NCBI GenBank assembly: GCA_016931115.1
Contig: JAFGFM010000149.1
Span: 5,050 to 69,049 of the forward strand
Source: Deltaproteobacteria bacterium
GTDB taxonomy: Bacteria; Desulfobacterota; DSM-4660; Desulfatiglandales; HGW-15
Direction: 5' to 3'
DNA length: 64,000 bases
The notes under the pieces were generated by a model. It was not told where the DNA came from. It did no database searches and was given only the letters and a program-made list of their open reading frames with translations. A program made the position numbers and the translations under genes. Of this stretch, positions 1 through 64,000 are shown piece by piece; within the stretch, counting starts at the first letter, position 1, and every line of letters begins with the position of its first letter.

Positions 1-1838
1 AGGTCTGTTTTTATAAAATTTACCCAGACAAAAAGGCATATCAGCAGGGCAAGAATAAAAAATTCAGATATGACAAGCTCGGAACGTTTTTTCTGTGTAA
101 ATATAGTCCCTGCAATAGCCCCGGGCAGTAGCCCGAACAGAAAGGCGGTCACAATTACACCTACCTTGAGATATACATACCCGTAAATGATCTGGAAACA
201 GTAAATGACGAGCATCTCAGCTGACATGGCTGCAATGCCTGATGAAAAGAGGATAAATTCCTCCTTTTTCATGAATATGATATATATAATGCCAATTATC
301 CCTGCCGCAAAAAGAAAGATGCCCGGGGATGAACCATGTTTTGAAAACCACTCCTTATATGCGATATTCAGAAGCCTCGGTTCAAAATCCGTATTCATAT
401 ACTCCTTTGAGTCAATCGCGCCCCTGATCTGGTTTATGCGGTCATTCGTCACATTTCCATAGTAATAATTTTGTATGTATCCAGTCGCTATTGACCTTTT
501 TGCAAGCAATGAAGGGATGTCATAATTCAGGGCACGGTCACTGCAAATAAAGAATGCCGCACCACCCGGTATAATTATTACATTTTTATAGTACTGGTTT
601 AACGTGTTATGTATTGATGACAACTTTTTCTTTATTATTTCGCTTATATAGTTTTCATAGGAATTTACACTGAATGAAAGTATGCCGTTTTGCCTGAGCT
701 TTTCCCTTGTAAGTCTGAAGAATTCAGAGGTGTAAAATCGGTTCAGTTGAAAGGTGTCAGGGTCAGGCAGGTCAATGATTATGGCATCGTAACTCTTTCG
801 GGTTTGCTTGAGCCAGGCCCTGCCATCCATGCTTATTATATTAAGCCCTGGCCGGTTGTTTATCAGCCCTTCAGCCTTGGCCATATCTATGAGCGCTGGG
901 TCCAGTTCTACATAGTCGATGTTTTTCGGTTGGTATTTTGACAGTTCAGAGAGTGTTTCACCTATACCCCCTGATACAAGCAGGACATCCTCTATTTTGC
1001 CTTCAAGCTGGCTCATGGGGTAATGTATCTTCTCTTCACTCCCCTGTATATCCCCGGTTGAATAGAGGGGTGTGCCCGATTCCCAGAAGGTGTGCTGGTT
1101 GGCCTCCTTTGTAATAACAAGCCTTCCTATAGGGGTCTCTTTGTATTTCAGGATCTCCCCGTACTGCCCTGCAAGGGTCGACCTTTCAAACCCCTGATTA
1201 AGTGCATAGATATAGAATGTGGCGATTATCATCAGAGAGACAACCGCCAGATGGTTTTTCTTATACCTGATGAACATAGCGAGGGATATGAGTATAAGGA
1301 TACTCGATGTGAGTGCAATGGTCGTAAAAGGGTTAAACCAGTAGACCAGTATAAAACTGAATATTACACCCCCGAGTATGTCACCAATGTTATCTGTAAT
1401 ATAAAGTTCACCTGATGTGAAATCATGATAGTTTGCCTTAATGAGCTCAAGTGAGCAGGGCAGTATGTACCCGGTAAGTAAGGCATATGGCGCTGTGGTT
1501 ATTCCCACATACAGAAGGATCTGGTAAAACCCGGCAGATGCCCCGTGGAGAATGAGGATATCCCTGAGATATCTTATGATTATAAGCTGAGGAAATGGCC
1601 AGATTGCTATAAAGAGAATAAGCAGTGAATAGAGGGATATGCCTGTTACCTTGAATTGCCTGCATAAAAGACTGCCTGCCCCGTTAAATAAAAGCCAGGC
1701 AAAGAGCACAAGGGATATGGTAATCTCATTACCGTGAAATTGTGTGATAAATTCACGGATAGTAACAAGCTGGGTAGTTACAGAGGATATCCCTGTCCCG
1801 ATTATTGCCCACACTATCAGATTTTTGTTTACTCTCAT
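1..1838 (-). CDS. Spermidine/spermine synthase-like membrane protein (5' end complete, 3' end runs off the left edge)
   Basis: Absent from the ORF track because it has no stop in the window. Manual translation from ATG 1838 stays open to base 1. It has N-terminal TM helices, then an aminopropyltransferase core (VLLVSGGIGETLSEL...YDAIIIDLPDPDTFQLNRFYTSEFF), then more TM helices. Confidence 0.7.
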   Translation of the reverse strand, partial: MRVNKNLIVWAIIGTGISSVTTQLVTIREFITQFHGNEITISLVLFAWLLFNGAGSLLCRQFKVTGISLYSLLILFIAIWPFPQLIIIRYLRDILILHGASAGFYQILLYVGITTAPYALLTGYILPCSLELIKANYHDFTSGELYITDNIGDILGGVIFSFILVYWFNPFTTIALTSSILILISLAMFIRYKKNHLAVVSLMIIATFYIYALNQGFERSTLAGQYGEILKYKETPIGRLVITKEANQHTFWESGTPLYSTGDIQGSEEKIHYPMSQLEGKIEDVLLVSGGIGETLSELSKYQPKNIDYVELDPALIDMAKAEGLINNRPGLNIISMDGRAWLKQTRKSYDAIIIDLPDPDTFQLNRFYTSEFFRLTREKLRQNGILSFSVNSYENYISEIIKKKLSSIHNTLNQYYKNVIIIPGGAAFFICSDRALNYDIPSLLAKRSIATGYIQNYYYGNVTNDRINQIRGAIDSKEYMNTDFEPRLLNIAYKEWFSKHGSSPGIFLFAAGIIGIIYIIFMKKEEFILFSSGIAAMSAEMLVIYCFQIIYGYVYLKVGVIVTAFLFGLLPGAIAGTIFTQKKRSELVISEFFILALLICLFVWVNFIKTD

Positions 1839-1881
1839 CAGCCTTTTATGCCAGTTGCAGGTTTTATGTTTATAATAAAAA

Positions 1882-2460
1882 CTAGTGCTCCTCCTCAAAG
1901 GCCTGGACCTGATATGTATAAACAGTAAGCGTACCCTTTTTCCATTCGTTTACGCTTAAACCGGCCTTCGCGCAGAGGTGCCCTAAAAACTCCTCCTTTT
2001 CAGGCAGTTGATCCCATACCTGCGGGAGGAATGTGGCACTCTGATATCCCTTCTCAATGATAAGGCCATCTATACCCGGCTTGAGCTTGCTTAACAGATC
2101 TTCTGCATTACTGTATTTTAATTGTGCAGGTTCTGTGAGTATGCTGATCTCCACCTTTACCCTGTCCCACTCCCCCTTTGAAATGGGCGGGAACCGTGGG
2201 TCTTCATAGGCGGCATTTATTGCATTAACCCTGATGCCCTCTATAAGTGATTCATGTGGAATAATATGGCCTATACAACCGCGGAGATTGTTGTTTTTGG
2301 TGAGAGTTACAAATGTACCACGTCTTTCAAGGAACTTTTCATTATCAATCTTTTTTTCAGGCGGAATATCGCGGTTAAAGAGCCTTGCCTCAATGGTCTT
2401 TCGTGCAACTGACAGAAGGTATTCACCCTCTTCTTTTGTGAGTTTGCTCTTTTCTTCCAT
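1882..2460 (-). CDS. AMMECR1 domain protein
   Basis: LRGCIGHI hallmark motif. The track ORF extends to 2634, but ATG 2460 has a GGAGG 8 nt upstream, and the extra 58 codons encode a hydrophobic extension atypical of this cytoplasmic family. Confidence 0.85.
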   Translation of the reverse strand: MEEKSKLTKEEGEYLLSVARKTIEARLFNRDIPPEKKIDNEKFLERRGTFVTLTKNNNLRGCIGHIIPHESLIEGIRVNAINAAYEDPRFPPISKGEWDRVKVEISILTEPAQLKYSNAEDLLSKLKPGIDGLIIEKGYQSATFLPQVWDQLPEKEEFLGHLCAKAGLSVNEWKKGTLTVYTYQVQAFEEEH

Positions 2461-2729
2461 GTTTAGTACCTCCTGTTTTATATTCGGACTGACCTTGCCC
2501 TTGCCCTCTGAATGCCCCATTGCAAGACAGCCTGAGCCTGTCCGGAAAAGGGCTGGCCCGGGAATGAAAAATATAAAAAGGCAGATGGCGGGCAGAACTT
2601 GTATTATTTTTTTAATTTTTCTATATATCTTCATATGAAGGCGTCCTTAAGTAAAATTATATTATTATAATATAGTTGTCAAAATTATTAACCTCTTGTG
2701 AAGGATTCTTGCGAATATAAGGAGCTAAA

Positions 2730-3371
2730 ATGGAAAGCATGAAGAAGAAAAAACTGAGGGCAGAAAAGATCTATACAAAGCTTGACCCCATCTATACAAT
2801 GGAAAAGACCGCACTCAATTACCGGACACCATTCCAGCTTCTTATAGCCACCATCCTTTCAGCGCAGTGTACTGATAAACAGGTAAACAAGGTAACGCCT
2901 CTCCTTTTCAAGAAATTTAAGTCGCCGCAGGATTTTATAAAGGCGCCCATAGAAGATATTGAAGAGGCCATAAAATCCACAGGTTTTTACAGGAACAAGG
3001 CAAAGTCCATAAAGGGGTGCTGCGAAGGACTTATTAACATGTATGGGGGCAATATTCCGCACACGATTGACGAGATGATTAAGCTCCCCGGGGTTGGAAG
3101 AAAAACTGCAAACTGCGTACTGGGTGCGGCCTATGGTGTGCCCGGTGTGGTGGTTGACACCCATGTTAAAAGGCTTGCCATGAGGATGGGTTTTACTGAA
3201 AGCAGCAATCCCGATAAAATCGAGGAGGATATACAGAAGATACTGCCTGAAGAGAGGTGGAGACGCTTTTCGGATATCCTTATTTACCACGGCAGGGCAG
3301 TATGCAGCGCGAGAAAACCTGAGCATGATAAATGCGCGGTTGCTGATCTCTGCCCGTCAGCAAAGGAATAA
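2730..3371 (+). CDS. nth: Endonuclease III
   Basis: HhH-GPD core (LPGVGRKTANCVL), HVKRL, and a C-terminal 4Fe-4S Cys cluster (CSARKPEHDKCAVADLCPS). AAGGAG lies upstream of the ATG. Confidence 0.9.
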   Translation: MESMKKKKLRAEKIYTKLDPIYTMEKTALNYRTPFQLLIATILSAQCTDKQVNKVTPLLFKKFKSPQDFIKAPIEDIEEAIKSTGFYRNKAKSIKGCCEGLINMYGGNIPHTIDEMIKLPGVGRKTANCVLGAAYGVPGVVVDTHVKRLAMRMGFTESSNPDKIEEDIQKILPEERWRRFSDILIYHGRAVCSARKPEHDKCAVADLCPSAKE

Positions 3372-3425
3372 TCACAGGGATAGGTCAATCTCCGAACCAA
3401 GGAAGGTGTGGTCAGGTGTAAAGGT

Positions 3426-3469
3426 AAAAAAAAGGGCACCTTGCCTGGATTTTGCAAGATGCCCTTTTT
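3426..3469. terminator. Bidirectional rho-independent terminator between nth and csp
   Basis: A-run, then stem AAAGGGCAcCTTGC / GCAAGaTGCCCTTT with a 9-nt loop, then a T-run. Sits between convergent genes. Confidence 0.65.
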
Positions 3470-3482
3470 AAAGGAGATCGGG

Positions 3483-3686
3483 TTACATCTTCTTTACATT
3501 CTTTGCTACAGGACCTCTTTCGCCAGCTTCCACCTCGAAGATGACTTGCTGACCCTCTTCAAGGGTCTTGAAACCGTCCATTTCAATTGATGAATAATGG
3601 ACGAAAATGTCCTGTCCGGTCTTTTCCTGTGCAATAAAACCGTACCCTTTTTTGTCACTAAACCATTTTACTGTCCCTTCTGCCAA
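3483..3686 (-). CDS. Cold-shock protein (CspA family)
   Basis: 67 aa. [18 protein letters not shown] (RNP1) and VFVHYS (RNP2). Confidence 0.9.
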
Positions 3687-3952
3687 AGCTTAGACCTCCA
3701 TTTAAAAAATTGTTACATTTTTTGCTCAAAATCTTCAGGTCGCAAACTCGGCAAAAGAGTTTTACCGAATAAATCCGACCCGCGATAAGAGCCGGGCCAC
3801 AAACATGGCAATATTATAGTTCATAGAGTTAATAGTTTGTCAAGTAAAAATAATGTGCAGGGATATATGCCATTTTCGGTAAACATATACTGAAGTAATA
3901 AAATTATACTAAACTTAATATAAAGTAATGGTTCTGTATACAGGAGAGAGGT

Positions 3953-4798
3953 TTATTCAATAATCTCTGTATCAGGCTCCTCTTCCTCTTCAACACGTTT
4001 ATTATCAATGATGATTTCACCATACAATACATCAATCTCTTCCTCTGAATCAAGAAGGATGGTAACAGATTCCTTGAGTATATTATTACGTATGACCTTT
4101 CCGCTCCCCTTTTCTGTCTGGATATTCTTACCGATCTTGGGGACATTCTTTGATGCCTTATTGTAAAAATCATACTCATAGGAGAGGCAGCACATCAGTC
4201 TTCCGCACATGCCGGAGATTTTTGTTGGATTAAGTGAAAGGCTCTGTTTCTTTGCCATTTTTATGGAAACAGGGTCAAATTTGTTTAAAAAGGCAGAGCA
4301 GCATAATTCCCTTCCGCACGCACCAAGCCCCCCGACCATTTTAGCCTGGTGGCGCACCCCTATCTGGCGCATCTCTATCCTGGTATGAAATTTCTGGACA
4401 AGGTCCTTTACCAGGTCCCTGAAGTCCACCCTCCCTTCCGCAGAAAAGTAAACAACCACCTTGCTCCCATCAAACAACTGCTCCGCAGTGACAAGGGACA
4501 TGGGAAGTGCCCTCTCCTGTATCTTCTCGTAGCAGAACAAGTAGACCTCTTTCTCCATTTCCCTGTTTTTTTCATCTGTCTTTATGTCATCATCTGATGC
4601 AACTCTCTGGACAGACTTGAAATCACGGGCGCGTTCCCCATCTTCCTGCTGCCTTTGTTCTGTTGCCACAACACCAAGGGCATTTCCCTGTTCTGTATTA
4701 ACGATTACCCTGTCACCTTTTTTCAGGACAAAGTGACCCGAGTCAAAGTCATATATCTTGCCATTTGGCCTAAGCCTTATACCTGTAATTTTTCTCAT
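3953..4798 (-). CDS. PSP1 domain protein (YaaT/RicT-like)
   Basis: Cys-rich PSP1 C-terminal domain (GACGRELCCSAFL...GMCGRLMCCLSYE). Lies downstream of tmk-holB, as in the Firmicute tmk-holB-yaaT arrangement. The track start is TTG 4852, overlapping holB; ATG 4798 is preferred. Confidence 0.8.
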   Translation of the reverse strand: MRKITGIRLRPNGKIYDFDSGHFVLKKGDRVIVNTEQGNALGVVATEQRQQEDGERARDFKSVQRVASDDDIKTDEKNREMEKEVYLFCYEKIQERALPMSLVTAEQLFDGSKVVVYFSAEGRVDFRDLVKDLVQKFHTRIEMRQIGVRHQAKMVGGLGACGRELCCSAFLNKFDPVSIKMAKKQSLSLNPTKISGMCGRLMCCLSYEYDFYNKASKNVPKIGKNIQTEKGSGKVIRNNILKESVTILLDSEEEIDVLYGEIIIDNKRVEEEEEPDTEIIE

Positions 4799-4826
4799 AT
4801 GATCCTGATGCCCCTGTGCATAGATT

Positions 4827-5846
4827 TCAATTGTTAAGAGTTTTAAGCTCAAGCAGCATTTTTTCCATAAGAAGTCCTGAGTTGGGATTTCTGATAAGAT
4901 CCCTCTGGCAATCCTCTAACAGAAAAAAACTTTCTATCAGTTTATCCGCATCATATTTTGCTGCGAGCGCTGCAATCCTATCCCTGTAATCCCTGTTTTC
5001 CATCATATCATAATTGCCCCTGACCGAGGCAAGGAGTATATCCCTCAGACAAGTCTTCCAGATACCTATAACCCCGTGTAGATCTATATCAGACTGATCA
5101 TCCTGGGTCTTCTTTGAATATTTTTTCCCATATTCAAAGGCCAGCTCCACCGCCTGCTTTCCGGGCATATCCTTCAGGCCGAGAATGAGTTCTATCAACT
5201 CCCTGCGCGCATCAAGAAAACCCTCTTCACATATCTCAATAGCCTTGCCCAGGCTTCCATCAGCGATCCCTGCTGCAAGGTATGCGGTATTATCATCCTG
5301 ATTATGATGTGCGACAAGATATTCTTTAATGGTATCACGATTCAGTGGATTAAAGGGTACCCTCTGGCACCTTGAGACAATTGTAGGCAGGAGATCACGG
5401 AGGTCAACTACTTTTAGAACAATTATGTTACCGGGAGGCGGCTCCTCAAGGGTTTTAAGAAATGAGTTTGCAGCCTCTTCTGTCATCATTTCAGCCCGGT
5501 CTATTATGGTAATCCTGTATTTACCTGAAACAGGTTTATAGTTAAGCGCCCTGTTAAGCTCTCTTATTTGCTCTATCTTTATGTTCTGCCCATCCGGGGC
5601 AATAGAGATGATATCAGGAAAGTTGCCGCTCGTTAGCTGCCTGCATGTGATGCATCTGCCGCAACCATCACCTGTTGTATCTGAGGTGCAGTTCACTGTC
5701 CTTGCAAGGGCAAGGGCAGTCGTACTCTTACCAACCCCGTTTATCCCGGTAAAGAGATATGCGTGGGGTATTCTGTCACCACCTATGACCCTTTTTAAAA
5801 AATCGATAGCCTTTTCCTGGCCGATTATCTCTGAGAAAGCCTTCAC
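4827..5846 (-). CDS. holB: DNA polymerase III delta-prime subunit
   Basis: AAA+ clamp-loader fold: HAYLFTGINGVGKSTTA, zinc module CGRCITCRQ, SRCQ motif. GTG start 4 nt after the tmk stop. Confidence 0.85.
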   Translation of the reverse strand: MKAFSEIIGQEKAIDFLKRVIGGDRIPHAYLFTGINGVGKSTTALALARTVNCTSDTTGDGCGRCITCRQLTSGNFPDIISIAPDGQNIKIEQIRELNRALNYKPVSGKYRITIIDRAEMMTEEAANSFLKTLEEPPPGNIIVLKVVDLRDLLPTIVSRCQRVPFNPLNRDTIKEYLVAHHNQDDNTAYLAAGIADGSLGKAIEICEEGFLDARRELIELILGLKDMPGKQAVELAFEYGKKYSKKTQDDQSDIDLHGVIGIWKTCLRDILLASVRGNYDMMENRDYRDRIAALAAKYDADKLIESFFLLEDCQRDLIRNPNSGLLMEKMLLELKTLNN

Positions 5847-5850
5847 CTTT

Positions 5851-6489
5851 TTACCTTATTGCATCTATATAGGGGGTAATAAGATTATGTATATCCTGGC
5901 TTATCATTTCAACAGGCCTTGAGGCATCAATAACCCTGAAGCGCTCTTTGTATCTGTCAGCAAGGGCAAGATAGCCATTTCTTACCTTCCTGTGAAATTC
6001 CAGTTTTTCCTTTTCAAACCGCCCCTGTGCCTCAAGATCCAGCTCCTTGTTGCGCGCAAGTGCCCGTTTAAGGCCGATATCTTCAGGACAATCCAGGAGT
6101 ATTGTCAGGTCAGGGCAAAGCCCGCAGGCAGCCTTACTGTTTAGAAGCCCGATAAGCTCCATGTCCATCCCCCTGCCATATCCCTGATATGCGACTGTCG
6201 CATCAAAAAATCTGTCACAGATGACCCATTTACCTCTATCAAGGGCAGGGATCAATTTTTCATTCGTATGCTGTGCCCTGTCTGCCGCATAAAGTATCAG
6301 TTCCGCAAGGGGGGAAAGATGGGTGTTCTTTGAATCAAGCAGTATCTTTCTTATGTCTTTGCCTATCTCTGTTCCGCCCGGCTCAAATGTCTTTATTAAC
6401 TCAACACCCCTCTTCTCAAGATATCTTACAAAAAGATCAACCTGTGTAGTCTTACCGCAACCCTCAATACCTTCAAAGGTGATAAACAA
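5851..6489 (-). CDS. tmk: Thymidylate kinase
   Basis: FITFEGIEGCGKTTQ P-loop, DRF motif, and typical length (212 aa). Confidence 0.9.
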   Translation of the reverse strand: MFITFEGIEGCGKTTQVDLFVRYLEKRGVELIKTFEPGGTEIGKDIRKILLDSKNTHLSPLAELILYAADRAQHTNEKLIPALDRGKWVICDRFFDATVAYQGYGRGMDMELIGLLNSKAACGLCPDLTILLDCPEDIGLKRALARNKELDLEAQGRFEKEKLEFHRKVRNGYLALADRYKERFRVIDASRPVEMISQDIHNLITPYIDAIR

Positions 6490-6560
6490 TTTTTATACTC
6501 CGTATCCCTGTGTTATATATGTGCCCTATTTTTAAGAGACTTAGAAAACCTCTATATATA

Positions 6561-6639
6561 TTTTACCACGGAGAGCAGGGAGAACACGGAGAAAAAACTA
6601 AAATAATCTCAGTGCCCTCTGTGTACTCTGTGGTGAAAA
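6561..6639. repeat. Imperfect inverted repeat built from CACGGAG/CTCTGTG words
   Basis: Left arm TTTTACCACGGAGAGCAGGGAGAACACGGAG. The right arm is its approximate reverse complement (CTCAGTGCCCTCTGTGTACTCTGTGGTGAAAA). A shorter copy sits at 60698..60722. Confidence 0.6.
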
Positions 6640-6889
6640 TTCTAAGGCCTTTAACTTTTTTTTAGCAACCCGCCGAAGGAGTATATAGAAAACAGAAATC
6701 ATAATCAAGGATGGTGTATTCATAAAATACCAATTCATTGACACATTCCCTTCTATTCCATATACTCTTTCCTGTTGCTACCATTTTTATGTATCACACG
6801 ACAAAGGATTAATAATAGGAAAATAATCATTTAAAGAGGCATTTACTGGGTTGTTCACTATTATGATCAGATAATACCGGGTAAAAAAC

Positions 6890-8233
6890 ATGGATTCTAT
6901 AAACTCTAAAGGCCTGCCTGCCAGGATGATACCCATCGCGATATCAGTTATTATAATATTGGTTTTTATACTTTTCACCCCTGTACCCTCAAGCGGAGAT
7001 GCCCCCTTTTACTCAATTGCCCTGTCAAGATTCAGCAGTGAAGAGGCCGCCAAAAAGGAGGAGGCAAGTCTTAAAAATTCAGGAAACAATGCCTTTTACA
7101 GGAAAGAAAAGAACCCGGAGAGCGGTAAAATTGAGTACCAGGTATATATAGAAAGATACAGTTCAATGGAGGAGGCCACTAAGGAGGCCAAGGTGTTAAA
7201 GGACCTTGAACTAATACCTGATTACCTTGTAAAGAAGGTGGTTGACACACCGGTTATAGAAGAGCTTCCGCCTGAAACCAAAGCTGAATCAACAGAGGAG
7301 GCTCAACCGGTAAATGATATAAAACAGGTTTCAGAGGAAAACCCCGGGGTTCCTGAAAACAAGGCCCCTGAGACGGAATCAAAGATAGTTGAAGGTCAGG
7401 CACCTCCCACAGCTAAAAAGGATACTGAGGCAAAAATCCCTGAAACAGTGACCCATGAGCAGGTGCTAAAAACACCTGCGACTGAACAGGAGAATAGAGC
7501 AGGGCAGGTCATTCGAGGGACAATACCTTCGCAGAAAAAAACGGTTAAACAGGACGCTGCGCCTGAAAAACCGGAAGGACAGGTGTCTTCAACCGATCAA
7601 AGTGCTGCTGCAAACGAACCAGTAACTGAAAAAGTGACAGAAAAAAAAGAATCAATAAAAAATGAGAGCATTGATCAGCCAAAGGGGGCTACTTTACAGG
7701 TAGGCGCATATAAAGAGGAGGCAAATGCAGCTATCCTTAAAAAACAGCTTACATCCCTGGGGAGGACAGCATTTTACCGGCCTGAAACAGTAGAGGGTAA
7801 GGGTGATTTATACCGGATCTATATCACCGGATACAAAACCCTTGGTGAGGCGGTAAAGGATGCGAAAACACTTGTGGAATCGGGTGTAATTACAGACTAT
7901 GCACGCACCAGTAGTAAATTTACTTCTGCTGATATTCCCCTTGAAAACGCTGGTGTTGCTGAAAATGAAAAAGATGGCAGGATCTTTTTTTTACATACAG
8001 GGAGTTTTAAAGAAGAGGTAAATGCCCAGAGGGCTGTAGCCAGCCTCAAGGGGTCTGGTTACAAGGCGTTCCTAGTTCCTGAAAAAGAACCCTCTGTTAC
8101 ATGGTACAGGGTGTACATAGGCGATTTCAGGAGCGAGGTGCAGGCAAGAGAAAAGGGCATGGAACTCCTTGACAAAGAGATTATAACCTACTTCAAACCC
8201 GTTTCAATTGATCCCCAGGAAAATGGTAACTGA
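6890..8233 (+). CDS. SPOR-domain protein (three SPOR repeats, Pro/Glu/Lys-rich linker)
   Basis: N-terminal TM segment, then three repeats of the SPOR pattern (e.g. ATLQVGAYKEEANAAILKKQL...YRIYITGYKTLGEA). Confidence 0.8.
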   Translation: MDSINSKGLPARMIPIAISVIIILVFILFTPVPSSGDAPFYSIALSRFSSEEAAKKEEASLKNSGNNAFYRKEKNPESGKIEYQVYIERYSSMEEATKEAKVLKDLELIPDYLVKKVVDTPVIEELPPETKAESTEEAQPVNDIKQVSEENPGVPENKAPETESKIVEGQAPPTAKKDTEAKIPETVTHEQVLKTPATEQENRAGQVIRGTIPSQKKTVKQDAAPEKPEGQVSSTDQSAAANEPVTEKVTEKKESIKNESIDQPKGATLQVGAYKEEANAAILKKQLTSLGRTAFYRPETVEGKGDLYRIYITGYKTLGEAVKDAKTLVESGVITDYARTSSKFTSADIPLENAGVAENEKDGRIFFLHTGSFKEEVNAQRAVASLKGSGYKAFLVPEKEPSVTWYRVYIGDFRSEVQAREKGMELLDKEIITYFKPVSIDPQENGN

Positions 8234-8315
8234 TTGAATACCTTAAGTAAAAAATAAATAGCAATATTGTTTTTTTTATGGTACTCGGTTAAACAATTTT
8301 TGTGAGAGGACAGGC

Positions 8316-8489
8316 ATGGAGAGCAGGGATATAGGTATCGGGATAGTTATGATAATCCCCTCCTTTGTAGGGAGTGGCGCAGTATGGCACCTGAGCCACA
8401 ACTGGTTGCTTGTTGCCATATGGATAATCGCTATGGTTTTTGTGTATGGCTTAATACTTAAGAAAAAATACAGCTCGGATAAACTATAA
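8316..8489 (+). CDS. Small membrane protein (57 aa, below the track cutoff)
   Basis: GAGAGGA SD before ATG 8316. Two predicted TM helices (IGIVMIIPSFVGSG / WLLVAIWIIAMVFVYGLIL). Ends 15 nt before the next gene. Confidence 0.3.
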   Translation: MESRDIGIGIVMIIPSFVGSGAVWHLSHNWLLVAIWIIAMVFVYGLILKKKYSSDKL

Positions 8490-8504
8490 ACGAAGAGAGG
8501 AAGC

Positions 8505-8732
8505 ATGTCTGACAAACCGGGCAAGATAGAGCATTATGAAAAACAGTTTGGCATAATAGCCATAGAAAAGGGGTTTATAACAGCGGATAATCTCATTGAG
8601 ACCCTGAAAATACAGGTAGAAGAAGAGATTCAATACAAGACTCACCGGCTTATAGGCGAGATCCTTCTTGATAAAGGATATATTAACCCCGCACAAATAC
8701 AGGAAATACTTGACGGCATTTTTTCGCGCTGA
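8505..8732 (+). CDS. Hypothetical 75-aa protein with two G-x-I-T/N helical motifs
   Basis: Has an SD-like AGAGG. Contains FGIIAIEKGFITADNLIETLKIQ and IGEILLDKGYINPAQIQEIL, the same motif type seen in the CheZ-like protein at 53640..54671. Confidence 0.45.
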   Translation: MSDKPGKIEHYEKQFGIIAIEKGFITADNLIETLKIQVEEEIQYKTHRLIGEILLDKGYINPAQIQEILDGIFSR

Positions 8733-8890
8733 TTCAGGCTGTGAACCCATAAAAAAGGAAAGCCCCCATGCTAAGAGGGTTGAGGAGAGCTGGGGGCTTA
8801 AGTTGAACCATTAGAGGTTCAGGATATTTATCGGTATGCAGGAAACTTTACTTTAGTACAAACTTCACATGGCCCTCTTTTTATAGATTT

Positions 8891-10894
8891 ATGAGCCTTC
8901 TAAATATAATTAACATTAATCTGACCCTCTCTAAAAAAGAGATACTCAAGGATTTAAGCCTTCAGGTAGAAAAGGGCGACCGCATCGGTCTTATTGGCCC
9001 TAATGGCTCGGGGAAGACCTCTTTGCTCAGGGTCATATCAGGAGAGATGCACCCTGACAGCGGTGAGGTGGTGCTCACAGGCGGTTCAAGGTTCGGTTAT
9101 CTTTCACAGGATGTGGACGAGAGGCTTTCAGGCCCCTTACTGCAATCCATAATAGACTCTATCCCCGGAAGAAAAACCATAAGAGAAGAGATCAGAAGTA
9201 TAGAAGGTCTTATAAACAGTAACCAGGGCAGCCCTGAACAGGTGACACTTGCCAGCCGATTGACCGAGCTGCATAACGAGATGACCCTGATTGAATCCAT
9301 GTACCCATCTCACAAAGCAGAAAAGATACTTTCAGGCTTAGGTTTTTCAAAACAGGGCTTTAACGACCCGGTCTCACATTTGAGCGGTGGCTGGCGCATG
9401 AGGGCATCTCTTGCAAGCCTTCTTTTTCAGGCCCCTGACCTGCTCCTCCTTGATGAGCCTACAAATCACCTTGATCTGCCTTCGGTCATGTGGCTTGAGC
9501 AGTTTCTACGTGAATTTAAAGGGGCTATAATACTTGTATGCCATGACAGGGAATTTTTAAATAGGCAGATAGACCGCATTATAAGCTTTGAACCGGAAGG
9601 CATAAGGAGTTACAGGGGAAATTATGAGCAGTATCTTGTATTAAGGGAGGATGAGAACAGCCGGCTTGAGGCAATGTCGAGGAACCAGGAGCAGAAGGTT
9701 AAGGATGCAAAAAAATTCATAGAAAGGTTCAAGACAAAGGCCACCAAGGCGAGGCAGGCCCAGAGCAAGATAAAGCTTTTGAAAAAGATAGAGATAGTGA
9801 GCACCCACAAGAACCAGAAGACGATCAGGTTTTCTTTCCCGGAGGTGGCCCAGAGCGGGAGGCAGGTGCTTACAATAAGGACACTCTCAAAGGCATTCGG
9901 TGAAAAGAGGCTTTATAAGGATATAGACCTTAACGTGTTCAAGGGTGAAAGGATAGGGCTCATAGGGCCTAACGGGTATGGCAAGACAACACTCCTGCGC
10001 ATGATAGCAAATGAAATACCTGCTGATACCGGCACCATAGTGCAGGGCCATAATGTAGAGATGAGCTACTATGCCCAGCACCACTCTGAGATGCTTGATC
10101 CCAGGAAGAGCATCCTTGAAGAGGTATATCAGGTGGTGCCACACGAGAGCACAAGCTTTGTAAGGGGTGTGTGCGGTGCGTTTCTCTTTTCAGGCGAGGA
10201 TGTGGATAAGCCGGTCAAGGTGCTTTCAGGAGGTGAAAAGGCGCGTGTAGCCCTGGCAAAGATACTTATAAAGCCCGGTAACCTGCTTGTAATGGATGAG
10301 CCCACAAACCATCTTGACCTTGTCTCATCTGAGATACTCATAGATGCACTTGAAAAATACAGCGGCACACTCCTTTTTGTATCCCACAATCAGTCATTCA
10401 TAAACCGGCTTGCTACAAAGATATGGGATATTAAGGATGGACATATATTCGAATACCACGGCACCCTTAAGGAATATTTTCTGCACCTTAAGGAGATGGA
10501 AGAGGGTGCACCTCCCCTTACTGTTAATCCAAATGGCAGGGAGAAGGAGCTTGTTGCTGCACCGGTTATTCAGGAGCAGAGGTTATCGGAAAACAAAAAG
10601 GATATAAGAAAGAAAAAGGCGGAAAGGCGCAAGGAAATAAACGCCGCACTTAAACCCATTGAAGAAAAGTGCACAAAACTTGAGGAAAAGATTGCTGCCC
10701 TTGAGGCAAGGGAAAAGGAGATATCAGGCATGCTTACAGACCCTGAACTCTTCAAGGACAGCAGCAAGAGTGTGCCGCTTTTAAATGAATTTAAAAAGTT
10801 GAAACATACCCTTGAAGAATCCATTTCAGAGTGGGAAAAGGCCCAGACCCGCATGGAAGAGCTAAAAGAAGAGATGGGGGTAGATGAGGAGTAA
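8891..10894 (+). CDS. ABC-F family ATPase (two ABC domains plus C-terminal coiled coil)
   Basis: Two Walker A motifs (GPNGSGKTS, GPNGYGKTT), two LSGG signatures, no TM domain, and a Lys/Glu-rich C-terminal tail. Confidence 0.9.
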   Translation: MSLLNIININLTLSKKEILKDLSLQVEKGDRIGLIGPNGSGKTSLLRVISGEMHPDSGEVVLTGGSRFGYLSQDVDERLSGPLLQSIIDSIPGRKTIREEIRSIEGLINSNQGSPEQVTLASRLTELHNEMTLIESMYPSHKAEKILSGLGFSKQGFNDPVSHLSGGWRMRASLASLLFQAPDLLLLDEPTNHLDLPSVMWLEQFLREFKGAIILVCHDREFLNRQIDRIISFEPEGIRSYRGNYEQYLVLREDENSRLEAMSRNQEQKVKDAKKFIERFKTKATKARQAQSKIKLLKKIEIVSTHKNQKTIRFSFPEVAQSGRQVLTIRTLSKAFGEKRLYKDIDLNVFKGERIGLIGPNGYGKTTLLRMIANEIPADTGTIVQGHNVEMSYYAQHHSEMLDPRKSILEEVYQVVPHESTSFVRGVCGAFLFSGEDVDKPVKVLSGGEKARVALAKILIKPGNLLVMDEPTNHLDLVSSEILIDALEKYSGTLLFVSHNQSFINRLATKIWDIKDGHIFEYHGTLKEYFLHLKEMEEGAPPLTVNPNGREKELVAAPVIQEQRLSENKKDIRKKKAERRKEINAALKPIEEKCTKLEEKIAALEAREKEISGMLTDPELFKDSSKSVPLLNEFKKLKHTLEESISEWEKAQTRMEELKEEMGVDEE

Positions 10895-10902
10895 TACATC
10901 CT

Positions 10903-11127
10903 TCACCGGTATTGTAAAAATTCTTCGATAGTAAGCTCGACATCTTTAATGATCTGTTTAAGCAGAATTGGTGAGATGTCTCTTCCAGTATGGAAGGGCA
11001 CGGTAGTTCCACGGCCATCAGGATTTCGGTATTGCTGATGTGATCCTTTTTGTCTGATTAATTCAAATCCCAGTCTCTCAAGTATTGCAACAACTTCTTT
11101 AGGTTTTAATACAGGGATGTTCCCCAT
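10903..11127 (-). CDS. hicA: HicA-family toxin
   Basis: 74 aa. LERLGFELIRQKGSHQQY, typical of the HicA dsRBD fold with a catalytic His. Confidence 0.8.
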   Translation of the reverse strand: MGNIPVLKPKEVVAILERLGFELIRQKGSHQQYRNPDGRGTTVPFHTGRDISPILLKQIIKDVELTIEEFLQYR

Positions 11128-11129
11128 AA

Positions 11130-11339
11130 TCAGGCTACCATAACATTTTGAGTTCCGATAAATTCACCTTCCATCTTTGGAGGTCCATCCTCCAGAAGCA
11201 TTTCAATAACTTCTTTTAAATTATTATTCAGTTCATCCAGAGTTACACCTTGTGAATGAGCGCCAGGAAACCCTGGGACAAAACCGATATAAAGACCTGT
11301 TTCGCTACATTTTTCTATGACGGCAGTGAATGTTGCCAT
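11130..11339 (-). CDS. hicB: HicB-family antitoxin (short form, no DNA-binding domain)
   Basis: 69 aa. FTAVIEKCSETGLYIGFVPGFPGAHSQGVTLDEL (UPF0150/HicB N-domain). Ends 2 nt upstream of hicA. Confidence 0.75.
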   Translation of the reverse strand: MATFTAVIEKCSETGLYIGFVPGFPGAHSQGVTLDELNNNLKEVIEMLLEDGPPKMEGEFIGTQNVMVA

Positions 11340-11819
11340 TTTGGGATCTCCATAAAAAGTAAATATAAATAAACATGCAGGAATATTATCATAATCCTTG
11401 CAAGTAGCAAAATATAAATTAATCGAGCCAAAGGGTCGCCCCCAATTTGCCTGGAATGGCCTGATATCAAACGAAGACTTAACCGGAGAATCCAGATATT
11501 GCTGACAGGCAACAGTATAAAAACCTTCGGCCTGTTTTTATGTAGTAATTGGATATATCTTTTTATCCTTCACCATAATATAAAGAATTATAACGATTTG
11601 AAATGATTCTGCACTGGTGAAAGAGGATTATATGAAATATTCAAATTGGAAAATAAAATGGGATAATATTTTTTTTGAATTTTTCTAATGAAAGAAAATC
11701 CTGTAAGTCCAATCAATATTATTGTATAAGTAGACCTGTTTCTCAAGAAGTCTTATTTTAACAACAGTTCAATTTTATTTTTTTGTGTTTGATAAACCCT
11801 GCAATGAAAGGAGCATATT

Positions 11820-12848
11820 ATGAAAATCCTATGCAAATGTATTGTTCTATCTATGCTGGTGGTAAATTTTATGACTTTTAACAGTCTAATAGCAGACGAA
11901 GTTTACTTGAATAATGGTGACCGGATTACCGGAGAGATCGTGAATATGAATGGAGGCAAGCTTGTTATTAAAACCTCATATGCAGATGACATAGGCGTTA
12001 AATGGACTGAGATTGCCAATCTGAAAACAGATAAAGAGATAACACTTCTTTTAAGTGACGAGACTCTTATTCACGGAAATCCTCAGGGGATTGAACAGGG
12101 TAAAATAAAGTTTAATACCAGCAAGATTGCTGAACCTGTCTCTGTTTCAATGGTCGATATTGTCTCTGTAAATCCACCAAAGGAACCTCCTGTAAAGATA
12201 ATGGCCAGGGCAAACCTGGGCCTGACATTTACAAGCGGAAACACCGAAAAAGATACAACACATTTTGATGGCGAATTTTCTGCAAGAACAGAAAAAAACA
12301 GATATACCGCCGGCGGCGCTCTGAACAGAAGCGAAGATAATGGCATAAAATCAGAAAGCAATTCACTTGGCTATTTAAAATATGATCATTTTCTGTCAGA
12401 AAAATGGTTTGCCTATGCCAATTCGCTTTTTGAGAAGGATAGATTCAAGGATCTAAGTCTCAGGTCTGTACTTGGTGTAGGTATAGGTCATCAGTTTTTT
12501 GAAACACCGGAAACAAATCTCTCACTTGAATCAGGGTTGAATTATGTTAGCGATGATTATATTGTTGCCCCGGATAATTCATACTCTTCAGGCAGGTGGG
12601 CAGTCAATTATGACAAGTTCTTTTACAACAAGGCCTTTCAGCTTTTTCATTTCCATGAAGGTTTTGTAAGCCTGGAAGATAGTGACGATATGTTTATAAA
12701 AAGCAGGACAGGTATCCGTGTCCCATTATATGAGAGTTTCAATGCTACCCTGCAATACAATATTGATTGGGAAAAGAGCCCGTCACCAGGAAGAGAAAAA
12801 ACAGATAAGGCCCTGATGTTTACACTGGGGTATCAGTTTGGAAATTAA
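11820..12848 (+). CDS. DUF481-type outer-membrane beta-barrel protein
   Basis: Signal peptide, then a beta-barrel region (ANLGLTFTSGNTEKDT...KYDHFLSEKWFAYANSLFEKDRFKDL) and a C-terminal aromatic residue. AAAGGAG SD. Confidence 0.7.
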   Translation: MKILCKCIVLSMLVVNFMTFNSLIADEVYLNNGDRITGEIVNMNGGKLVIKTSYADDIGVKWTEIANLKTDKEITLLLSDETLIHGNPQGIEQGKIKFNTSKIAEPVSVSMVDIVSVNPPKEPPVKIMARANLGLTFTSGNTEKDTTHFDGEFSARTEKNRYTAGGALNRSEDNGIKSESNSLGYLKYDHFLSEKWFAYANSLFEKDRFKDLSLRSVLGVGIGHQFFETPETNLSLESGLNYVSDDYIVAPDNSYSSGRWAVNYDKFFYNKAFQLFHFHEGFVSLEDSDDMFIKSRTGIRVPLYESFNATLQYNIDWEKSPSPGREKTDKALMFTLGYQFGN

Positions 12849-12865
12849 AAAATAGGCAGCAGTTA

Positions 12866-13501
12866 TTGTGTCTGGTTGTGCCTCGTTCACACGGGATCGT
12901 AGGAACGAGGCAAGAAAAGAACCTGCAACTCAAAAGAGAATCCGAAAGAGGGGCAAAACATGGGCTTGCCTTTGGTATTGCTGAAAGGGTCATGAATAAT
13001 CCCCATACTTTTGGTGAGGATGATCCGTGGTTTATTATTATAGAAGATGCGGGGCAACTCTGTGGAACAGCCATACGCACACCTCCCAATAGCCCTATAC
13101 TCTCATATTTTTGCGGTGATATTGAGGAAATATTTTGCTTCATGGTTAAATCAATACACGAACTTGTCTCTGTCCTTCCGGGTGTTATTGGCGATAAAGA
13201 GATTGTGATACCTTTTGTGTCTGAATGGTGCACACAATACAAGACCAAAGTCACAAGAGAGATGACTCATCGCTTATACCGGCTCACAGAGTTGATAGAA
13301 CCTGAATATACTGATGGCTTTATAAGGAAGGCTGTGCAGGAAGATGAAGGAATTGTAATCCAGTGGGCAACCGATTTTTACATGGAAGCCATGGGTGAAA
13401 AACTGACTGGCCATCAACGCCAGCTTTTTCGTGACCGGATTAATAGCGGAGATATTTACCTGTGGGACAATAAAGGCCCTGTATCAAAATTATTTATATG
13501 A
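12866..13501 (+). pseudogene. Fragment of a GNAT-associated protein (accessory domain only, acetyltransferase core missing)
   Basis: The first 17 codons are encoded by the hairpin element. The body (LAFGIAERV...AIRTPPNSPIL...DIYLWDNKGPVS) resembles the N-terminal half of roughly 280-aa GNAT proteins. It stops just where the acetyl-CoA-binding core would begin. Confidence 0.4.
12879..12912. repeat. 10-bp perfect hairpin related to the GTAG...GGCA palindromic family
   Basis: TGCCTCGTTC, then a 14-nt loop ending in CGTAG, then GAACGAGGCA. The CGTAGGAACGAGGCA half resembles CGTAGAGACAAGGCA of the 61.7-kb element. Confidence 0.55.
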
Positions 13502-13569
13502 AAATGGGATTCAGAGAGTACTGTGATTTAGCAAATTATACCTTTTCAGAGGCAAAATGATTCAATCTC

Positions 13570-14427
13570 TTGTTAAAAGAGGTCGTTGAAGAAACCAGTA
13601 TCCGAATAATCACGCCGGAATTGATAAGGGAATTTCATCAGATGATCGAAAAAAATCTGGGTGAACATCTTGATGCCATACCAGGCAGATTTCGTAAAGA
13701 CAGCAGGTCTGTAGGCGGATACCTCGCCCCTGACTACAGGGAGATTGACAATCTTATCGGAAGGCACTGTGACTGGTTGATGACTGAATTCCATTACCAT
13801 AAAGGGCAGGATTTTCCTACTGCTGTTATACAGGCAATTGTCACCCATGTGTACATTGAATGGATACATCCATTTGGGGATGGCAATGGAAGGACCGGGC
13901 GTTTGCTTGAGTTCTACATTTTACTTCGTGGGGGCTTGCCAAATATTGTTTCTCATATCCTTTCAAATTTTTACAATGAAACCCGTCATGAGTATTACAG
14001 GCAATTAGATAACGCCCGCAAGAAAAGAGATTTGATAGAATTTATTACATACGCTGTCCAGGGATTCAGGGATGGCCTGAAAGAGAATTTATCATATATT
14101 CAGCAAAGCCAGTTTTATATCTTCTGGCAGCATTATATTTATGAGACTTTTGCTGGTGTAAACTATACAAAAAAAACCGCCTTTAAAAGAAAACGATCCC
14201 TAATTTTACAGATTCCTATTGGGGAAGAGTTGAGTGCTGATGAAATACTGAAATTGACGCCTGATATTACAAAAAACTACGCGACTGTTAACAGAGCCAC
14301 TATTTTAAGGGACCTGAAGGAACTTTTTGATCTTAATCTGCTTGTAAAAAAGGGGAATAAATACCTGGCAAACACAATGATATTAAAAGCCATGCTGCCA
14401 GCTAAAAGAGCTTTTAACAAAATATGA
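13570..14427 (+). CDS. Fic family protein (possibly N-terminally damaged)
   Basis: HPFGDGNGRTGRLL Fic motif and a C-terminal wHTH-like region. The TTG start is only 3 codons after an in-frame TGA; ATG 13504 is in the same frame further upstream. Confidence 0.8.
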   Translation: MLKEVVEETSIRIITPELIREFHQMIEKNLGEHLDAIPGRFRKDSRSVGGYLAPDYREIDNLIGRHCDWLMTEFHYHKGQDFPTAVIQAIVTHVYIEWIHPFGDGNGRTGRLLEFYILLRGGLPNIVSHILSNFYNETRHEYYRQLDNARKKRDLIEFITYAVQGFRDGLKENLSYIQQSQFYIFWQHYIYETFAGVNYTKKTAFKRKRSLILQIPIGEELSADEILKLTPDITKNYATVNRATILRDLKELFDLNLLVKKGNKYLANTMILKAMLPAKRAFNKI

Positions 14428-14507
14428 TTTCTGTGTAGGGATTAATATACTAATGGAACTAAATTTTTAGAACAGCTTATCAAACCGGTACCAATAAAAG
14501 GAGAACC

Positions 14508-15170
14508 ATGAAAATTTACAGTTATAAAATATTAATTGTTCTTTGTTTCACCATGTTGTTTTCAGGGTGTGTCAGTAAAAAAGAAAAAATTAATGTATAC
14601 CCCACACAAAATACAGATCAAGCGAAAAAATACTATTATGACTGTGTTAATGACATTAAAAATAACTATAAAGGTGGGCCGATTGATATCGATTTTACAA
14701 AGTTCAGATATGGGTACTTTCTAACTGTTCAAAAAGATATTCTAAATGAAAATAACACCCTTGAGAAAAAACTTGGGGATACCTTTTCAACCGAAGACTG
14801 GGAGGCTACTATAAAAGCTGCTGATAAATTATTAGATAAAAATTTTACCAGGATCAGGGCTCATATATTAAAATCATATGCTTATCATATGCTTGGAAAA
14901 GAATCCGAACTGAATTCTCGGATGTCTTCAGGATTGATCAATTCAATATTATCTTCTGGTGATGGAGAAACATTTGACACTGCCTTTCATGTCTTCAGGG
15001 TTGAAGAAGAATATGATATCTTAAAATCTCTCCAATTATTCCCATCGAAGCAAGCACTAACCGAAAACAATGGGGATATGTTTGATTACTTCGAGTGTAA
15101 AAATAGTAATGGCCAGCAATTCAAGGTGTATTTTAAAATAACTGAACATTTTAAAGCCTTGCAATCATAA
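14508..15170 (+). CDS. Lipoprotein, unknown function
   Basis: Lipobox MLFSGC after a hydrophobic signal peptide. GGAGAA SD. Confidence 0.6.
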   Translation: MKIYSYKILIVLCFTMLFSGCVSKKEKINVYPTQNTDQAKKYYYDCVNDIKNNYKGGPIDIDFTKFRYGYFLTVQKDILNENNTLEKKLGDTFSTEDWEATIKAADKLLDKNFTRIRAHILKSYAYHMLGKESELNSRMSSGLINSILSSGDGETFDTAFHVFRVEEEYDILKSLQLFPSKQALTENNGDMFDYFECKNSNGQQFKVYFKITEHFKALQS

Positions 15171-15233
15171 GTTGAGAATAACAGTGAGAAATAGAAGTAT
15201 CATGTTAAGGTGCATACTTTATGGGGGATATAA

Positions 15234-15680
15234 TTGAACAGAACAGAAAATGCAGTAGATAAATTTAACCAGGGTTATGCCTGTTCACAGGCTATCCTTA
15301 CTGAGTATTGTGAATTATTTGATCTTGATAATGAAACAGCCCTGAAGCTTGCTACCGGATTCGCTGCTGGAATGCGTAATGGTAGGACATGCGGGGCTGT
15401 TACAGGGGCATACATGGTTCTTGGTCTAAAATTTGGGGATCAAAACTGTGTAACTGCGGATGGCCGTAAAAAGGTATATGATGCTGTGGTTGAGTTTATA
15501 AATAGTTTTGAGCAGGGGTATGGCTCCACAGATTGTGAGAAGCTGCTTGGCTGTAATGTCGGGACTGCTGATGGCATGAAAAAAGCTAAAGAAGAAAATC
15601 TATTTTATACAATATGCCCAAAATTAATTAATAGTTCATCTGAAATATTAGAAACCATACTGAATAGTGTATACACATAA
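15234..15680 (+). CDS. C_GCAxxG_C_C family redox protein (cytoplasmic form)
   Basis: Spaced Cys pattern: YACSQAI ... GRTCGAVTGAYMVLG ... STDCEKLLGC. Confidence 0.8.
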   Translation: MNRTENAVDKFNQGYACSQAILTEYCELFDLDNETALKLATGFAAGMRNGRTCGAVTGAYMVLGLKFGDQNCVTADGRKKVYDAVVEFINSFEQGYGSTDCEKLLGCNVGTADGMKKAKEENLFYTICPKLINSSSEILETILNSVYT

Positions 15681-15693
15681 GCATTATTTTTTT

Positions 15694-15791
15694 GATAAAA
15701 GCTTTCAGCCATCAGCTTCAAGCTATCAGCTTTAAGAATTAAAACAAAGACTTGGCTGAACGCTGATCGTTGACCTCTGTAAGCTACATTT
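15694..15791 (+). repeat. Heptanucleotide array (about 14 units) in the spacer after the stop codon
   Basis: In-phase units GATAAAA GCTTTCA GCCATCA GCTTCAA GCTATCA GCTTTAA GAATTAA ... TGAACGC TGATCGT TGACCTC TGTAAGC. Confidence 0.7.
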
Positions 15792-15814
15792 TGGGACTGG
15801 GAGATAATATTTTC

Positions 15815-16846
15815 ATGCTACAAAACGACTCTCAATTAGTGGTAAGGGATATCCCGCTTTTACAGTTGGTATTTGGCATTCTTTTCGTCGGTGTAGGCGC
15901 TCTGGTAGTCTATTCAGGAGGGCCTCTTATTTTTGGGGCCATCTTTGCGGCTATTGGTTTGTGTTTCCTGCTTTTCAGCAGCATTATTACCATCACGGCA
16001 GACCGTATGACACAAACATTTAACATCAATTGCCGCTCTCCTTTTCGCCACACATTAACGCAGTTACCTTTTAACGAGATCGATGGAATAAATGTGGAAC
16101 GCAGAGTTAGTAGCAACAGGAGAGGCTTTACATACCGGTTGACCTTGTTGCGTAAGGATGGAGAGATTGTTCCATTCCGGGCAACCACTACCACTGGCTG
16201 GAAAGGGAAGGAGCGACAGGCAGAACAACTGCGCGAATTCTTAGGGATTAAATATACAAACCGCATACCTTCCGGCATCCTGCCAAGAGACTTTTCTCGG
16301 CTATACGAAACACATGAGACAAACGGTGTTCAGTGGCAAATTGAACCGATGTATACAGCCACCTCTTCTGTCCCTACAGGGGCACGCTGGCATTCCCCTG
16401 ACTTTAAAACCCCCGGCATTTTTCTATTTGTAGCACAAAAGGCCGAAGGCCAATCATCGCAAGGGTTCCTTGCATCTCTGGGTAGTATGTTTATCAGGCA
16501 GGCCCTCTCCCTCCATGGTTTTTCGGTGGAGGATACACCTGGCCTTCAACAGGCTAAAACCCTGGCCCCGCTTGAACCAGCTCTCGAACGCCACTTCATG
16601 GCCTACACCAATTCCCCGTCTGAGGCTAACAAATTGCTGAATTCGACAGTCGCAGCACAGCTTGTTAGTTGGTCAGAGCGCTATCCGTTGAAACAATTAC
16701 AAAGAAGCTCATGTAACGGTCAGCTAATGATGCTATTTGGGCCTAATGGAGTTTTTCTGGTCACAATGAGTCTCGGCCAGTCCAGCCAGGTGTATGAACT
16801 GATCTCAATGGGAGTGGAACTGGTTAAAACTCAGAACGCTGGTTAA
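15815..16846 (+). CDS. Hypothetical membrane-anchored protein
   Basis: Two N-terminal TM helices followed by a soluble domain of roughly 270 aa with no recognisable motif. ATG 15815 is preferred over track TTG 15770, which lies inside the heptad array. Confidence 0.5.
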   Translation: MLQNDSQLVVRDIPLLQLVFGILFVGVGALVVYSGGPLIFGAIFAAIGLCFLLFSSIITITADRMTQTFNINCRSPFRHTLTQLPFNEIDGINVERRVSSNRRGFTYRLTLLRKDGEIVPFRATTTTGWKGKERQAEQLREFLGIKYTNRIPSGILPRDFSRLYETHETNGVQWQIEPMYTATSSVPTGARWHSPDFKTPGIFLFVAQKAEGQSSQGFLASLGSMFIRQALSLHGFSVEDTPGLQQAKTLAPLEPALERHFMAYTNSPSEANKLLNSTVAAQLVSWSERYPLKQLQRSSCNGQLMMLFGPNGVFLVTMSLGQSSQVYELISMGVELVKTQNAG

Positions 16847-16924
16847 TCGAAGCATAGGTTTTAAAAGCCGGGGCTAATTTCATTAGGTATGAATAGACTA
16901 TGAATAATATCAGTTAATGAATGG

Positions 16925-17296
16925 ATGAAATATTATTGTGAATTATCCGGCAAAGAAATTAAGGCACATTCAACTCACATGAAGATAATAAACAAAATTA
17001 AGGAGAGACATATTCTGGCGTCGCTATCTGAAAATAATAGGATCATATCCTGCGGGCTTGGTGTTCTATCTGATGGGTTATTCGGTCTATTCGATATCGT
17101 GACCCATCTTAAGCATAGAAATAAAGGGTATGGATATAAGCTGATCAACGGCATGTTACACTGGGCTCTTGAAAATGGGGCTTCTTCATCTTATCTGCAG
17201 GTAATAGCGGAAAACACCCCTGCTATTGGATTATATAAAAAGCTAGATTACGAAATTGCCTATGGGTATCATTATAAAATACAGAATTATAAATAA
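16925..17296 (+). CDS. GNAT family acetyltransferase (short, core only)
   Basis: Acetyl-CoA motif HRNKGYGYKLINGMLHWALENG, followed by AIGLYKKLDY. Confidence 0.65.
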   Translation: MKYYCELSGKEIKAHSTHMKIINKIKERHILASLSENNRIISCGLGVLSDGLFGLFDIVTHLKHRNKGYGYKLINGMLHWALENGASSSYLQVIAENTPAIGLYKKLDYEIAYGYHYKIQNYK

Positions 17297-17357
17297 TTAC
17301 CATTATGACATATCAGGATGAGACACCACATTATTTATGGAGCATAAAATTTTCTTT

Positions 17358-17699
17358 TTATTGCTGTGAGGTGATAAATTGTTCGGCAGCCGCAGCCAGG
17401 AGCTCGGATCGCTTCATCCCGTGTTTTCCCCTGTAAACATCTACATCATTCAGAAGTGATTCAGGAAAAATCACATTAAAGCGTATTTTAGGTTCAATGA
17501 TATTCTTGCTTTTCGGTTTTGGAATAGGTTTCCCATGTTTTTTGGCGGTTTCAATCCATAACTTCATGGCTGTCTCTACCTCCTTAAGTGCCTCTTCGGG
17601 AGTTTCCCCGAAAGCGGAACATCCTTTAAGCTCCTCTATTTCAGCTATATAGTCACCATCGCCTTCAGGATCGGGGAAAATTTTTACTGTATACTCCAT
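17358..17699 (-). CDS. hicB: HicB-family antitoxin with C-terminal RHH-like domain
   Basis: YTVKIFPDPEGDGDYIAEIEELKGCSAFGETPEEALKE, plus a C-terminal region with KRSELLAAAAEQFI. Confidence 0.8.
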   Translation of the reverse strand: MEYTVKIFPDPEGDGDYIAEIEELKGCSAFGETPEEALKEVETAMKLWIETAKKHGKPIPKPKSKNIIEPKIRFNVIFPESLLNDVDVYRGKHGMKRSELLAAAAEQFITSQQ

Positions 17700-17701
17700 G
17701 A

Positions 17702-17941
17702 TTATTCTCCATCAATAATTTTAATTGCTTGTTTTACCTGGTAAGTTTTTGCTGTACCATCTTTTTTTTTTTGGATATTAATAGGTGTCTCTATATCAGG
17801 ATGTACAAAAATATGATGACTCCCATTTACACGATCAAGAGAGAATCCATTGTCTTTAATCCATGTTACAAGCTCCTGGAATTTAATATTTTCTGGATTT
17901 CTTCTGATCTTTTGATTTAATTTATCTTTTTTTGACATCAA
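17702..17941 (-). CDS. hicA: HicA-family toxin
   Basis: 79 aa. NGFSLDRVNGSHHIFVHP. Ends 2 nt before hicB. Confidence 0.8.
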   Translation of the reverse strand: MMSKKDKLNQKIRRNPENIKFQELVTWIKDNGFSLDRVNGSHHIFVHPDIETPINIQKKKDGTAKTYQVKQAIKIIDGE

Positions 17942-18120
17942 TTAAGGTTTTTTTTCTATTATTGTTCTTAATTTTAGTGTGTATTTACACATATGTCAAA
18001 AAAATTATATCGTATTATGTTCTTTAATGAATAAAAGCTCGGAAGGTCACAAATCATGAGCATCAAACAAAACATTCTCATGGTAAAAAGGAATGAGTTG
18101 TAAATAAAATAGGAGCACAT

Positions 18121-19059
18121 ATGAATGATAAAATTCATGCTGTTACCGGTGCCTTTGGCTATTCAGGGAAATACATCGCTAAAAAACTGATTAATGAAGG
18201 GCAGAAAGTAATTACTCTCACAAATTCTCTGGGTCGTAATAATCCTTTTGGAGATAAGATAAAGGTTTATCCATTTAATTTTGATGAACCGGCAAAACTG
18301 GAAGAAACCCTTAAAGGTGTTTCTGTTCTCTATAATACCTACTGGGTCAGGTTCAATCACAAAACCTTTACCCATGCTGATGCTGTGCGTAACACCGAGA
18401 TTATGTTTAATGCTGCTAAAAAAGCAGGGGTAAAAAGAATCGTCCACATAAGCATAACAAACCCGTCACTTGATTCTCCCCTCGAATACTTTAGCGGCAA
18501 GGCCCGCCTGGAAAATTCTTTAATTGAAAGCGGGATCAGTTATGCTATCCTGAGACCAACAGTCCTTTTTGGCAAAGAGGATATATTGATCAATAATATA
18601 GCATGGGGGTTGCGTCACCTCCCTGTATTTGGGGTTTTCGGAGACGGCCAATATAAGATGCAACCCATTTATGTAGAAGACCTTGCTGATCTGGCAATCA
18701 GGTGTGGTAAGGGAGATCAGAGTGTTATAATTGATGCAATAGGACCTGAAACATTTACGTATCGAGAATTGGTAAAGAGGATTGGTGAAATTATAGGAAA
18801 GCAGAGGCCTGTTATATCAGTGCCGCCTGCAATTGGTTACCTTTCAGGCTGGATCATTGGCAAGATTGTAAACGATGTTATGATCACAAAAGAAGAGATA
18901 GAAGGCCTGATGGCAAATCTTCTGTATGTTGATTCTCCCCCAGCAGGCACTACAAGGCTTACAGACTGGGCTAAAAAACATTCTGATACACTGGGATTAA
19001 AATACACAAGCGAACTTGCAAGGAGAAGGGACAGGGGGTCTGCATACAAAAGCAACTGA
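18121..19059 (+). CDS. NAD(P)-binding SDR/NmrA-like epimerase-dehydratase family protein
   Basis: Rossmann motif VTGAFGYSGKYIA. AGGAG SD. Confidence 0.8.
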   Translation: MNDKIHAVTGAFGYSGKYIAKKLINEGQKVITLTNSLGRNNPFGDKIKVYPFNFDEPAKLEETLKGVSVLYNTYWVRFNHKTFTHADAVRNTEIMFNAAKKAGVKRIVHISITNPSLDSPLEYFSGKARLENSLIESGISYAILRPTVLFGKEDILINNIAWGLRHLPVFGVFGDGQYKMQPIYVEDLADLAIRCGKGDQSVIIDAIGPETFTYRELVKRIGEIIGKQRPVISVPPAIGYLSGWIIGKIVNDVMITKEEIEGLMANLLYVDSPPAGTTRLTDWAKKHSDTLGLKYTSELARRRDRGSAYKSN

Positions 19060-19104
19060 TACGCATGTTATATACAGTAAAATAAATGAAGGAAGAATCA
19101 GGCA

Positions 19105-19530
19105 ATGACTATTGAAGATAACAAAAAGATTGTACAGCAATACATTGAGGCGGCAAACACCGGAAAGGTGGATAACCTGGGTGAATATATCTCACCGGAC
19201 TATATTGAAACCCTTGATCCTGAGAGGAAAAAGGTCGGGGTGGAGGGGGCCAGGCAGCATATTACAGGAGTGCGAAAGACCTTTCCTGACCTGCATCTGA
19301 CCATAGAAAAACAGATAGCAGAAGGAGAGTGGGTTGTATCATGCATCACAGCCAGGGCAACACACCTTGGCGGCGAATGGCTCGGTATGAAACCAACCGG
19401 TAAACAGGTTGAGATTACTACTGTTAATGTGGATAGGATTATAAATGGCAAGATAGTGGAGCATGGTGGTGCTGCCAATATGTTTGAGGCATTGCTCGGG
19501 GTAGGAGCTATTAAGGTTGTCTCTGAATGA
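19105..19530 (+). CDS. SnoaL-like / ester-cyclase family protein
   Basis: 141 aa. N-terminal NKKIVQQYIEAANTGKVDNLGEYISPDY, typical of the NTF2-like SnoaL fold. Confidence 0.65.
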   Translation: MTIEDNKKIVQQYIEAANTGKVDNLGEYISPDYIETLDPERKKVGVEGARQHITGVRKTFPDLHLTIEKQIAEGEWVVSCITARATHLGGEWLGMKPTGKQVEITTVNVDRIINGKIVEHGGAANMFEALLGVGAIKVVSE

Positions 19531-19552
19531 ACTTTAACCGCTATTATTAGAT

Positions 19553-20251
19553 ATGAAATTACTGATCACGATAGTTATTCTTACGCTATGTATACAGTCA
19601 AATAGTTTGGCAGATGAATGTGTGATCCTTTTACACGGCCTTGCAAGGAGCAGCAGCTCATTTAACAGGATGGAATCAGTGTTAAAGGATAATGGGTATT
19701 TTACAGTGAATTACAATTATCCTTCCAGAAAATACAGCATTGAAAAGCTGGCAAAAGATTCCATTGATAATGCCCTTGCCCAATGCCCGGCCAATGGCAG
19801 GGTTCATTTTGTAACCCATTCTCTGGGCGGCATCCTTGTCAGGCAATACTTAAGTACCGGGAAAATAAAAAACCTGGGCAAGGTTGTTATGCTCGGGCCG
19901 CCTAATAAAGGCAGTCAGGTGGTTGATAAGCTAAAAAATGTACCCGGGTTTGAGTTTATAAACGGGCCTGCAGGTAGACAACTGGGTACAGACAGCATGG
20001 GTATACCTGCGAGGCTCGGGCCGGCAGAGTTTGAGGTCGGGATAATTGCAGGCACTCGCAGTATAAACCCCATCTTATCATCAATGCTGCCGGATCCTGA
20101 TGATGGCAAGGTGTCTGTTGAAAATACTAAACTCGCTGGTATGGCTGATCACATAACATTACCTGTTTCACACCCCTTTTTAATGAAAAATGATGAGGTG
20201 ATAAAACAGGTTATTTATTTTTTACAAAACGGGAAATTCATTAGGAAATAA
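19553..20251 (+). CDS. Secreted alpha/beta hydrolase (lipase/esterase-like)
   Basis: Signal peptide, LLHGL oxyanion region, and nucleophile elbow THSLGG. Confidence 0.75.
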   Translation: MKLLITIVILTLCIQSNSLADECVILLHGLARSSSSFNRMESVLKDNGYFTVNYNYPSRKYSIEKLAKDSIDNALAQCPANGRVHFVTHSLGGILVRQYLSTGKIKNLGKVVMLGPPNKGSQVVDKLKNVPGFEFINGPAGRQLGTDSMGIPARLGPAEFEVGIIAGTRSINPILSSMLPDPDDGKVSVENTKLAGMADHITLPVSHPFLMKNDEVIKQVIYFLQNGKFIRK

Positions 20252-20271
20252 TAGGCTGGAACCCCGCCCTT

Positions 20272-20427
20272 CTAATAAGAAAATATCTGAAGCCTGGCAA
20301 TCCTTGAAAAATGTGCAGTATTCCTGGTAATAATAGGGATATCATGTGTTATGCATATACCTGCAATAAGGATATCTGAAAAGTAATCAATAATTACATC
20401 GGTATCTGCAATTACGATTTTTTCCAA
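20272..20427 (-). pseudogene. VapC (PIN) toxin remnant with an in-frame internal deletion
   Basis: 51-codon ORF overlapping the antitoxin 3' end by 16 nt. The PIN N-terminus (EKIVIADTDVIIDYFSD) is joined directly to the PIN C-terminus (ILIAGICITHDIPIITRNTAHFSRI). The middle of the domain, estimated at roughly 70-80 residues, is missing. Confidence 0.55.
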
Positions 20428-20672
20428 TTTTTTCTCAGCTCTTTAATATTTGCTTTTATTTCCTCTGCTTCGTTTCTCCAACTCCCTTTCATGGCAAGAA
20501 TATTATTTTTAAGTTCGATGTTTTTTCCCTGTTCTTTAATGTAATGCTCCAGTGCATCTTCAATAATTTTTGAATACCCTCGCAGACCTTTTTGGGCAGC
20601 AATAGAGAGCAGTGAACTCCGATGGTTATCCGATATTTCAATTGTTGTTCGTATAAAATACCTCCATATCAT
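20412..20672 (-). CDS. VapB-type (RHH-like) antitoxin
   Basis: RTTIEISDNHRSSLLSIAAQKGLRGYSKIIEDALEHYI, and its position directly upstream of the PIN remnant. Confidence 0.6.
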   Translation of the reverse strand: MIWRYFIRTTIEISDNHRSSLLSIAAQKGLRGYSKIIEDALEHYIKEQGKNIELKNNILAMKGSWRNEAEEIKANIKELRKNWKKS

Positions 20673-20874
20673 TCAAGTACTCTAGTATTTAAATGCCTGG
20701 AAGTCAAATCTGGGTTAGTATTGAATGTTCTAGCAAAAGTACTTTGCCTTTTACTCTAGTTATTATGTCCTTCAAAGAAAGGCGTCCCGTTTAGCTCTTC
20801 TAGTTTTTCTGCTATTCTGATTTTATCATAATCAAAAGCTATCCGAAAATTTCACCCCTTTCAATACTCTTGGT

Positions 20875-20944
20875 GCTTTGAGCTTTGAGCTTTGAGCTTT
20901 GAGCTTTCAGCTTTGAGCTTTCAGCTTTGAGCTTTAAGCTTTCA
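20875..20944 (-). repeat. Ten tandem heptamers, GCTTTGA on + (GCUCAAA in the sense of the upstream minus-strand gene)
   Basis: GCTTTGA x4, GCTTTCA, GCTTTGA, GCTTTCA, GCTTTGA, GCTTTAA, GCTTTCA. The last unit contains the TGA stop (20942..20944) of the adjacent gene. Confidence 0.9.
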
Positions 20945-21358
20945 CTCCTCCCTGTCATAATGGGAAGTGAGCATCACCTCAACCCATGTAACAGGTTTAC
21001 CAACCCTTTTGAAAACAAGCGGGCAGTGTGATAATCCAGCCGGAACAGTTACTATTGAAGGTTTATTAATTATCTGGGGTTCCCCTTCCATATAAAAAAC
21101 AATATCCGCATCAAAATCATATTTATCTTTTGGGTTACTACCGAAAAAACACATCACATGCGGGAAGTCGTGTACATGAGGCGCCCTTTCATCCCCTTCC
21201 GGGTCTGCCTCTGTTATGACAGAGTATAAAATCTGGCAGTCAACCCCGAGTTTATCAGGGCTCGCAAGGAATCCCTCAAATATCTCCCCGGTGTGCAGTT
21301 TACCTTTTGGTGTCTCAAGTATGTATTTTCTGTATTTTGATTCAGCCATTCTATTCAA
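20942..21358 (-). CDS. Hypothetical protein, possibly cupin-fold
   Basis: 138 aa. APHVHDFPHVMCFFG ... VPAGLSHCP resembles two-His cupin motifs. No firm family call. Confidence 0.45.
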   Translation of the reverse strand: MNRMAESKYRKYILETPKGKLHTGEIFEGFLASPDKLGVDCQILYSVITEADPEGDERAPHVHDFPHVMCFFGSNPKDKYDFDADIVFYMEGEPQIINKPSIVTVPAGLSHCPLVFKRVGKPVTWVEVMLTSHYDREE

Positions 21359-21409
21359 TCCTCCCTTTGCTATTGTTGATGATAACCTGCTTAAACATAA
21401 GATATATTT

Positions 21410-22774
21410 CTACAATATTTCATCAATCAGTTCACTGACACGACCTGTAAAATATAAAGGGATTGAAAGCAGGCGATATTTTACAGGTTGCCCTGAAGTT
21501 GTTTTCAGATCAACATCTTCAACCCTTGGAGTATTAGAATCTATTCGTACAGCAAGCTCCAATTTTTTTTCCGCCATGAATTGATGAAGTGATTTCATCC
21601 CTCCTGCTGTTCCTGATTTGACTTCTACAGGAATGATTTTATCAGCATGTTGAATAATATAATCTATTTCACCGAGTCTTCCCCCTGTCCTCTGCCAGTA
21701 AAAAAGTTGAGGATCAGTTGAAACTGCCTGGACAGACCTCAATTGCTGTCCGACAAACTGCTCAGCTATCCCGCCCTTATTGGTGAAAATTAATTCCTTT
21801 GTCTTTGTCGGTTTTACCGATGATAAGCCAAGTTGCGCAGAAATTAGGCCGACATCAAGCATGAGCGCCTTGAAAAATTTTTCATTGGATTGAGCGCCCA
21901 GAGGAAGTCCGTTCCCGCTAGTGTGTGCAATCAGAGAACAGACCCTTGCCTGAAATAATAATGTCAGAGACTTTTTAATAGCATGTGCCTGTATACCCGG
22001 ATCAACACGGCTGTAAATAAACTTAGTCCCAAGCTGCTGCGCCACAGAAAGCATTATTTTATTTAGAAGCCTGGCGTCAATGTCCCCGCCAAATTTATAA
22101 AAATCATCCCTGTATGTAGAGAGTAGATCGTGCAGTACCTTGATACATGCCTGCAAATCGTTTGTATCTATCCAGGTTTTAACAGCCTCAGGCATACCTC
22201 CTGTAAGGCAATACTGATGATACAGCCCCATACACTTTTCATGGATTGATTGAGGTATCGTGCTTTTAACCTCAAATTCAATGATTCTCTGATAAAGCTG
22301 CTCATTTCCTGAAGCAAGAATAAATTCAAAAAAAGACATTGGTTCAAGATACAGATATGTAATACGGCCCACAGGCATACTGTACCTGGATTTTGATAAC
22401 GCAAATTCAAGCAGTGATCCGGCAGCAATAATTGGAAGCTCTGGCTTATCTTCCTTAAACCAGCGTAGTTTTGCAAATAGCTCAGGGGCAGCCTGAATTT
22501 CATCGAGAAAAAGGCAGGAAGACCCTGGATCAATCTTTATACCAAGATCAGCCTCTATATTTTTAAGAGTTTCCAGCGGGTCATCAGGTGAAAAAAGATC
22601 GGCTTTGCCTGGAAATTTTTCAAGATTCAATTCGATTAAGCGAAGGTTATTATGTTCTGCAAAAGCACGTACAAGCCATGTCTTTCCGGTCTGACGCGCT
22701 CCACGAATAACCAGGGGTTTCCGGTTGTGACTCCCAAGCCATGCATTAAGTATAGTTGATGCAAAACGATCCAT
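21410..22774 (-). CDS. AAA+ ATPase with DUF4143-type C-terminal domain
   Basis: Walker A GARQTGKTW, Walker B CLFLDEIQ, and length and architecture typical of the AAA_14/DUF4143 family. Confidence 0.75.
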   Translation of the reverse strand: MDRFASTILNAWLGSHNRKPLVIRGARQTGKTWLVRAFAEHNNLRLIELNLEKFPGKADLFSPDDPLETLKNIEADLGIKIDPGSSCLFLDEIQAAPELFAKLRWFKEDKPELPIIAAGSLLEFALSKSRYSMPVGRITYLYLEPMSFFEFILASGNEQLYQRIIEFEVKSTIPQSIHEKCMGLYHQYCLTGGMPEAVKTWIDTNDLQACIKVLHDLLSTYRDDFYKFGGDIDARLLNKIMLSVAQQLGTKFIYSRVDPGIQAHAIKKSLTLLFQARVCSLIAHTSGNGLPLGAQSNEKFFKALMLDVGLISAQLGLSSVKPTKTKELIFTNKGGIAEQFVGQQLRSVQAVSTDPQLFYWQRTGGRLGEIDYIIQHADKIIPVEVKSGTAGGMKSLHQFMAEKKLELAVRIDSNTPRVEDVDLKTTSGQPVKYRLLSIPLYFTGRVSELIDEIL

Positions 22775-22884
22775 GCTTTATTTTATATACCTTAATTTAA
22801 TATCAGCAAAATAACTATGTCGATCTATTATGAAAATAACAATAAAACAACGCGTTGATTTTGTCAATTATATATATTTTAACG

Positions 22885-23334
22885 CTATGAATTGGTAGTC
22901 ATACGAGCAGATTTCCGGGCCTTTGCTTTTCTATTTACATAAAAGATAAGTATCCTTATGAGGGCAAACCCCGCAATAAAGGGAATAAAGAACAGGACAG
23001 GGTTTTTTGTGCGCATATAGACAATCCCGCCAATCAGAAAAGCAGCGCCTATAATCACTGACCCTATATAATCATAAACCTTAAAATCAAAATCACCCGG
23101 CTTTTTTACAAAGGATATAAAACGCATGATTCGAAAGCGTCTTGAAATCAATATAATCAGGGCTCCTATAAGGGTGGAAACAAGGGATATGACCTTTACA
23201 TGTTCAAACCTTGCCTCAAGTATCATGGGGAATAGTATCCCCACAATACCTACAAAAATAATAAGCACTATTATTATGCTGATTAAAAAACTTATGATCT
23301 TCCGCACTATGGGATGTTCAAAGATGTTCTTCAT
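22885..23334 (-). CDS. Hypothetical membrane protein (4 TM)
   Basis: 149 aa, strongly hydrophobic segments, basic C-terminal tail. Confidence 0.45.
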   Translation of the reverse strand: MKNIFEHPIVRKIISFLISIIIVLIIFVGIVGILFPMILEARFEHVKVISLVSTLIGALIILISRRFRIMRFISFVKKPGDFDFKVYDYIGSVIIGAAFLIGGIVYMRTKNPVLFFIPFIAGFALIRILIFYVNRKAKARKSARMTTNS

Positions 23335-23446
23335 AATGAATGGTCTTTTATTATTAGTGAGTATTTAACATACATTTACAAGCAAACAATAGTTACGCAT
23401 TATCAAAAAGTATCACCCCTGTGTCAACAGCTTTTAACTTACCTTT

Positions 23447-24673
23447 TTAAATCATGTTCTTTGGAATCTTGCACCTTTTTTTTGCATACAGCCAGAACAG
23501 GCTGCTTAAAATACCTAAGATTACGTTAATGGCGCCAAGAACTACAATCCGGTTACTCCAGTCCATTGAAATAATCACAAGGCCAATGCTACCGAATGTC
23601 CCCATAAAACAAAACATCAGAGATGATGCCGAACCAGTGTTTTTGTCCTGCTGTTCAATCATTATATTCATGGATGGTGGCCTTTGCAGCGCGAATGCTG
23701 CACTGCCTACAGCTATGGACGCAAGAAAAAGAGCAGGGTGTAATTCACCAATAAAAATAGTGAGGATACCGCTTACGATGCTTAGAACAAAGCTTAATGT
23801 TATAAGCTTAATTGGTTTGATAATTTGCGAGATACGTATGTATGCAATAGCAGCAAGGACACTTAAGGCGGCATTTGCTGCAAAATAATAGCTGTATGCC
23901 TGCTCGCTAAGGCCAAAAGTATTTTGAAAAATAAATGATGAAATGCCGACAAAGGCCATCATACCCAGGGGAGCAAGGGCAAATAGTACTACAAGTCTTG
24001 CAAAGGAGGGGTTGAAAAGCACAACAAAGAGTTTTCCCATTGAACCAACTATACTGTCTTTCGAAAGATCATGATTGGTCTCTTTGTAGAAGAAGGCAAA
24101 CACCAGGGTAATAACCCCCAGTAAGGTAAGGACGAAAAAGGCGCCTCTCCATGAGGTAAAAGCGAGTATCCATGCACCTAATATAGGCGCTGTCACAGGC
24201 ACAAAACCGGTTAATGCACCGATAATAGCAAATGCCTTTTCCTTTTTTTCAGGCTCAAAGAAATCCTTGATAATAGCTGAAGAGACCGCCATGCCTCCTG
24301 CGCAGCCTATTGCCTGAAACAGCCTTGAGACAATTAGAAAATATATGTTTATACTGATTGCACAGGAAATACTTGCAAAAATATAAAGCGTCAGAGATAC
24401 CATAATAACAGGTTTACGCCCGAATTTGTCTGACAGAGAACCAAAAACCAGCCCGCTGATACTGATGATAAAAAAGAAACCGGACATTGTGAGGTTAACC
24501 AGCTCAATGGTAGTGTTTAGCTGTTCCTTTATTGAAGGAAGCGCAGGCATATACATGTCTGTGGCCATCATGGGAAAGGCTGTGAGTATAGAGACAAACA
24601 CCATCATGACCCCTACACTCAGCTGTCTTGAATTATTCCTATTATGATTAATAGATATATATTCATTACTCAT
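23447..24673 (-). CDS. MFS transporter, Bcr/CflA drug-efflux subfamily
   Basis: 12-TM pattern and the GSLSDKFGRKP loop motif. ATG 24673 has a GGAG 7 nt upstream; the track start at 24694 does not. Confidence 0.85.
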   Translation of the reverse strand: MSNEYISINHNRNNSRQLSVGVMMVFVSILTAFPMMATDMYMPALPSIKEQLNTTIELVNLTMSGFFFIISISGLVFGSLSDKFGRKPVIMVSLTLYIFASISCAISINIYFLIVSRLFQAIGCAGGMAVSSAIIKDFFEPEKKEKAFAIIGALTGFVPVTAPILGAWILAFTSWRGAFFVLTLLGVITLVFAFFYKETNHDLSKDSIVGSMGKLFVVLFNPSFARLVVLFALAPLGMMAFVGISSFIFQNTFGLSEQAYSYYFAANAALSVLAAIAYIRISQIIKPIKLITLSFVLSIVSGILTIFIGELHPALFLASIAVGSAAFALQRPPSMNIMIEQQDKNTGSASSLMFCFMGTFGSIGLVIISMDWSNRIVVLGAINVILGILSSLFWLYAKKRCKIPKNMI

Positions 24674-25031
24674 ATTTGACTCCGAAAAAAACAAACCGAC
24701 CTGTTGTTAAAAGTGCTGCCGGAGTATCTGTATTTATTTTTTTGATAATGCATTAACAGCTGGTTAGCATAAAAATAAAGATGTAAAACAAAAACTCTTA
24801 ATATGGGAACACCCTTTATAGAAAAGATATTCTTTATCGGCTGTTATTAGCTCTAAATTATTAATAAAACTCAAAATACCGGGAAGGAGTATATGTGATA
24901 CACTGAAAAGTGTCAATAACGAAGAGAGTTTTAGTCTGAATTTAAAAATGAGAAATGGACAAAATAAAGCTTATAAACTATTATCCTTATCATTTGACCC
25001 GATTAAACAATCTATAAAATGGAGGCATATC

Positions 25032-25772
25032 ATGAAAAATACCATTAAAATATTAACCCTTATATTGTTTCTTTTGTTACCAGTAAACACCTTTGCACAG
25101 GGAGGATTTGAGATGGATACAATAAAGACTTCACAGGGAAATCTGGAGATCACATTTATCGGTCACGGCACACTCATGTTTTCATTCAATGGCAAGATCA
25201 TTCATGTAGACCCCTGGACCAGTTTCACCGATTACAAAGATATGCCCAAGGCCGATATAATCCTTGTTACACATGAGCACTTTGACCACCTTGATAAAAA
25301 GGCCATAGATACCCTTAAAAAGGATGGGACAGAGATCATTTCAAATGAGGCAGGCATTAAACAGATCGGTGAAGGTACTGTTATGAAAAACGGGGATACA
25401 AAGAGCCTGGCTGGTTTTAAGATAGAGGCGGTACCTGCCTATAATATAGTGCATAAAAGGGATGCAAATAATCCCTTTCATCCAAAGGGGGTAGGCAATG
25501 GTTATATAATTATATTTGGTGATAAAAGGGTATATGTGGCAGGGGATACTGAAAACACGCCTGAAATGAAGACAATAAAGGGGGTTGATATTGCATTCCT
25601 GCCCATGAACCTCCCCTATACGATGACCCCTGAAATGGTGGCAGATGCTGCAAAGGTGTTAAAACCCGCTATCCTCTATCCATATCATTATGGAGAAACA
25701 GACACCTCAAAGCTCGTTGATCTATTAAAGGATGAAAAGGGTATAGAGGTGAGGATAAGGAAGATGAAATAA
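25032..25772 (+). CDS. Secreted MBL-fold metallo-hydrolase
   Basis: THEHFDH metal motif. Signal peptide from ATG 25032, which is preceded by GGAGG. The track start at 24948 adds 28 non-signal residues. Confidence 0.8.
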   Translation: MKNTIKILTLILFLLLPVNTFAQGGFEMDTIKTSQGNLEITFIGHGTLMFSFNGKIIHVDPWTSFTDYKDMPKADIILVTHEHFDHLDKKAIDTLKKDGTEIISNEAGIKQIGEGTVMKNGDTKSLAGFKIEAVPAYNIVHKRDANNPFHPKGVGNGYIIIFGDKRVYVAGDTENTPEMKTIKGVDIAFLPMNLPYTMTPEMVADAAKVLKPAILYPYHYGETDTSKLVDLLKDEKGIEVRIRKMK

Positions 25773-25816
25773 AAGCAGGGCGTATCCGCCTTCGCTAAAA
25801 GCTACGGCAGGACAGG

Positions 25817-25879
25817 GGGCGCAGGGTTCAGGGCGCAGGGAAAGACCTTGAACCTTGTGCCCTGCGCCTTGAGCCCGAA
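25817..25879. repeat. Heptad array containing its own inverted copy (12-bp stem)
   Basis: GGGCGCA GGGTTCA GGGCGCA GGGAAAG ACCTTGA ACCTTGT GCCCTGC GCCTTGA GCCCGAA. 25829..25840 pairs with 25860..25871. Sits between convergent genes. Confidence 0.75.
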
Positions 25880-25893
25880 AAACAATCAGTCAG

Positions 25894-26889
25894 TTAAGCA
25901 GGAGTGAATCCTCCATTAAGTCTAAACTCCTCTTTACCTAATATATCATGCAGGTGCAGGATGCCCCTGAGTCGCTTTTCATCATCGATTATTACAAGGT
26001 GTGTTATCTGATAAAGCTCCATTATGCTTAAAGCCTCTGCTGCTGATATGTTTTCATCAATCGCCCTCGGCGAGGGGGTCATGACCTCATCTACAACAAG
26101 AGAATAGATGTTTTCCTGCCTCATGAGGGCCCTTCTCAAATCACCATCAGTCAGTATCCCTGCAACACGCATTTCTTCATCCACAACCACTGTAACACCG
26201 ATATTCTTTGAATCTATCTCAACAATGGCATCATAAACTGATGTCCCTGTTTTTACTGTTGGCACACTATCCCCGGTAAACATGACCTCTTTAACCTTTG
26301 TACCCAGCCTTTCACCAAGGGTGCCTCCAGGATGAAACCTTTTAAAATCCTTTTGCCCGAACCTCCTCATTTTCATGAGGACAACGGCCATGGCGTCCCC
26401 CATAGCAACAGCGGCGGTTGTGCTTGTTGTAGGCGCCATTGTCTCAGGGCATGCCTCCCTTGAAACCTTTACGTCAATAACAACATCGCTCATACGGGCC
26501 ATTGGCGATTCAGTATCGCCTGTAAGGGATATTATTCTTGCGCCCATATCCTTTTTTATCATGGGCAGGATCTTGTTTATCTCATGGGTATGCCCACTGT
26601 TTGATATTGCAAGCACAACATCATCCCTTGTTACCATACCCAGATCACCATGAAGTGCCTCTGCCGGGTGCATAAAAATGGAGGGGGTCCCGGTGCTGCT
26701 CAGGGTAGATGATATCTTTCTGCCAACAAGCCCTGACTTACCAATACCGGTAATTATTACCCTTCCCTTTGACTTCACCATTAACTGTACAGCCTTTTCA
26801 AACTCAGGACCGACCTTGTCTATCAGATCAAGTATACCCTGCGCCTCTATTTTCAGCACATCTTTTGCCTGTTCTATTATTGTATCCAT
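25894..26889 (-). CDS. kdsD: Arabinose-5-phosphate isomerase (KpsF/GutQ family: SIS plus two CBS domains)
   Basis: SIS motif VIITGIGKSG and a C-terminal CBS pair. Confidence 0.85.
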   Translation of the reverse strand: MDTIIEQAKDVLKIEAQGILDLIDKVGPEFEKAVQLMVKSKGRVIITGIGKSGLVGRKISSTLSSTGTPSIFMHPAEALHGDLGMVTRDDVVLAISNSGHTHEINKILPMIKKDMGARIISLTGDTESPMARMSDVVIDVKVSREACPETMAPTTSTTAAVAMGDAMAVVLMKMRRFGQKDFKRFHPGGTLGERLGTKVKEVMFTGDSVPTVKTGTSVYDAIVEIDSKNIGVTVVVDEEMRVAGILTDGDLRRALMRQENIYSLVVDEVMTPSPRAIDENISAAEALSIMELYQITHLVIIDDEKRLRGILHLHDILGKEEFRLNGGFTPA

Positions 26890-27018
26890 CTTTTCCTTCT
26901 AAAAAATACTCCGTTTTCAATAGGTTACCTCAATTGTAACCAGGATGAAATCTTTATCATGATAACAGATGCTTCACAAGGATTAATTTGAAGGGGTAGT
27001 TCACTAACAAGAACACCA

Positions 27019-27038
27019 GTAGAGAGGCATGCCTCTAC
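27019..27038. repeat. Short copy of the GTAGAG...GCATGC...CTCTAC palindromic element
   Basis: GTAGAGAGGCATGCCTCTAC. Confidence 0.6.
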
Positions 27039-27197
27039 AAGGTGGTAAAAAACCCCTGCCAAAAGATATTCAATTACATCGAAATTGCAGTATTACACTG
27101 TATGTTGACGTGTAGGTGTGGATTTTATCTTTTCCCCAAATAAACAATGTGTTATTCATCTACCGGATTGAATTAAATTCATCACCTGGAGGGATAC

Positions 27198-27329
27198 ATG
27201 GTCAGCAAGAGTTATCTGGATGGATTTATTCCCACCGGAGTAAAGCAAAATGAATGTATGAAATGCGGTAGATGCCTTCAAAAATGTCCGGTTATGAAAA
27301 TGGAGCATGAAGATGTAGCAGATCATTGA
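27198..27329 (+). pseudogene. Fragment of a 4Fe-4S cluster protein
   Basis: 43-codon ORF with CMKCGRCLQKCP (CxxCxxCxxxCP). It ends abruptly, and a further CHGC-containing piece follows in another frame. Confidence 0.3.
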
Positions 27330-27634
27330 GAGAGAAATTCATGGCGTGAGTTTTAAATGCCACGGCTGTAATTCACATCTAACAGCTGAGGTAGAAGGGA
27401 CGAACATCAACCCCCATCTTGCCATGGATGATATTCTTGAGGCATTTGGAGGGTAGACTATAGATGAAAGAGTAGTGTAATTGCTCCTAAATATATGTTT
27501 TCCCCTCTTTATATATGAGTTTTCCTTTTGATAAAATCTCACTTACGAATTCATCTATTTCATTGACAGCCGTATCATAAATTGATTGAATCCGGTTATT
27601 AAGACCATTATTTTATTAATAAAATTAAGGGGGG

Positions 27635-28402
27635 ATGAGTATGAAGACTGAAATTACGCGAAGACGAATGTTGCAGATAGGTGGCGCTGCTGTAGGAGGA
27701 GTGATCCTGAGCAGTGCAGACCGGATTGTCAGGGCAGACGCTCCAAAACCTGCTCAGTGGGTATGGAAACCCATTAAACCCGAATCTATCCAGGAAAGGG
27801 CATATCAGTCAGCATGGGCTAAGATCGGCTGTATGTACGGTATTGTAGAGTCAATTATAGGAACGCTGACTGACAAATACGGCGCCCCATACAATACGTT
27901 CCCGGTTGCCTCAACCGTTTATGGCAGTGGGGGCATAGGCGGAGTTGGCTCCCTTTGCGGGACAGTAAACGCCGGGGGCCTTCTTTTTGGCATCTTTGTA
28001 GAAAAACAGGAAGATCTCTTTGCTCTCTGTAATGAACTTTCCCTGTGGTATGAAAAAACAGCAATGCCCATTTATAAGCCTGTTAAACCGAATCAGGATA
28101 TCCCGATTGTCACCTCAGTATCAGGGTCAAATCTTTGTCATATCTCCTGCACAAAATGGTCAAATGCCTCAGGTCATAAGCTGATGACAATGCCCCATTT
28201 TGAACGATGCAACCGTATGGTGTCGGATGTGGCAATGAAGGTGGTTAGCATGCTCAATGATTACGCAGCAGGCAAGATAAAATATTCAGAGACCCTGAAT
28301 GATTTTTCAAAAGGATGCTTAGCATGTCACGGGCCAGAAAAGGATAAAGGGAATGTTTCAGCCAATATGTCATGCGACACATGTCATGAAAACCCGCATT
28401 AA
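27635..28402 (+). CDS. Split-Soret-type dihaem cytochrome c (Tat signal + C_GCAxxG_C_C-like domain + 2 CxxCH)
   Basis: Twin-arginine signal TRRRMLQIGGAAVGG. Cys pattern GCMYG / SLCGTVNAG / CHISC. C-terminal CLACH and CDTCH. Confidence 0.6.
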   Translation: MSMKTEITRRRMLQIGGAAVGGVILSSADRIVRADAPKPAQWVWKPIKPESIQERAYQSAWAKIGCMYGIVESIIGTLTDKYGAPYNTFPVASTVYGSGGIGGVGSLCGTVNAGGLLFGIFVEKQEDLFALCNELSLWYEKTAMPIYKPVKPNQDIPIVTSVSGSNLCHISCTKWSNASGHKLMTMPHFERCNRMVSDVAMKVVSMLNDYAAGKIKYSETLNDFSKGCLACHGPEKDKGNVSANMSCDTCHENPH

Positions 28403-28465
28403 TATCTATATCATGAAGTAGGGCTATAAGAGAGCAGGGAACCATTAAAGGATAAGGAGAGTGCC

Positions 28466-29491
28466 ATGAATATTCACGATTACCCGATTACACCAAGAGA
28501 AAATTATCTGCGGCTCATGAAAAATGATGATCCTCAATATCTCTGTAATGAACACCTCTATACAAATGGTTTTTTCTTTGATGCCATACTGCTCTCATCA
28601 CCTCAGCGGGTTGAAGGTGAGACTGTAAAAGACAGCTGGGGGGTATCTTGGAAATGGTTAAAGGGACATTTTGCAGCCAACCCATATATAACAGATGAAA
28701 CCAAGGTGATAAAGGATATTACCAGGTGGGAAAAGTATGTAGATGTGCCCTGGCCCTCAAAAATAGCAAAGAACTGGGAAGAGTCAAAGGCCCGCGCAGA
28801 TGCATTTGACAGGAAGAACCAGCTCCTCATGTGCGTCTGTTTTGGCGGTCTTTTTGAGATGTCCCATCACCTTATGGGGTTTGAAGATGCCCTCATGAAT
28901 TACCTGGCAGAACCTGAGGCCATGACAGAACTTCTCACCGTGATTGCTGATTACAAGATAGAGTATGTGAGGCTGCTTATCGATAACCTTAACCCTGACA
29001 TGATCCATTTTCATGATGACTGGGGTAATAAACGAAGCCTTTTCATGTCGCCTGAGACATGGCGCAAAATGTTAAAGCCCCATTATGAGCGCATCTACGG
29101 GTACATAAAGTCGAGAGGTGTGCTCATACAGCACCATGCTGACTGTGTATGCGCCCCCATAGTAGAGGATATGGTAGAGCTTGGAATCGATGTGTGGCAG
29201 GGGATAATCCCGCAGAATAATATCCAGGATGTTCAGAAGAGGGTAAAAGGCCGCATGGCCCTTCAGGGTGGTATAGACGGCGCTGTATTTGATTTTAAAG
29301 ACTGGAATGAGGCGAATGTGCGCAAAGAGGTGCGCAGGGCCTGTGATGATTATACCCCTGCTGGCCATTTCATACCCTGTATCCCGAACGGCGTACCTCT
29401 TACCCCGGGCATCAATGATGTTGTTGTAGATGAAATAGACACCTATGGCAGGGATTTTTTCAAGCGGTTAAAAGGAAAGGGCTCTTTATAA
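28466..29491 (+). CDS. Uroporphyrinogen decarboxylase (URO-D) family protein, MtaA/CmuA-like
   Basis: 341 aa. Overall resemblance to the URO-D family methyltransferase-like proteins of anaerobes. AAGGAG SD. Confidence 0.6.
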   Translation: MNIHDYPITPRENYLRLMKNDDPQYLCNEHLYTNGFFFDAILLSSPQRVEGETVKDSWGVSWKWLKGHFAANPYITDETKVIKDITRWEKYVDVPWPSKIAKNWEESKARADAFDRKNQLLMCVCFGGLFEMSHHLMGFEDALMNYLAEPEAMTELLTVIADYKIEYVRLLIDNLNPDMIHFHDDWGNKRSLFMSPETWRKMLKPHYERIYGYIKSRGVLIQHHADCVCAPIVEDMVELGIDVWQGIIPQNNIQDVQKRVKGRMALQGGIDGAVFDFKDWNEANVRKEVRRACDDYTPAGHFIPCIPNGVPLTPGINDVVVDEIDTYGRDFFKRLKGKGSL

Positions 29492-29508
29492 AAAACAGAA
29501 AGATAAAA

Positions 29509-31536
29509 TCAGTGCTTTTTCAATTCCTCTTTTATAGCCATCCCCAGGGTTTGGAGCATAAAGGGTTTTTTAATAAATTGACCTGCTCCAAGCCGCATGG
29601 TTTGCTTTACATCTTCTGTCTCCGCAAATCCGCTTACAATAACAGCCTTCTGTGAGGGGTTGATCTTTTTTATCCTCTCATAGGTCTCCCTGCCATTTAT
29701 TCCGGGGTCCATAATCATATCCAGGATAATTAGATCCACTGAGTTTTCTTTAAGGTATTCCACGGCCTCTTCACCGCTGCACACGGTATGCGCTCTGTAG
29801 CTGAGTTTTTCCAGCATCCTGCATGTGATCTCCCTCTGACTTTCTATGTCATCAACAACAAGTATCTTTTCACCCTTTCCAAGCAGAGTGTCTATGGGTA
29901 TTTCAATATCCGCATCTGACATCTCCTCTCTTGTTATGGGAAAATACATATCAAAGGAGGAGCCTCTATCATCACTTGTCACATTGATATACCCTTCATG
30001 CTCCCTCATCACATTCCACACTACAGCAAGACCCAGACCTGTGCCGCTTCTGCCCATAACCTTTTTGGAATAGAAGGGCTCAAATATCCTGCTAAGATCG
30101 GTTGGCGCTATCCCTGTGCCATTATCTGATATGGTTAATACAGCATATTCCCCTGTCTTCACATCGTCATACCCCTTAAGCGGACGGTCAAGATACCTGT
30201 TTGAGGTGGATATTATGACACTCCCTGACTCCTCGATCGCATCGGAGGCGTTTGAAACCAGGTTCATCACTATTTTTCTCAGGTGTATATATGAGCCGTT
30301 TATGTTCAAGAGGGAGTTGTCCAGTTTATATTTGAATGTGATACCAGGGTTATGCGCTTCAACATTCCTGAACTCAGGTGATTTGATATAGTCATTAATC
30401 AGGCTGTTAAGGTTTACAGTCTTTTTCGGTGTTGCTACACTGCGGGCAATGGTTAAAAGGTCCTGCACAATTGCAACCGCCCTCTTTCCGGACTCCATCA
30501 TGGTAGTAATAGGTTTTCTGAGATTACTCTCCTGGGGCAGGTCCATAAGAAGCAGTTCAGGATAACTAACTATGCCTGAAAGGACATTGTTAAGGTCATG
30601 CGCCACACCGCCAGCCAGAAGGCCTAACGATTCCATCTTCTGTGATCTGTGCAGTTTTTCCTCTAATTTTTGTTTATCCTCCTCTGCATTTTTACGATCT
30701 GTAATGTCTACCATGGTCTCCAGCGAATAGCTCATGGCGCCATCTTTATAGATCGGGGTTATGCTTATCTCTGACCATGCATATTCCCCACTCTTTTTCC
30801 TGAAACGCCTTTCACTGGTTTTGACCCCCATGGGAAACTGTTTTTTCTTTTCCTCAAGTGTACCATATGCAGGGTCATCTACCCACCAGGGGTATGGGAT
30901 TTTATGGCCTATTATTTCTGAAGAGGAATAGCCTGTCATCTTTTCAAAATATGGATTTACATACCTGATTGATGTATCAGGGTCCAATACCATTATTGCA
31001 TTTGGTGAATTATCAAGCAGGCTTGTATTGAATTCATTACTCTCCCTGAACGCTGCTTCACTCTTTTTATACCCGGTTATGTTCCTTGTGATCTCAATAA
31101 AACCTGTTACCCCATCACCATTTTTTACCGGGCAGAATATGGTCTCAAAAAAGGATTCTCCTGTATCTGTTACAGCAGATGATTCTTCCTTGAGTTTTTC
31201 ACCTTTCAATACCTTTTCACGAAGCATGTCCCATCTCTTTACCAGTTCAGTGGGGCCGGCCTTATAGGGCTGCATGTCCGGTTTGATATCCTGTTTCAGA
31301 AGATTTTCCATTACATCCCTGTAACTATTGTTATATGCGAGGGGATTACCCTCATGGTCACATATTAAAATAAAATCATCTGTATACTGCATCAGGGTGT
31401 CATAGTGTTTACAGCTCTGATTAAGCCTGCTGATTTCATCAAGCAGATCGATTTCCTTTTGATTCTGTGCCTGAATAACATTTTCAAGCTCCTTTAGCCT
31501 CTTTTCCAACTCAATAATATCCAGCTCTTTTCCCAT
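29509..31536 (-). CDS. Hybrid sensor histidine kinase (coiled coil, 2 PAS, HisKA, HATPase_c, REC)
   Basis: H-box GGVAHDLNNVL, G-boxes DNGTGI and GTGLGL, and a C-terminal receiver (ILVVDD...DLIILDMIMP-like...K). Confidence 0.9.
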   Translation of the reverse strand: MGKELDIIELEKRLKELENVIQAQNQKEIDLLDEISRLNQSCKHYDTLMQYTDDFILICDHEGNPLAYNNSYRDVMENLLKQDIKPDMQPYKAGPTELVKRWDMLREKVLKGEKLKEESSAVTDTGESFFETIFCPVKNGDGVTGFIEITRNITGYKKSEAAFRESNEFNTSLLDNSPNAIMVLDPDTSIRYVNPYFEKMTGYSSSEIIGHKIPYPWWVDDPAYGTLEEKKKQFPMGVKTSERRFRKKSGEYAWSEISITPIYKDGAMSYSLETMVDITDRKNAEEDKQKLEEKLHRSQKMESLGLLAGGVAHDLNNVLSGIVSYPELLLMDLPQESNLRKPITTMMESGKRAVAIVQDLLTIARSVATPKKTVNLNSLINDYIKSPEFRNVEAHNPGITFKYKLDNSLLNINGSYIHLRKIVMNLVSNASDAIEESGSVIISTSNRYLDRPLKGYDDVKTGEYAVLTISDNGTGIAPTDLSRIFEPFYSKKVMGRSGTGLGLAVVWNVMREHEGYINVTSDDRGSSFDMYFPITREEMSDADIEIPIDTLLGKGEKILVVDDIESQREITCRMLEKLSYRAHTVCSGEEAVEYLKENSVDLIILDMIMDPGINGRETYERIKKINPSQKAVIVSGFAETEDVKQTMRLGAGQFIKKPFMLQTLGMAIKEELKKH

Positions 31537-31800
31537 TTGAAAACCTGTTTAATGTTTATATGGTATTTTTTGATGATTAGGTTTTAATTCCCTTTTGAGC
31601 CATTGCGCGGGAAAATATAGAGATAAGAGGATTTTACGGCTGAAAAGTTAAGGTAATATAATTAATTACTTAGAAAATAGCAATATTTTGAAATTTTATT
31701 TTATATACCTTTGATCTAAGTCAAAGACTGCAATCCAGGGCTGTAATATAAATGACTTTATAGTTGATCATCCACATGGAATATAGATGTGGGATCAAAA

Positions 31801-31865
31801 ACAAGATTATAGTAAAGAGCAAGATTAAGATTAAGATTAAGAGCAAGAGAAAGAGTTAGAGTATA
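31801..31865 (+). repeat. Purine-rich hexamer array (AAGATT x3, AAGAGN variants) abutting the SD of the next gene
   Basis: ACAAGATTATAGTAAAGAGCAAGATTAAGATTAAGATTAAGAGCAAGAGAAAGAGTTAGAG, followed by TATAGGAGG and ATG 31876. Confidence 0.8.
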
Positions 31866-31875
31866 GGAGGCAAGT

Positions 31876-32250
31876 ATGACACTTACAAAGATAGGTAATG
31901 ACACGAAGTCACAGAAGAAAACAGGGTTAAAGGGAGGCGAACCGGCCCATATTGATAGTTTAATAGAATATGGTGAAGATGCAGTTGTAAGCCGTACACT
32001 GGTTGAAAACGATGCAGGCACAGTCACCCTGTTTGCCTTTGATGAGGGGCAGGGGCTGAGTGAACATACTGCCCCCTTTGATGCCCTTGTGCAGATTGTA
32101 GATGGTGAAAGTGAGATCATTATTGGAGGGGCATCAAACAGGGTCAAGAATGGAGAGCTAATATTAATGCCTGCAAATATCCCCCATGCACTAAGGGCAA
32201 CTAAACGTTTTAAAATGATACTGACCATGCTGCGGAAAAGGCCTGCATGA
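31876..32250 (+). CDS. Cupin domain protein
   Basis: 124 aa. GLSEHTAPFDALVQIVDGE...MPANIPHAL (cupin motifs 1 and 2). AGGAGG SD. Confidence 0.7.
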   Translation: MTLTKIGNDTKSQKKTGLKGGEPAHIDSLIEYGEDAVVSRTLVENDAGTVTLFAFDEGQGLSEHTAPFDALVQIVDGESEIIIGGASNRVKNGELILMPANIPHALRATKRFKMILTMLRKRPA

Positions 32251-32302
32251 GGAGTTATATATCAAAGGATAACCATTTAAAGGATCGCTGGAAAAATTCT
32301 TT

Positions 32303-32668
32303 CTATTCTGAAGGTTGCCAAATCTCAATATGGTGACCTTCAGGGTCTTCAAGATAAAAAAGCCTTGCACCCCAGGGGTGATTTTTTACTTTGGTCGGTT
32401 TAATCCCTGCATTCATGGCATATTCATATGCAAGTTCTATATCGTCAACCTCAAGTGTAATAATTATCCCCTTACCTTTGCAGCTTTTCATTTTTGCCCG
32501 ATTTTCATCTGCGACACTTAATCTTGCAGAAGGGGAGAGTATGAATTCAAAAAACCAGTCATTGGAAAAATTAACCGGAAGGCAAAGAGTATCCCTGTAG
32601 AAGGAAACCGTGGTTTCCCAGTTTTTGCAGTAAAGGATAATGTTTGAGGTTTTAAGGTGTTTATACAT
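32303..32668 (-). CDS. VOC/glyoxalase-bleomycin-resistance family protein
   Basis: 121 aa. C-terminal FYLEDPEGHHIEI, typical of the VOC fold. Confidence 0.75.
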   Translation of the reverse strand: MYKHLKTSNIILYCKNWETTVSFYRDTLCLPVNFSNDWFFEFILSPSARLSVADENRAKMKSCKGKGIIITLEVDDIELAYEYAMNAGIKPTKVKNHPWGARLFYLEDPEGHHIEIWQPSE

Positions 32669-32800
32669 GGTATTTTTATAAGTGGCCAGTTAAAACCAGC
32701 CTGCTCAGTAGAGTGGTTGGAAAATATAAAAACTCCTATACCCACTCGCCCAAGCCAGACTGGTAAATATCTGGTACAAGATTAATGACCTGAACTTTTT

Positions 32801-33058
32801 TTATACAAATAATGAACCAAAAGTCCATGAATGATCTTCAAAATGGCTCTTAAAACACTCATTGCATAAAAATGCAGAACCATCTTTACAGCCGAACCCG
32901 ATAAGACAGTCAAAGGATGCGCCATCTTCAGATTTAATCTCTGATGTCCATTCACGTTCTTTACAGATAGCACACTTACTCTTTAATATCTCTTTGTAGT
33001 TACCTTTTGATTTGTTTGCCTCAACATAATCTTCTCTTTTAATTCTTTTAAAATTCAT
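32801..33058 (-). CDS. Cys-rich hypothetical protein (putative zinc ribbon)
   Basis: CAIC ... CNEC pairs. AAAGGAG lies 8 nt before ATG 33058; the track start is 33076. Confidence 0.4.
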   Translation of the reverse strand: MNFKRIKREDYVEANKSKGNYKEILKSKCAICKEREWTSEIKSEDGASFDCLIGFGCKDGSAFLCNECFKSHFEDHSWTFGSLFV

Positions 33059-33112
33059 CTTCTTTACTCCTTTCATTTAAAATTGTTATATAGAGACATC
33101 AGTTGAACAACT

Positions 33113-34291
33113 CTAAATCAGCCCTATCCCCCTGTGTTTATCTGCGATAGCCTGGGCAAGTTTATCAATGGCAAGTAAATCGGCCTCTTTTGGCAGACCC
33201 TTGCACAGTACAGGCTCAATCACCTCAACCTTGAGGTTTGGGATCATGCCTGCAAGTGTTTCTACTGTCTTACCGCCCCATTCGTATGAACCGATAATGG
33301 AAAGGAATTTTGTCCTTGGCCTTATGGCATTTGCAAGAAATGCTGCATAGGCGGCGACCGGATGGGGCCCGGCCAGTACAGTGGGCGCACCCACAACTAT
33401 TGTAGCTGCATCCACAAGAGACATGGCTAGCTTACCTATATCGGTGACTGCCAGGTTAAAAAGATCAACGCTTACACCATGTGCTGTAAGCCCTGATAAA
33501 AGCCTCTCAACCATTACCCTTGTGCTGCCGTGCATGGATATAAAGGGCAGAGAGACCAGGTTTTTCGGCCCTCCAGTTACCCACTCTTTATATGCATCCA
33601 TGATCCATTGCGGCTTGTCATAAACCTGGCCGTGGCTCGGGGCAATCATCCTGATCTCATAACCCTTGAGCTTTTCCAGATTTTTTTCTATCACATTTCT
33701 GAAGGGCATCATGATCTCTGCAAAATACCTTTTTGCGGCCTCATGTACCCTGCCCTGGTCTGTCACAAAGATATCAGATGTAGCGATATGAGAACCAAAA
33801 AAATCACAACTGAAAAGGATATTATCCTCAACAAGGTAGGTCACCATTGTCTCAGGCCAGTGCACCCAGGGTGTGTGGATAAATTTCAGGGTCTTGTTGC
33901 CAATAGGAATGGTCTCACCATCTTCAACTGTTACAAATGCATTTTCATCAATATGCAAAAGATCAATAAGTATACCCTTTGCCTTGGGTGTTGCCACTAC
34001 CTTTGCATCAGGATATCTCTTCAATACGACCGGTATAGAGCCTGAATGATCCTGTTCTGCATGGTTTGAGATTATATAATCGATCTTTTTTACATCAGAA
34101 AGCTGATCCATCAGTTCATCACTCATTACAGGGTCAACCGAATCAATCAGAACAGTCTTTTCACTGCCGCAAATAAGATATGAGTTATATGATGTTCCAT
34201 CCGGCAGAGGTATGAGTGAATCAAACAGCCTCCTGTCCCAGTCAATGGAGCCAAGTTTAAAAATACCATCCTTTATTTCTCGTTTTTGCAT
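33113..34291 (-). CDS. Flavodiiron protein (FprA / rubredoxin:oxygen oxidoreductase type)
   Basis: MBL-like domain with HAEQDHSG di-iron ligands, plus a C-terminal flavodoxin-like domain. AAGGAGG SD. Confidence 0.85.
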   Translation of the reverse strand: MQKREIKDGIFKLGSIDWDRRLFDSLIPLPDGTSYNSYLICGSEKTVLIDSVDPVMSDELMDQLSDVKKIDYIISNHAEQDHSGSIPVVLKRYPDAKVVATPKAKGILIDLLHIDENAFVTVEDGETIPIGNKTLKFIHTPWVHWPETMVTYLVEDNILFSCDFFGSHIATSDIFVTDQGRVHEAAKRYFAEIMMPFRNVIEKNLEKLKGYEIRMIAPSHGQVYDKPQWIMDAYKEWVTGGPKNLVSLPFISMHGSTRVMVERLLSGLTAHGVSVDLFNLAVTDIGKLAMSLVDAATIVVGAPTVLAGPHPVAAYAAFLANAIRPRTKFLSIIGSYEWGGKTVETLAGMIPNLKVEVIEPVLCKGLPKEADLLAIDKLAQAIADKHRGIGLI

Positions 34292-34410
34292 AACAGCACC
34301 TCCTTGATACTTTATGGATATTGATAGGTTATAAAATTAGAGCGATATTAAAAAATCAAGGGCATTATACATTAAAAGGGTTGATTCAGGTATAAATTTA
34401 TACCCATCTC

Positions 34411-35025
34411 TTATTTTTCAGTCTGCTGGATAAAAGGCCTCTGTACCAGTTCATCGCCGCAGTTTTTTATCAGGTTTTCAATCCCTGTTTGTGTAGTCTC
34501 AAGATGAAACTGTAAGGCCATTACCCTGTCACCATACATAAATCCCTGGTTTTTACATATATCACTTTCTCCTATGCAGATCGCTTCTTCAGGGAGATCA
34601 AAGGTATCCCCATGCCAGTGGAAGGCAAAAAATTCATCAGGTAAAACGCTTGCGCTTTTTGAATCTGATTTTGTATTTTTCCTCACAGGAAACCAGCCTA
34701 TCTCTTTATTGCTGTTTTTGTATACCTTTGCTCCCAGTACCCCTGCTACTAGCTGCGCCCCAAGGCAGATACCAAGTACAGCTTTACCTGCAAGGATTGA
34801 TTCATTAATGAATTCTTTTTCAGGCTTAAGCCAATCGTATTTATCCTCATCATACACCCCCATTGGCCCGCCCATTACAACCAGCAGATCAAAGGAGTTT
34901 ATGTCAGGCAATTCTTCATCAAGAAAAAAGGCGGTTCTTGAAACAGGTATCTTTTTATCTTTTACCCACTCGGAAATAATTCCAAGCCCCTCAAATGGCA
35001 CATGTTGTAAAAAATGAAGTTTCAT
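34411..35025 (-). CDS. Class I glutamine amidotransferase-like protein
   Basis: Nucleophile elbow LGICLGAQL and a downstream HLE (His-Glu) motif. Confidence 0.8.
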   Translation of the reverse strand: MKLHFLQHVPFEGLGIISEWVKDKKIPVSRTAFFLDEELPDINSFDLLVVMGGPMGVYDEDKYDWLKPEKEFINESILAGKAVLGICLGAQLVAGVLGAKVYKNSNKEIGWFPVRKNTKSDSKSASVLPDEFFAFHWHGDTFDLPEEAICIGESDICKNQGFMYGDRVMALQFHLETTQTGIENLIKNCGDELVQRPFIQQTEK

Positions 35026-35297
35026 GCTGTATATTCACCTTGTATATAATTCAGGACCATTCTGCAAATCTAGTGATTTTCAGAGACTTCTTCAAGGTAA
35101 TTTTCTTCTTTCTCACGATCAGAGCTGTCCATTATTTTCTTAAGATCAATACTTTCCTTTATCCATGAAAAATTCTTCTGAATGTGCACTCAATATCAGA
35201 CACTCTAATCAGCTTTTAAACAGATGTGATTAACCCTGTATGGTTTAGATAATCTGCCGGCAAATTCCCCTGTATTTTCACATGGGGTTTTTTATTG

Positions 35298-35325
35298 TTG
35301 ACAAAGAAATGCTGAAATGTAAGAT
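35298..35325 (+). promoter_or_regulatory. Sigma-70-like promoter candidate
   Basis: TTGACA, 16-nt spacer, TAAGAT. No annotated gene starts within 200 nt. Confidence 0.3.
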
Positions 35326-35439
35326 TTGCGCCATTATGATAAAAATGATGGAAAATCAAAGTATTAAAATAATTTTTCAGGTCTTCTTTTTTAAGGGGAA
35401 GGCCTGTTAAAAAAACGTGTGTTAATAAACAGGTCAATA

Positions 35440-35470
35440 AACGCCGGGCACACTCCCTGGCGTTTTTTGT
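35440..35470 (+). terminator. Rho-independent terminator-like hairpin 60 nt upstream of the MBL gene
   Basis: AACGCCGGG / CCCTGGCGTT stem (9 bp including one G-U), 6-nt loop, then TTTTTTG. T-rich only on the + strand. Confidence 0.45.
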
Positions 35471-35533
35471 TATATGCCAATTATAAAGAAATACTTTTTG
35501 TATAATACAAATAAGAAGGAGGATTTAGATTAG

Positions 35534-36457
35534 ATGAATATAAAGCAACATCCCCCAATTGAGGTGACTAAAAATTTTTATAAACTTGGGACACCTGCCT
35601 TCCCATGCTTCCTTTCAATAGGCGATTTCGGTATGCTTATTGAGGGAGGAACCGGCCCTACATACCAGATTATTGTAGATCAGATCAACTATCTGGGGAT
35701 TGATCCAAAGACCATTAAATACATAGTATTGACCCATACGCATGCTGACCATATCGGCGGCATTCCTCACTTTAAAAGAATCTGGCCCCATATAAAGCTG
35801 ATAGCAAGCCCGAATGCTGAAAAGGTGTTCAGTAAAACAGAGCTGTTCCATGAATTCCTGGTTGTTGACACCGGCATTGCACAGCTTATGAAGGCAAAGA
35901 ATGAGATAGAGGAGCTTCCCCCTGTGCCTGAAGATTACACCTTTCAGGTGGATCAGACAGTAAAGGAGGGCGACAAACTGGATTTAGGAAAGGGTATTGT
36001 ATGGGATGTCTATGAAACCACAGGCCATTCACATTGCCATCTCTCCTTTTTCGACAAAAAAGAGGGGACACTGATCGTTGGAGATTCAACAGGTTTTTAT
36101 GTGCCTGAAAAAGATGCCTTCTGGCCGAACTATTTTGTATCTTTGCCGGATTACTGCAACAGCATAAGAAAGCTTGCAACCCTGCCAGCCAAGAGGGCGG
36201 TGCTAAGCCATAACCACATAATAGAGGGTGATGTAAAAGGGCATCTTAAGAGTGCTATGGATGCAACAAGGGAGTATCATAATGAACTCCTTGACCGTCT
36301 TGAAAGGGGCGATGATCCTGAGTCAATCGCCATAGACAAGGGGCGTTTTGTTTACAGTATTACCGACATTCAGCCTTTCAAGGTCATGTATGACCTCTGC
36401 AAGGTGATGGTAATGAGATCACAGAAAAATGGAAGGGACTCGGATTTCAGCATATAG
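35534..36457 (+). CDS. MBL-fold metallo-hydrolase
   Basis: HTHADHIGG motif. AGGAGG SD. Confidence 0.8.
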   Translation: MNIKQHPPIEVTKNFYKLGTPAFPCFLSIGDFGMLIEGGTGPTYQIIVDQINYLGIDPKTIKYIVLTHTHADHIGGIPHFKRIWPHIKLIASPNAEKVFSKTELFHEFLVVDTGIAQLMKAKNEIEELPPVPEDYTFQVDQTVKEGDKLDLGKGIVWDVYETTGHSHCHLSFFDKKEGTLIVGDSTGFYVPEKDAFWPNYFVSLPDYCNSIRKLATLPAKRAVLSHNHIIEGDVKGHLKSAMDATREYHNELLDRLERGDDPESIAIDKGRFVYSITDIQPFKVMYDLCKVMVMRSQKNGRDSDFSI

Positions 36458-36464
36458 TTTGAAA

Positions 36465-36513
36465 GCAGACAGCTGTCAGCGCTCAGCTTTCAGCCAAAAG
36501 CTTATAGAAACGT
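36465..36513 (+). repeat. Heptad array, GCNNNCA subfamily
   Basis: GCAGACA GCTGTCA GCGCTCA GCTTTCA GCCAAAA GCTTATA GAAACGT. Starts with the same GTTTGAAAGC lead-in as the array at 39126. Confidence 0.75.
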
Positions 36514-36539
36514 ACCCGGATGATTATTTGATCCGGGTA
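36513..36539 (+). terminator. Hairpin after the MBL gene (weak T-tract)
   Basis: TACCCGGAT / ATCCGGGTA 9-bp stem, 9-nt loop, followed by TGTTTAAT. Confidence 0.4.
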
Positions 36540-36570
36540 TGTTTAATAAACTAACCTTACAGACCTGATA

Positions 36571-37110
36571 ATGCATACAGAAAACAGAGTAACAAAGGCG
36601 AATAAACTAAAAATCAAAAAACCGAAAGGCTATTTTTGCTTTGCATGCGGGACAGCAAACCCCATAGGGCTGAACCTGGAATTTTATGTTTCACATGATA
36701 AGGTTAATACAGAAATCACATTAAACAGGTATCATGCAGGATGGTTTGATATTGTCCACGGGGGCATCATCTCTACAATCCTTGATGAGGTGATGTCATG
36801 GACCATCCTCTATTTTAGAAGATGTTTTTTTGTTACCAGAAAGCTTGAGATAAAGTATATAAAACCGGTTAAGACAGGTGTGCCTCTTATTGCAAGTGGA
36901 AGCATGCCAGCATGCTGTGACGATGAAAAAATAGTCAGGGTTGCAGGTGAACTGAGGGATAATCATAATTCCATGCTTGCAAAGGCCAGAGGGGAATTTA
37001 TTATAATCCGGCGGGAGGATATACAACCCGGGTTTAAAGAATCAGAAAAGGAGATTTTTTCCTTTATAGATGAGTTGGAAAAATCAGAGAAAATAGTAAT
37101 TAGTGATTAG
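36571..37110 (+). CDS. PaaI/hotdog-fold thioesterase with N-terminal zinc-ribbon
   Basis: CFACGTANPIGL followed by HGGIISTILDEVM. Confidence 0.75.
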   Translation: MHTENRVTKANKLKIKKPKGYFCFACGTANPIGLNLEFYVSHDKVNTEITLNRYHAGWFDIVHGGIISTILDEVMSWTILYFRRCFFVTRKLEIKYIKPVKTGVPLIASGSMPACCDDEKIVRVAGELRDNHNSMLAKARGEFIIIRREDIQPGFKESEKEIFSFIDELEKSEKIVISD

Positions 37111-37186
37111 GAAATAGGAAATAGGAAAGAGGGAAGAGAAAAGAGAAAGAGCTTTTTCTATATTCTATCTCCTGTTTCCTCTTTAC
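37110..37186. repeat. Polypurine heptad array followed by its polypyrimidine inverted counterpart
   Basis: GGAAATA GGAAATA GGAAAGA GGGAAGA GAAAAGA GAAAGAG, then CTTTTTC TATATTC TATCTCC TGTTTCC TCTTTAC, all in one phase. Starts at the last base of the TAG stop. Confidence 0.8.
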
Positions 37187-37209
37187 TTTAAATCGAATTG
37201 GAGGACAAG

Positions 37210-37839
37210 ATGGATATTGAACAGATAAAAGTAGGTTTTATGGATGTGTTCTGCTACCTGGTATCATGCCCCAGGACAAAAGAGGCCCTTGCAATAGACC
37301 CTGCTGGGGATGAGGATTTTGTTTTTCAGAGAATAACAGAAAAGGGGTTAACCCTGAAGTATATAGTCAACACCCATGGTCACGCTGATCATACAGGCGG
37401 CAATGGCCGGATCAAGGAGCTTACCGGGGCACAGATAATAATGCATGAAGTGGATAATGAATTTTTCAGTTTGCCAGAGTGGCGTGATCATGCACTCCAG
37501 ATGGGTTTTGCCCCATCGCCTCCTGCTGACATATGTGTGAAGGATAATGATTTTATAGAGGTCGGCGATGTTAAACTAAAGGTTATCAATACCCCCGGCC
37601 ATACACCGGGCGGCATGTGTTTATATGGGGATGGCAATCTTTTTACTGGCGATACGCTGTTTGTCGGCGCTATCGGCAGAACCGACTTTCCAGGGGGTGA
37701 TTATAATACCTTTATGAACTCAATAAAAAACAGGCTGATGATACTCCCGGATGAAACAATCGTCTGGCCCGGGCATGACTATGGCATCTCCCCTTCATCC
37801 ACAATCGGGCGCGAAAAGATGACCAACCCGTTCCTCTAG
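37210..37839 (+). CDS. MBL-fold hydrolase, hydroxyacylglutathione-hydrolase (GloB)-like
   Basis: THGHADHTGG ... PGHTPG ... GDTLF. ATG 37210 is preferred to track TTG 37198. Confidence 0.8.
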   Translation: MDIEQIKVGFMDVFCYLVSCPRTKEALAIDPAGDEDFVFQRITEKGLTLKYIVNTHGHADHTGGNGRIKELTGAQIIMHEVDNEFFSLPEWRDHALQMGFAPSPPADICVKDNDFIEVGDVKLKVINTPGHTPGGMCLYGDGNLFTGDTLFVGAIGRTDFPGGDYNTFMNSIKNRLMILPDETIVWPGHDYGISPSSTIGREKMTNPFL

Positions 37840-37853
37840 TGCTTTTCAGGTGA

Positions 37854-39092
37854 ATGATGGTATTTAGTATGGCCCGGTTATCTTTTATAAATATTTATGG
37901 TTTGATATTTATTATCCTCCTTTTCCCCGGGCTTATCCTCCCTGCCTTTGCTGATGAGTCCTATAAGGAAAAGATAAACAGGCTGATAGAGAATGGCAGT
38001 TATGCCGCCACAAAAAATGGTCTGTATATTTTTTCCCATAACACTGATGCCAGTTTTATACCGGCAAGCATATGGAAGCTTGCAACAACCCTTGCAGCCC
38101 TTGAAACCCTTGGGCGAGATTACCATTTTAAAACCGAATTTTATCAGGATAAAGGCCATAACCTCTATATAAAGGGATATGGAGACCCGTCACTTATCTC
38201 TGAGGAGATCGATATAATCTTTAAGGCACTTAAAGAAAAAGGTGTGTCGAAGATAAACAATATCTATCTTGATAACAGCCGGTTTAAAATTCCACAGGTA
38301 ACACCCGGGGTGAGTAAAAGCTTTAATCCCTATGATGTAATAAACAGCGCACTTGCTGTAAATTTTAATACGGTCTATTTTAAGGTTGATAAAAATGGAT
38401 CAATAAGTTCAGCAGAGATACAGACCCCCACACTTTCGATCATGAAAGAGATGGGCAGGGGGTTTAAGAGTGGTAAACACCGGATCAACATATCCAAATC
38501 CCCTGAAAATATATCAAGGTATACAGGCGAACTATTCAGGGCTATTCAGGAAAGAAACGGGATTACTGGAAAAGGGATTGCCACAGAAATGACAGTGCCG
38601 GCAGACCTTTCGCCTCTGTATGTGCACTACTCCTCAAAGGCACTTTATGAGGTTATTCGGGAAATGCTGTTATATTCCAGTAATTATACTGCCAACCAGA
38701 TATACCTTACGCTTGGAGCGACGGCATATGGTTATCCGGCTTCATGGGAAAAATCCCATAGATTCATGAGGGAATATCTTGATAAGAATTTTCCTGTTTC
38801 ATCAAAGGAGATGATCTTTGATGAGGGGTCAGGTATTTCAAGAAACAACCTCATAACCGCACGGGCCATGGTTGATATACTGGAAAAGATAAGGCCTTAT
38901 GCTGAACTGCTCCCACTGGAAAAAGGCAGGTATATAAAATCAGGGACCTTGAATGGCGTTTACACCTATGCAGGGTATTTTCAAAACAAAGGGAAGCTTG
39001 ACAGTTTTGTGATCATCCTTAATCAGAAAATGAATAACCGTGACAGGATACTTGATCTGATGGAAAAATGGTATAGAGGATTTTCCAAATAG
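37854..39092 (+). CDS. dacB: D-alanyl-D-alanine carboxypeptidase/endopeptidase (PBP4, peptidase S13)
   Basis: Signal peptide, then SIWK (SxxK), SSN (SxN) and KSG (KTG-like) motifs in the correct order. Confidence 0.8.
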   Translation: MMVFSMARLSFINIYGLIFIILLFPGLILPAFADESYKEKINRLIENGSYAATKNGLYIFSHNTDASFIPASIWKLATTLAALETLGRDYHFKTEFYQDKGHNLYIKGYGDPSLISEEIDIIFKALKEKGVSKINNIYLDNSRFKIPQVTPGVSKSFNPYDVINSALAVNFNTVYFKVDKNGSISSAEIQTPTLSIMKEMGRGFKSGKHRINISKSPENISRYTGELFRAIQERNGITGKGIATEMTVPADLSPLYVHYSSKALYEVIREMLLYSSNYTANQIYLTLGATAYGYPASWEKSHRFMREYLDKNFPVSSKEMIFDEGSGISRNNLITARAMVDILEKIRPYAELLPLEKGRYIKSGTLNGVYTYAGYFQNKGKLDSFVIILNQKMNNRDRILDLMEKWYRGFSK

Positions 39093-39125
39093 TGTTCAAA
39101 TATAAATTGTTGTTTTTGTTTGAAA

Positions 39126-39160
39126 GCGGTCAGCCTTTACCATTCAGCGTTCAGCAAAAT
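39126..39160 (+). repeat. Heptad array, GCNNNCA subfamily
   Basis: GCGGTCA GCCTTTA CCATTCA GCGTTCA GCAAAAT, preceded by GTTTGAAA. Confidence 0.7.
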
Positions 39161-39290
39161 GTATCCACAAAGAGTTGGCTGACATATGAAGTAAACTTTA
39201 GAAGATAAGACAGAGGATGTTTTTCCCCCGACGAAGGGCGGGGTTTTTGTCCCGCCAAAGCTTTAGTGACAGCAAATTATACCCCAGCTC

Positions 39291-39318
39291 GTAGAGAAAA
39301 GGTATGCCTTGTCTCTAC
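39291..39318. repeat. Degenerate copy of the GTAGAGACAAGGCA|TGCCTTGTCTCTAC palindromic element
   Basis: GTAGAGAAAAGGTATGCCTTGTCTCTAC (2 arm mismatches). Flanked by two more hairpins: GGCGGG/CCCGCC at 39238..39256 and GGTCAGGAT/ATCCTGACC at 39328..39348. Confidence 0.7.
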
Positions 39319-39371
39319 ACAATTGCCGGTCAGGATTAAATCCTGACCCACGAAAACCAAAGAACTTATAA

Positions 39372-40109
39372 TTAATCTGCCTTTACTATCATGTCGCCAA
39401 AACCTGCTGCTATCCTTTGCCCAGGTTTAAGATAAAGATAATCCGCATCAGGCCACTCCCCATCCATAAGCCCTTTTATCAAACGGGCATCCCCTTTTAT
39501 CTTTTCAAAACGCCACCCCTTTTTTAATGCCTCATTATGGGCAAACTCTTCTGCCTTTTTATCTTCAATAATCCCCTGTTCTATAAAGACAATACGCTCG
39601 TAGTGTTTTGTCATGTCACTCATAGAGGCAATTATTCTATCTGCCCTTTCTTTGCCCATGCGTTTAACCATGGCCTCATATGCCTCTTCATCATAGAGTG
39701 TTGCGGTATCTGCCCCCATGCCGGGTGATTCTGTAACATTTTGAAGTCTATCCATATAGTCTTTTGTATACCATATGGTGCCGGGGCAGCTTCTCTGCTG
39801 CTCTTTGTATTCCTGCTTTGAACCCAGGTAGAGGGTTATGCAGTCATGGGCACGTGGTATAATGATCGGGCTATTACGGCAAACAAGCCCTGCTGTAGCC
39901 TTCCCGCAAAGCCCGTAACACATGAGGATTGCGTTATATTTGCCATCGCTTACGCTGTCTATCTTTTCCTGAAGGGTCTTGTTCAGCTCCTTTGGTTTTA
40001 TGTGCTGGCCCATTGATACAAGCTCAATATCAATCAGGTGAGGGGATTGGGCCGCACAATAATAGGCATATCTTGCAAGGGCATCACAGCAAATACATTT
40101 AAGTTTCAT
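39372..40109 (-). CDS. DUF1638 domain protein
   Basis: 245 aa. N-terminal Cys-rich KCICCDAL and overall resemblance to DUF1638 proteins of anaerobes. AAGGAG SD. Confidence 0.55.
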   Translation of the reverse strand: MKLKCICCDALARYAYYCAAQSPHLIDIELVSMGQHIKPKELNKTLQEKIDSVSDGKYNAILMCYGLCGKATAGLVCRNSPIIIPRAHDCITLYLGSKQEYKEQQRSCPGTIWYTKDYMDRLQNVTESPGMGADTATLYDEEAYEAMVKRMGKERADRIIASMSDMTKHYERIVFIEQGIIEDKKAEEFAHNEALKKGWRFEKIKGDARLIKGLMDGEWPDADYLYLKPGQRIAAGFGDMIVKAD

Positions 40110-40412
40110 TTTAACTCCTTGGGAACGGCTTAGTAATCCATCTCGTTAATTCAGTGTCATTTGGAAAATAATCGTTGTTGTATATACTCCAGAGTATATT
40201 AAGGTCTGAAAAGAGACTATCATGGAGACTTACCTGAGTCAATTCAGGGCATATGGTTGAGCTAATAGAAAGGGTCTGGCAGATCAAGGCATGGGATATT
40301 TAACTTTATTTTTAGCCCCTCAGGTGCTATATACATAGGTCATGTCCATTTGTGTGAAATAACAAGAGGTTATAGTTTGCTGAATAACTCATTAGTGAGG
40401 AGATATGCCCAG

Positions 40413-42734
40413 ATGAAAGTACTACTCTTACTATTATTATTACAGACAGCAGTAACAGCACAGGAGATCCCTGCATATAAAAACCAGAGCCTTCCTGTTG
40501 AAGACAGGGTGAATGACCTTGTTCCAAGAATGACCCTTGAAGAAAAGGTGGCTCAACTCACTAGTACAATGCCAATGCTGGGATTTGGTTCCGATGCTGC
40601 AACATCATTTATAGATAAGGATGGCAAGATTGTCCCAGAGCGTGCTGTTAAATATTTTAAAAATGGTATCGGCCAGATATCAAGGCCAGGGATGAGGCTC
40701 GGGCCAAAGGAGATGGCCGAGTTTACAAATACTGTGCAGAAGTGGATCATGGAAAACACACGCCTTGGTATACCTGTTATGTTTCATGAGGAGGCCCTTC
40801 ACGGGCTTGCCACCTCAAAGGCTACCTCATTTCCACAGGCCATTGCCCTTGCATCCACATGGAATCCTGATCTGGTCAACAAAGTATTTGCAGCAACCGC
40901 CCTTGAGGTGCGGTCAAGGGGGGCACAGCAGGTGCTCGCACCTGTGCTTGATATAGTTAGAGACCCCAGATGGGGCAGGACAGAGGAGACCTATGGTGAA
41001 GACCCATATCTCGCCTCAAGGATAGGGGTGGCAGCCGTATCAGGCTTTCAGGGAAACTCGGCCTTTATTGGCAAGTCCAATGTTATTGCAACAGGAAAGC
41101 ATTTTGCCGTGCACGGCCAGCCTGAAAATGGCACAAACGTTGGGCCAGCTAACTATTCTGAAAGGGTTATCAGGGAATATTTTCTTAAACCCTTTGAGGC
41201 GGCAGTGAAAGAGGCAAACCTTGAAAGCATCATGCCATCATACAATGAAGTGGACGGCATTCCATCCCATGCGAACATCGGGCTTCTTGATGGTATATTA
41301 CGTCAGGAATGGGGTTTTAAGGGGCACACGGTATCAGATTATTACGGCATTAAGGAGTTAAAAGAAAAACATTTTGTTGCGGCATCAAAGGAGGAGGCAG
41401 CAAGGCAGGCTATTGAGGCGGGTGTGGATATAGAACTCCCCTACACAGAGATGTATGATGTGCTGATCGAGCTGGTAAAAAAAGGAGTGGTATCAGAGGG
41501 TGCAATAGATAAATGTGTGAGAAGGGTGCTGAGGTCAAAATTTATCACAGGCCTTTTTGATGACCCTTTTGTTGACCCTGATTATGCGGAAAAGGTCTAT
41601 AAAGACCCTGCGCATAAGGCCATTGCATTAAAGGCAGCAAGGGAGGCAATAATCCTCTTGAAAAATGACAATAATCTTCTCCCCCTTTCAAGGGATAAAT
41701 ATAAAAGGATTGCTGTAATAGGGCCAAATGCAAAGGGTGTTTACCTTGGGAACTACAGCGGGTTTCCTGAGGGTGGTGTTGATATCATTCAGGGTATAAA
41801 GAACAGGATATCTTCAGGTCAGGAGGTGATATATTCAGAGGGCTGCAAAATTACAGAGACCGATTCAACCGCCTTTACCTTTGAAGACCCGAAACCTGCT
41901 GACCCTGTAAAAAATGCAGAACGCATAAAGGAGGCAGTTAAGGCAGCCAGGAATGCGGATGTGATAATACTTGCACTGGGCGGAAACGAGTTTACATCAA
42001 GGGAGGCATGGATAGGCCACCTTGGCGACAGGGACAGCCTTGAACTTCCAGGTAATCAGAATGACCTGGTAAAGGAGATGCTAAATCTCAATAAGCCTGT
42101 TGTTGTATTCCTTATTCACGGGAGACCAAATTCCATAAACTATATAGCTGAAAATGTGCCTGCCATCCTTGAGGGGTGGTATCTGGGTCAGGAGGGCGGA
42201 AACGCAGTGGCAGATGTCATTTTCGGTGAGTATAACCCTGGTGGTAAACTGCCATTATCTGTCCCCAGGTCTGTTGGACAGTTGCCTGTCTATTACAACC
42301 ATAAGCCCACTGCAAGGCGCGGGTATGTAGATTCAACACCCAAACCCCTCTATCCATTTGGCTGGGGAAAGAGCTATACAACATTCAGGTATGACGGGAT
42401 TAAGCTCTCATCTGATAAGATAGGGCAAATGGGAAACACAAGGGCATCTGTAAACGTTACAAACACCGGTAACCTAAGAGGTGATGAGGTTGTCCAGATG
42501 TATATAAGAGATGAGGTAAGCTCTGTTACACGGCCTGTTAAGGAGCTCAAAGGGTTTAAGCGCATCTCAATTGAACCGGGTGAGACAAAGAGCGTTGAAT
42601 TTGTAATAGGGTCTGAAGAGCTCTCCTTCCTGAATCGTGATATGCACAGGGTTGTGGAGCCGGGAACGTTTAAGATAATGGCAGGGGGAAATTCAGAGGA
42701 ATTGATCGAAACGACACTAAACGTCATTAACTAA
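40413..42734 (+). CDS. bglX: Glycoside hydrolase family 3 beta-glucosidase (BglX-like), secreted
   Basis: GH3 N-domain (RLGIPVMFHEEALHG, KHFAVHG), nucleophile region VSDY, and a C-terminal Fn3-like domain. Signal peptide starts at ATG 40413. Confidence 0.9.
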   Translation: MKVLLLLLLLQTAVTAQEIPAYKNQSLPVEDRVNDLVPRMTLEEKVAQLTSTMPMLGFGSDAATSFIDKDGKIVPERAVKYFKNGIGQISRPGMRLGPKEMAEFTNTVQKWIMENTRLGIPVMFHEEALHGLATSKATSFPQAIALASTWNPDLVNKVFAATALEVRSRGAQQVLAPVLDIVRDPRWGRTEETYGEDPYLASRIGVAAVSGFQGNSAFIGKSNVIATGKHFAVHGQPENGTNVGPANYSERVIREYFLKPFEAAVKEANLESIMPSYNEVDGIPSHANIGLLDGILRQEWGFKGHTVSDYYGIKELKEKHFVAASKEEAARQAIEAGVDIELPYTEMYDVLIELVKKGVVSEGAIDKCVRRVLRSKFITGLFDDPFVDPDYAEKVYKDPAHKAIALKAAREAIILLKNDNNLLPLSRDKYKRIAVIGPNAKGVYLGNYSGFPEGGVDIIQGIKNRISSGQEVIYSEGCKITETDSTAFTFEDPKPADPVKNAERIKEAVKAARNADVIILALGGNEFTSREAWIGHLGDRDSLELPGNQNDLVKEMLNLNKPVVVFLIHGRPNSINYIAENVPAILEGWYLGQEGGNAVADVIFGEYNPGGKLPLSVPRSVGQLPVYYNHKPTARRGYVDSTPKPLYPFGWGKSYTTFRYDGIKLSSDKIGQMGNTRASVNVTNTGNLRGDEVVQMYIRDEVSSVTRPVKELKGFKRISIEPGETKSVEFVIGSEELSFLNRDMHRVVEPGTFKIMAGGNSEELIETTLNVIN

Positions 42735-42751
42735 AAATATGGAGGCAAAAT

Positions 42752-43558
42752 ATGGGTGAACTTGAAAAGATCAACAAATACAGTCTTGAGATAGAGGGCC
42801 TTTTAAGGTTAAAAACACCTCCCATTGGTGTCAAATTCATAAAGAGCGAAGATGAGATCCCTGAACATGCGATTCGGCCCAAAAGGGATAAAGGCATTCA
42901 TCTTGCCCAGTGCCAGGCATTTGCCATGTCCAGGCGCGAGGGTGAAACAGTGGCTATACTCAAAGAAGACCAGTATTGCTGGGCCCCCCTTGTTGCATAC
43001 GGGCTTGCCTCCCCTGATGTTATTGATGCCAGTATGGATGATGCCCCTGATTCCATGAAGGGTATCCTGAAATGGACAAGGGAACTAGCTGATGCGCTTC
43101 CATCGCTACCGACCGGGGAATATATCGGCATCATATCTGCCCCGCTGTCCACAGCGCAGTTTATCCCTGATGTAATATTGATCTATTTTAACAATGGCCA
43201 GTTAAGAAGCGCGCTGATGGCTCTAAAATTCGCACGGGGTGAATACCATGTGGAGTCTGATATTGAGCCCTTTGACTCCTGTGTCTATTCTGTGGTGCCT
43301 GTATTTCTGAATGGAAATTACAGGGTCACCTTCCCTGATCCGGGTGAATATGAAAGGGCGCTCACAGATGAAGACAAGGTCATACTTTCAATGCCTGTTA
43401 AGAGGCTTGATGAATTTATTGATGCCTTGAGGCAGGTAGAGCGCATGGGACAGGGTTACACTGGTTTGAAAAAGTGGATGCAGCCGGATTTTAAACGGCC
43501 TGAATTTTATGAGATCATTTTTAAAAATGCAGGGCTTGATGTGAACAGTAAAATATAA
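42752..43558 (+). CDS. DUF169 domain protein
   Basis: 268 aa. PPIGVKF... and a conserved Cys (AQCQAF, YCWAP) pattern as in DUF169. Starts 17 nt after bglX. Confidence 0.6.
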   Translation: MGELEKINKYSLEIEGLLRLKTPPIGVKFIKSEDEIPEHAIRPKRDKGIHLAQCQAFAMSRREGETVAILKEDQYCWAPLVAYGLASPDVIDASMDDAPDSMKGILKWTRELADALPSLPTGEYIGIISAPLSTAQFIPDVILIYFNNGQLRSALMALKFARGEYHVESDIEPFDSCVYSVVPVFLNGNYRVTFPDPGEYERALTDEDKVILSMPVKRLDEFIDALRQVERMGQGYTGLKKWMQPDFKRPEFYEIIFKNAGLDVNSKI

Positions 43559-43581
43559 AGTTCTTTTAGATTTTGGGGCTG

Positions 43582-43635
43582 ACTGACTGCCTGAACCTGC
43601 AAAAGTATATCAGGTCAGTGTTCAGGCAGGTCAGT
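43582..43635. repeat. 15-bp-stem hairpin made of TCAG/CTGA words
   Basis: ACTGACTGCCTGAAC pairs with GTTCAGGCAGgTCAGT (one bulge), with a 23-nt loop. Word content is related to the TCAGC heptad arrays. Confidence 0.6.
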
Positions 43636-43658
43636 GCCAGTCATATTCCTGATCATTT

Positions 43659-45479
43659 ATGGGGTTCTTCATTAAAAATATATCAATCATATCAGGCGCA
43701 TCTTCGGTCATCTTTCGTGTAATCTTTATTGTAATTTTATTTAGTATAGTTTTTAAATGCAGTTATTGCCTCTGTAAAGAAGAAGCCATCTATAAGGTTG
43801 AGTTTGAAGGGATAAAAAATAATGACATCCTGAAACCTGTGCGCGACCTCTCCCGAACTCTTGAGCTGGCATCAAGGCCCTTCGGTTCAATGAGCATGCT
43901 CAGAAAAAGGGTCAGGGAAGATATAGATCTATTCCAAAGGTTCCTCAAGTCAGAGGGTTACTTCAAGGCTGAGATCAAAGAAAAAATAGATACAGATAAA
44001 AGCCCCTGGCTAGTTATCTTTGATTTTACCCTCAACAGGAGGTTTATCATCGAATCGGCTGATACAATCTTTACTGATGATATTAAAGACGCGATCAAAA
44101 CGGCTGATCTTTCGCAGAGCGGTATTGTATTAAAGCAGCAATACCGATCAAAGGATATCCTTGATGGTGAACATAGACTCCTCCTTCTTTTAAAGAAACT
44201 GGGATTTCCTTATGCGGTTGTGGAAAAAAGAGAGATCGTTGCGGATCATGACACCGAGAAGGTAAAGGTCCATTTTTTAATCAACCAAGGCAGAAGGGCA
44301 AAGTTTGGTAAAACCTCATTCAGCGGGCTAACAGATGTTGATCCGGCATTTCTGATAAAACTGATTCCATGGAAAGAGGGAGATCTATATGACCCGGAAC
44401 TTCTTAAAGCCTATTATTCAGAACTGATGAACCTGGGCCTCTTTTCAATAGTGAGGATCATAGAAACAAAGGGCGACTCAGAAGAGCACCTTCTTGTTCA
44501 GGTAGAGGTTACCGAGCGTAAACACAGCACTGTAAGCGCTGGAGTAAGCTATCATACGGATGAGGGGCCGGGTCTCAAATTTTCATGGGAAAATCGAAAC
44601 CTGTTCAGCCATGGTGAAAAGCTGGGCCTGAATGTGAATCTGTCAGACTATGCAATAGCAGCAGAAGGCACCTTTAGAAAACCGATATTTCTCAGGAGGG
44701 ATCAGTCGCTGCGGTTTTCCATTCAAAAATCCTATGAAGACCCTGACGCATACACCAGCGACAGTTTTTCAGGGTCTCTCTTTATTGACAGGCAAGTGAC
44801 AGCCAAACTGGATACAGGCCTGGGTCTCACATACAAGTGGTCTGAAATAGATCAGCTTGATATTGTTAAGAGTTACTCCCAGATATCTCTACCACTGCAC
44901 CTGGGTCTTGATACCAGTGATGATCTGCTTGACCCTGTGAGAGGCAGCAGGTTTTCAGTCAAGATCACACCTTTTTATGAACTCACCCATGAATCCATGT
45001 TCTTTAATAAAGGGCTCATTAATTACAGGCATTATCTTAAGGTAATGGATGACCCTGTTTCAATACTGGCCGGGAGCATCACATTTGGAATAATCAAGGG
45101 CGCTGGTCATTATGAGATCCCTGCCACTGAAAGGTTTTATGCTGGGGGAGGCGGATCAGTAAGGGGTTATCCATTTCAGTCTGTAGGCCCTTTATCAGGC
45201 ACAACACCGCTTGGAGGAAAGTCTTTGCTGGAGATGTCGCTTGAATCAAGGTGGAGAGTCACAAAAAATCTGGGGCTTGTCCTGTTTCTGGATGGAGGGA
45301 GCGCCTTCTCAGAAAGGCCCTTTGGCAATGGTGAAGAGATCAGGTGGGGAACAGGCATGGGTTTAAGATACTTCACGATTATCGGCCCCTTAAGGCTTGA
45401 TATTGGCATCCCCCTTGATAAAAGAGAGGAGATTGACAACTCCTTTCAGGTCTATATCAGTTTAGGACAGGCATTTTAA
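43659..45479 (+). CDS. tamA: TamA/BamA-family outer-membrane protein (POTRA plus surface-antigen barrel)
   Basis: POTRA-like repeats, C-terminal barrel ending in ...ISLGQAF, and immediately followed by tamB. Confidence 0.8.
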   Translation: MGFFIKNISIISGASSVIFRVIFIVILFSIVFKCSYCLCKEEAIYKVEFEGIKNNDILKPVRDLSRTLELASRPFGSMSMLRKRVREDIDLFQRFLKSEGYFKAEIKEKIDTDKSPWLVIFDFTLNRRFIIESADTIFTDDIKDAIKTADLSQSGIVLKQQYRSKDILDGEHRLLLLLKKLGFPYAVVEKREIVADHDTEKVKVHFLINQGRRAKFGKTSFSGLTDVDPAFLIKLIPWKEGDLYDPELLKAYYSELMNLGLFSIVRIIETKGDSEEHLLVQVEVTERKHSTVSAGVSYHTDEGPGLKFSWENRNLFSHGEKLGLNVNLSDYAIAAEGTFRKPIFLRRDQSLRFSIQKSYEDPDAYTSDSFSGSLFIDRQVTAKLDTGLGLTYKWSEIDQLDIVKSYSQISLPLHLGLDTSDDLLDPVRGSRFSVKITPFYELTHESMFFNKGLINYRHYLKVMDDPVSILAGSITFGIIKGAGHYEIPATERFYAGGGGSVRGYPFQSVGPLSGTTPLGGKSLLEMSLESRWRVTKNLGLVLFLDGGSAFSERPFGNGEEIRWGTGMGLRYFTIIGPLRLDIGIPLDKREEIDNSFQVYISLGQAF

Positions 45480-45494
45480 AAGGATATAGTCAAT

Positions 45495-48400
45495 ATGAAG
45501 ATATCAGGGAGATATAGAATAATCAGAAAGGTTGCAGGGTATGGAGCACTGGTTATTTCCGTGCCTGTCCTAGCCTGCATACTCCTTTTTTCCATGATGC
45601 AGACCAACTATATCAAGGGGGTTTCTGTTAATCTTCTCAACAGATATGTCCTTTCAGAACATGGTATCAGGCTTGAAGCGGGCAGTATAAAGGGGATATT
45701 ACCCTTTAATTTTGTTATCAGCGAGCTTGGCATTCATGACATGAAAGGCAGGTGGATGCACCTCAGTGGGTGTTCCGTGCATATACTCCCTTCAAGGCTT
45801 CTTACAGGCCGCCTTTACATAAAAAAGATCATTGTTGATAAGGTTGTTGTAGAAAGGTTGCCCCACAGGGATGAAGAGCCCGGCAAAAAGGTTTTAGAGG
45901 GTTTTACAATCCCTTCATTTCCTGCATGGATATTGATCGAAGATATTCAGGCCCTTAATATTAACCTTGATAAAACCATAATGGGCCAACCTTCAGAGTA
46001 CTCTCTTTCAGGCGGCATTATTGGCACTGGTGTAAAAGATGTCACATCCTTCAGCCTTGAATTAACCGGCACAAAAGGCCATGCAGGGTCACTTTTATTT
46101 ACCTCCCTGATCAACAGTAATAGTAAATATTTTGAGGCAAGGCTTGTTGTAAGAGACCCTGGCAAGGGCCTGCTTTACTCTCTTACGGGCGCAGGTATTG
46201 ATTTCACCCTTGATTTTGAGGGGAAGGGAACCTTTTCAGACTTTAATGGCAGGCTCAATGCATCAGGCAGTGATGCAGGAGAAATAACCTCTGATATACA
46301 GGTTGAACTGAAAAAGGATTACCTGTTTAATATCTCAGGGGAGTTTAAACCTTCTGACTCCCTTGTGAAGGATATAGGCAGGTGCATACCTGCAAATATA
46401 GTGGGGTTCAGAATAGATGCCGGTCTGACCCGCAAAAAGGAAATATTCTTCAATATGGTTGAAATAAGAACAGGCGAGATGGTCTCAGTATACACAGGCT
46501 CATTTAAGCCTGCTGATCTTTCTGTGGCAGGGGATCTCCATCTGGATATCAAAGATATAAAGTGTCTTGAACAGTATATGGGGGGATATACAGCCCGCGG
46601 ATTAAAAGTTGAAGGCAGGTTAAAAGGTAAACTCTTCAGACCTGATATTGATCTGACTTATCGTGCAGCTGAGCTTGCGGATGAGGATGTAAAGCTCCTT
46701 GATATAAGCGGGACAGGGCGAATAAGGTTCACGGATGAAAAAGATCATGCCTCAAACATAGCTTTATCCGGGAGCGGTTCCATTGGTGAGATCCTGATTG
46801 TTTCAGGAGATAAAAAAAACCATGATAAAAAGGTCTCTTATGGATTTAATCTGCTGAACAGGGCTGGCAGGAGAGTGGAAGCGGAAATGGTTAAGGTTGA
46901 ATCTGAAAAGTTTATAATCCATGCATCAGGAGCCATGGATTTTCTCAATAATAATCTGATTCTTAAAGGCGATGGAAAAATATCAGCCCAGGTGCACAGG
47001 GGAGAATACAGCCTTGAGGCTGTGTCAGAATTTGCTGTTTCAGAGAGTGATATCTCATTTGAGAATTTTGCTATATCCGGCATGGAGACCAGGATTAATG
47101 GGAACATAAACTACAGCAGGGTGAAACATATATTAAACGGCATGATTTATGTTTCAGCGGATGATCTCTCGGAAATAACCTCTCTGTCAGGCTACAAAAC
47201 AACAGGTGCAGCGTCAGGAGAGGTTCTGTTCACTGAAGAAAATGAAGACCAGAGAGTGGAATTTCACCTCTCTGCAGAGGATGTAGAGTATAAAGAGAAC
47301 CTTGTAGAGGGTATAGATATAACAGGCCATGTATCTGATATGTTCGGCTCTCCCTATTTCATGCTTAAGACATCTCTCAGTGAATATAATTATAAGGGGG
47401 CTGAGCTTGAAAAAGTAGATATAACTGCCAGCGGCAGAAAAGAGGAGACCCGGATTCTTTTTAAAGGCAAGGTTCGTGCCCCCCTTGAAACACTCTTTGA
47501 GGCAGAGGCGACATTTGCTGATACTGGCGGGGAAAAAGAAGCGGGGCTGACCACCCTTATGATCTCATACGGTGAAACCCGTATAACACTTATGGAACCT
47601 TTAATGGTGCACTATTCAAATGATGAGGCGCTTATCAGGGAAATCAATATTGGTGTTGATACAGGGAAGATCACTGGTTTTATGGATTATTCCACTGGAG
47701 GGATGCATGGGGATATTCATATTGAAAAGATGCCTCTATCCCTCCTCTCCCTTGCAGGCGTAAATGACCTTGAAGGAGCGATGGATGGAAAAATCACTAT
47801 TGGCGGTACACCTGTCATGCCTGATATATCAGGCAGCATGGATATCAGCGGTGTCAGGATAAAGGAGATAAAAAACAGCAGGGTCCCGCCTGTTGATATC
47901 AGTACATCTTTTCTTATAAATAGCGAGTCCATGTCAGGAGAGCTAAGCCTTCAGGGGTTATCCGGCACCTCTATTAGGGGCATGATGAGGGTCCCATGCA
48001 GTTTCTCAATCTATCCCTTCATGTTTGATACTGATGATGACGCCCCGCTAAATGGAGGCCTTAAAGGGGAGTTTGACCTTGCAGCCATTACATCCCTGTT
48101 TGATATCCATGATCAGATGGTCAAAGGGAGGCTTGTTGCTGATTTTGAGATAAGCGGGCTCTACACCTCTCCGCTTATAACAGGCAGGGCTCTCCTTTCA
48201 GAGGGTGGCTATGAGAACACAGGCATGGGTATTGTCCTTAACAATATCAGGGCTGATTTATCTGCGGACAGGGGCGAAATTATTGTTCATCATATTTCAG
48301 CTGATGACGGATCAAAAGGAGAGGTAATAGGAAAGGGCCAGATCAGTTTTGATACATTGCAGAGTTTCAGGTATAACCTCTCCATCTCTCTTAAAGAGAT

Positions 48401-49334
48401 GCAGTATGCAGGGAATGATATGCTGAGCTTTACCACCGGAGGAGATGCAGAGATATCAGGGTCATCAGGTGAACACAATATTTCAGGCCGGTTCAATGTT
48501 GAAAAGGCGGATATACAGATCCCTGAAAAGCTGCCCTATGCGATCACTGATATTGAAATAAGGGAGATCAATATAAAGAACAGGCCTGTAACTGAAAAGG
48601 CTGCTAAGAGACCTGAGAAGAGCAGGGTCAATTTTAATATATCAATATCGAGCAGCGGCAGGGTCTATATTTACGGCAGGGGGCTGGAATCGGAATGGAA
48701 GGGCGATCTTAATATAAAAGGAACAGCAGGTGCCCCTGTTTTAAGCGGTGAACTTACTCTTGTAAGGGGGAATTACAACTTCCTTTCAAGGCCTTTTATA
48801 CTTACCCGGGGGACAGTCGTTTTTTCAGGGAAATCACCCCCTGAGCCATATTTTGAGGTGACTGGCAGGGCCGTTAACAATAATATCTCTGCCTATGTGA
48901 ACCTGAGAGGGAATATTAAATCACCGGTCTTCACACTCTATTCAGAACCTGCCCTGCCGCAGGATGAGATCATGGCAAGAATACTGTTTGACAGGGAGGT
49001 ATCACAGATTACACCCATACAGGCGCTGCAGCTTGCAGGGGCCGTAAACGAGATGATGGGGAAAAAGGGCTTTGACCCTCTGGCCTATACCCGAAATCTC
49101 ATAGGAGTGGACTGGCTGCAGGTAAAACAGTCAGAGGAAAGCCCCGGAGAATCAGCCTTAAGTGCAGGAAAATATCTGGGGGATAGTATTTATGTGGAGA
49201 TTGAAAAGGGTATAAGCGCTGAAAGCGGAAAGGTCTCGGTTAGATGGGAGCTCTCACCCAGCATAACAGTTGATACCAGTGTGGGAGAAAATGGTGATAC
49301 AGAAACGGGTATTAATGTTAAACATGATTACTGA
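45495..49334 (+). CDS. tamB: Translocation and assembly module protein TamB (DUF490)
   Basis: 1279 aa, N-terminal signal-anchor, long beta-rich body, and a DUF490-type C-terminus (LSAGKYLGDSIYVEIEKG...). Confidence 0.8.
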   Translation: MKISGRYRIIRKVAGYGALVISVPVLACILLFSMMQTNYIKGVSVNLLNRYVLSEHGIRLEAGSIKGILPFNFVISELGIHDMKGRWMHLSGCSVHILPSRLLTGRLYIKKIIVDKVVVERLPHRDEEPGKKVLEGFTIPSFPAWILIEDIQALNINLDKTIMGQPSEYSLSGGIIGTGVKDVTSFSLELTGTKGHAGSLLFTSLINSNSKYFEARLVVRDPGKGLLYSLTGAGIDFTLDFEGKGTFSDFNGRLNASGSDAGEITSDIQVELKKDYLFNISGEFKPSDSLVKDIGRCIPANIVGFRIDAGLTRKKEIFFNMVEIRTGEMVSVYTGSFKPADLSVAGDLHLDIKDIKCLEQYMGGYTARGLKVEGRLKGKLFRPDIDLTYRAAELADEDVKLLDISGTGRIRFTDEKDHASNIALSGSGSIGEILIVSGDKKNHDKKVSYGFNLLNRAGRRVEAEMVKVESEKFIIHASGAMDFLNNNLILKGDGKISAQVHRGEYSLEAVSEFAVSESDISFENFAISGMETRINGNINYSRVKHILNGMIYVSADDLSEITSLSGYKTTGAASGEVLFTEENEDQRVEFHLSAEDVEYKENLVEGIDITGHVSDMFGSPYFMLKTSLSEYNYKGAELEKVDITASGRKEETRILFKGKVRAPLETLFEAEATFADTGGEKEAGLTTLMISYGETRITLMEPLMVHYSNDEALIREINIGVDTGKITGFMDYSTGGMHGDIHIEKMPLSLLSLAGVNDLEGAMDGKITIGGTPVMPDISGSMDISGVRIKEIKNSRVPPVDISTSFLINSESMSGELSLQGLSGTSIRGMMRVPCSFSIYPFMFDTDDDAPLNGGLKGEFDLAAITSLFDIHDQMVKGRLVADFEISGLYTSPLITGRALLSEGGYENTGMGIVLNNIRADLSADRGEIIVHHISADDGSKGEVIGKGQISFDTLQSFRYNLSISLKEMQYAGNDMLSFTTGGDAEISGSSGEHNISGRFNVEKADIQIPEKLPYAITDIEIREINIKNRPVTEKAAKRPEKSRVNFNISISSSGRVYIYGRGLESEWKGDLNIKGTAGAPVLSGELTLVRGNYNFLSRPFILTRGTVVFSGKSPPEPYFEVTGRAVNNNISAYVNLRGNIKSPVFTLYSEPALPQDEIMARILFDREVSQITPIQALQLAGAVNEMMGKKGFDPLAYTRNLIGVDWLQVKQSEESPGESALSAGKYLGDSIYVEIEKGISAESGKVSVRWELSPSITVDTSVGENGDTETGINVKHDY

Positions 49335-49428
49335 TGCAATATCAATTTTTATTAAGCGAAATCTGTTGACGGGCATATTTTTATTCATTAAGTTTCCACT
49401 GAAATTTTATTATGACAAGACATAAACC

Positions 49429-49986
49429 ATGGTACAAAATTCCCGAATTGCCTATATAAAAAGGCAGTTAAAATATTTTTATCTCAGGCTGTTGCACCTC
49501 AAGGGCGAACCCCATGAGCTTGCGCTTGGTATGGCTATCGGTGTTTTTTCAGGTATGATGCCGATACTCCCCTTTCAGATTGCCCTTGCAGTGGCCCTTG
49601 CCCTCTGTTTTAAGGCAAGTAAAATAACTGCCGCCATTGGAACCTGGGCAAGCAACCCCCTGAACTGGTACTTTATTTACCTGTATGACTACAAGCTGGG
49701 GGCCTATCTGCTTGGCCTTGAGGGGGGGCATGAAATAATAAAGAAGGTCATGGCTGCAATAAATCGCCATGATGAGATATCTGTCATCTGGAACACACTC
49801 TTTTCTTCAGGGGCTGCCATTGTTACCGCGCTGCTGATAGGTGGGATTATAATCGGCACAATAACCGCTGTCCCCACTTATCTTGTTTTTATATGGCTCT
49901 TCCGGAAGATAAGGGAATGGCGGCAAAAGAGAAAAGAAAAAAAGGCAGCAAGGGTATACAAAAAAATCAAAAAGGGGCAAAGCTAA
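49429..49986 (+). CDS. DUF2062 membrane protein
   Basis: GMAIGVFSGMMPILPFQIALAVALA ... NPLNW motif region. Confidence 0.65.
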   Translation: MVQNSRIAYIKRQLKYFYLRLLHLKGEPHELALGMAIGVFSGMMPILPFQIALAVALALCFKASKITAAIGTWASNPLNWYFIYLYDYKLGAYLLGLEGGHEIIKKVMAAINRHDEISVIWNTLFSSGAAIVTALLIGGIIIGTITAVPTYLVFIWLFRKIREWRQKRKEKKAARVYKKIKKGQS

Positions 49987-50097
49987 CAGGGTAACGGTTC
50001 AACCTTTACAAAAAAAAGGTAGAAAAAAGAAGGTATTGAATCATTCTTTAGCATGTAATATAGTCTCTGAGGTTTTCATTCTACAGGAGGTTTTCCC

Positions 50098-51840
50098 ATG
50101 AATGTACTCTGGTTTCTTATTGGCGCACTGCTTTTCACAGTGCTGGGATACAGGTTTTATTCGGGTCGCATAGCACGGATACTCGGTGAAGATAAACAGA
50201 GGGTCACACCTGCATGCGAATTTAATGACGGTATTGACTACTGCCCAACCAAGGGGCAGGTGGTATTTGCCCACCATTTTGCATCAATAGCCGGTGCAGG
50301 GCCTATTATAGGCCCGACCATGGCGATCATGTATGGCACTGTTCCGGTCTGGCTGTGGGTAGTTATAGGCGGGATATTTTTCGGTGCGGTTCATGATTAT
50401 GTGACACTTTTTGTATCCATAAGGGAGAGGGGCAGGTCCATAGCTGAGATAGCTCGAAAATCCCTTGGTGACCTGGGCTTCGGGCTCATGATTGCCTTTA
50501 CCATCGTAATGATACTGCTTGTCACATCTGCATTTCTGGTGGCCTCTGCAACCTCCCTCACCTCGCTTGTCTCCCTTGAGCAGATGAAACTGGCATCTGA
50601 TCAGGCAATACTGAAGACGGTTATAAAGGATGGCGCTGCCTTTGGAAGAATCGGGGGGATAGCCTCAACCTCTGTTATTGTCATAACCCTGTTGGCACCG
50701 ATAATAGGTTTTATGAATTATAAGAAGAATGTATCTCTTGGCATTACCGTCCCCTTTGCCATTCTTGTCTGTATAATCTCAATCGTGATAGGCCTCTGGG
50801 TGCCCATTTCACTTGATGTCAATCTCTGGATGATTGTGCTGAGCCTCTACACCCTTGTTGCCGCCGGTGTGCCGGTCTGGATACTGCTTCAGCCAAGGGA
50901 TTTCAGCAATGTATTTATTCTCTATGCAGGGCTCATACTGCTTGTTGCAGGTACAATAGGCGCCGGTATACAGGGTGTTACTGCTGTGGCGCCCGCCTTC
51001 AATATTGCAGGAGGGGCATCAGCGCCCGCACTGGGGCTTATCTGGCCCTTCCTGTTTATTACTGTTGCCTGCGGGGCCATTTCCGGGTTTCATGCGCTCG
51101 TGGCCGGAGGTACTGTTTCAAAACAGGTCACATGCGAACCCCATGCGCGTGTTATAGGCTATGGCGGCATGCTCCTTGAAACCATGCTTGCAGTTGGTGT
51201 GATTATCGCCCTTTCTGTAGGAATCCCATTTGATGAATATATCCATATAGTTCACCCGGAAACCGGCAGTTCAAACCCCATACTGGCATTTGCACTGGCC
51301 ATGAGCGGGCTTATGCATAAGGGGCTTAATGTCCCTATGGTTTACGGCACGGTCTTTGGCATACTCATGGTGGAGGGATTTGTGGCAACCACCCTTGATA
51401 CAGCGGTGCGTATAAACCGCTATCTGTTTGAAGAATTGTGGGCAATTTTATTTAAACCCCCCCCGAAATGGTTAAGGTCATATATCTTTAATTCCTCATT
51501 ATCAGTAGCCCTCATGCTGATACTGGCATTTACCAATGCATTCAGCGCTATCTGGCCAATTTTCGGGACAGCGAATCAGCTTCTGGCTGCCCTGACCCTG
51601 ATAACCCTGGCTGCATGGCTTGCGGCAAACCGGAAAAAGAACGGGTTTCTCCTGTTGCCGGCAGCATTTATGATAATCACAACCATCTTTGCCCTGATCT
51701 TTCTTGCTGAGCGATATTTTTCCAAAGGGAATTATATCCTGCTTTTGGCCGATATAGTGATGATACTGCTGTCAGCAGGTCTGATAGGGGTGGCAGTAAA
51801 GACATTTTTTAAAAAAGAAAAGAAAATAGAGAGAGATTAA
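50098..51840 (+). CDS. cstA: Carbon starvation protein CstA family transporter
   Basis: 580 aa, polytopic. HFASIAGAGPIIGP signature. AGGAGG SD. Confidence 0.9.
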   Translation: MNVLWFLIGALLFTVLGYRFYSGRIARILGEDKQRVTPACEFNDGIDYCPTKGQVVFAHHFASIAGAGPIIGPTMAIMYGTVPVWLWVVIGGIFFGAVHDYVTLFVSIRERGRSIAEIARKSLGDLGFGLMIAFTIVMILLVTSAFLVASATSLTSLVSLEQMKLASDQAILKTVIKDGAAFGRIGGIASTSVIVITLLAPIIGFMNYKKNVSLGITVPFAILVCIISIVIGLWVPISLDVNLWMIVLSLYTLVAAGVPVWILLQPRDFSNVFILYAGLILLVAGTIGAGIQGVTAVAPAFNIAGGASAPALGLIWPFLFITVACGAISGFHALVAGGTVSKQVTCEPHARVIGYGGMLLETMLAVGVIIALSVGIPFDEYIHIVHPETGSSNPILAFALAMSGLMHKGLNVPMVYGTVFGILMVEGFVATTLDTAVRINRYLFEELWAILFKPPPKWLRSYIFNSSLSVALMLILAFTNAFSAIWPIFGTANQLLAALTLITLAAWLAANRKKNGFLLLPAAFMIITTIFALIFLAERYFSKGNYILLLADIVMILLSAGLIGVAVKTFFKKEKKIERD

Positions 51841-51875
51841 TTATATCAACAGTATGAATTTTTGGATTATAAAAG

Positions 51876-51909
51876 AGCCCTGATATCTGCTTTTGTCAGG
51901 GCTTTTTTA
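51876..51909 (+). terminator. Rho-independent terminator of cstA
   Basis: AGCCCTGA / TCAGGGCT stem, 12-nt loop, then TTTTTT. Confidence 0.7.
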
Positions 51910-52119
51910 AAGCAGGGTATAAAGGCATCATCAAATTTTATCATGCCTTGACATATTAATTTATTCTGGTAGCATTGCACAGGCAAATTGCCCTATTGCT
52001 AAGATCAGTATTGCCGGACAAATTGTCCGGGCAGCCTGAAAAAGGCAAAATATGGTGTTAAACTGATCAATATAGTTAAATGGGTGTTTTACGAACATTT
52101 TTTTAAACGAGGTTATAAT

Positions 52120-53475
52120 ATGAAGATTAAGACTGCACTTTTCTCATTGATTATTTGCGCGCTCTTTTCGTTCCTCATGGTTTCGGGTTCATCCAGCACA
52201 GAAGGAAACAAAAGGATAGTACTGGCTTACAGCAATAATGTTGAGGGGTATCTTGAACCATGCGGGTGAGCTGAAACCGGTGAGATGCTCGGTGGGCTCT
52301 ATAAAAAAACAACATACCTTAATGAATACAGGAAAACCGAAAAAAATCTTGTTGTTGTGGATTCCGGTGACCTGCTTAATGAACATACCCAGATTAAAGA
52401 ATCATTCATTGCCACTGCAAAACTTAAGGGTGAATTGATTACCAAGATCCAAAAAAATATTGGGATTGATGCAATCAATGTAGGTGAACTTGAGCTGGCC
52501 CTTGGCCTGGATTACATCAAGGATATTGAGAAAAAATATGATGTGCCATTTGTTTCAGCCAATATTGTCAATGATAAAAAGGAGCTTGTGTTCAAGCCAT
52601 ATGTGATCAAAAACATAGACAATATCAAGGTCGGTATAATCGGCATCATGGGAACCACACCTGATGTGGTAAAACCATTTGAGGAGATCGTCGGGTCTAC
52701 ATTATCTGTCCTTGACCCAATAGAAACCGTAACAGCAAAGGTTGCTGAACTCAGGGACAAGGTGGATTTTGTTATTGTCCTGACACATCAGCACATGGGC
52801 CGCAACTGGATCATTGCCAGAAAGATAAACGGCGTTGATGTTATTGTGGGCGGTCACCACAAACAGAAACTTGAAACCCCATATGAGGCTAATAATACCT
52901 ATATAGTACAGGCTGGTGAGAAGGGACAGCATCAGGGCATGCTCGTTATCGAAAAGGCTGCTGATGGCACAAAGACAGTCACAAACAAACTTGTCTCTAT
53001 GAGCGACAAGATTGCCGATGACCCAAAGGTCAAAGGCATGATTGATGAATACAACATGGAGGTTAATAAACTCTATACCTCTGGGCCTATTGTGAAAGAT
53101 GAGGCTGTAACTTTAAGATCCGCGTCATGTAATGACTGCCACAGTGATGCCTACGAGATCTGGCAGAAGACCGATCATGCAAAGGCATTCCAGACACTTA
53201 TTAATAAGGACAGGCAATTCAATCCTGACTGTCTTGTATGTCATACAACCCGTTTTGAGGAGGCAGGCGGTTTCACCATGAAGGCACAGGAAAAGGAGCT
53301 TAGAAATGTCCAGTGCGAATCATGTCATGGTGACAAGACTGAGCATCTGAATGATCCAAGTGTTGTGTCACAGGCAAAACCAGGCGTTGAGACCTGTTTG
53401 AGATGCCACACTGAGCACAGGTGCCCTGATTTTGAGAAGGAATATCAAAAGGAATGGGAGCAGATTAAACACTAG
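52120..53475 (+). CDS. Periplasmic UshA/5'-nucleotidase-like protein fused to a tetrahaem cytochrome c; candidate selenoprotein (in-frame TGA at 52267..52269)
   Basis: Track ORFs 52084..52269 and 52285..53475 share one frame and are separated only by a TGA. Signal peptide from ATG 52120 (GAGG SD). Metallophosphoesterase/5'-nucleotidase-like body. C-terminal CNDCH, CLVCH, CESCH and CLRCH. Confidence 0.6.
52283..52300 (+). promoter_or_regulatory. SECIS-like hairpin downstream of UGA 52267
   Basis: AGA(U)GCUC-GGU-GGGC-UCU: 3 bp, a bulged U, 4 bp (one G-U), and a GGU apical loop 21 nt after the UGA. Confidence 0.45.
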
Positions 53476-53510
53476 AATCTGGCTAAAGCCATTCATATCT
53501 GTATAAACAA

Positions 53511-53544
53511 AGAGACCCTGTCCAATGGACAGGGTCTCTTTTTA
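53511..53544. terminator. Strong rho-independent terminator between convergent genes
   Basis: AGAGACCCTGTCC-AAT-GGACAGGGTCTCT (13-bp perfect stem), followed by TTTTT. Confidence 0.8.
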
Positions 53545-53584
53545 TAACCCGATTATTTATCCTCTTATTTTCAGATATTGTTAA

Positions 53585-53628
53585 CCATTAACCATTCACA
53601 ATTCACCATTTACCATTTACCATTTACC
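53585..53628 (-). repeat. Heptad array CCATTTA on + (GGUAAAU in the sense of the upstream minus-strand gene)
   Basis: CCATTAA CCATTCA CAATTCA CCATTTA CCATTTA CCATTTA CC. Starts 12 nt beyond the stop of the CheZ-like gene. Confidence 0.85.
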
Positions 53629-53639
53629 GCAAATCTTTT

Positions 53640-54671
53640 TTACAGCCCCAGGCTTGAGAGCAGGTCATCAACATCATCCTGTCTGGCAAGTCCCTTCGTC
53701 CCGCTTCGTTCATAACCTGTCATTAACTGATTATTTTTATCCTTATCAATATTATGCCAGTTCAGTTTGAGTTTCTGTGCAATCTTGGTTATCTGATTCT
53801 GAAATGTCTCTATGGTTGGTATTATTTTCAGGAGCTGCTGGCCGATCCTGTCCTGTATCTGCTGTGTGCTGTTGAGGTTGAGGCTCTGTCTGTTTATAAA
53901 ATCCAGCTTGTCCATGAGGTTCTCTATGTGTTCAATGACAAGGTTGTTCGATGAGTCACTGTTGGCCTTTATCTGTAAAATCTTAGCCCTCATTTCCTTT
54001 TCAATATCAAAGAAGTTCTCAACTATTTCAAGAACAGCGTTTGTCTGAGTCTCTGTCTCCGATATGATATTTTCAAGCCTTTTCAGTGCCGTCGGAATAC
54101 TTTCTATATTCGAATGATTCAGGTCATTCTCAAGCTCGGTTGTGGATGTAAGAAAGTGCTGCAACACATCCTTGAGCCCCTCTATTATCTGTGTCTCCTC
54201 GCCCTTATTTTCTGGATTCATCACCCTTGCATGGATTTCCTGTATGGTAAAGAGCCTTCTCTGGGCAATAACCGCTATATCCCTCTGTTCCTGTGTAATA
54301 AGGCCCTGTTCAAGCAGGAATGTACCCAGTACCTTCCCTTCAGGCTTTATGGCAAGCATTTCATCTACGCTCTCCCTGTCAAGGTAAGAGAGGCGGACAA
54401 GGGCCTCACCATAATATTCAACCGGCGGAATCTGGAGATATATCTGCACCGCCTTTACGCTCTGCCTCAGCCCATCTTCATTTCTCATACCCTTTGTTAA
54501 TGCCTCTGCTACAGTATTAATCAAGGGCGCAAGTCGCCTTGTATTTGTACACTGGTCCTGATAGATACAGTACTCAAGAAATAGCTGGGCAGCGATTTCT
54601 GCCTGATCATTTGTATCGTAACTATTTAATATTTCTTTAATGACTGATAATCCGCTTTTGTTTTCCGACAT
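53640..54671 (-). CDS. CheZ-like phosphatase candidate
   Basis: C-terminal QDDVDDLLSSLGL resembles the CheY-binding tail of CheZ (recalled as ...DQVDDLLDSLGF). QQIQDRIGQQL resembles the catalytic FQDLTGQ region. Long helical middle. Confidence 0.5.
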   Translation of the reverse strand: MSENKSGLSVIKEILNSYDTNDQAEIAAQLFLEYCIYQDQCTNTRRLAPLINTVAEALTKGMRNEDGLRQSVKAVQIYLQIPPVEYYGEALVRLSYLDRESVDEMLAIKPEGKVLGTFLLEQGLITQEQRDIAVIAQRRLFTIQEIHARVMNPENKGEETQIIEGLKDVLQHFLTSTTELENDLNHSNIESIPTALKRLENIISETETQTNAVLEIVENFFDIEKEMRAKILQIKANSDSSNNLVIEHIENLMDKLDFINRQSLNLNSTQQIQDRIGQQLLKIIPTIETFQNQITKIAQKLKLNWHNIDKDKNNQLMTGYERSGTKGLARQDDVDDLLSSLGL

Positions 54672-55034
54672 GTCTCAACTCAAAAAAATCACTGTGGCTG
54701 CATTCAACCATTCCATTTTACCGGTTAATAAAAATCTACGTTTTATTTCATTGTATGATTATCGACAGGTAAATAAGGTAACTTAAACAATATTGGAAAT
54801 ACATAAAAATATTTTAAGTTTTTTGAACGAAACTATTTAATCGTATTGATTTTATGAAATTCATAGGGTAAGCTTGCTGAAATTTTTATATTTTAAGGCG
54901 CAAAATATATAACTAATTAGTTTTATATGGGAAATCGTTGTCATTTTCCCCATGTTTGGGGTAAAACAGGCCCCCTGAATATGGATAAATTATTGCGCTT
55001 TGAAAAGCATTCTACAAAATGAAAGGAAACAAAA

Positions 55035-56513
55035 TTGGCAGAGATTATCAGAACAATACCTGAACCGAATAAAACGGTTGATGTGGTCCGTGAATGTGAT
55101 GTTGTGGTTGTTGGCGGTGGCCCCGGTGGAATCGGTGCAGCGATCGCAGCAGCGCGCAACGGAGCAGATACTGTTCTTATAGAAAGATACGGTCATCTTG
55201 GCGGAATGAGCACTGGCGGGCTTGTTACAATTATTCCATGTATGTCTGACTTTGATGGAAACCTGCAGATTGCAGGCATAAACCAGGAGTTTATAGAGAG
55301 ACTCTCCGAAAGGAAGGCGGAGTTTCATCCTCCAATGGATATATGGGGCTCTGATGACCCCAAGCTTGTCAACTACTGGAATGAAAGATCATTCTTCTGG
55401 GTGCGTGAAAGACGTATAATTTACTCCTCCCTCATTGATGCTGAGATAGGAAAGTGTATCCTGAACAGCATGGTCAATGAGGCGGGTATAAAGACATACC
55501 TGCACGCATGGGGCACAATGCCCATTATGGAGGGGAACAAACCGGTCGGTGTGGTTTTTGAGAGCAAGTCAGGCCGCCAGGCAATAATGGCAAAGGTTGT
55601 AATAGATGCCACAGGGGATGGTGACCTCCTGCCATTTACCGGCGCAACATTTGACACGGATATAGACCCCAGGATCAGGATAGCCAATCTTTCACTCTGC
55701 TACTGGATCGATAATGTCAATCTGGTAAAGGTGGAGGATTTCCGCAGGGAATACCCGGACAAATGGGGCGAGATGATGATGGAGCTTATGCAGAAGGGAG
55801 GTCACCCCGGTTTCATGAGAAGCAACCTCCCCAACCAGGAAAAGGTGGTATGGGTGCATCCTAGATATGCAAACAAGAGCCAGACCGATGTTGAAGAGCT
55901 AACAAGGGTGGAGATGCTTGGCCGTGAGAAGATGCTCATAACCTTTGATTATTTTCAAAAGAATATCCCGGGTTTTGAGGAGAGTTTTATTGTGCTCTCA
56001 TCACCCCAGCTAGGAACAAGGGGCGCAAGAAGGGTGCATGGCGATTACATGGTTACATCAGAAGACCTCCAGCGTAATGTGCCCTTTGACGACACAATCG
56101 CCGTATTCCCGGACCTTGACAGGGGTAAGAATTCCATTGAGTCTCCACTTACCTTTATTCCATACAGGTCGCTTTTGCCAAAAGGCGTTGATAATATGCT
56201 GGTCGGATGCAGGGCATTTTCTTCTGATCAGGAGACCAACAATTTCTTTAATCTTATCCCCCACTGCATTGCACTGGGCGAGGCCGCAGGAACAGCAGCA
56301 GCCCTTTCACTGAAACAGGGTGTTACAGTAAGGGATGTGGATATAGAGGCGCTTAAAAAGCAGCTTATTAAACAGGATGTAATTCTACCCGGCGCATATC
56401 CTGATAAATACAAAAAACCCGGATGTGACAGGGTTACAGTATTTGAGGTGCCATTCTTTGGCGAATGGCAGGTTCCTAAAAAGGATGGAAACCAGATAAA
56501 GGCCGAACACTAA
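55035..56513 (+). CDS. FAD-dependent oxidoreductase
   Basis: Dinucleotide-binding motif VVVVGGGPGGIGAAIAAARNGADTVLIERYGHLGG. TTG start with AAGGAA upstream. Confidence 0.8.
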   Translation: MAEIIRTIPEPNKTVDVVRECDVVVVGGGPGGIGAAIAAARNGADTVLIERYGHLGGMSTGGLVTIIPCMSDFDGNLQIAGINQEFIERLSERKAEFHPPMDIWGSDDPKLVNYWNERSFFWVRERRIIYSSLIDAEIGKCILNSMVNEAGIKTYLHAWGTMPIMEGNKPVGVVFESKSGRQAIMAKVVIDATGDGDLLPFTGATFDTDIDPRIRIANLSLCYWIDNVNLVKVEDFRREYPDKWGEMMMELMQKGGHPGFMRSNLPNQEKVVWVHPRYANKSQTDVEELTRVEMLGREKMLITFDYFQKNIPGFEESFIVLSSPQLGTRGARRVHGDYMVTSEDLQRNVPFDDTIAVFPDLDRGKNSIESPLTFIPYRSLLPKGVDNMLVGCRAFSSDQETNNFFNLIPHCIALGEAAGTAAALSLKQGVTVRDVDIEALKKQLIKQDVILPGAYPDKYKKPGCDRVTVFEVPFFGEWQVPKKDGNQIKAEH

Positions 56514-56641
56514 TTTATACCAATAAAAGGGGTTCATCTTCTCTTGGATTTGAACCCCTTTTTTCATTTCTTACACCAGCCTCTGGACTTAAATTATTAA
56601 TTGTGCCAATATCATCATCAATAAAGAGACAAGGAGTGATT

Positions 56642-56989
56642 ATGCCCTATTTCAGTATTGAGACCAATAAAAAGATTGATATTAAAGATACAGAAAAACT
56701 CATGAGAAAGGCGAGCAGGTTTCTGGCAGAGATGATGACCAAGCCTGAGCAGGCTATAATGGTTGCCATCAAACCCGGGACGCCGCTTATTTTTGGTGGT
56801 ACAGATGATCCCTGTGCCTTTGTGAGAATTAAGGCCCTGGGGCTTGATAAGGGCAAATGCCCCGAGTTTTCAGGAAAGGTATGCGGATTTCTGGAAAAAG
56901 AGATAGGTGTGCCCGGAAACAGGGTATTTATAGAGTTTACAGATATAGATGGCGAGACATTCGGGTATAATGGTGATACGCTGGCGTAG
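56642..56989 (+). CDS. MIF/phenylpyruvate tautomerase family protein
   Basis: Catalytic Pro-1 context MPYFSIETN from ATG 56642, which is preceded by AAGGAG. The track GTG 56603 would bury Pro-1. Confidence 0.8.
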   Translation: MPYFSIETNKKIDIKDTEKLMRKASRFLAEMMTKPEQAIMVAIKPGTPLIFGGTDDPCAFVRIKALGLDKGKCPEFSGKVCGFLEKEIGVPGNRVFIEFTDIDGETFGYNGDTLA

Positions 56990-56990
56990 G

Positions 56991-57186
56991 GCGCATAGCG
57001 CAGGGCACAGGGTGAAAAGCTCAAAGCTCAAGGCTCGAAGCTCAAAGCATAAAATATAGGGCACAAGGCGCAAGGGGCAAGGTGTAAAATAATAACTGGT
57101 TTACGGTTTAAGGTATGCGGTGTAAGGAAGCCGCAGACCGAATACCGCAGACCGTAAACCTAATTTCAGGGGTTGCAGGTAAAATT
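56991..57186 (+). repeat. 28 phase-locked heptanucleotides filling the whole intergenic spacer
   Basis: GCGCATA GCGCAGG GCACAGG GTGAAAA GCTCAAA GCTCAAG GCTCGAA GCTCAAA GCATAAA ATATAGG GCACAAG GCGCAAG GGGCAAG GTGTAAA ATAATAA CTGGTTT ACGGTTT AAGGTAT GCGGTGT AAGGAAG CCGCAGA CCGAATA CCGCAGA CCGTAAA CCTAATT TCAGGGG TTGCAGG TAAAATT, then ATG. Confidence 0.85.
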
Positions 57187-58413
57187 ATGGATATGGAAGA
57201 TGACATTATAGAAGATGACATTATAGAAGAGAATGGCAAGGTTGAAGAGACTTTTGGAGAGAGCTTTGAGGAGCTCTTAAAACAGAGCGAGGTAAAGGCT
57301 ACATTTTTTCAGCCGGGTCAGGAGATAGAGACCACCATTATCCAGATCGCTGATGAATGGGTTTTTATCGACACGGGGAGTAAATCCGAAGGTGTCATTG
57401 CCCTGAATGAGTTCAAGGATGAAGAGGGGAATATCAGCATAAAGACTGGCGATACAGTCAGGGCCTATTTCCTCTCATCCCATAACAGTGAAAGACTCTT
57501 TACCACAAAACTTTCTCTTGAATCCACAGGCAAGGAATTTCTTGAGGATGCCTATCATAACGGCATACCTGTTCAGGGGGTTGTTGAAAAAGAGGTAAAG
57601 GGGGGGTATGAGATCAGGCTTGCCGGCAAGACCCGCGCATTCTGCCCCTTCTCCCAGCTGGGCCTTGGACGTATAGAGGACAGCAGCACAGTCACAGGTT
57701 CTGAACTCACATTCAGGGTAACCCAGTATGGTGAAAAGGGCCGTAACATTGTCCTCTCACACCGTGCAATTGTTGAACAGGAGAGGGAAAAAAGAAAGCT
57801 TGAATTGAAAGATTCCCTCAAGGTGGGGATGACAGTGACAGGCACAGTAACATCTATTAAAAAATTCGGGGCATTTATAGAGGCAGATGGCATAGAGGGG
57901 CTGATCCCTGTATCAGAGCTCTCATGGGGACGCGTGGACGATATAGAGGGGATTCTCTCTATCGGTCAGAAGGTGGAGGTTGTTATCTCATCACTTGACT
58001 GGGATAATAACAAATATTCATTCAGCCTGAAGGAAAAACTCCCTGATCCCTGGGATACCATAATAAAAAAATACCCTGAAGGTTCGCTGCATAAGGGTAA
58101 AGTGGCAAGGCTTGAGAAGTTTGGGGCATTTATCACCCTTGAGCCTGGCATAGATGGCCTTCTCCATATCTCTGAGCTTGGCAAAGAGAAGAGAATAAAC
58201 CATGCAAGAGAGGCGCTTACCGCAGGTCAGGAGATAGATGTAAGGATAAACGGCATAGATAAAGAAAAGAGAAGGCTTTCACTTGGCCTGGCATCAAATG
58301 AGAAGGATGAGGAAAAAGAGGTATTTGAGAGCTTCAGCAGTGCCAGCAGCAAGGCTGGCGGTTCATTCGGCACCCTCGGAGACCTTTTAAAGACAAAGCT
58401 TACTAAAAAATAA
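57187..58413 (+). CDS. S1 RNA-binding domain protein (four S1 repeats, acidic N-terminus)
   Basis: Four repeats of the S1 OB-fold pattern (e.g. GMTVTGTVTSIKKFGAFIEADGIEGLIPVSEL). ATG 57187 is preferred over track ATG 57115, which lies inside the heptad array. Confidence 0.8.
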   Translation: MDMEDDIIEDDIIEENGKVEETFGESFEELLKQSEVKATFFQPGQEIETTIIQIADEWVFIDTGSKSEGVIALNEFKDEEGNISIKTGDTVRAYFLSSHNSERLFTTKLSLESTGKEFLEDAYHNGIPVQGVVEKEVKGGYEIRLAGKTRAFCPFSQLGLGRIEDSSTVTGSELTFRVTQYGEKGRNIVLSHRAIVEQEREKRKLELKDSLKVGMTVTGTVTSIKKFGAFIEADGIEGLIPVSELSWGRVDDIEGILSIGQKVEVVISSLDWDNNKYSFSLKEKLPDPWDTIIKKYPEGSLHKGKVARLEKFGAFITLEPGIDGLLHISELGKEKRINHAREALTAGQEIDVRINGIDKEKRRLSLGLASNEKDEEKEVFESFSSASSKAGGSFGTLGDLLKTKLTKK

Positions 58414-58885
58414 AAACAAGAATTAAAATCCCTGATTTAGGATCATATTAAATGGTGACGCCTGAACCAGGGCTTTTTTTTGTGGTTCTAATACTCGAGT
58501 TTTACACCAGATATCTATTACGTAGAGGTTTAAAACACGAGGTCTCCACTGATTTAGGAAAAACCAGCTATTTAGATATCTTTTCATTTTTTGATAATGT
58601 TGAAGGGGTTGAGACCTTTAACAGGGAGTGTGACCTAGTTTCCCTTGGATCTGCAAGACTCAGTTAAATCAGGTATCATTTCTACCATAATAAATTTTAC
58701 CAGGTTTCCCTCATCCTTGATAATGGTCTTGATAATAAGGCCCTTTTAACTGAATTGACTAATGAGTTTGGTACGCCGGAAGAGTATTCAGGTGTATATA
58801 TCTGGGAAAATGATACGGTTTCAATACGCCTTTATCCAGGGGGTGCTGCAATCAGCTTTCTGCCAATACTGAATGAGATAGTTGA

Positions 58886-59521
58886 TTATACTTTGGTTCC
58901 GCATAATACTGCAAAGAGGCCTTCGCCATAGCCCGGTTTTACAGGTTCATCTGATGAACACTCTGCCGGATTGTTAAAAATGGTCTGGCTAAAGCTGAAT
59001 TCTTTAAACCCGGTCTGCCTCATAATTTCAAGGATATCACCTGCCGCATAGAAATTAGCCTCTTTATAAAACAGGCTGTCACGTCTCTTCTCAAGGTATT
59101 CATGCGCATGGGGGCTCTCTTTATCTATCATCCCTATAATGATTCTCCCTCTTTTGTGAAGCACCCTCAGGGCTTCACAAAAGGTTTCATGAATATCATC
59201 TACAAAACAGATTACTGTTACCATCAGTACAATGCCGAATGATGCACTTTTAAAGGGGATTGCTTCAGCCACTCCGCGGACAACCCTGACACCCCTTTGC
59301 AATGCAAACCGTGCCATGTTTTCAGATGGCTCAACCCCTGTATTGATCTCAAGCGGAGCGGCAAACCTGCCGCTCCCTGCGCCGATCTCCACAGCCGGAC
59401 AATTTACAGGGCCAAGTAATGATCTGACCGCCCTCAACTCCGCATTGTAGGCTGAGGGATTTTTCTCAAACCATTTATCGTATTCCTGTGCATGGCCCTG
59501 GTAAACATCAATTACAGACAT
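58886..59521 (-). CDS. Class I SAM-dependent methyltransferase
   Basis: Motif I VEIGAGSGRFA. 211 aa. Confidence 0.8.
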   Translation of the reverse strand: MSVIDVYQGHAQEYDKWFEKNPSAYNAELRAVRSLLGPVNCPAVEIGAGSGRFAAPLEINTGVEPSENMARFALQRGVRVVRGVAEAIPFKSASFGIVLMVTVICFVDDIHETFCEALRVLHKRGRIIIGMIDKESPHAHEYLEKRRDSLFYKEANFYAAGDILEIMRQTGFKEFSFSQTIFNNPAECSSDEPVKPGYGEGLFAVLCGTKV

Positions 59522-59532
59522 TTTCTCTCATG

Positions 59533-59793
59533 CTAAAGATGGTTTGCTAAGAATTTATCCAATTTATCTTTATCAGTAGCAACATCAACCGGAACCCACT
59601 CATTGTTCAGTAACAGGTTTGTAGAGCCCTTGAATTGAGAGGCATATTTGAGCGCCTCTGCGGAATCAAGTGTTAATATTTTTAATTCTATTTTATCACC
59701 ATACTTTTCCTTCATGCTGTTGGCTACAACTATAGCCCGTTTGCAGGACCCTCAGCCAGGGTTACCGCTATGAAACAGAGTCAGCTTTACCAT
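59533..59793 (-). CDS. Thioredoxin-fold selenoprotein candidate with U-G-S-C redox motif (in-frame TGA at 59752..59754)
   Basis: ATG 59793 has GGAGG 7 nt upstream. Translation is MVKLTLFHSGNPG-U-GSCKRAIVVANSMKEKYGDKIELK.... The track reports only the part after the internal Met (59533..59715). Confidence 0.7.
59715..59745 (-). promoter_or_regulatory. SECIS-like hairpin downstream of UGA 59754
   Basis: Lower stem UGC/GCA and upper stem GGCUA/UAGCC (59737..59722), with loop UAGUUG. The apical loop starts 19 nt after the UGA. Confidence 0.5.
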
Positions 59794-59914
59794 TTTAATT
59801 CCTCCAAAATTGATTATAAGGTTTATAATCAATCATTATATGGATACAAGATATTATGTCAAATGTAGTTAAAACTGTTCATAACCAGTAATCAGGGTAT
59901 TTCTTTCCTTTGGT

Positions 59915-60265
59915 TCAATAACCCATCACTGCTATTGAAGTAGCTACAGCAAAGGCAGAGGCAAGCCAGGGTATTTGCCCAAGCATCTGAAAGCTTGCTA
60001 CACCGATTATTGCGGAAAGCACATGCCCTCCAATAAGGTTTCTGGGCTGTGCAAGAGTGCTTCTGATTGCACCATAAATAAGCACTGCTGATGCGCCGAA
60101 AGAACCAATAAGCATGATCATGCTGCTGCCTGTAAGCAGGTTAAAGTGAAGAAACCCGACAAGACTGATTCCCAGAAAAGCGCCTATCCATGACCAGAAT
60201 ATCTTTGCCCTGCTTACAGCAGGAGGGCTTTTTGTGATGCCTTTCATCTTTTTGAAATACGCCAT
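59915..60265 (-). pseudogene. HPP-family membrane protein, truncated before the HPP motif
   Basis: GSFGASAVLIYG...AQPRNLIGGHVLSAIIG matches the HPP family, but the ORF stops (SIAVMGY*) before the eponymous HPP motif. The upstream 75-aa ORF (60244..60471) overlaps it in another frame. Confidence 0.45.
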
Positions 60266-60625
60266 CGCTGATTACTTGCATGTTTATATGCCTTTAAATA
60301 AAACTCTTTGAAATCTGCGGGAGTGATATCAATATATCCTTCCATTGACCTCATGGCAGAAAAGATATCCTCATCATTTATCTCAGGCGGGCATGAAAGG
60401 GTATTAATATCTGTCATTATGATTTCCCTCACAGGATCAAGTTTTATAATGATATGGCAATCAATCGCCATGATTTATGTGAGTTTAACACTGTTAGCGG
60501 GATATGCCTTGACATAAGTCAAAGTATTGAACGCAGAATCAGTCAAATATTATGAAATCAAGAATTATTCATAATTGACATATTTTTGGCATATTTAGTA
60601 ATATCGCTAACTACTAAAGTCACAG

Positions 60626-60678
60626 CCGCCGTCGCTTGAGCTTCCGCTACCGCATCCAAGCTATGGCGGGCCAGGGAG
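60626..60678. repeat. Dispersed intergenic element (second copy at 25786..25819)
   Basis: CCGCCgTCGCT...AAGCTAtGGCgGGcCAGGGAG here, versus CCGCCtTCGCT-AAAAGCTAcGGCaGGaCAGGGGG at 25.8 kb. This copy carries an extra 21 nt (three heptads). Confidence 0.55.
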
Positions 60679-60770
60679 ACTTTTATTTTAAATTATACTC
60701 CGTGTTCTCCGCGGTGAAAAACAGGCTATTGTATTTACGCAGATGTATACTTATAAGATGGGAGGTATGA

Positions 60771-60845
60771 ATGAAAGAAAGGTATATGAAATTTGGGCTG
60801 CTGGCATCCGGGCTTGGGATCGGGCTCATGCTTTTTTCGATGTAA
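60771..60845 (+). CDS. Candidate 24-aa hydrophobic peptide
   Basis: GGGAGG 5 nt before ATG 60771. Translation is MKERYMKFGLLASGLGIGLMLFSM. Too short for the track. Confidence 0.25.
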   Translation: MKERYMKFGLLASGLGIGLMLFSM

Positions 60846-60891
60846 GTATAGTCATAAAGAAGACAGGGCAGAGAAAAGAGGAAAGGGAATT

Positions 60892-61830
60892 ATGAAAGAG
60901 GCATATGTTCACGGGTATGACCCGCGGGAGAATATACGTTTACAGGATCAGGCTGAAACGCTTGTTGAGCTGCTCCATTCTGATACATTTTATTCTGAAG
61001 GAAGCCTTGTGCTTGAGGCAGGGTGCGGTGTTGGTGCACAGACAGTAACACTGGCAAAGAATAGCCCAGGGGCATCTATAGTATCTGTGGATATCTCTGA
61101 TATTTCGGTTAAACAGGCAGAAGAGAAGGTGCGTGATGCGGGGTTTACTAATGTACAGTTCAGGCAGGGGGATATCTTTAACCTGCCGTTTGCGCCACAG
61201 ACATTTGATCATGTATTTGTCTGCTTTGTGCTTGAGCACCTTAATGATCCCGTGTTGGCACTGAAAACACTTAAAACATATCTCAAGTTCAATGGCACCA
61301 TCACGGTTATTGAAGGGGATCATGGCTCCACATATTTTTATCCTGACAGCGAGGCTGCACATTCTGCTATCGACTGTCAGGTAGCTTTGCAGGCTCGGGC
61401 AGGAGGAAATGCCCTTATAGGCAGGGCGCTTTACCCATTGCTTACATCCGCAGGGTACAACTCTGTAAAGGTCTCACCCAGGATGGTTTATGTAGATGCC
61501 AGCAAGCCTGCGCTTGTTGACGGGTTCACCAGAAAAACCTTTACCGCCATGATTGAGGGTGTGCGCCATTCTGCCATCACGAACAATATTATAGACCCTG
61601 ACACATTTGATAAGGGTATAGAAGACCTGTACCGCACAACAGAGGCTGACGGTGATTTGTGCAAAGTTGGAATATCCCCATTTCGTAGAGACAAGGCATG
61701 CCTTGTCTCTTGTTTCCCCCGATCATCTTGGGAACGTTTTGGTTTGACGCTCCTCATCTTCCAAAAAATGATAGCTGCTATTAAGAATTGGATATCTGGT
61801 TTTCCCTTTACATCCCCTGCTTTACAGTAA
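60892..61830 (+). CDS. Class I SAM-dependent methyltransferase with an aberrant 3' end
   Basis: Motif I LEAGCGVGAQT from ATG 60892 (AGAGGAAAGGG upstream). After ...TTEADG the reading frame runs through a 24-bp perfect palindrome and continues as a low-plausibility sequence. Confidence 0.7.
   Translation: MKEAYVHGYDPRENIRLQDQAETLVELLHSDTFYSEGSLVLEAGCGVGAQTVTLAKNSPGASIVSVDISDISVKQAEEKVRDAGFTNVQFRQGDIFNLPFAPQTFDHVFVCFVLEHLNDPVLALKTLKTYLKFNGTITVIEGDHGSTYFYPDSEAAHSAIDCQVALQARAGGNALIGRALYPLLTSAGYNSVKVSPRMVYVDASKPALVDGFTRKTFTAMIEGVRHSAITNNIIDPDTFDKGIEDLYRTTEADGDLCKVGISPFRRDKACLVSCFPRSSWERFGLTLLIFQKMIAAIKNWISGFPFTSPALQ
61687..61710. repeat. 24-bp perfect palindrome, best copy of the GTAGAGACAAGGCA element
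   Basis: AGAGACAAGGCATGCCTTGTCTCT, preceded by CGT. Lies inside the 3' part of the methyltransferase ORF. Confidence 0.8.
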
Positions 61831-61944
61831 CTCCATCCAACCATAATCTGGCACATTTTTTGCGAAATATAATTAATTTTTTATCGAGTTTAAAAAAGGT
61901 TTGCTGGGTTTTATTTTTACACAGAAATTATTTGAGGCATATCC

Positions 61945-63681
61945 ATGAAAACACCATCCCTGAAAAATCTGTTACTATCTGTTTTTATTGTATTAATATC
62001 ATTTTGCGGCATAGTGTTGGCTCAGCCTGACTCCGGAACTCTTCTCAAGGAGCAGAGGCAGTCTGCTCCTGCTATTCCTGACCGTTTCCCGGAAAAGGAG
62101 GTCATCAAAGAGGCTGAAGCACCATCTTCTGACACAGGTGTCAAAATTCCTGTCAGGGAGATAAAATTCACAGGTGATTACAGTAAAATGGCCACAGAGG
62201 TTGAACTGTATGAACTTGTGAGAGAAAAGATAGGTAAGGAGCTTACATTTTTTGAGCTTAAGCAGATGGCCCTTCATATTACGAACTATCTGCGTGAGAA
62301 AAAGGGGTTTCTGCTCGCCCGTGCATATCTGCCTGAACAGGATGTAACAGATGGCATTATAGAGATACGTGTTCTTGCGGGGCAGATTTCAGGTAAGGCA
62401 AATATAAATGTCAGGGAACCTGCAAGGGTGAGAAAAGACCTTCTTCAGGGGATGGCTGACAATGCAATACCTGAAAATAGTTCAACACGAATGGACAAAA
62501 TAGAGAGGGCCGTACTTCTTATTAATGACCTTCCCGGCATAAAGGCTCAGGCATCTCTTGAGCCAGGGGCAACACCGGGTTCAACCTCTCTTAAAATAAA
62601 TGCCTCAGAAGATCGCCTTATCCAGGGTCTTCTTTCTGCGGACAACCATGGTGACCGCTATACAGGTTACATTCGCGGGGCAGGACAGATATTTGCTAAT
62701 GATCCATTTGGTCTGGGTGATCAGATAGCCATTTCATATGTTGGGGCTGAAGATATGATTCATGGTATTGCCTCCTATGCCCTGCCCATCGGCTACAGCG
62801 GGTTAAATGGAGACATCTCCTATTCCTATCTCCATTATGAACTGGGAGAAGAGATGAAACCGCTTAATGCAAAAGGGCAGGCACAGGTTATTGGTTCAAA
62901 CCTTTCATACCCTGTTGTTCGATCACGCAGGGCAAGCCTATGGCTGGGACTCGGTTTTGAATATCTTGATCTATGGGATGAGGCAAACAGTATAAAAACA
63001 AGAGATCGTGAACTGGCTGTGGGGAGCCTTAACCTCAAAGGTAACTTTTTTGACCAGTATAAAGGGGGCGGGCTTACCATTGCAGAAATGACCTTTTATG
63101 CAGGGAATGCGGATCTGTCCGGGCTTACTTCAAACAGGATTGCCGATGCCGCAGGCCCTGACACGCATGGAGGTTTTTCTCGCCTTACCTATTCCATTGC
63201 GAGGCTTCAGAGGATGACTCAGGCAACTGCTCTTTTTGTATCACTTAGAGGTCAGCTAGCAACGGGCAACCTTGATTCATCACAGAAATTCATACTTGGC
63301 GGACCTTATGGTGTGAGGTCATACCCATCCGGAGAGGGGGCCGGTGATGCTGGTCATATGGGGACAGTGGAGATCAGGTATGACCTTCCCCCAATTCCCT
63401 ATTTAAAGTCAACACAACTCATAGGTTTTTATGATACAGGGTGGATCAAACTGAACCATGACCCCTGGTTAGGGGCAATTGTAAATGCCACGGGTAAAAA
63501 TGACTATGTGCTATCAAGTGGCGGTATCGGATTAAATATTCAGGATCCGGGTGTTTACAGTCTGAGGGCAACCTACGCCCATAAGACAGGTTCAAATGAT
63601 GGAAGGAGCATTCAGGGCAAGAATGCTGATAACCGCGCCCACAGAGGACGTTTCTGGGTTCAGTTTGTTTTATGGTTTTAA
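61945..63681 (+). CDS. Two-partner secretion transporter (TpsB; ShlB/FhaC/HecB family)
   Basis: Signal peptide, POTRA region (IREIKFTGD...), and a 16-strand-type barrel with C-terminal ...RFWVQFVLWF. Confidence 0.85.
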   Translation: MKTPSLKNLLLSVFIVLISFCGIVLAQPDSGTLLKEQRQSAPAIPDRFPEKEVIKEAEAPSSDTGVKIPVREIKFTGDYSKMATEVELYELVREKIGKELTFFELKQMALHITNYLREKKGFLLARAYLPEQDVTDGIIEIRVLAGQISGKANINVREPARVRKDLLQGMADNAIPENSSTRMDKIERAVLLINDLPGIKAQASLEPGATPGSTSLKINASEDRLIQGLLSADNHGDRYTGYIRGAGQIFANDPFGLGDQIAISYVGAEDMIHGIASYALPIGYSGLNGDISYSYLHYELGEEMKPLNAKGQAQVIGSNLSYPVVRSRRASLWLGLGFEYLDLWDEANSIKTRDRELAVGSLNLKGNFFDQYKGGGLTIAEMTFYAGNADLSGLTSNRIADAAGPDTHGGFSRLTYSIARLQRMTQATALFVSLRGQLATGNLDSSQKFILGGPYGVRSYPSGEGAGDAGHMGTVEIRYDLPPIPYLKSTQLIGFYDTGWIKLNHDPWLGAIVNATGKNDYVLSSGGIGLNIQDPGVYSLRATYAHKTGSNDGRSIQGKNADNRAHRGRFWVQFVLWF

Positions 63682-63708
63682 TTGATAATTTTTAAGAGGT
63701 TATAACTC

Positions 63709-64000
63709 ATGAATAGAAAATATTACCCGGTTTGGGGAAAAATAAAGAGGATATGGGTTACTGTTACTGATATGGCGGCATCAGGATGGTTCAGTCGCCC
63801 ATTGGTGGCTATGGCTATTATTCTTGCCTGTATGGCTACAGGGGCAGGCAGCGCCCATGCTGTAGAGCCCGGTGAATTACCCACGGGCGGTTATGTTACT
63901 AACGGTCAGGCAAATATCAGCCAGACCAGTAGCACCATGACTATAGATCAGCAAACTGATAAAATGACCGCTGAATGGGACACATTCAATATAGGCCAGG
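63709..64000 (+). CDS. TpsA exoprotein (filamentous haemagglutinin-type), N-terminal part only
   Basis: Extended signal peptide MNRKYYPVWGKIKRIWVTVTDMA, then the TPS domain start LPTGGYVTNGQANISQTSSTMTIDQQTDKMTAEWDTFNIGQ. Runs off the right edge. Confidence 0.85.
   Translation, partial: MNRKYYPVWGKIKRIWVTVTDMAASGWFSRPLVAMAIILACMATGAGSAHAVEPGELPTGGYVTNGQANISQTSSTMTIDQQTDKMTAEWDTFNIGQ

What the first reader, a model, noticed from the sequence alone, without database searches (positions are those of the whole stretch)
52120..53475. UshA-like / tetrahaem cytochrome c gene interrupted by one in-frame TGA: candidate C-G-U selenoprotein
The two track ORFs (52084..52269 and 52285..53475) are in the same frame, and the only thing between them is TGA 52267..52269. 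Read through, the product is signal peptide, then ...IVLAYSNNVEGYLEPCG-U-AETGEMLGGLYKKTTYLNEY..., then a 5'-nucleotidase/metallophosphoesterase-like body, then four CxxCH motifs.

The first ORF alone would be only a signal peptide plus about 35 residues. The second ORF alone would lack a signal peptide, yet it carries four c-type haem sites that need export.

The TGA sits directly after Cys-Gly, a redox-pair context. It is followed by a hairpin with a bulged U and a GGU apical loop 21 nt downstream. These are the features known to matter in the E. coli fdhF SECIS.

The usual DxH metal ligands at the N-terminus appear to be replaced (SNNVEG), so the domain may not be a phosphoesterase at all. 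A fusion of this fold to a tetrahaem module with a Sec/Cys pair would suggest a periplasmic redox enzyme of unknown chemistry.
Basis: partly seen in the sequence, partly recalled or inferred. Interest (0 to 1): 0.75.

Follow-up and report, generated by a model that had tools for sequence, protein, structure and literature searches.

The report
Known UshA-like tetrahaem selenoprotein gene
The in-frame TGA is a genuine selenocysteine codon in one exported haem protein, but the gene belongs to a selenoprotein family that was catalogued years ago, so it is a correct rediscovery whose biochemical function is still unknown.

Summary
One reading frame runs from ATG 52120 to TAG 53475 and is interrupted only by TGA 52267-52269, directly after Cys-Gly. 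The interpretation, a C-G-U selenoprotein, is also supported.

- In 118 related loci from many phyla, the aligned codon is TGA in 89 and TGC or TGT in 29. No other codon occurs there.
- 77 of the 89 TGA loci carry a hairpin with a GG-initiated apical loop 19-29 nt downstream. Only 1 of 28 Cys loci does, and only 3.4% of random TGAs in this window do.
- In the window's own clade, Sec forms always encode L-G-G-L as CTC GGN GGG CTN, which builds the hairpin. Cys forms with the same residues use CTT GGC GGY/A, which does not.
- TGA is an ordinary stop codon elsewhere in the window.

The gene is not new. It scores 356.6 bits (cutoff 275) on NCBIfam NF041198, "UshA-like (seleno)protein, PCGU". That model also covers the tetrahaem C-terminus. 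The family has been listed since 2008 or earlier. The public record for this gene calls only the truncated 396-aa ORF.

The classical metallophosphatase ligands are degenerate and are not conserved across the family, whereas P-C-G-U/C and the four CxxCH motifs are invariant. The function is uncharacterised. It is probably a periplasmic haem-coupled Sec/Cys redox enzyme.

The parts
51948..51975 (+). Sigma-70-like promoter candidate (TTGACA-16-TG-TAGCAT) in the 279-nt intergenic region upstream of the gene.
   Evidence: This is a consensus match only, and fewer such matches were found than in shuffled sequence, so the evidence is weak.
52109..52112 (+). Shine-Dalgarno GAGG, 7 nt before ATG 52120.
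   Evidence: Read directly from the sequence.
52120..53475 (+). Complete selenoprotein coding sequence: 450 residues plus Sec50, ending at stop TAG 53473-53475.
   Evidence: Translation. NF041198 scores 356.6 bits against a cutoff of 275. Full-length Cys homologues are 45-75% identical over 98-100% of the length.
52120..52194 (+). Sec-type signal peptide, roughly residues 1-25 (MKIKTALFSLIICALFSFLMVSGSS). There is no twin-arginine motif, and the cleavage site is not determined.
   Evidence: Sequence features and conservation of the pattern in homologues. This is an inference, because no signal-peptide predictor was available.
52210..53079 (+). Remodelled 5'-nucleotidase-type metallophosphatase N-domain, roughly residues 31-320. 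It lacks the 5'-nucleotidase C-terminal substrate-binding domain.
   Evidence: Foldseek against PDB gives E = 1e-23 to 3IVD, UshA and CD73. Pfam Metallophos scores 23.5 bits and no 5_nucleotid_C hit was found.
52258..52269 (+). Invariant P47-C48-G49-U50 motif (CCA TGC GGG TGA). The Sec codon is 52267-52269.
   Evidence: Invariant in 122 of 122 aligned family members, with U or C at position 50. Across 118 loci the codon is TGA in 89, TGC in 22 and TGT in 7.
52283..52300 (+). SECIS-type hairpin AGA[U]GCUC-GGU-GGGCUCU, with bulged U 52286 and apical loop GGU 52291-52293. The internal ATG 52285 that gene callers use as a start lies inside it.
   Evidence: Local folds. 77 of 89 TGA loci carry a GG-loop hairpin against 1 of 28 Cys loci. 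The synonymous-codon contrast is 15/15 Sec forms against 0/4 Cys forms.
53128..53472 (+). Cytochrome c554-type tetrahaem module. The CxxCH motifs are at 53128-53142, 53230-53244, 53314-53328 and 53395-53409. Conserved distal His candidates are H353, H409 and H451.
   Evidence: Pfam PF13435 scores 61.9 bits. It aligns to c554 (1BVB) and OcwA (6I5B). All 123 family sequences have exactly four CxxCH motifs. H353 and H409 are 100% conserved and H451 88%.
53509..53543 (+). Intrinsic-terminator-like element: a perfect 15-bp inverted repeat (AAAGAGACCCTGTCC / GGACAGGGTCTCTTT) with loop AAT, running into a T-tract.
   Evidence: Read directly from the sequence. The consensus scanner did not list it, probably because the stem extension absorbs the T-run.

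Best explanation
Positions 52120-53475 form one gene for an exported selenoprotein of the known 'UshA-like (seleno)protein, PCGU' family (NCBIfam NF041198).

Translation is proposed to work as follows. UGA 52267-52269 is decoded as selenocysteine. SelB-Sec-tRNA(Sec) is recruited by the hairpin at 52283-52300, which lies inside the coding sequence 13 nt after the UGA and has a GGU apical loop and a bulged U.

The product has three parts:
- a Sec-pathway signal peptide;
- a 5'-nucleotidase-type metallophosphatase fold that has lost the metal-1 ligands, the catalytic His and the nucleotide-binding C-domain;
- a cytochrome c554-type tetrahaem module in place of that C-domain.

The invariant Pro-Cys-Gly-Sec loop follows the former motif-I strand. 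By homology it therefore sits at the old active-site pocket.

The most likely mechanism is inferred, not shown. In the periplasm the four c-type haems would shuttle electrons between the respiratory chain and a Cys48/Sec50 selenol-thiol (selenenylsulfide) redox centre, which acts on a small, still unidentified substrate.

What is shown: the single reading frame, family membership, Sec/Cys column conservation, a hairpin specific to the TGA forms, and the degenerate metal site. What is inferred: export, SelB dependence, redox chemistry and substrate.
For: - **Family membership.** NF041198 scores 356.6 bits against a cutoff of 275, over profile positions 3-266. The C-terminal haem part alone matches positions 355-517 of 519 (E = 4.5e-40).
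- **Sec/Cys column.** 18 of 19 full-length homologues read EPCGC. Among 118 loci from Desulfobacterota, Acidobacteriota, Eisenbacteria, Planctomycetota and others, 89 have TGA, 29 have TGC/TGT and none has any other codon.
- **Coding upstream of the TGA.** The sequence upstream of the TGA is conserved as protein (Y37, N40, Y44, P47, C48, G49).
- **Hairpin specificity.** 77 of 89 TGA loci have a hairpin of 4 bp or more whose loop starts with GG, 19-29 nt after the UGA. The figure is 1 of 28 for Cys loci and 3.4% for random TGAs in the window.
- **Codon choice.** For the same residues (M/Q)LGGLYKK, 15 of 15 Sec forms use CTC GGN GGG CTN, which forms the stem. All 4 Cys forms use CTT GGC GGT/GGC/GGA, which does not.
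- **Genetic code.** TGA terminates 7 of 39 long ORFs in the window, so it is not reassigned.
- **Start site.** A good Shine-Dalgarno sequence precedes ATG 52120 and none precedes ATG 52285.
- **Fold and ligands.** Foldseek gives E = 1e-23 to 5'-nucleotidases. Relative to 3IVD, DxH becomes NxE, GNH becomes GEL and GHxH becomes GHHK.
- **What is conserved.** Family-wide, D84, H223 and H246 are only 50-57% conserved, while PCG[U/C], GG and the 4 CxxCH motifs are 100% conserved.
- **Literature.** PMC2398784 and PMC13188914 list the family with a CxU motif.
Against: - No Sec-decoding genes (selA, selB, selD, selC) are visible. The window has no tRNA gene, and none of the 19 ORFs scanned is SelA, SelB or SelD. 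The rest of the genome could not be searched.
- The window's hairpin is weak in isolation (-5 kcal/mol, z = -0.77). The unconstrained 70-nt fold prefers a different structure.
- No compensatory double substitutions occur in the stem within the clade, because the 4 core pairs never vary. Structural support therefore rests on the Sec-versus-Cys contrast, not on covariation.
- Rfam has no matching model.
- The AF2 model has pLDDT below 50 for the CGC loop (residues 46-54) and for much of the haem domain. The position of Sec relative to the haems or the residual metal site is therefore unknown.
- No conserved gene neighbours give a functional clue.
- No experimental characterisation of any family member turned up in the four keyword searches of the paper library.
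Confidence: 0.9

Rival explanations
1. The TGA is a strain-specific nonsense mutation or an assembly/sequencing error, and the gene is a pseudogene or really carries TGC/TGT.
For: The sequence comes from a metagenome-assembled genome. One metagenomic homologue (P0076) has TGG/Trp at this column, which shows that single-base variants of the codon do occur.
Against: The same TGA occurs at the same column in 89 independent loci from several phyla. The reading frame is intact on both sides and the TGA forms carry their own hairpin. The closest relatives L001-L003 (68-81% identity) all carry TGA.
Confidence: 0.02
2. Two separate genes: a small secreted peptide (52120-52269) and a cytoplasmic 396-aa protein that starts at ATG 52285, as in the public annotation.
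For: Gene callers annotate exactly this 396-aa ORF (P0001, and many hits at 88% coverage).
Against: No ribosome-binding site precedes ATG 52285, and that ATG lies inside the hairpin. Four c-type haem sites need export, but this ORF has no signal peptide. In Cys-form relatives the two parts are one continuous polypeptide. The truncated calls occur in exactly the TGA loci.
Confidence: 0.01
3. The UGA is read through, but not as selenocysteine. It could be near-cognate Trp or Cys insertion, or the organism may have lost the Sec machinery so that the gene is a relic.
For: The Sec machinery could not be checked in this genome. P0076 encodes Trp at the site.
Against: TGA is a normal stop codon in the window. 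The aligned residue in non-TGA relatives is always Cys, the standard Sec/Cys signature. Codon choice preserves the SECIS-type hairpin, which implies ongoing selection for SelB-dependent decoding. The nearest relatives are Desulfatiglans-like Desulfobacterota; by general knowledge deltaproteobacterial lineages are selenoprotein-rich, though this was not tested here.
Confidence: 0.05
4. Functionally it is still a metal-dependent hydrolase of the UshA/SoxB type, for example a thiosulfohydrolase-like enzyme. On this view the haems merely accept electrons and Sec/Cys is accessory or a metal ligand.
For: The second-best NCBIfam hit is SoxB TIGR04486 (E = 8e-31). In the window's own clade the four metal-2-site positions are invariant (D84, H223, H246) or nearly so (E123, in place of Asn), so a mononuclear metal site could survive there.
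Against: The SoxB score of 106.9 is far below its cutoff of 550. Three of the four metal-1 ligands and the catalytic His of GNH are replaced. Family-wide the remaining ligands are only about 50-57% conserved, whereas PCG[U/C] is invariant. There is no 5'-nucleotidase C-terminal substrate domain.
Confidence: 0.1

Closest known systems
NCBIfam NF041198 'UshA-like (seleno)protein' (UshA_like_PCGU), the 'COG0737 UshA-like, CxU' selenoprotein family of Zhang & Gladyshev
   Same: It has the same P-C-G-U motif and the same architecture of a metallophosphatase-like N-domain followed by a multihaem C-terminus. It scores above the curated cutoff, and both halves match the profile. Sec/Cys interchange occurs at the same column.
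   Different: The window protein has 451 residues against a 519-position profile, and profile positions about 267-354 are not matched. It is therefore a shorter-linker version. In the public record it is not annotated as a selenoprotein.
Bacterial SECIS elements (E. coli fdhF type; the bSECISearch consensus)
   Same: The hairpin lies inside the ORF shortly after the UGA. The apical loop begins with GG(U) 21 nt after the UGA, and a bulged U sits on the 5' side of the upper stem. Those are the features reported as SelB determinants in fdhF; this is established knowledge and was not tested here.
   Different: The stem is short (7 bp including G-U pairs, -5 kcal/mol). Other clades of the family place the hairpin in a different codon register, with GGC, GGA or GGUCUG loops and no bulge. 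No Rfam family matches.
5'-nucleotidase / UshA / CD73 family (PDB 3IVD, 1USH, 4H1Y)
   Same: The N-terminal calcineurin-like fold is shared (Foldseek E about 1e-23, TM about 0.54 over about 320 residues). Motif II GD and the His residues of motifs IV and V are retained in this clade.
   Different: DxH becomes NxE, GNH becomes GEL, and the last ligand of GHxH becomes Lys. The nucleotide-binding C-domain is replaced by four c-type haems. A Cys-Gly-Sec loop follows motif I.
Thiosulfohydrolase SoxB (TIGR04486; PDB 2WDC)
   Same: It belongs to the same superfamily and is periplasmic. It gives the best non-family NCBIfam hit (E = 8e-31).
   Different: The score of 107 is far below the cutoff of 550. 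The dimanganese ligands are not kept. SoxB has no haem and no Sec.
Cytochrome c554 module (Nitrosomonas c554 1BVB/1FT5; OcwA 6I5B; the related MccA)
   Same: There are four CxxCH motifs with c554-like spacing, plus the conserved W..T.HAKA distal-His motif. The c554 module is described as containing a penta-coordinated haem (PMC9250108). Here only 2-3 distal His residues are conserved for 4 haems.
   Different: Here the module is fused to a non-haem domain carrying Sec. Whether one haem is open-coordinated or contacts the Sec loop is unknown.
NCBIfam NF049981 'UshA-like (seleno)protein family 2' (CxxU)
   Same: It is a weak N-terminal match (E = 5.7e-8 over residues 35-91). It is also a UshA-like selenoprotein.
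   Different: The score of 32.5 is below the cutoff of 140. The motif differs (CxxU against CxU), and the profile is 262 positions long without the haem module.

Membership tests
NF041198 UshA-like (seleno)protein (PCGU) | Whole-protein HMM score at or above the curated cutoff of 275 bits. | tested here: met
   356.6 bits, E = 2e-106.
NF041198 UshA-like (seleno)protein (PCGU) | P-C-G-U/C motif, with UGA or Cys at the fourth position. | tested here: met
   EPCG-TGA at 52258-52269. The column is TGA or TGY in 118 of 118 loci.
NF041198 UshA-like (seleno)protein (PCGU) | Both the N-terminal UshA-like part and the C-terminal multihaem part of the profile are matched. | tested here: met
   Profile positions 3-266 and 355-517 of 519 are matched. 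About 88 linker positions are unmatched.
Bacterial selenoprotein gene (SelB/SECIS-dependent) | An in-frame UGA aligned to Cys in homologues, with coding conservation on both sides. | tested here: met
Bacterial selenoprotein gene (SelB/SECIS-dependent) | A stem-loop in the bSECIS distance range after the UGA, with G in the apical loop. | tested here: met
   The window hairpin is at 52283-52300, with the loop GGU starting at nt +22. 77 of 89 TGA loci have such a hairpin against 1 of 28 Cys loci.
Bacterial selenoprotein gene (SelB/SECIS-dependent) | Covariation supporting the stem. | tested here: inconclusive
   No double compensatory changes were found in 15 clade sequences. The core pairs are invariant.
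Bacterial selenoprotein gene (SelB/SECIS-dependent) | The genome encodes selA, selB, selC and selD. | not testable with these tools
   The window has no tRNA gene and no Sel protein among the 19 ORFs scanned.
Bacterial selenoprotein gene (SelB/SECIS-dependent) | Selenium incorporated into the protein. | not testable with these tools
   This needs 75Se labelling or mass spectrometry.
5'-nucleotidase / UshA metallophosphoesterases | Calcineurin-like N-terminal fold. | tested here: met
   Foldseek E = 1.2e-23 to 3IVD and 1e-22 to 1USH and CD73.
5'-nucleotidase / UshA metallophosphoesterases | Dimetal ligand motifs DxH, GD, GNH(E/D), H and GHxH/Q, plus the catalytic His. | tested here: not met
   The alignment to 3IVD shows NxE, GD, GEL, H and GHHK. 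Family-wide, D84 is 50% conserved, H223 52% and H246 57%.
5'-nucleotidase / UshA metallophosphoesterases | C-terminal nucleotide-binding domain (5_nucleotid_C). | tested here: not met
   No Pfam hit was found. The C-terminus is Cytochrome_C554.
SoxB thiosulfohydrolase (TIGR04486) | HMM score at or above 550. | tested here: not met
   106.9 bits.
Cytochrome c554-type tetrahaem module (PF13435) | Pfam gathering score met and four CxxCH motifs present. | tested here: met
   61.9 bits against 20.8. All family sequences have 4 CxxCH motifs. It aligns to 1BVB.

The most novel reading that the evidence does not exclude
The invariant Cys-Gly-Sec loop may not be a free selenenylsulfide couple. It may instead complete a catalytic haem site. 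The c554-type module is described as having one penta-coordinated haem, and this family conserves only 2-3 distal His residues for 4 haems. Sec50 and Cys48 could therefore ligate, or sit over, the open haem, possibly holding a metal ion as the two Cys residues do in the haem-copper site of MccA (recalled from memory, not tested). That would be a selenolate-haem, or haem/Se-metal, active site for reducing a sulfur, selenium or nitrogen oxyanion. Such a cofactor arrangement has not been described in nature.
Probability: 0.1. Interest if true: 0.8.

Novelty: already known. Interest (0 to 1): 0.25.

Why it matters
For genome annotation, the public record truncates this gene to a 396-aa cytoplasmic "hypothetical protein". 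The correct product is a 451-residue exported tetrahaem selenoprotein.

For biology, the UshA-like PCGU family is abundant. More than 500 related stretches were confirmed in each of the two collections scanned, and three quarters of the loci with an identifiable PCG column use Sec. No experimental characterisation of any member turned up in the library searches.

The analysis narrows where to look. The phosphoesterase metal site is vestigial. The invariant features are the Cys-Gly-Sec/Cys loop and the four haems. The gene is usually stand-alone.

None of this makes the finding itself new. It is a textbook Sec/Cys-pair selenoprotein in a catalogued family.

Tried and rejected
- **Rfam.** Neither the gathering thresholds over the whole window nor a permissive E-value scan of 52230-52360 found a SECIS family. 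The only hit was a spurious STnc480 match.
- **Covariation.** A test on 15 clade sequences was uninformative because the core stem is invariant.
- **Gene neighbourhood.** I clustered 2,572 flanking ORFs from 123 loci. Recurrent neighbours (LptD, T2SS E/F, Cys/Met PLP enzyme, sigma-54 activator, Mur ligase) are clade-specific synteny and not family-wide partners. The window's neighbours are shared only with L001-L003. Similar-sized ORFs near the acidobacterial loci proved not to be homologous.
- **Xanthine-dehydrogenase-family cluster.** The cluster with PSII_BNR and MauE occurs only beside two Cys-form genes. I rejected it as a general partner.
- **AF2 modelling.** I modelled the Cys homologue P0002 instead. 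The N-domain is confident, but the CGC loop and the haem domain are not, so no Sec-haem or Sec-metal geometry could be derived.
- **Other selenoprotein genes.** A scan of the window for other in-frame TGA junctions found no convincing second case.
- **Sel genes.** A search among 19 window ORFs found none.
- **SoxB membership.** Rejected on score.
Full report
**1. Observation**

Reading 51900-53700 and translating 52120-53475 confirms a single frame interrupted only by TGA 52267-52269.
- The product starts MKIKTALFSLIICALFSFLMVSGSSS..., continues ...IVLAYSNNVEGYLEPCG-*-AETGEMLGGLYKK..., and ends with four CxxCH motifs (CNDCH, CLVCH, CESCH, CLRCH) before TAG 53473-53475.
- ATG 52120 has a GAGG Shine-Dalgarno sequence 7 nt upstream, and ATG 52285 has none.
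- A perfect 15-bp inverted repeat followed by a T-tract at 53509-53543 ends the unit. The gene therefore looks monocistronic.

**2. Identity**

The joined protein (U written as C) scores 356.6 bits on NCBIfam NF041198, "UshA-like (seleno)protein", model name UshA_like_PCGU. This is an equivalog model with a cutoff of 275.
- The C-terminal 161 residues alone match profile positions 355-517 of 519 (E = 4.5e-40). The fusion to the multihaem module is therefore part of the curated family definition and is not a novelty of this locus.
- Pfam sees Cytochrome_C554 (61.9 bits) and a marginal Metallophos match, with no 5'-nucleotidase C-domain.
- The literature lists "COG0737, UshA-like, CxU" among previously described prokaryotic selenoprotein families in the 2008 GOS study, with 76 Sec and 92 Cys sequences (PMC2398784).
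- The same family appears, with NF041198, in reviews from 2022 and 2026 (PMC9312934 and PMC13188914).
- The library searches turned up no experimental characterisation of any member.

**3. Is the UGA really a Sec codon?**

*(a) Homologues.* The database search returned 668 relatives.
- The exact 396-aa ORF is deposited as [quoted passage not shown]. That is a truncated call.
- Hits fall into two length classes. About 395-404 aa at 88% coverage start right after the TGA. About 450-454 aa cover 100%.
- The 19 full-length proteins align over the whole query. 18 of them read EPCG-C at the Sec column, and one (P0076) has Trp.

*(b) DNA level.* I fetched 80 genomic and 80 metagenomic loci.
- In the 118 loci where the PCG-x column could be located upstream of at least 300 open codons carrying at least 3 CxxCH motifs, the codon is TGA in 89, TGC in 22 and TGT in 7. 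It is never anything else.
- TGA forms come from Desulfobacterota, Acidobacteriota, Eisenbacteria, Planctomycetota, Latescibacterota, Calditrichota and others. Cys forms are mostly from Gammaproteobacteria and Nitrospinota.
- In every TGA locus the mechanical ORF starts after the site, and in every Cys locus it starts before it.

*(c) Genetic code.* TGA terminates 7 of 39 long ORFs in the window, so the code is standard.

**4. SECIS**

Folding nt +9..+50 after the site gave the following results.
- 77 of 89 TGA loci have a hairpin of 4 bp or more whose apical loop begins with GG (GGC, GGA, GGU or GGUCUG). The loop starts 19-29 nt after the UGA.
- Only 1 of 28 Cys loci has such a hairpin.
- The background for random TGA triplets in this window is 3.4%, or 1.3% for stems of 7 bp or more.

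The hairpin sits in different codon registers in different clades. It lies over L-G-G-L in the window clade and over L-A-R-R-A-S in Eisenbacteria. It is therefore not a by-product of one conserved peptide.

Within the window's clade the control is clean. Both forms encode the same (M/Q)LGGLYKK.
- 15 of 15 Sec forms use CTC GGN GGG CTN, which pairs CUC with GGG.
- The four Cys forms (L161/L162, L163, L164, L165) use CTT GGC GGT/GGC/GGA, and no hairpin forms.

Four caveats apply.
- Alone the hairpin is weak (-5 kcal/mol, z = -0.77).
- The global fold prefers another pairing.
- There are no compensatory double changes in the clade.
- Rfam has no model for it.

**5. The protein**

*Fold.* An AF2 model of the Cys homologue P0002 (74% identical) is confident for residues about 30-320. 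It is poor for the CGC loop (residues 46-54) and for the haem domain, as expected without cofactors. Foldseek places the N-domain with 5'-nucleotidases (3IVD, UshA, CD73; E about 1e-23).

*Metal ligands.* The profile alignment to 3IVD pairs the motifs as follows.

| 3IVD | This family |
|---|---|
| YTNDLHAH | YSSNVEGY |
| DAGD | DSGD |
| GNHEF | GELDL |
| LIHEG | LTHQ |
| GHAH | GGHDK (HHK in the window) |

Three of the four metal-1 ligands and the catalytic His are therefore replaced. The metal-2 positions persist in this clade as D84, E123 (in place of Asn), H223 and H246.

*Family-wide conservation.* I aligned 122 sequences.
- Even the metal-2 positions are only 50-57% conserved.
- P47, C48, G49, U/C50, G58, G59, G83, the four CxxCH motifs, H353 and H409 are 100% conserved. 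H451 is 88% conserved.
- The selected features are therefore the Cys-Gly-Sec/Cys loop, which follows the former motif-I strand and hence lies at the old active-site pocket by homology, and the haems.

*Haem module.* It aligns to Nitrosomonas c554 and to the OcwA N-terminal module. That module type is described as containing a penta-coordinated haem (PMC9250108).

**6. Context**

Neighbours in the window are shared only with the nearest relatives L001-L003. They are a TIGR03546/BspA-like 185-aa protein, a CstA-like transporter, a convergent 343-aa protein with weak CheZ similarity, an FAD-dependent oxidoreductase and rpsA.

Clustering all flanking ORFs from 123 loci gave only clade-specific synteny (LptD, T2SS and similar). 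The gene is a stand-alone unit, and context gives no functional partner.

No Sel machinery is present in the window. The rest of the genome could not be examined.

**7. Mechanism, with basis**

Shown:
- one ORF with a conserved UGA/Cys column;
- a hairpin specific to the UGA forms and maintained by codon choice;
- family membership;
- a degenerate phosphoesterase site;
- four haem-attachment sites.

Inferred from established knowledge:
- SelB/SECIS-dependent Sec insertion;
- Sec-pathway export (signal peptide without a twin-arginine motif);
- periplasmic haem attachment.

Inferred with moderate confidence: Sec50/Cys48 form the catalytic redox centre and are wired to the respiratory chain by the tetrahaem module. 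The substrate is unknown.

A more adventurous reading is not excluded and was not testable here. On that reading Sec/Cys completes an open-coordination haem site, loosely analogous to the Cys-assisted haem sites of related multihaem enzymes.

**8. Verdict**

The work adds four things:
- a corrected gene model for a mis-annotated MAG gene;
- a Sec-versus-Cys codon-choice demonstration of the SECIS;
- the finding that the metallophosphatase ligands are not conserved family-wide;
- the finding that no conserved gene neighbourhood exists.

Interest is low to moderate. Novelty: already known.

Noticed in passing
window 52285-53475: The public record annotates only the 396-aa ORF downstream of the TGA, as 'hypothetical protein JW927_16715' in a Deltaproteobacteria MAG. 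Dozens of database homologues at 88% coverage are truncated in the same way.
   Followed up: yes
P0003 / P0004; L161, L162: One Desulfatiglans MAG (locus-tag prefix GX654) carries both a Cys-type paralogue (GX654_08965, 453 aa) and a Sec-type paralogue (GX654_21815, called as 398 aa). The Sec type is the closer of the two to the window gene (87% against 74%).
   Followed up: partly
P0076: One metagenomic homologue reads PCG-W (Trp) at the Sec/Cys column. TGG is one base away from TGA, so this may be a sequencing error, a real substitution or a mis-call. It comes from a single 1.6-kb contig.
   Followed up: no
L162 1-13362 and L164 1-7359: In two different genomes the Cys-form gene sits next to MauE/DoxX-like, PSII_BNR (Ycf48-like) and xanthine-dehydrogenase-family genes. 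L164 shows the full set (Fer2_2, MoCoBD, FAD_binding_5), while L162 shows MoCoBD and FAD_binding_5 with intervening genes. The full cluster is not seen at any Sec-form locus; one Sec-form locus (L081) has an FAD_binding_5 homologue, and L163 also has a MoCoBD gene upstream.
   Followed up: partly
L047 6151 and 7573; also L108, L077, L116: Tandem paralogues of the family lie side by side in Eisenbacteria and related contigs. In L047 both copies carry PCG-TGA.
   Followed up: no
L012 (QMSR01000145.1, labelled Thermoplasmata archaeon): A 3.4-kb contig binned as archaeal carries a family member with a bacterial-style in-ORF hairpin (UGGC-GGUCUA-GCCA). It is nearly identical to the deltaproteobacterial loci L014-L016, so the contig is probably mis-binned.
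   Followed up: no
window 53584-53628: A 7-nt tandem repeat (ACCATTT, 6.4 copies, 89% matches) lies in the short spacer between the selenoprotein gene and the convergent ORF 53640-54671.
   Followed up: partly
window 60793-61830: A class I SAM-methyltransferase ORF gives weak sub-threshold hits to several methyltransferase selenoprotein models (ArsM/DUF2284, UXPK-star). The matches cover only the generic methyltransferase core, and no in-frame TGA is evident.
   Followed up: partly
window 43659-49334: A TamA-like gene (606 aa) and a TamB-like gene (1279 aa), an outer-membrane assembly pair, lie upstream of the locus. In Eisenbacteria the family gene instead follows LptD. This is probably coincidental, since both are envelope-biogenesis genes.
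   Followed up: no

What the first reader, a model, noticed from the sequence alone, without database searches (positions are those of the whole stretch)
56991..57186. A whole 196-bp intergenic spacer is exactly 28 phase-locked heptanucleotides
From the base after the MIF-gene TAG plus 1 up to the base before ATG 57187, the sequence parses without any indel into 28 units of 7 nt. G is at position 1 in 13 of the first 14 units.

Neighbouring units differ by only 1-2 substitutions (GCGCATA > GCGCAGG > GCACAGG > GTGAAAA > GCTCAAA > GCTCAAG > GCTCGAA ...). This looks like repeated local duplication followed by drift. The last third keeps the phase with other cores (NNGGTNT x4, CCGNANA x4).

Heptanucleotide tandem repeats (STRR) are known from heterocystous cyanobacteria. 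I am not aware of a described equivalent in this kind of genome, and the function of STRRs is itself unknown.

The exact fit to the spacer, and the location between a stop codon and the next start, suggest the array is transcribed as a 3'UTR/5'UTR.
Basis: seen in the sequence. Interest (0 to 1): 0.7.

Follow-up and report, generated by a model that had tools for sequence, protein, structure and literature searches.

The report
Seven-base tandem repeats in a gene spacer
The spacer between two genes of an uncultured sulfate-reducer-type bacterium really is built mostly of drifting 7-base tandem repeats plus a hairpin made of the same kind of units, but this is a local example of a repeat class already described in cyanobacteria, Xanthomonas, Beggiatoa and Geobacter.

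Summary
Lag-7 self-identity in 56991-57186 is 0.571, against 0.266 +/- 0.032 in dinucleotide shuffles (z = 9.5, 0 of 2000).

Two parts of the description do not hold:
- The "exact fit of 28 x 7" does not stand. The spacer is 197 nt, and ten orthologous spacers are 29-678 nt, only one of them a multiple of 7.
- About 22 of the 28 units are truly heptadic. Units 16-25 are a 24-nt inverted repeat forming a stable hairpin (-33 kcal/mol, z -5.2). The last 3-4 units are the ribosome-binding region of the S1-domain gene.

Heptad arrays recur in 7-8 of 45 intergenic regions of the window (0.19 expected) and never in coding sequence. All 8 loci lie within 31 nt of a stop codon (null 1.76 of 8, P < 5e-5).

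Relatives carry arrays at the same sites with different unit numbers and types. Length differences in the hairpin region are whole heptads (61, 82 and 68 nt between fixed anchors).

Best reading: slippage-generated, transcribed heptameric simple-sequence repeats of the cyanobacterial STRR type, some paired into terminator-like hairpins.

This is a new member of a known kind, in Thermodesulfobacteriota. Any function is inferred, not shown.

The parts
56642..56989 (+). Upstream gene: MIF/tautomerase-family protein of 115 aa, stop TAG at 56987-56989
   Evidence: Pfam PF01187, E 5e-22. The same product is encoded on Logan contig L001.
56990..57186 (+). The whole stop-to-start spacer, 197 nt
   Evidence: It is identical in L001.
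56991..57011 (+). Heptad block A: GCGCATA GCGCAGG GCACAGG. These are GGCNCAR-type units, which also follow the MIF stop in relatives.
   Evidence: The same unit type follows the MIF stop in L003, L005, L035, L036, L034 and L002.
57012..57053 (+). Heptad block B: GTGAAAA GCTCAAA GCTCAAG GCTCGAA GCTCAAA GCATAAA. This locally amplified variant is present only in the window's own lineage.
   Evidence: Tandem Repeats Finder 57016-57048, period 7, 4.7 copies. The block is absent from all orthologous spacers. The same unit occurs in about 10 copies at 20875-20942 on the minus strand.
57054..57088 (+). Heptad block A': ATATAGG GCACAAG GCGCAAG GGGCAAG GTGTAAA. It is in phase with block A. Positions 57059-57082 are a possible two-tetrad G-quadruplex.
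57098..57121 (+). 5' arm of the heptad-built hairpin (GGTTTAC GGTTTAA GGTATGC GGT)
   Evidence: Inverted repeat I1, 24 nt, 83% complementary. MFE -33 kcal/mol, z -5.2.
57137..57160 (+). 3' arm of the hairpin (ACCGAAT ACCGCAG ACCGTAA ACC)
   Evidence: A hairpin is kept in L002, L004 and L016 with 7- and 21-nt length differences.
57166..57186 (+). Ribosome-binding region of the S1-domain gene (TCAGGGGTTGCAGGTAAAATT). It is conserved and not heptadic.
   Evidence: Lag-7 identity is 0.36 here. The region is conserved upstream of the ATG in L002, L004, L016, L003, L005 and L035.
57187..58413 (+). Downstream gene: 408-aa protein with several S1 RNA-binding domains. The ATG at 57187 is the likely true start.
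   Evidence: Pfam PF00575, E 1e-46. Orthologues start at the equivalent ATG. The 432-aa gene call from ATG 57115 would run through the hairpin.
15700..15735 (+). Another heptad array (AGCTTTC AGCCATC AGCTTCA AGCTATC AGCTTTA), 20 nt after a stop codon
20875..20942 (-). The longest array, (AAGCTCA/AAGCTGA) x 9.7, starting directly at the stop of the minus-strand ORF 20942-21358
25817..25875 (.). GGCGCAG-type heptads and their inverted copy form a hairpin between convergent genes. This is the only canonical G3-type G-quadruplex motif in the window.
   Evidence: MFE -45 kcal/mol, z -4.9.
36463..36504 (+). AGCNNNC heptad array 6 nt after a stop codon and upstream of a small stem-loop
37095..37151 (+). 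TAGTAAT TAGTGAT TAGGAAA x3 GAGGGAA ... array that contains the stop codon of ORF 36571-37110
39123..39157 (+). Weak AGCNNTC heptad array 31 nt after a stop codon
53584..53628 (-). GGTAAAT-type array (ACCATTT on the + strand) 12 nt after the cheZ-like stop and before a bidirectional terminator hairpin
   Evidence: There are three ACCATTT copies here against one in the 96% relative L035.

Best explanation
The spacer is a composite of heptanucleotide simple-sequence repeats of the STRR / long-SSR type, in a Thermodesulfobacteriota genome. The closest assemblies are labelled 'uncultured Desulfatiglans sp.'.

(1) Direct array. Fourteen units sit directly after the MIF stop codon. The array grows and shrinks in whole 7-nt steps by slipped-strand mispairing or unequal exchange, and it drifts by point substitution. 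This explains the constant phase and the nested blocks A-B-A'.

(2) Hairpin. A second set of heptads (GGTTTAC-type) faces its own inverted copy (CCGTAAA/CCGCAGA-type). Together they form a stem-loop of about 63 nt, 26 nt upstream of the S1-domain gene start.

(3) The last 21 nt are an ordinary ribosome-binding region.

Both array types are most likely transcribed as the MIF 3' UTR / intercistronic RNA.

The direct arrays are probably tolerated, near-neutral filler between stop codon and terminator. The hairpin most likely acts at the RNA level as a weak terminator or 3'-end-protecting intercistronic stem-loop, as proposed for STRR hairpins between hupS and hupL in cyanobacteria.

Shown here: periodicity, recurrence, position next to stop codons, whole-unit length variation, and hairpin stability and persistence. 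Inferred: the slippage mechanism, transcription, and any function.
For: Periodicity: z 9.5 at lag 7.

Recurrence: period 7 is the leading local periodicity in 7 of 45 intergenic regions. Shuffles give 0.19, other lags give at most 1, and coding chunks give 0. Period 7 is the commonest Tandem Repeats Finder period in 122 kb from the closest relatives.

Position: all 8 array loci lie 1-31 nt from a gene 3' end. Random placement within intergenic space gives a mean of 1.76 of 8, and 0 of 20000 trials reached 8. None of the 11 divergent (promoter-only) regions has an array.

Turnover:
- Orthologous MIF-S1 spacers carry different numbers and types of units.
- The 96%-identical relative L035 has three GCGCATA units where the window has one, and it lacks the hairpin.
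- The cheZ 3' array has 3 ACCATTT units in the window against 1 in L035.
- Anchor-to-anchor lengths of 61, 82 and 68 nt are all 5 mod 7.
- A 76% relative has only a 29-nt spacer, so the arrays are dispensable additions to an operon-like junction.

Hairpins:
- The spacer hairpin folds at -33 kcal/mol, z -5.2. The orthologues L002, L004 and L016 fold with z of -4.1 to -5.2.
- Hairpins built from the same unit types sit at convergent gene junctions and are followed by T-runs in relatives: L033 -47 kcal/mol, z -6.2; L039 -36 kcal/mol, z -3.9.

Published parallels: intergenic, ORF-proximal, under-represented between divergent genes, transcribed, with inverted pairs and strong length and sequence variation between close relatives (PMC4692102). 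STRR hairpins between cistrons are described in PMC2670836.
Against: - No transcript data, so transcription of the arrays and any terminator or stabiliser role are inferred.
- The hairpin has no U-tract in the window (tail UAAUUUC), and the terminator scan found nothing.
- No compensatory base changes were seen in the hairpin alignment of four orthologues.
- The hairpin is absent in L003, L005, L035, L036 and L037, so it is not essential.
- The very tight association with stop codons (0-31 nt) is stronger than a purely neutral tolerance model obviously predicts, and could indicate function.
- The gene map used for the position statistics comes from ORF calling, not annotation.
- Only 64 kb of this genome was available.
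Confidence: 0.7

Rival explanations
1. The arrays are functional RNA elements. They would be multivalent binding platforms in 3' UTRs for an RNA-binding protein (S1-domain, cold-shock, CsrA-like or ring-shaped). The protein would set mRNA stability, termination or translation of the next cistron, and unit number would tune the effect.
For: All 8 loci sit 0-31 nt after stop codons and, where a terminator is visible, upstream of it. Unit cores are conserved while other positions vary, for example G1, C2, C4 and A5 in 9 units. Arrays persist at the same gene ends down to 70-76% protein identity. A comparable proposal exists for TAACTGA repeats (PMC4679880).
Against: There are at least five unrelated unit families in 64 kb. 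The AGCT-core family occurs in both orientations relative to the upstream gene. Arrays are lost entirely in some close relatives. No candidate protein was tested.
Confidence: 0.12
2. The G-rich GGCNCAR / GGGCGCA units act by forming G-quadruplexes in DNA or RNA, like the GGGAATC repeats of Xanthomonas and the GGGGAYT repeats of Nostoc.
For: The only canonical G3-type quadruplex motif in the 64-kb window lies in a heptad array, at 25815-25840. The spacer has a two-tetrad candidate at 57059-57082. The G-rich strand is the sense strand downstream of each gene, as reported in PMC4692102.
Against: Most units in the spacer have only GG or a single G. The GCTCAAA, ACCATTT and AGCNNNC arrays cannot form quadruplexes. 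At 25817-25875 and in L033 the G-rich arm faces a complementary arm, so a duplex hairpin competes. Quadruplex formation cannot be tested with these tools.
Confidence: 0.06
3. The hairpin part (57098-57160) is a small dispersed REP- or MITE-like element that inserted upstream of the S1-domain gene, rather than a product of local slippage.
For: A hairpin built of the same GGTTTAC/ACCGTAA units lies at an unrelated locus in relative L039 (17335-17440). Short ACCGTAG/ACCGCAA runs lie at the cheZ 3' end in L002 and L003. The hairpin is present or absent among close relatives.
Against: There is no second copy in the 64-kb window. No target-site duplication or conserved termini were seen. Arm length varies in 7-nt steps, which points to slippage. 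Weaker versions occur upstream of the S1 gene in 73-74% relatives, which suggests long residence.
Confidence: 0.1
4. This is a contingency (phase-variation) locus. Changes in unit number would switch or tune expression of the S1-domain gene.
For: Unit number varies between close relatives. A weak alternative pairing exists between the hairpin 3' arm and the start-codon region: 57152-57166 with 57182-57196, 73% complementary.
Against: The arrays are neither inside a coding frame nor between promoter hexamers. The associated genes are ordinary housekeeping or metabolic genes. Arrays lie after stop codons, not before starts.
Confidence: 0.04
5. There is no real feature: the parse is a chance pattern or a compositional artefact.
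For: The '28 x 7 exact fit' needed one base to be dropped, and 5-6 of the 28 units are not heptadic.
Against: z 9.5, 0 of 2000 shuffles. Tandem Repeats Finder gives independent calls. The pattern recurs at 7 other loci and in relatives.
Confidence: 0.01

Closest known systems
STRR (short tandemly repeated repetitive) heptanucleotide sequences of filamentous heterocystous cyanobacteria
   Same: 7-nt units repeated in tandem and imperfectly. Several unit families per genome. Intergenic and often just downstream of ORFs. Able to form hairpins between cistrons, as at hupS-hupL (PMC2670836). Function unknown.
   Different: Unit sequences are unrelated: no tandem CCCCAGT, TTGGTCA or CAACAGT. The host is a Thermodesulfobacteriota lineage, not a cyanobacterium. 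Genome-wide copy number is not known here.
Intergenic heptameric G-rich repeats of Xanthomonas (GGGAATC) and Nostoc (GGGGAYT), Rehm et al. 2015, PMC4692102
   Same: Heptameric and intergenic. Close to ORF ends, downstream on the coding strand. Rare between divergent genes. Occasional inverted pairs. Kept between the same genes in related species but with extensive length and sequence variation. G-tract every 7 nt in the GGCNCAR family.
   Different: Mostly GG rather than GGG tracts. Many arrays here are not G-rich at all. There is no preference for four units.
Heptanucleotide long simple sequence repeats of prokaryotes (Mrazek et al. 2007, as summarised in PMC4679880 and PMC4692102)
   Same: Units of 5-11 nt with 7 the most frequent. 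Excluded from coding sequence because 7 is not a multiple of 3. Polymerase slippage is the proposed origin.
   Different: This is a general statistical class, not a defined element. Arrays here are more degenerate than the near-perfect repeats usually counted.
TAACTGA direct repeats of marine Beggiatoaceae, some Cyanobacteria and Bacteroidetes (MacGregor 2015, PMC4679880)
   Same: Abundant intergenic heptamer direct repeats in a free-living sediment bacterium. An RNA-level role has been proposed.
   Different: There it is a single unit sequence placed just upstream of start codons. Here there are many unit families placed just downstream of stop codons, and no tandem TAACTGA.
Four- and five-copy heptanucleotide elements of Geobacter metallireducens (GGACCGG, MTYCTGA; PMC2700814)
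   Same: Tandem heptanucleotide elements dispersed in the genome of a relative in the former Deltaproteobacteria, annotated as possible regulatory elements.
   Different: Those have a fixed copy number and consensus and are also found inside genes. The units are not found here in tandem.
Intrinsic terminators and REP-type 3' stem-loops
   Same: A stable stem-loop downstream of a gene. In relatives, heptad-built hairpins at convergent junctions carry T-runs.
   Different: In the window the hairpin has no U-tract, is unusually long, and is built of repeat units with alternative 7-nt registers.

Membership tests
STRR (cyanobacterial heptanucleotide repeats) | Unit of 7 nt repeated head to tail | tested here: met
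STRR (cyanobacterial heptanucleotide repeats) | Non-coding location, many dispersed loci, several unit families in one genome | tested here: met
   8 loci in 64 kb, all intergenic, at least 5 unit families. Whole-genome copy number not available.
STRR (cyanobacterial heptanucleotide repeats) | Canonical unit sequences STRR1-3 (CCCCAGT, TTGGTCA, CAACAGT; units recalled from Mazel et al. 1990) | tested here: not met
   No tandem copy of any of them.
STRR (cyanobacterial heptanucleotide repeats) | Host is a filamentous heterocystous cyanobacterium | tested here: not met
   The closest assemblies are titled uncultured Desulfatiglans sp. / Desulfobacteraceae.
Heptameric long simple sequence repeats (Mrazek class) | Tandem array longer than expected from composition | tested here: met
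Heptameric long simple sequence repeats (Mrazek class) | Copy-number change in whole units between related genomes (slippage signature) | tested here: met
G-quadruplex-forming heptamer repeats (Xanthomonas/Nostoc type) | At least four G3+ tracts at 7-nt spacing | tested here: not met
   Not in the spacer, which has only a G2-type candidate at 57059-57082. Met at 25815-25840.
G-quadruplex-forming heptamer repeats (Xanthomonas/Nostoc type) | Quadruplex actually forms | not testable with these tools
   Needs CD or melting experiments.
TAACTGA repeats (Beggiatoaceae type) | Unit TAACTGA, located a few nt upstream of start codons | tested here: not met
   No tandem TAACTGA. Arrays are next to stop codons.
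Intrinsic (Rho-independent) terminator | GC-rich stem-loop immediately followed by a U-tract | tested here: not met
   The stem-loop is present, but there is no T-run and no hit in the scan. Heptad hairpins in relatives L033 and L039 are followed by T-runs in the sequence.
REP / MITE-like dispersed element | Multiple near-identical dispersed copies with defined ends or target duplications | tested here: inconclusive
   There is no second copy in the window. A similar hairpin lies at an unrelated locus in L039. The whole genome is not available.
Known structured RNA families (Rfam) | Match at or above a family's gathering score | tested here: not met
   No match in the window. Only chance-level matches in 56500-57300.
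Phase-variation contingency locus | Repeat inside a reading frame or between promoter elements, so that unit number switches expression | tested here: not met
   Arrays lie after stop codons and no + strand promoter overlaps them. The effect on expression was not tested.

The most novel reading that the evidence does not exclude
In this Desulfobacteria lineage, heptad arrays placed within about 30 nt of stop codons would be a genome-wide class of functional 3'-UTR elements. Direct arrays would serve as multivalent protein- or quadruplex-forming platforms. Inverted arrays would serve as 'soft' terminators or intercistronic attenuators. Their strength would be retuned rapidly by whole-unit slippage, giving evolvable post-transcriptional control in a free-living anaerobe rather than a pathogen.
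Probability: 0.1. Interest if true: 0.65.

Novelty: new member of a known kind. Interest (0 to 1): 0.3.

Why it matters
Heptameric tandem repeats are the commonest long simple-sequence repeat in many bacteria, yet their function has been open since the STRRs were described in 1990.

This locus adds a clean comparative series in an uncultured Thermodesulfobacteriota lineage. The same gene junction is seen in eleven other assemblies. Nine retain the MIF gene, with spacers from 29 nt with no repeats up to 172 nt that is nearly all repeats, or 678 nt with only about four units (L034).

Three features are documented:
- Whole-unit indels between relatives.
- Tight placement after stop codons.
- Repeated recruitment of inverted arrays as terminator-like hairpins.

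That makes the neutral-filler versus 3'-UTR-function question testable with metatranscriptomes or reporter constructs. It does not reveal a new kind of element.

A practical point for annotation: gene callers can extend ORFs through such arrays. Here a 432-aa call was made where 408 aa is the likely product.

Tried and rejected
- Exact fit of the spacer to 28 x 7: rejected. The spacer is 197 nt, and only one of ten orthologous spacers is a multiple of 7.
- Known RNA family or riboswitch in the spacer: none.
- Canonical promoter or terminator on the + strand of the spacer: none.
- Covariation support for the hairpin: none. Four sequences gave 0 compensatory pairs, and the alignment is unreliable because the arms have several 7-nt registers.
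- Coding potential of the arrays: rejected. Overlapping ORFs are shadow ORFs, and 7-nt indels between relatives would shift any frame.
- A consistent strand orientation of units relative to the upstream gene: rejected. AGCT-core units read AAGCTCA after two genes and AGCTTTC after three others.
- Arrays as three-frame stop-codon backstops: rejected from the sequence, because (GCTCAAA)n contains no stop triplet in any frame.
- A '4-nt palindromic core plus 3-nt loop' explanation for the 7-nt unit: it holds for the GCGC and AGCT units (mini-hairpins). It fails for the GGTTTAC, CCGCAGA, ACCATTT and TAGGAAA units, which is no better than chance.
- An exact-sequence look-up of the 408-aa S1 product found nothing. 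The metagenome scan added only one close relative.
- Literature search for heptamer repeats in sulfate reducers or Desulfobacterota found nothing specific.
Full report
**What is at the coordinates**

The region lies between two genes on the + strand.
- Upstream is a 115-aa MIF/tautomerase-family gene (56642-56989, Pfam PF01187).
- Downstream is a 408-aa gene with several S1 RNA-binding domains (ATG at 57187, Pfam PF00575).
- The stop-to-start spacer is 56990-57186, which is 197 nt.

**Is it more than chance?**

Yes.
- Identity at lag 7 is 0.571, against 0.266 +/- 0.032 in 2000 dinucleotide-preserving shuffles (z 9.5).
- No shuffle reached that value at any lag from 2 to 30.
- Lags 14, 21 and 28 are also far out, while lags 3-4 and 10-11 are depleted.
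- Tandem Repeats Finder independently reports three period-7 arrays inside the region.

**Anatomy**

Comparing each unit with its neighbours divides the region into four parts.
- Units 1-14 (56991-57088) are a direct array with lag-7 identity of 0.67. The layout is A-B-A'.
  - The GCGCAGG/GCACAGG units and the GCACAAG/GCGCAAG units flank a locally amplified GCTCAAA variant.
  - All share G1, C2, C4 and A5 in one phase.
- Unit 15 is an AT-rich junction.
- Units 16-25 are the two arms of an inverted repeat, not a further direct array.
  - The arms are 57098-57121 and 57137-57160: 24 nt, 83% complementary.
  - A second register shifted by 7 nt also pairs.
  - The stem-loop folds at -33 kcal/mol, z -5.2 against shuffles.
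- Units 26-28 are the conserved ribosome-binding region. They match their neighbours at only 1-3 of 7 positions.

So about 22 of the 28 units are truly heptadic, and the exact fit to the spacer is an artefact of a free offset.

**The rest of the window**

Period 7 is the leading local periodicity in 7 of 45 intergenic regions of at least 40 nt.
- Dinucleotide shuffles give 0.19 on average.
- Every other lag from 4 to 12 gives 0 or 1.
- Coding chunks of matched size give 0 at lag 7.
- Pooled intergenic DNA shows raised identity at lags 7, 14 and 21, and coding DNA does not.

The arrays:

| Position | Units |
|---|---|
| 15700-15735 | AGCTTTC-type |
| 20875-20942 | AAGCTCA x 9.7 on the minus strand; same unit as block B |
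| 25817-25875 | GGCGCAG-type facing its inverted copy |
| 36463-36504 | AGCNNNC |
| 37095-37151 | TAGGAAA-type, containing a stop codon |
| 39123-39157 | weak AGCNNTC |
| 53584-53628 | ACCATTT |

All eight loci lie 1-31 nt from a gene 3' end.
- Random placement of intervals of the same size within intergenic space gives 1.76 of 8 on average.
- It reached 8 of 8 in none of 20000 trials.
- None of the 11 divergent, promoter-only regions has an array.
- Where a terminator hairpin is visible (36515-36540 and 53511-53541), the array lies between the stop codon and that hairpin. This places the arrays inside the presumed transcripts.

**Relatives**

The closest genomes are assemblies titled 'uncultured Desulfatiglans sp.' (phylum Thermodesulfobacteriota), with 85-96% identity in the S1-domain protein. 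Further relatives lie at 70-76%. Gene order (cytochrome, cheZ-like, FAD oxidoreductase, MIF, S1) is conserved.

The orthologous MIF-S1 spacers are very different:

| Locus | S1 identity | Spacer | Content |
|---|---|---|---|
| L035 | 96% | 172 nt | Almost all GCGCAGG-type units, with three GCGCATA units where the window has one. No hairpin, no GCTCAAA block, and a phase shift mid-spacer. |
| L002 | 94% | 167 nt | No GCTCAAA block; three extra units in the hairpin 5' arm. |
| L004, L016 | 85%, 93% | 150 nt | Hairpin but no GGCNCAR array. |
| L003, L005 | 90%, 92% | 69 and 94 nt | Short GGCGCAA-type arrays only. |
| L036 | 76% | 77 nt | Four units. |
| L034 | 70% | 678 nt | Four units directly after the stop, then about 600 nt of other sequence. 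|
| L037, L038 | 76% | 29 nt | No repeats. |

- Between the fixed anchors AATAACTGG and CCGTAAACCTAA the lengths are 61, 82 and 68 nt. All are 5 mod 7, so the length differences are whole heptads.
- The array at the cheZ 3' end has three ACCATTT units in the window and one in L035. In L002 and L003 the units there are different, and the 70-76% relatives have none.

It is the signature of slippage-type turnover.

**Hairpins built of heptads are a recurring design**

- Window 25817-25875: GGCGCAG-type units follow each of two convergent genes in the sense orientation. Together they form a hairpin of -45 kcal/mol, z -4.9.
- At one orthologous convergent junction (HGD-D / FBPase) in two relatives, the flavour of the unit differs.
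  - L033 has a GGCGCAA-type hairpin (-47 kcal/mol, z -6.2).
  - L039 has a GGTTTAC/ACCGTAA-type hairpin (-36 kcal/mol, z -3.9).
  - Both are followed by a T-run.
- The L039 flavour is the one found in the spacer under study.
- Weaker versions with T-runs lie just upstream of the S1 ribosome-binding site in L033 and L039, which lack the MIF gene.
- In the window the spacer hairpin has no U-tract, and the simple terminator scan finds nothing.
- An alignment of four orthologous hairpins shows conservation but no compensatory change. RNA-level selection is therefore not demonstrated.

**Most likely mechanism**

The arrays are heptameric simple-sequence repeats.
- They expand and contract in 7-nt steps and drift by substitution. 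The whole-unit indels, the constant phase and the nested variants are shown; slipped-strand mispairing as the cause is inferred.
- Because 7 is not a multiple of 3, they are excluded from coding DNA.
- They appear to be tolerated mainly between the stop codon and the terminator.

They are probably transcribed with the MIF gene. Three points support this, all by inference: a 29-nt junction in a relative, no + strand promoter in the spacer, and arrays lying upstream of terminators elsewhere.

Inverted arrays give long imperfect stem-loops. These plausibly act as weak terminators or as 3'-end-protecting or intercistronic structures, the role suggested for STRR hairpins between hupS and hupL (PMC2670836).

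I put 0.7 on this overall reading, and much less on any specific function.

**Rivals**

- Protein-binding platform in the 3' UTR: 0.12.
- G-quadruplex element: 0.06. The only canonical G3 motif in the window is in the array at 25815-25840, and the spacer has only a two-tetrad candidate.
- REP/MITE-like insertion for the hairpin: 0.1.
- Phase-variation locus: 0.04.
- Chance: 0.01.

**Comparison with what is known**

The properties found here match published descriptions closely.
- Heptanucleotide repeats are reported as the most abundant long simple-sequence-repeat class in many prokaryotes, with polymerase slippage as the proposed cause (Mrazek et al. 2007, as summarised in PMC4679880 and PMC4692102).
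- In Xanthomonas and Nostoc the heptameric repeats are intergenic, close to ORF ends, downstream on the coding strand, and rare between divergent genes. They are transcribed and sometimes occur in inverted pairs. They are kept between the same genes in related species with extensive length and sequence variation (PMC4692102).
- Beggiatoaceae carry TAACTGA repeats (PMC4679880).
- Geobacter metallireducens carries dispersed four- and five-copy heptanucleotide elements (PMC2700814).

None of those unit sequences occurs here in tandem, and no Rfam family matches. I found no paper describing such arrays in sulfate-reducer lineages of Desulfobacteria.

**Verdict**

This is a real feature and a new member of a known kind. 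Interest is modest. The useful points are:
- the comparative series across relatives;
- the strong association with stop codons;
- the interchangeable hairpin flavours at orthologous junctions.

Noticed in passing
window 57192-57230: A 15-nt in-frame tandem repeat (TATAGAAGATGACAT x 2.6) encodes the acidic N-terminus MDMEDDIIEDDIIEE of the S1-domain protein. Orthologues differ here, for example MDMEDDILEDD in L002 and MDMEDENIEE in L003.
   Followed up: partly
window 57115-57186: An automatic gene call on the identical Logan contig starts the S1-domain gene at ATG 57115 (432 aa). That start runs through the hairpin. Conservation of the ribosome-binding region and of the ATG at 57187 in orthologues indicates a 408-aa product.
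   Followed up: partly
window 25815-25875; L033 17323-17403; L039 17335-17440: Long hairpins built of heptad arrays and their inverted copies sit between convergent genes. Two relatives use different unit flavours at the same orthologous junction, and both hairpins there are followed by T-runs. 25815-25840 is the only G3-type quadruplex motif in the window.
   Followed up: partly
window 37095-37129: Five consecutive TAGNNNN units span the stop codon of ORF 36571-37110. From memory, (UAGNNNN)n is the pattern bound by the Bacillus HutP antiterminator. No such protein was looked for here.
   Followed up: no
window 57152-57166 and 57182-57196: The 3' arm of the hairpin could alternatively pair with the start-codon region of the S1-domain gene (15 nt, 73% complementary). 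This is a weak candidate for a translational switch.
   Followed up: no
window 31803-31863: A tandem repeat of period 6/12/24 (AAGAGC/AAGATT) lies inside ORF 31758-32228 on the minus strand. The period is in frame, in contrast to the intergenic heptads.
   Followed up: no
L034 9400-10000: In the 70% relative the MIF-S1 spacer is 678 nt. After four heptads it contains about 600 nt of unexplained AT-rich sequence with several inverted repeats.
   Followed up: no
window 20252-20941: Between gene 19553-20251 and the long AAGCTCA array lie short minus-strand ORFs, such as 20412-20672 (87 aa). They were not examined further.
   Followed up: no
L011, L022, L023, L024, L025 (other Desulfobacterales loci): Period-7 arrays with yet other units (AAAGTGA, AAATTGA, GCATAGG with inverted CTATGCG, AGGTTTG x 8) occur in distant Desulfobacterales contigs. 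The habit may be widespread in the order.
   Followed up: partly
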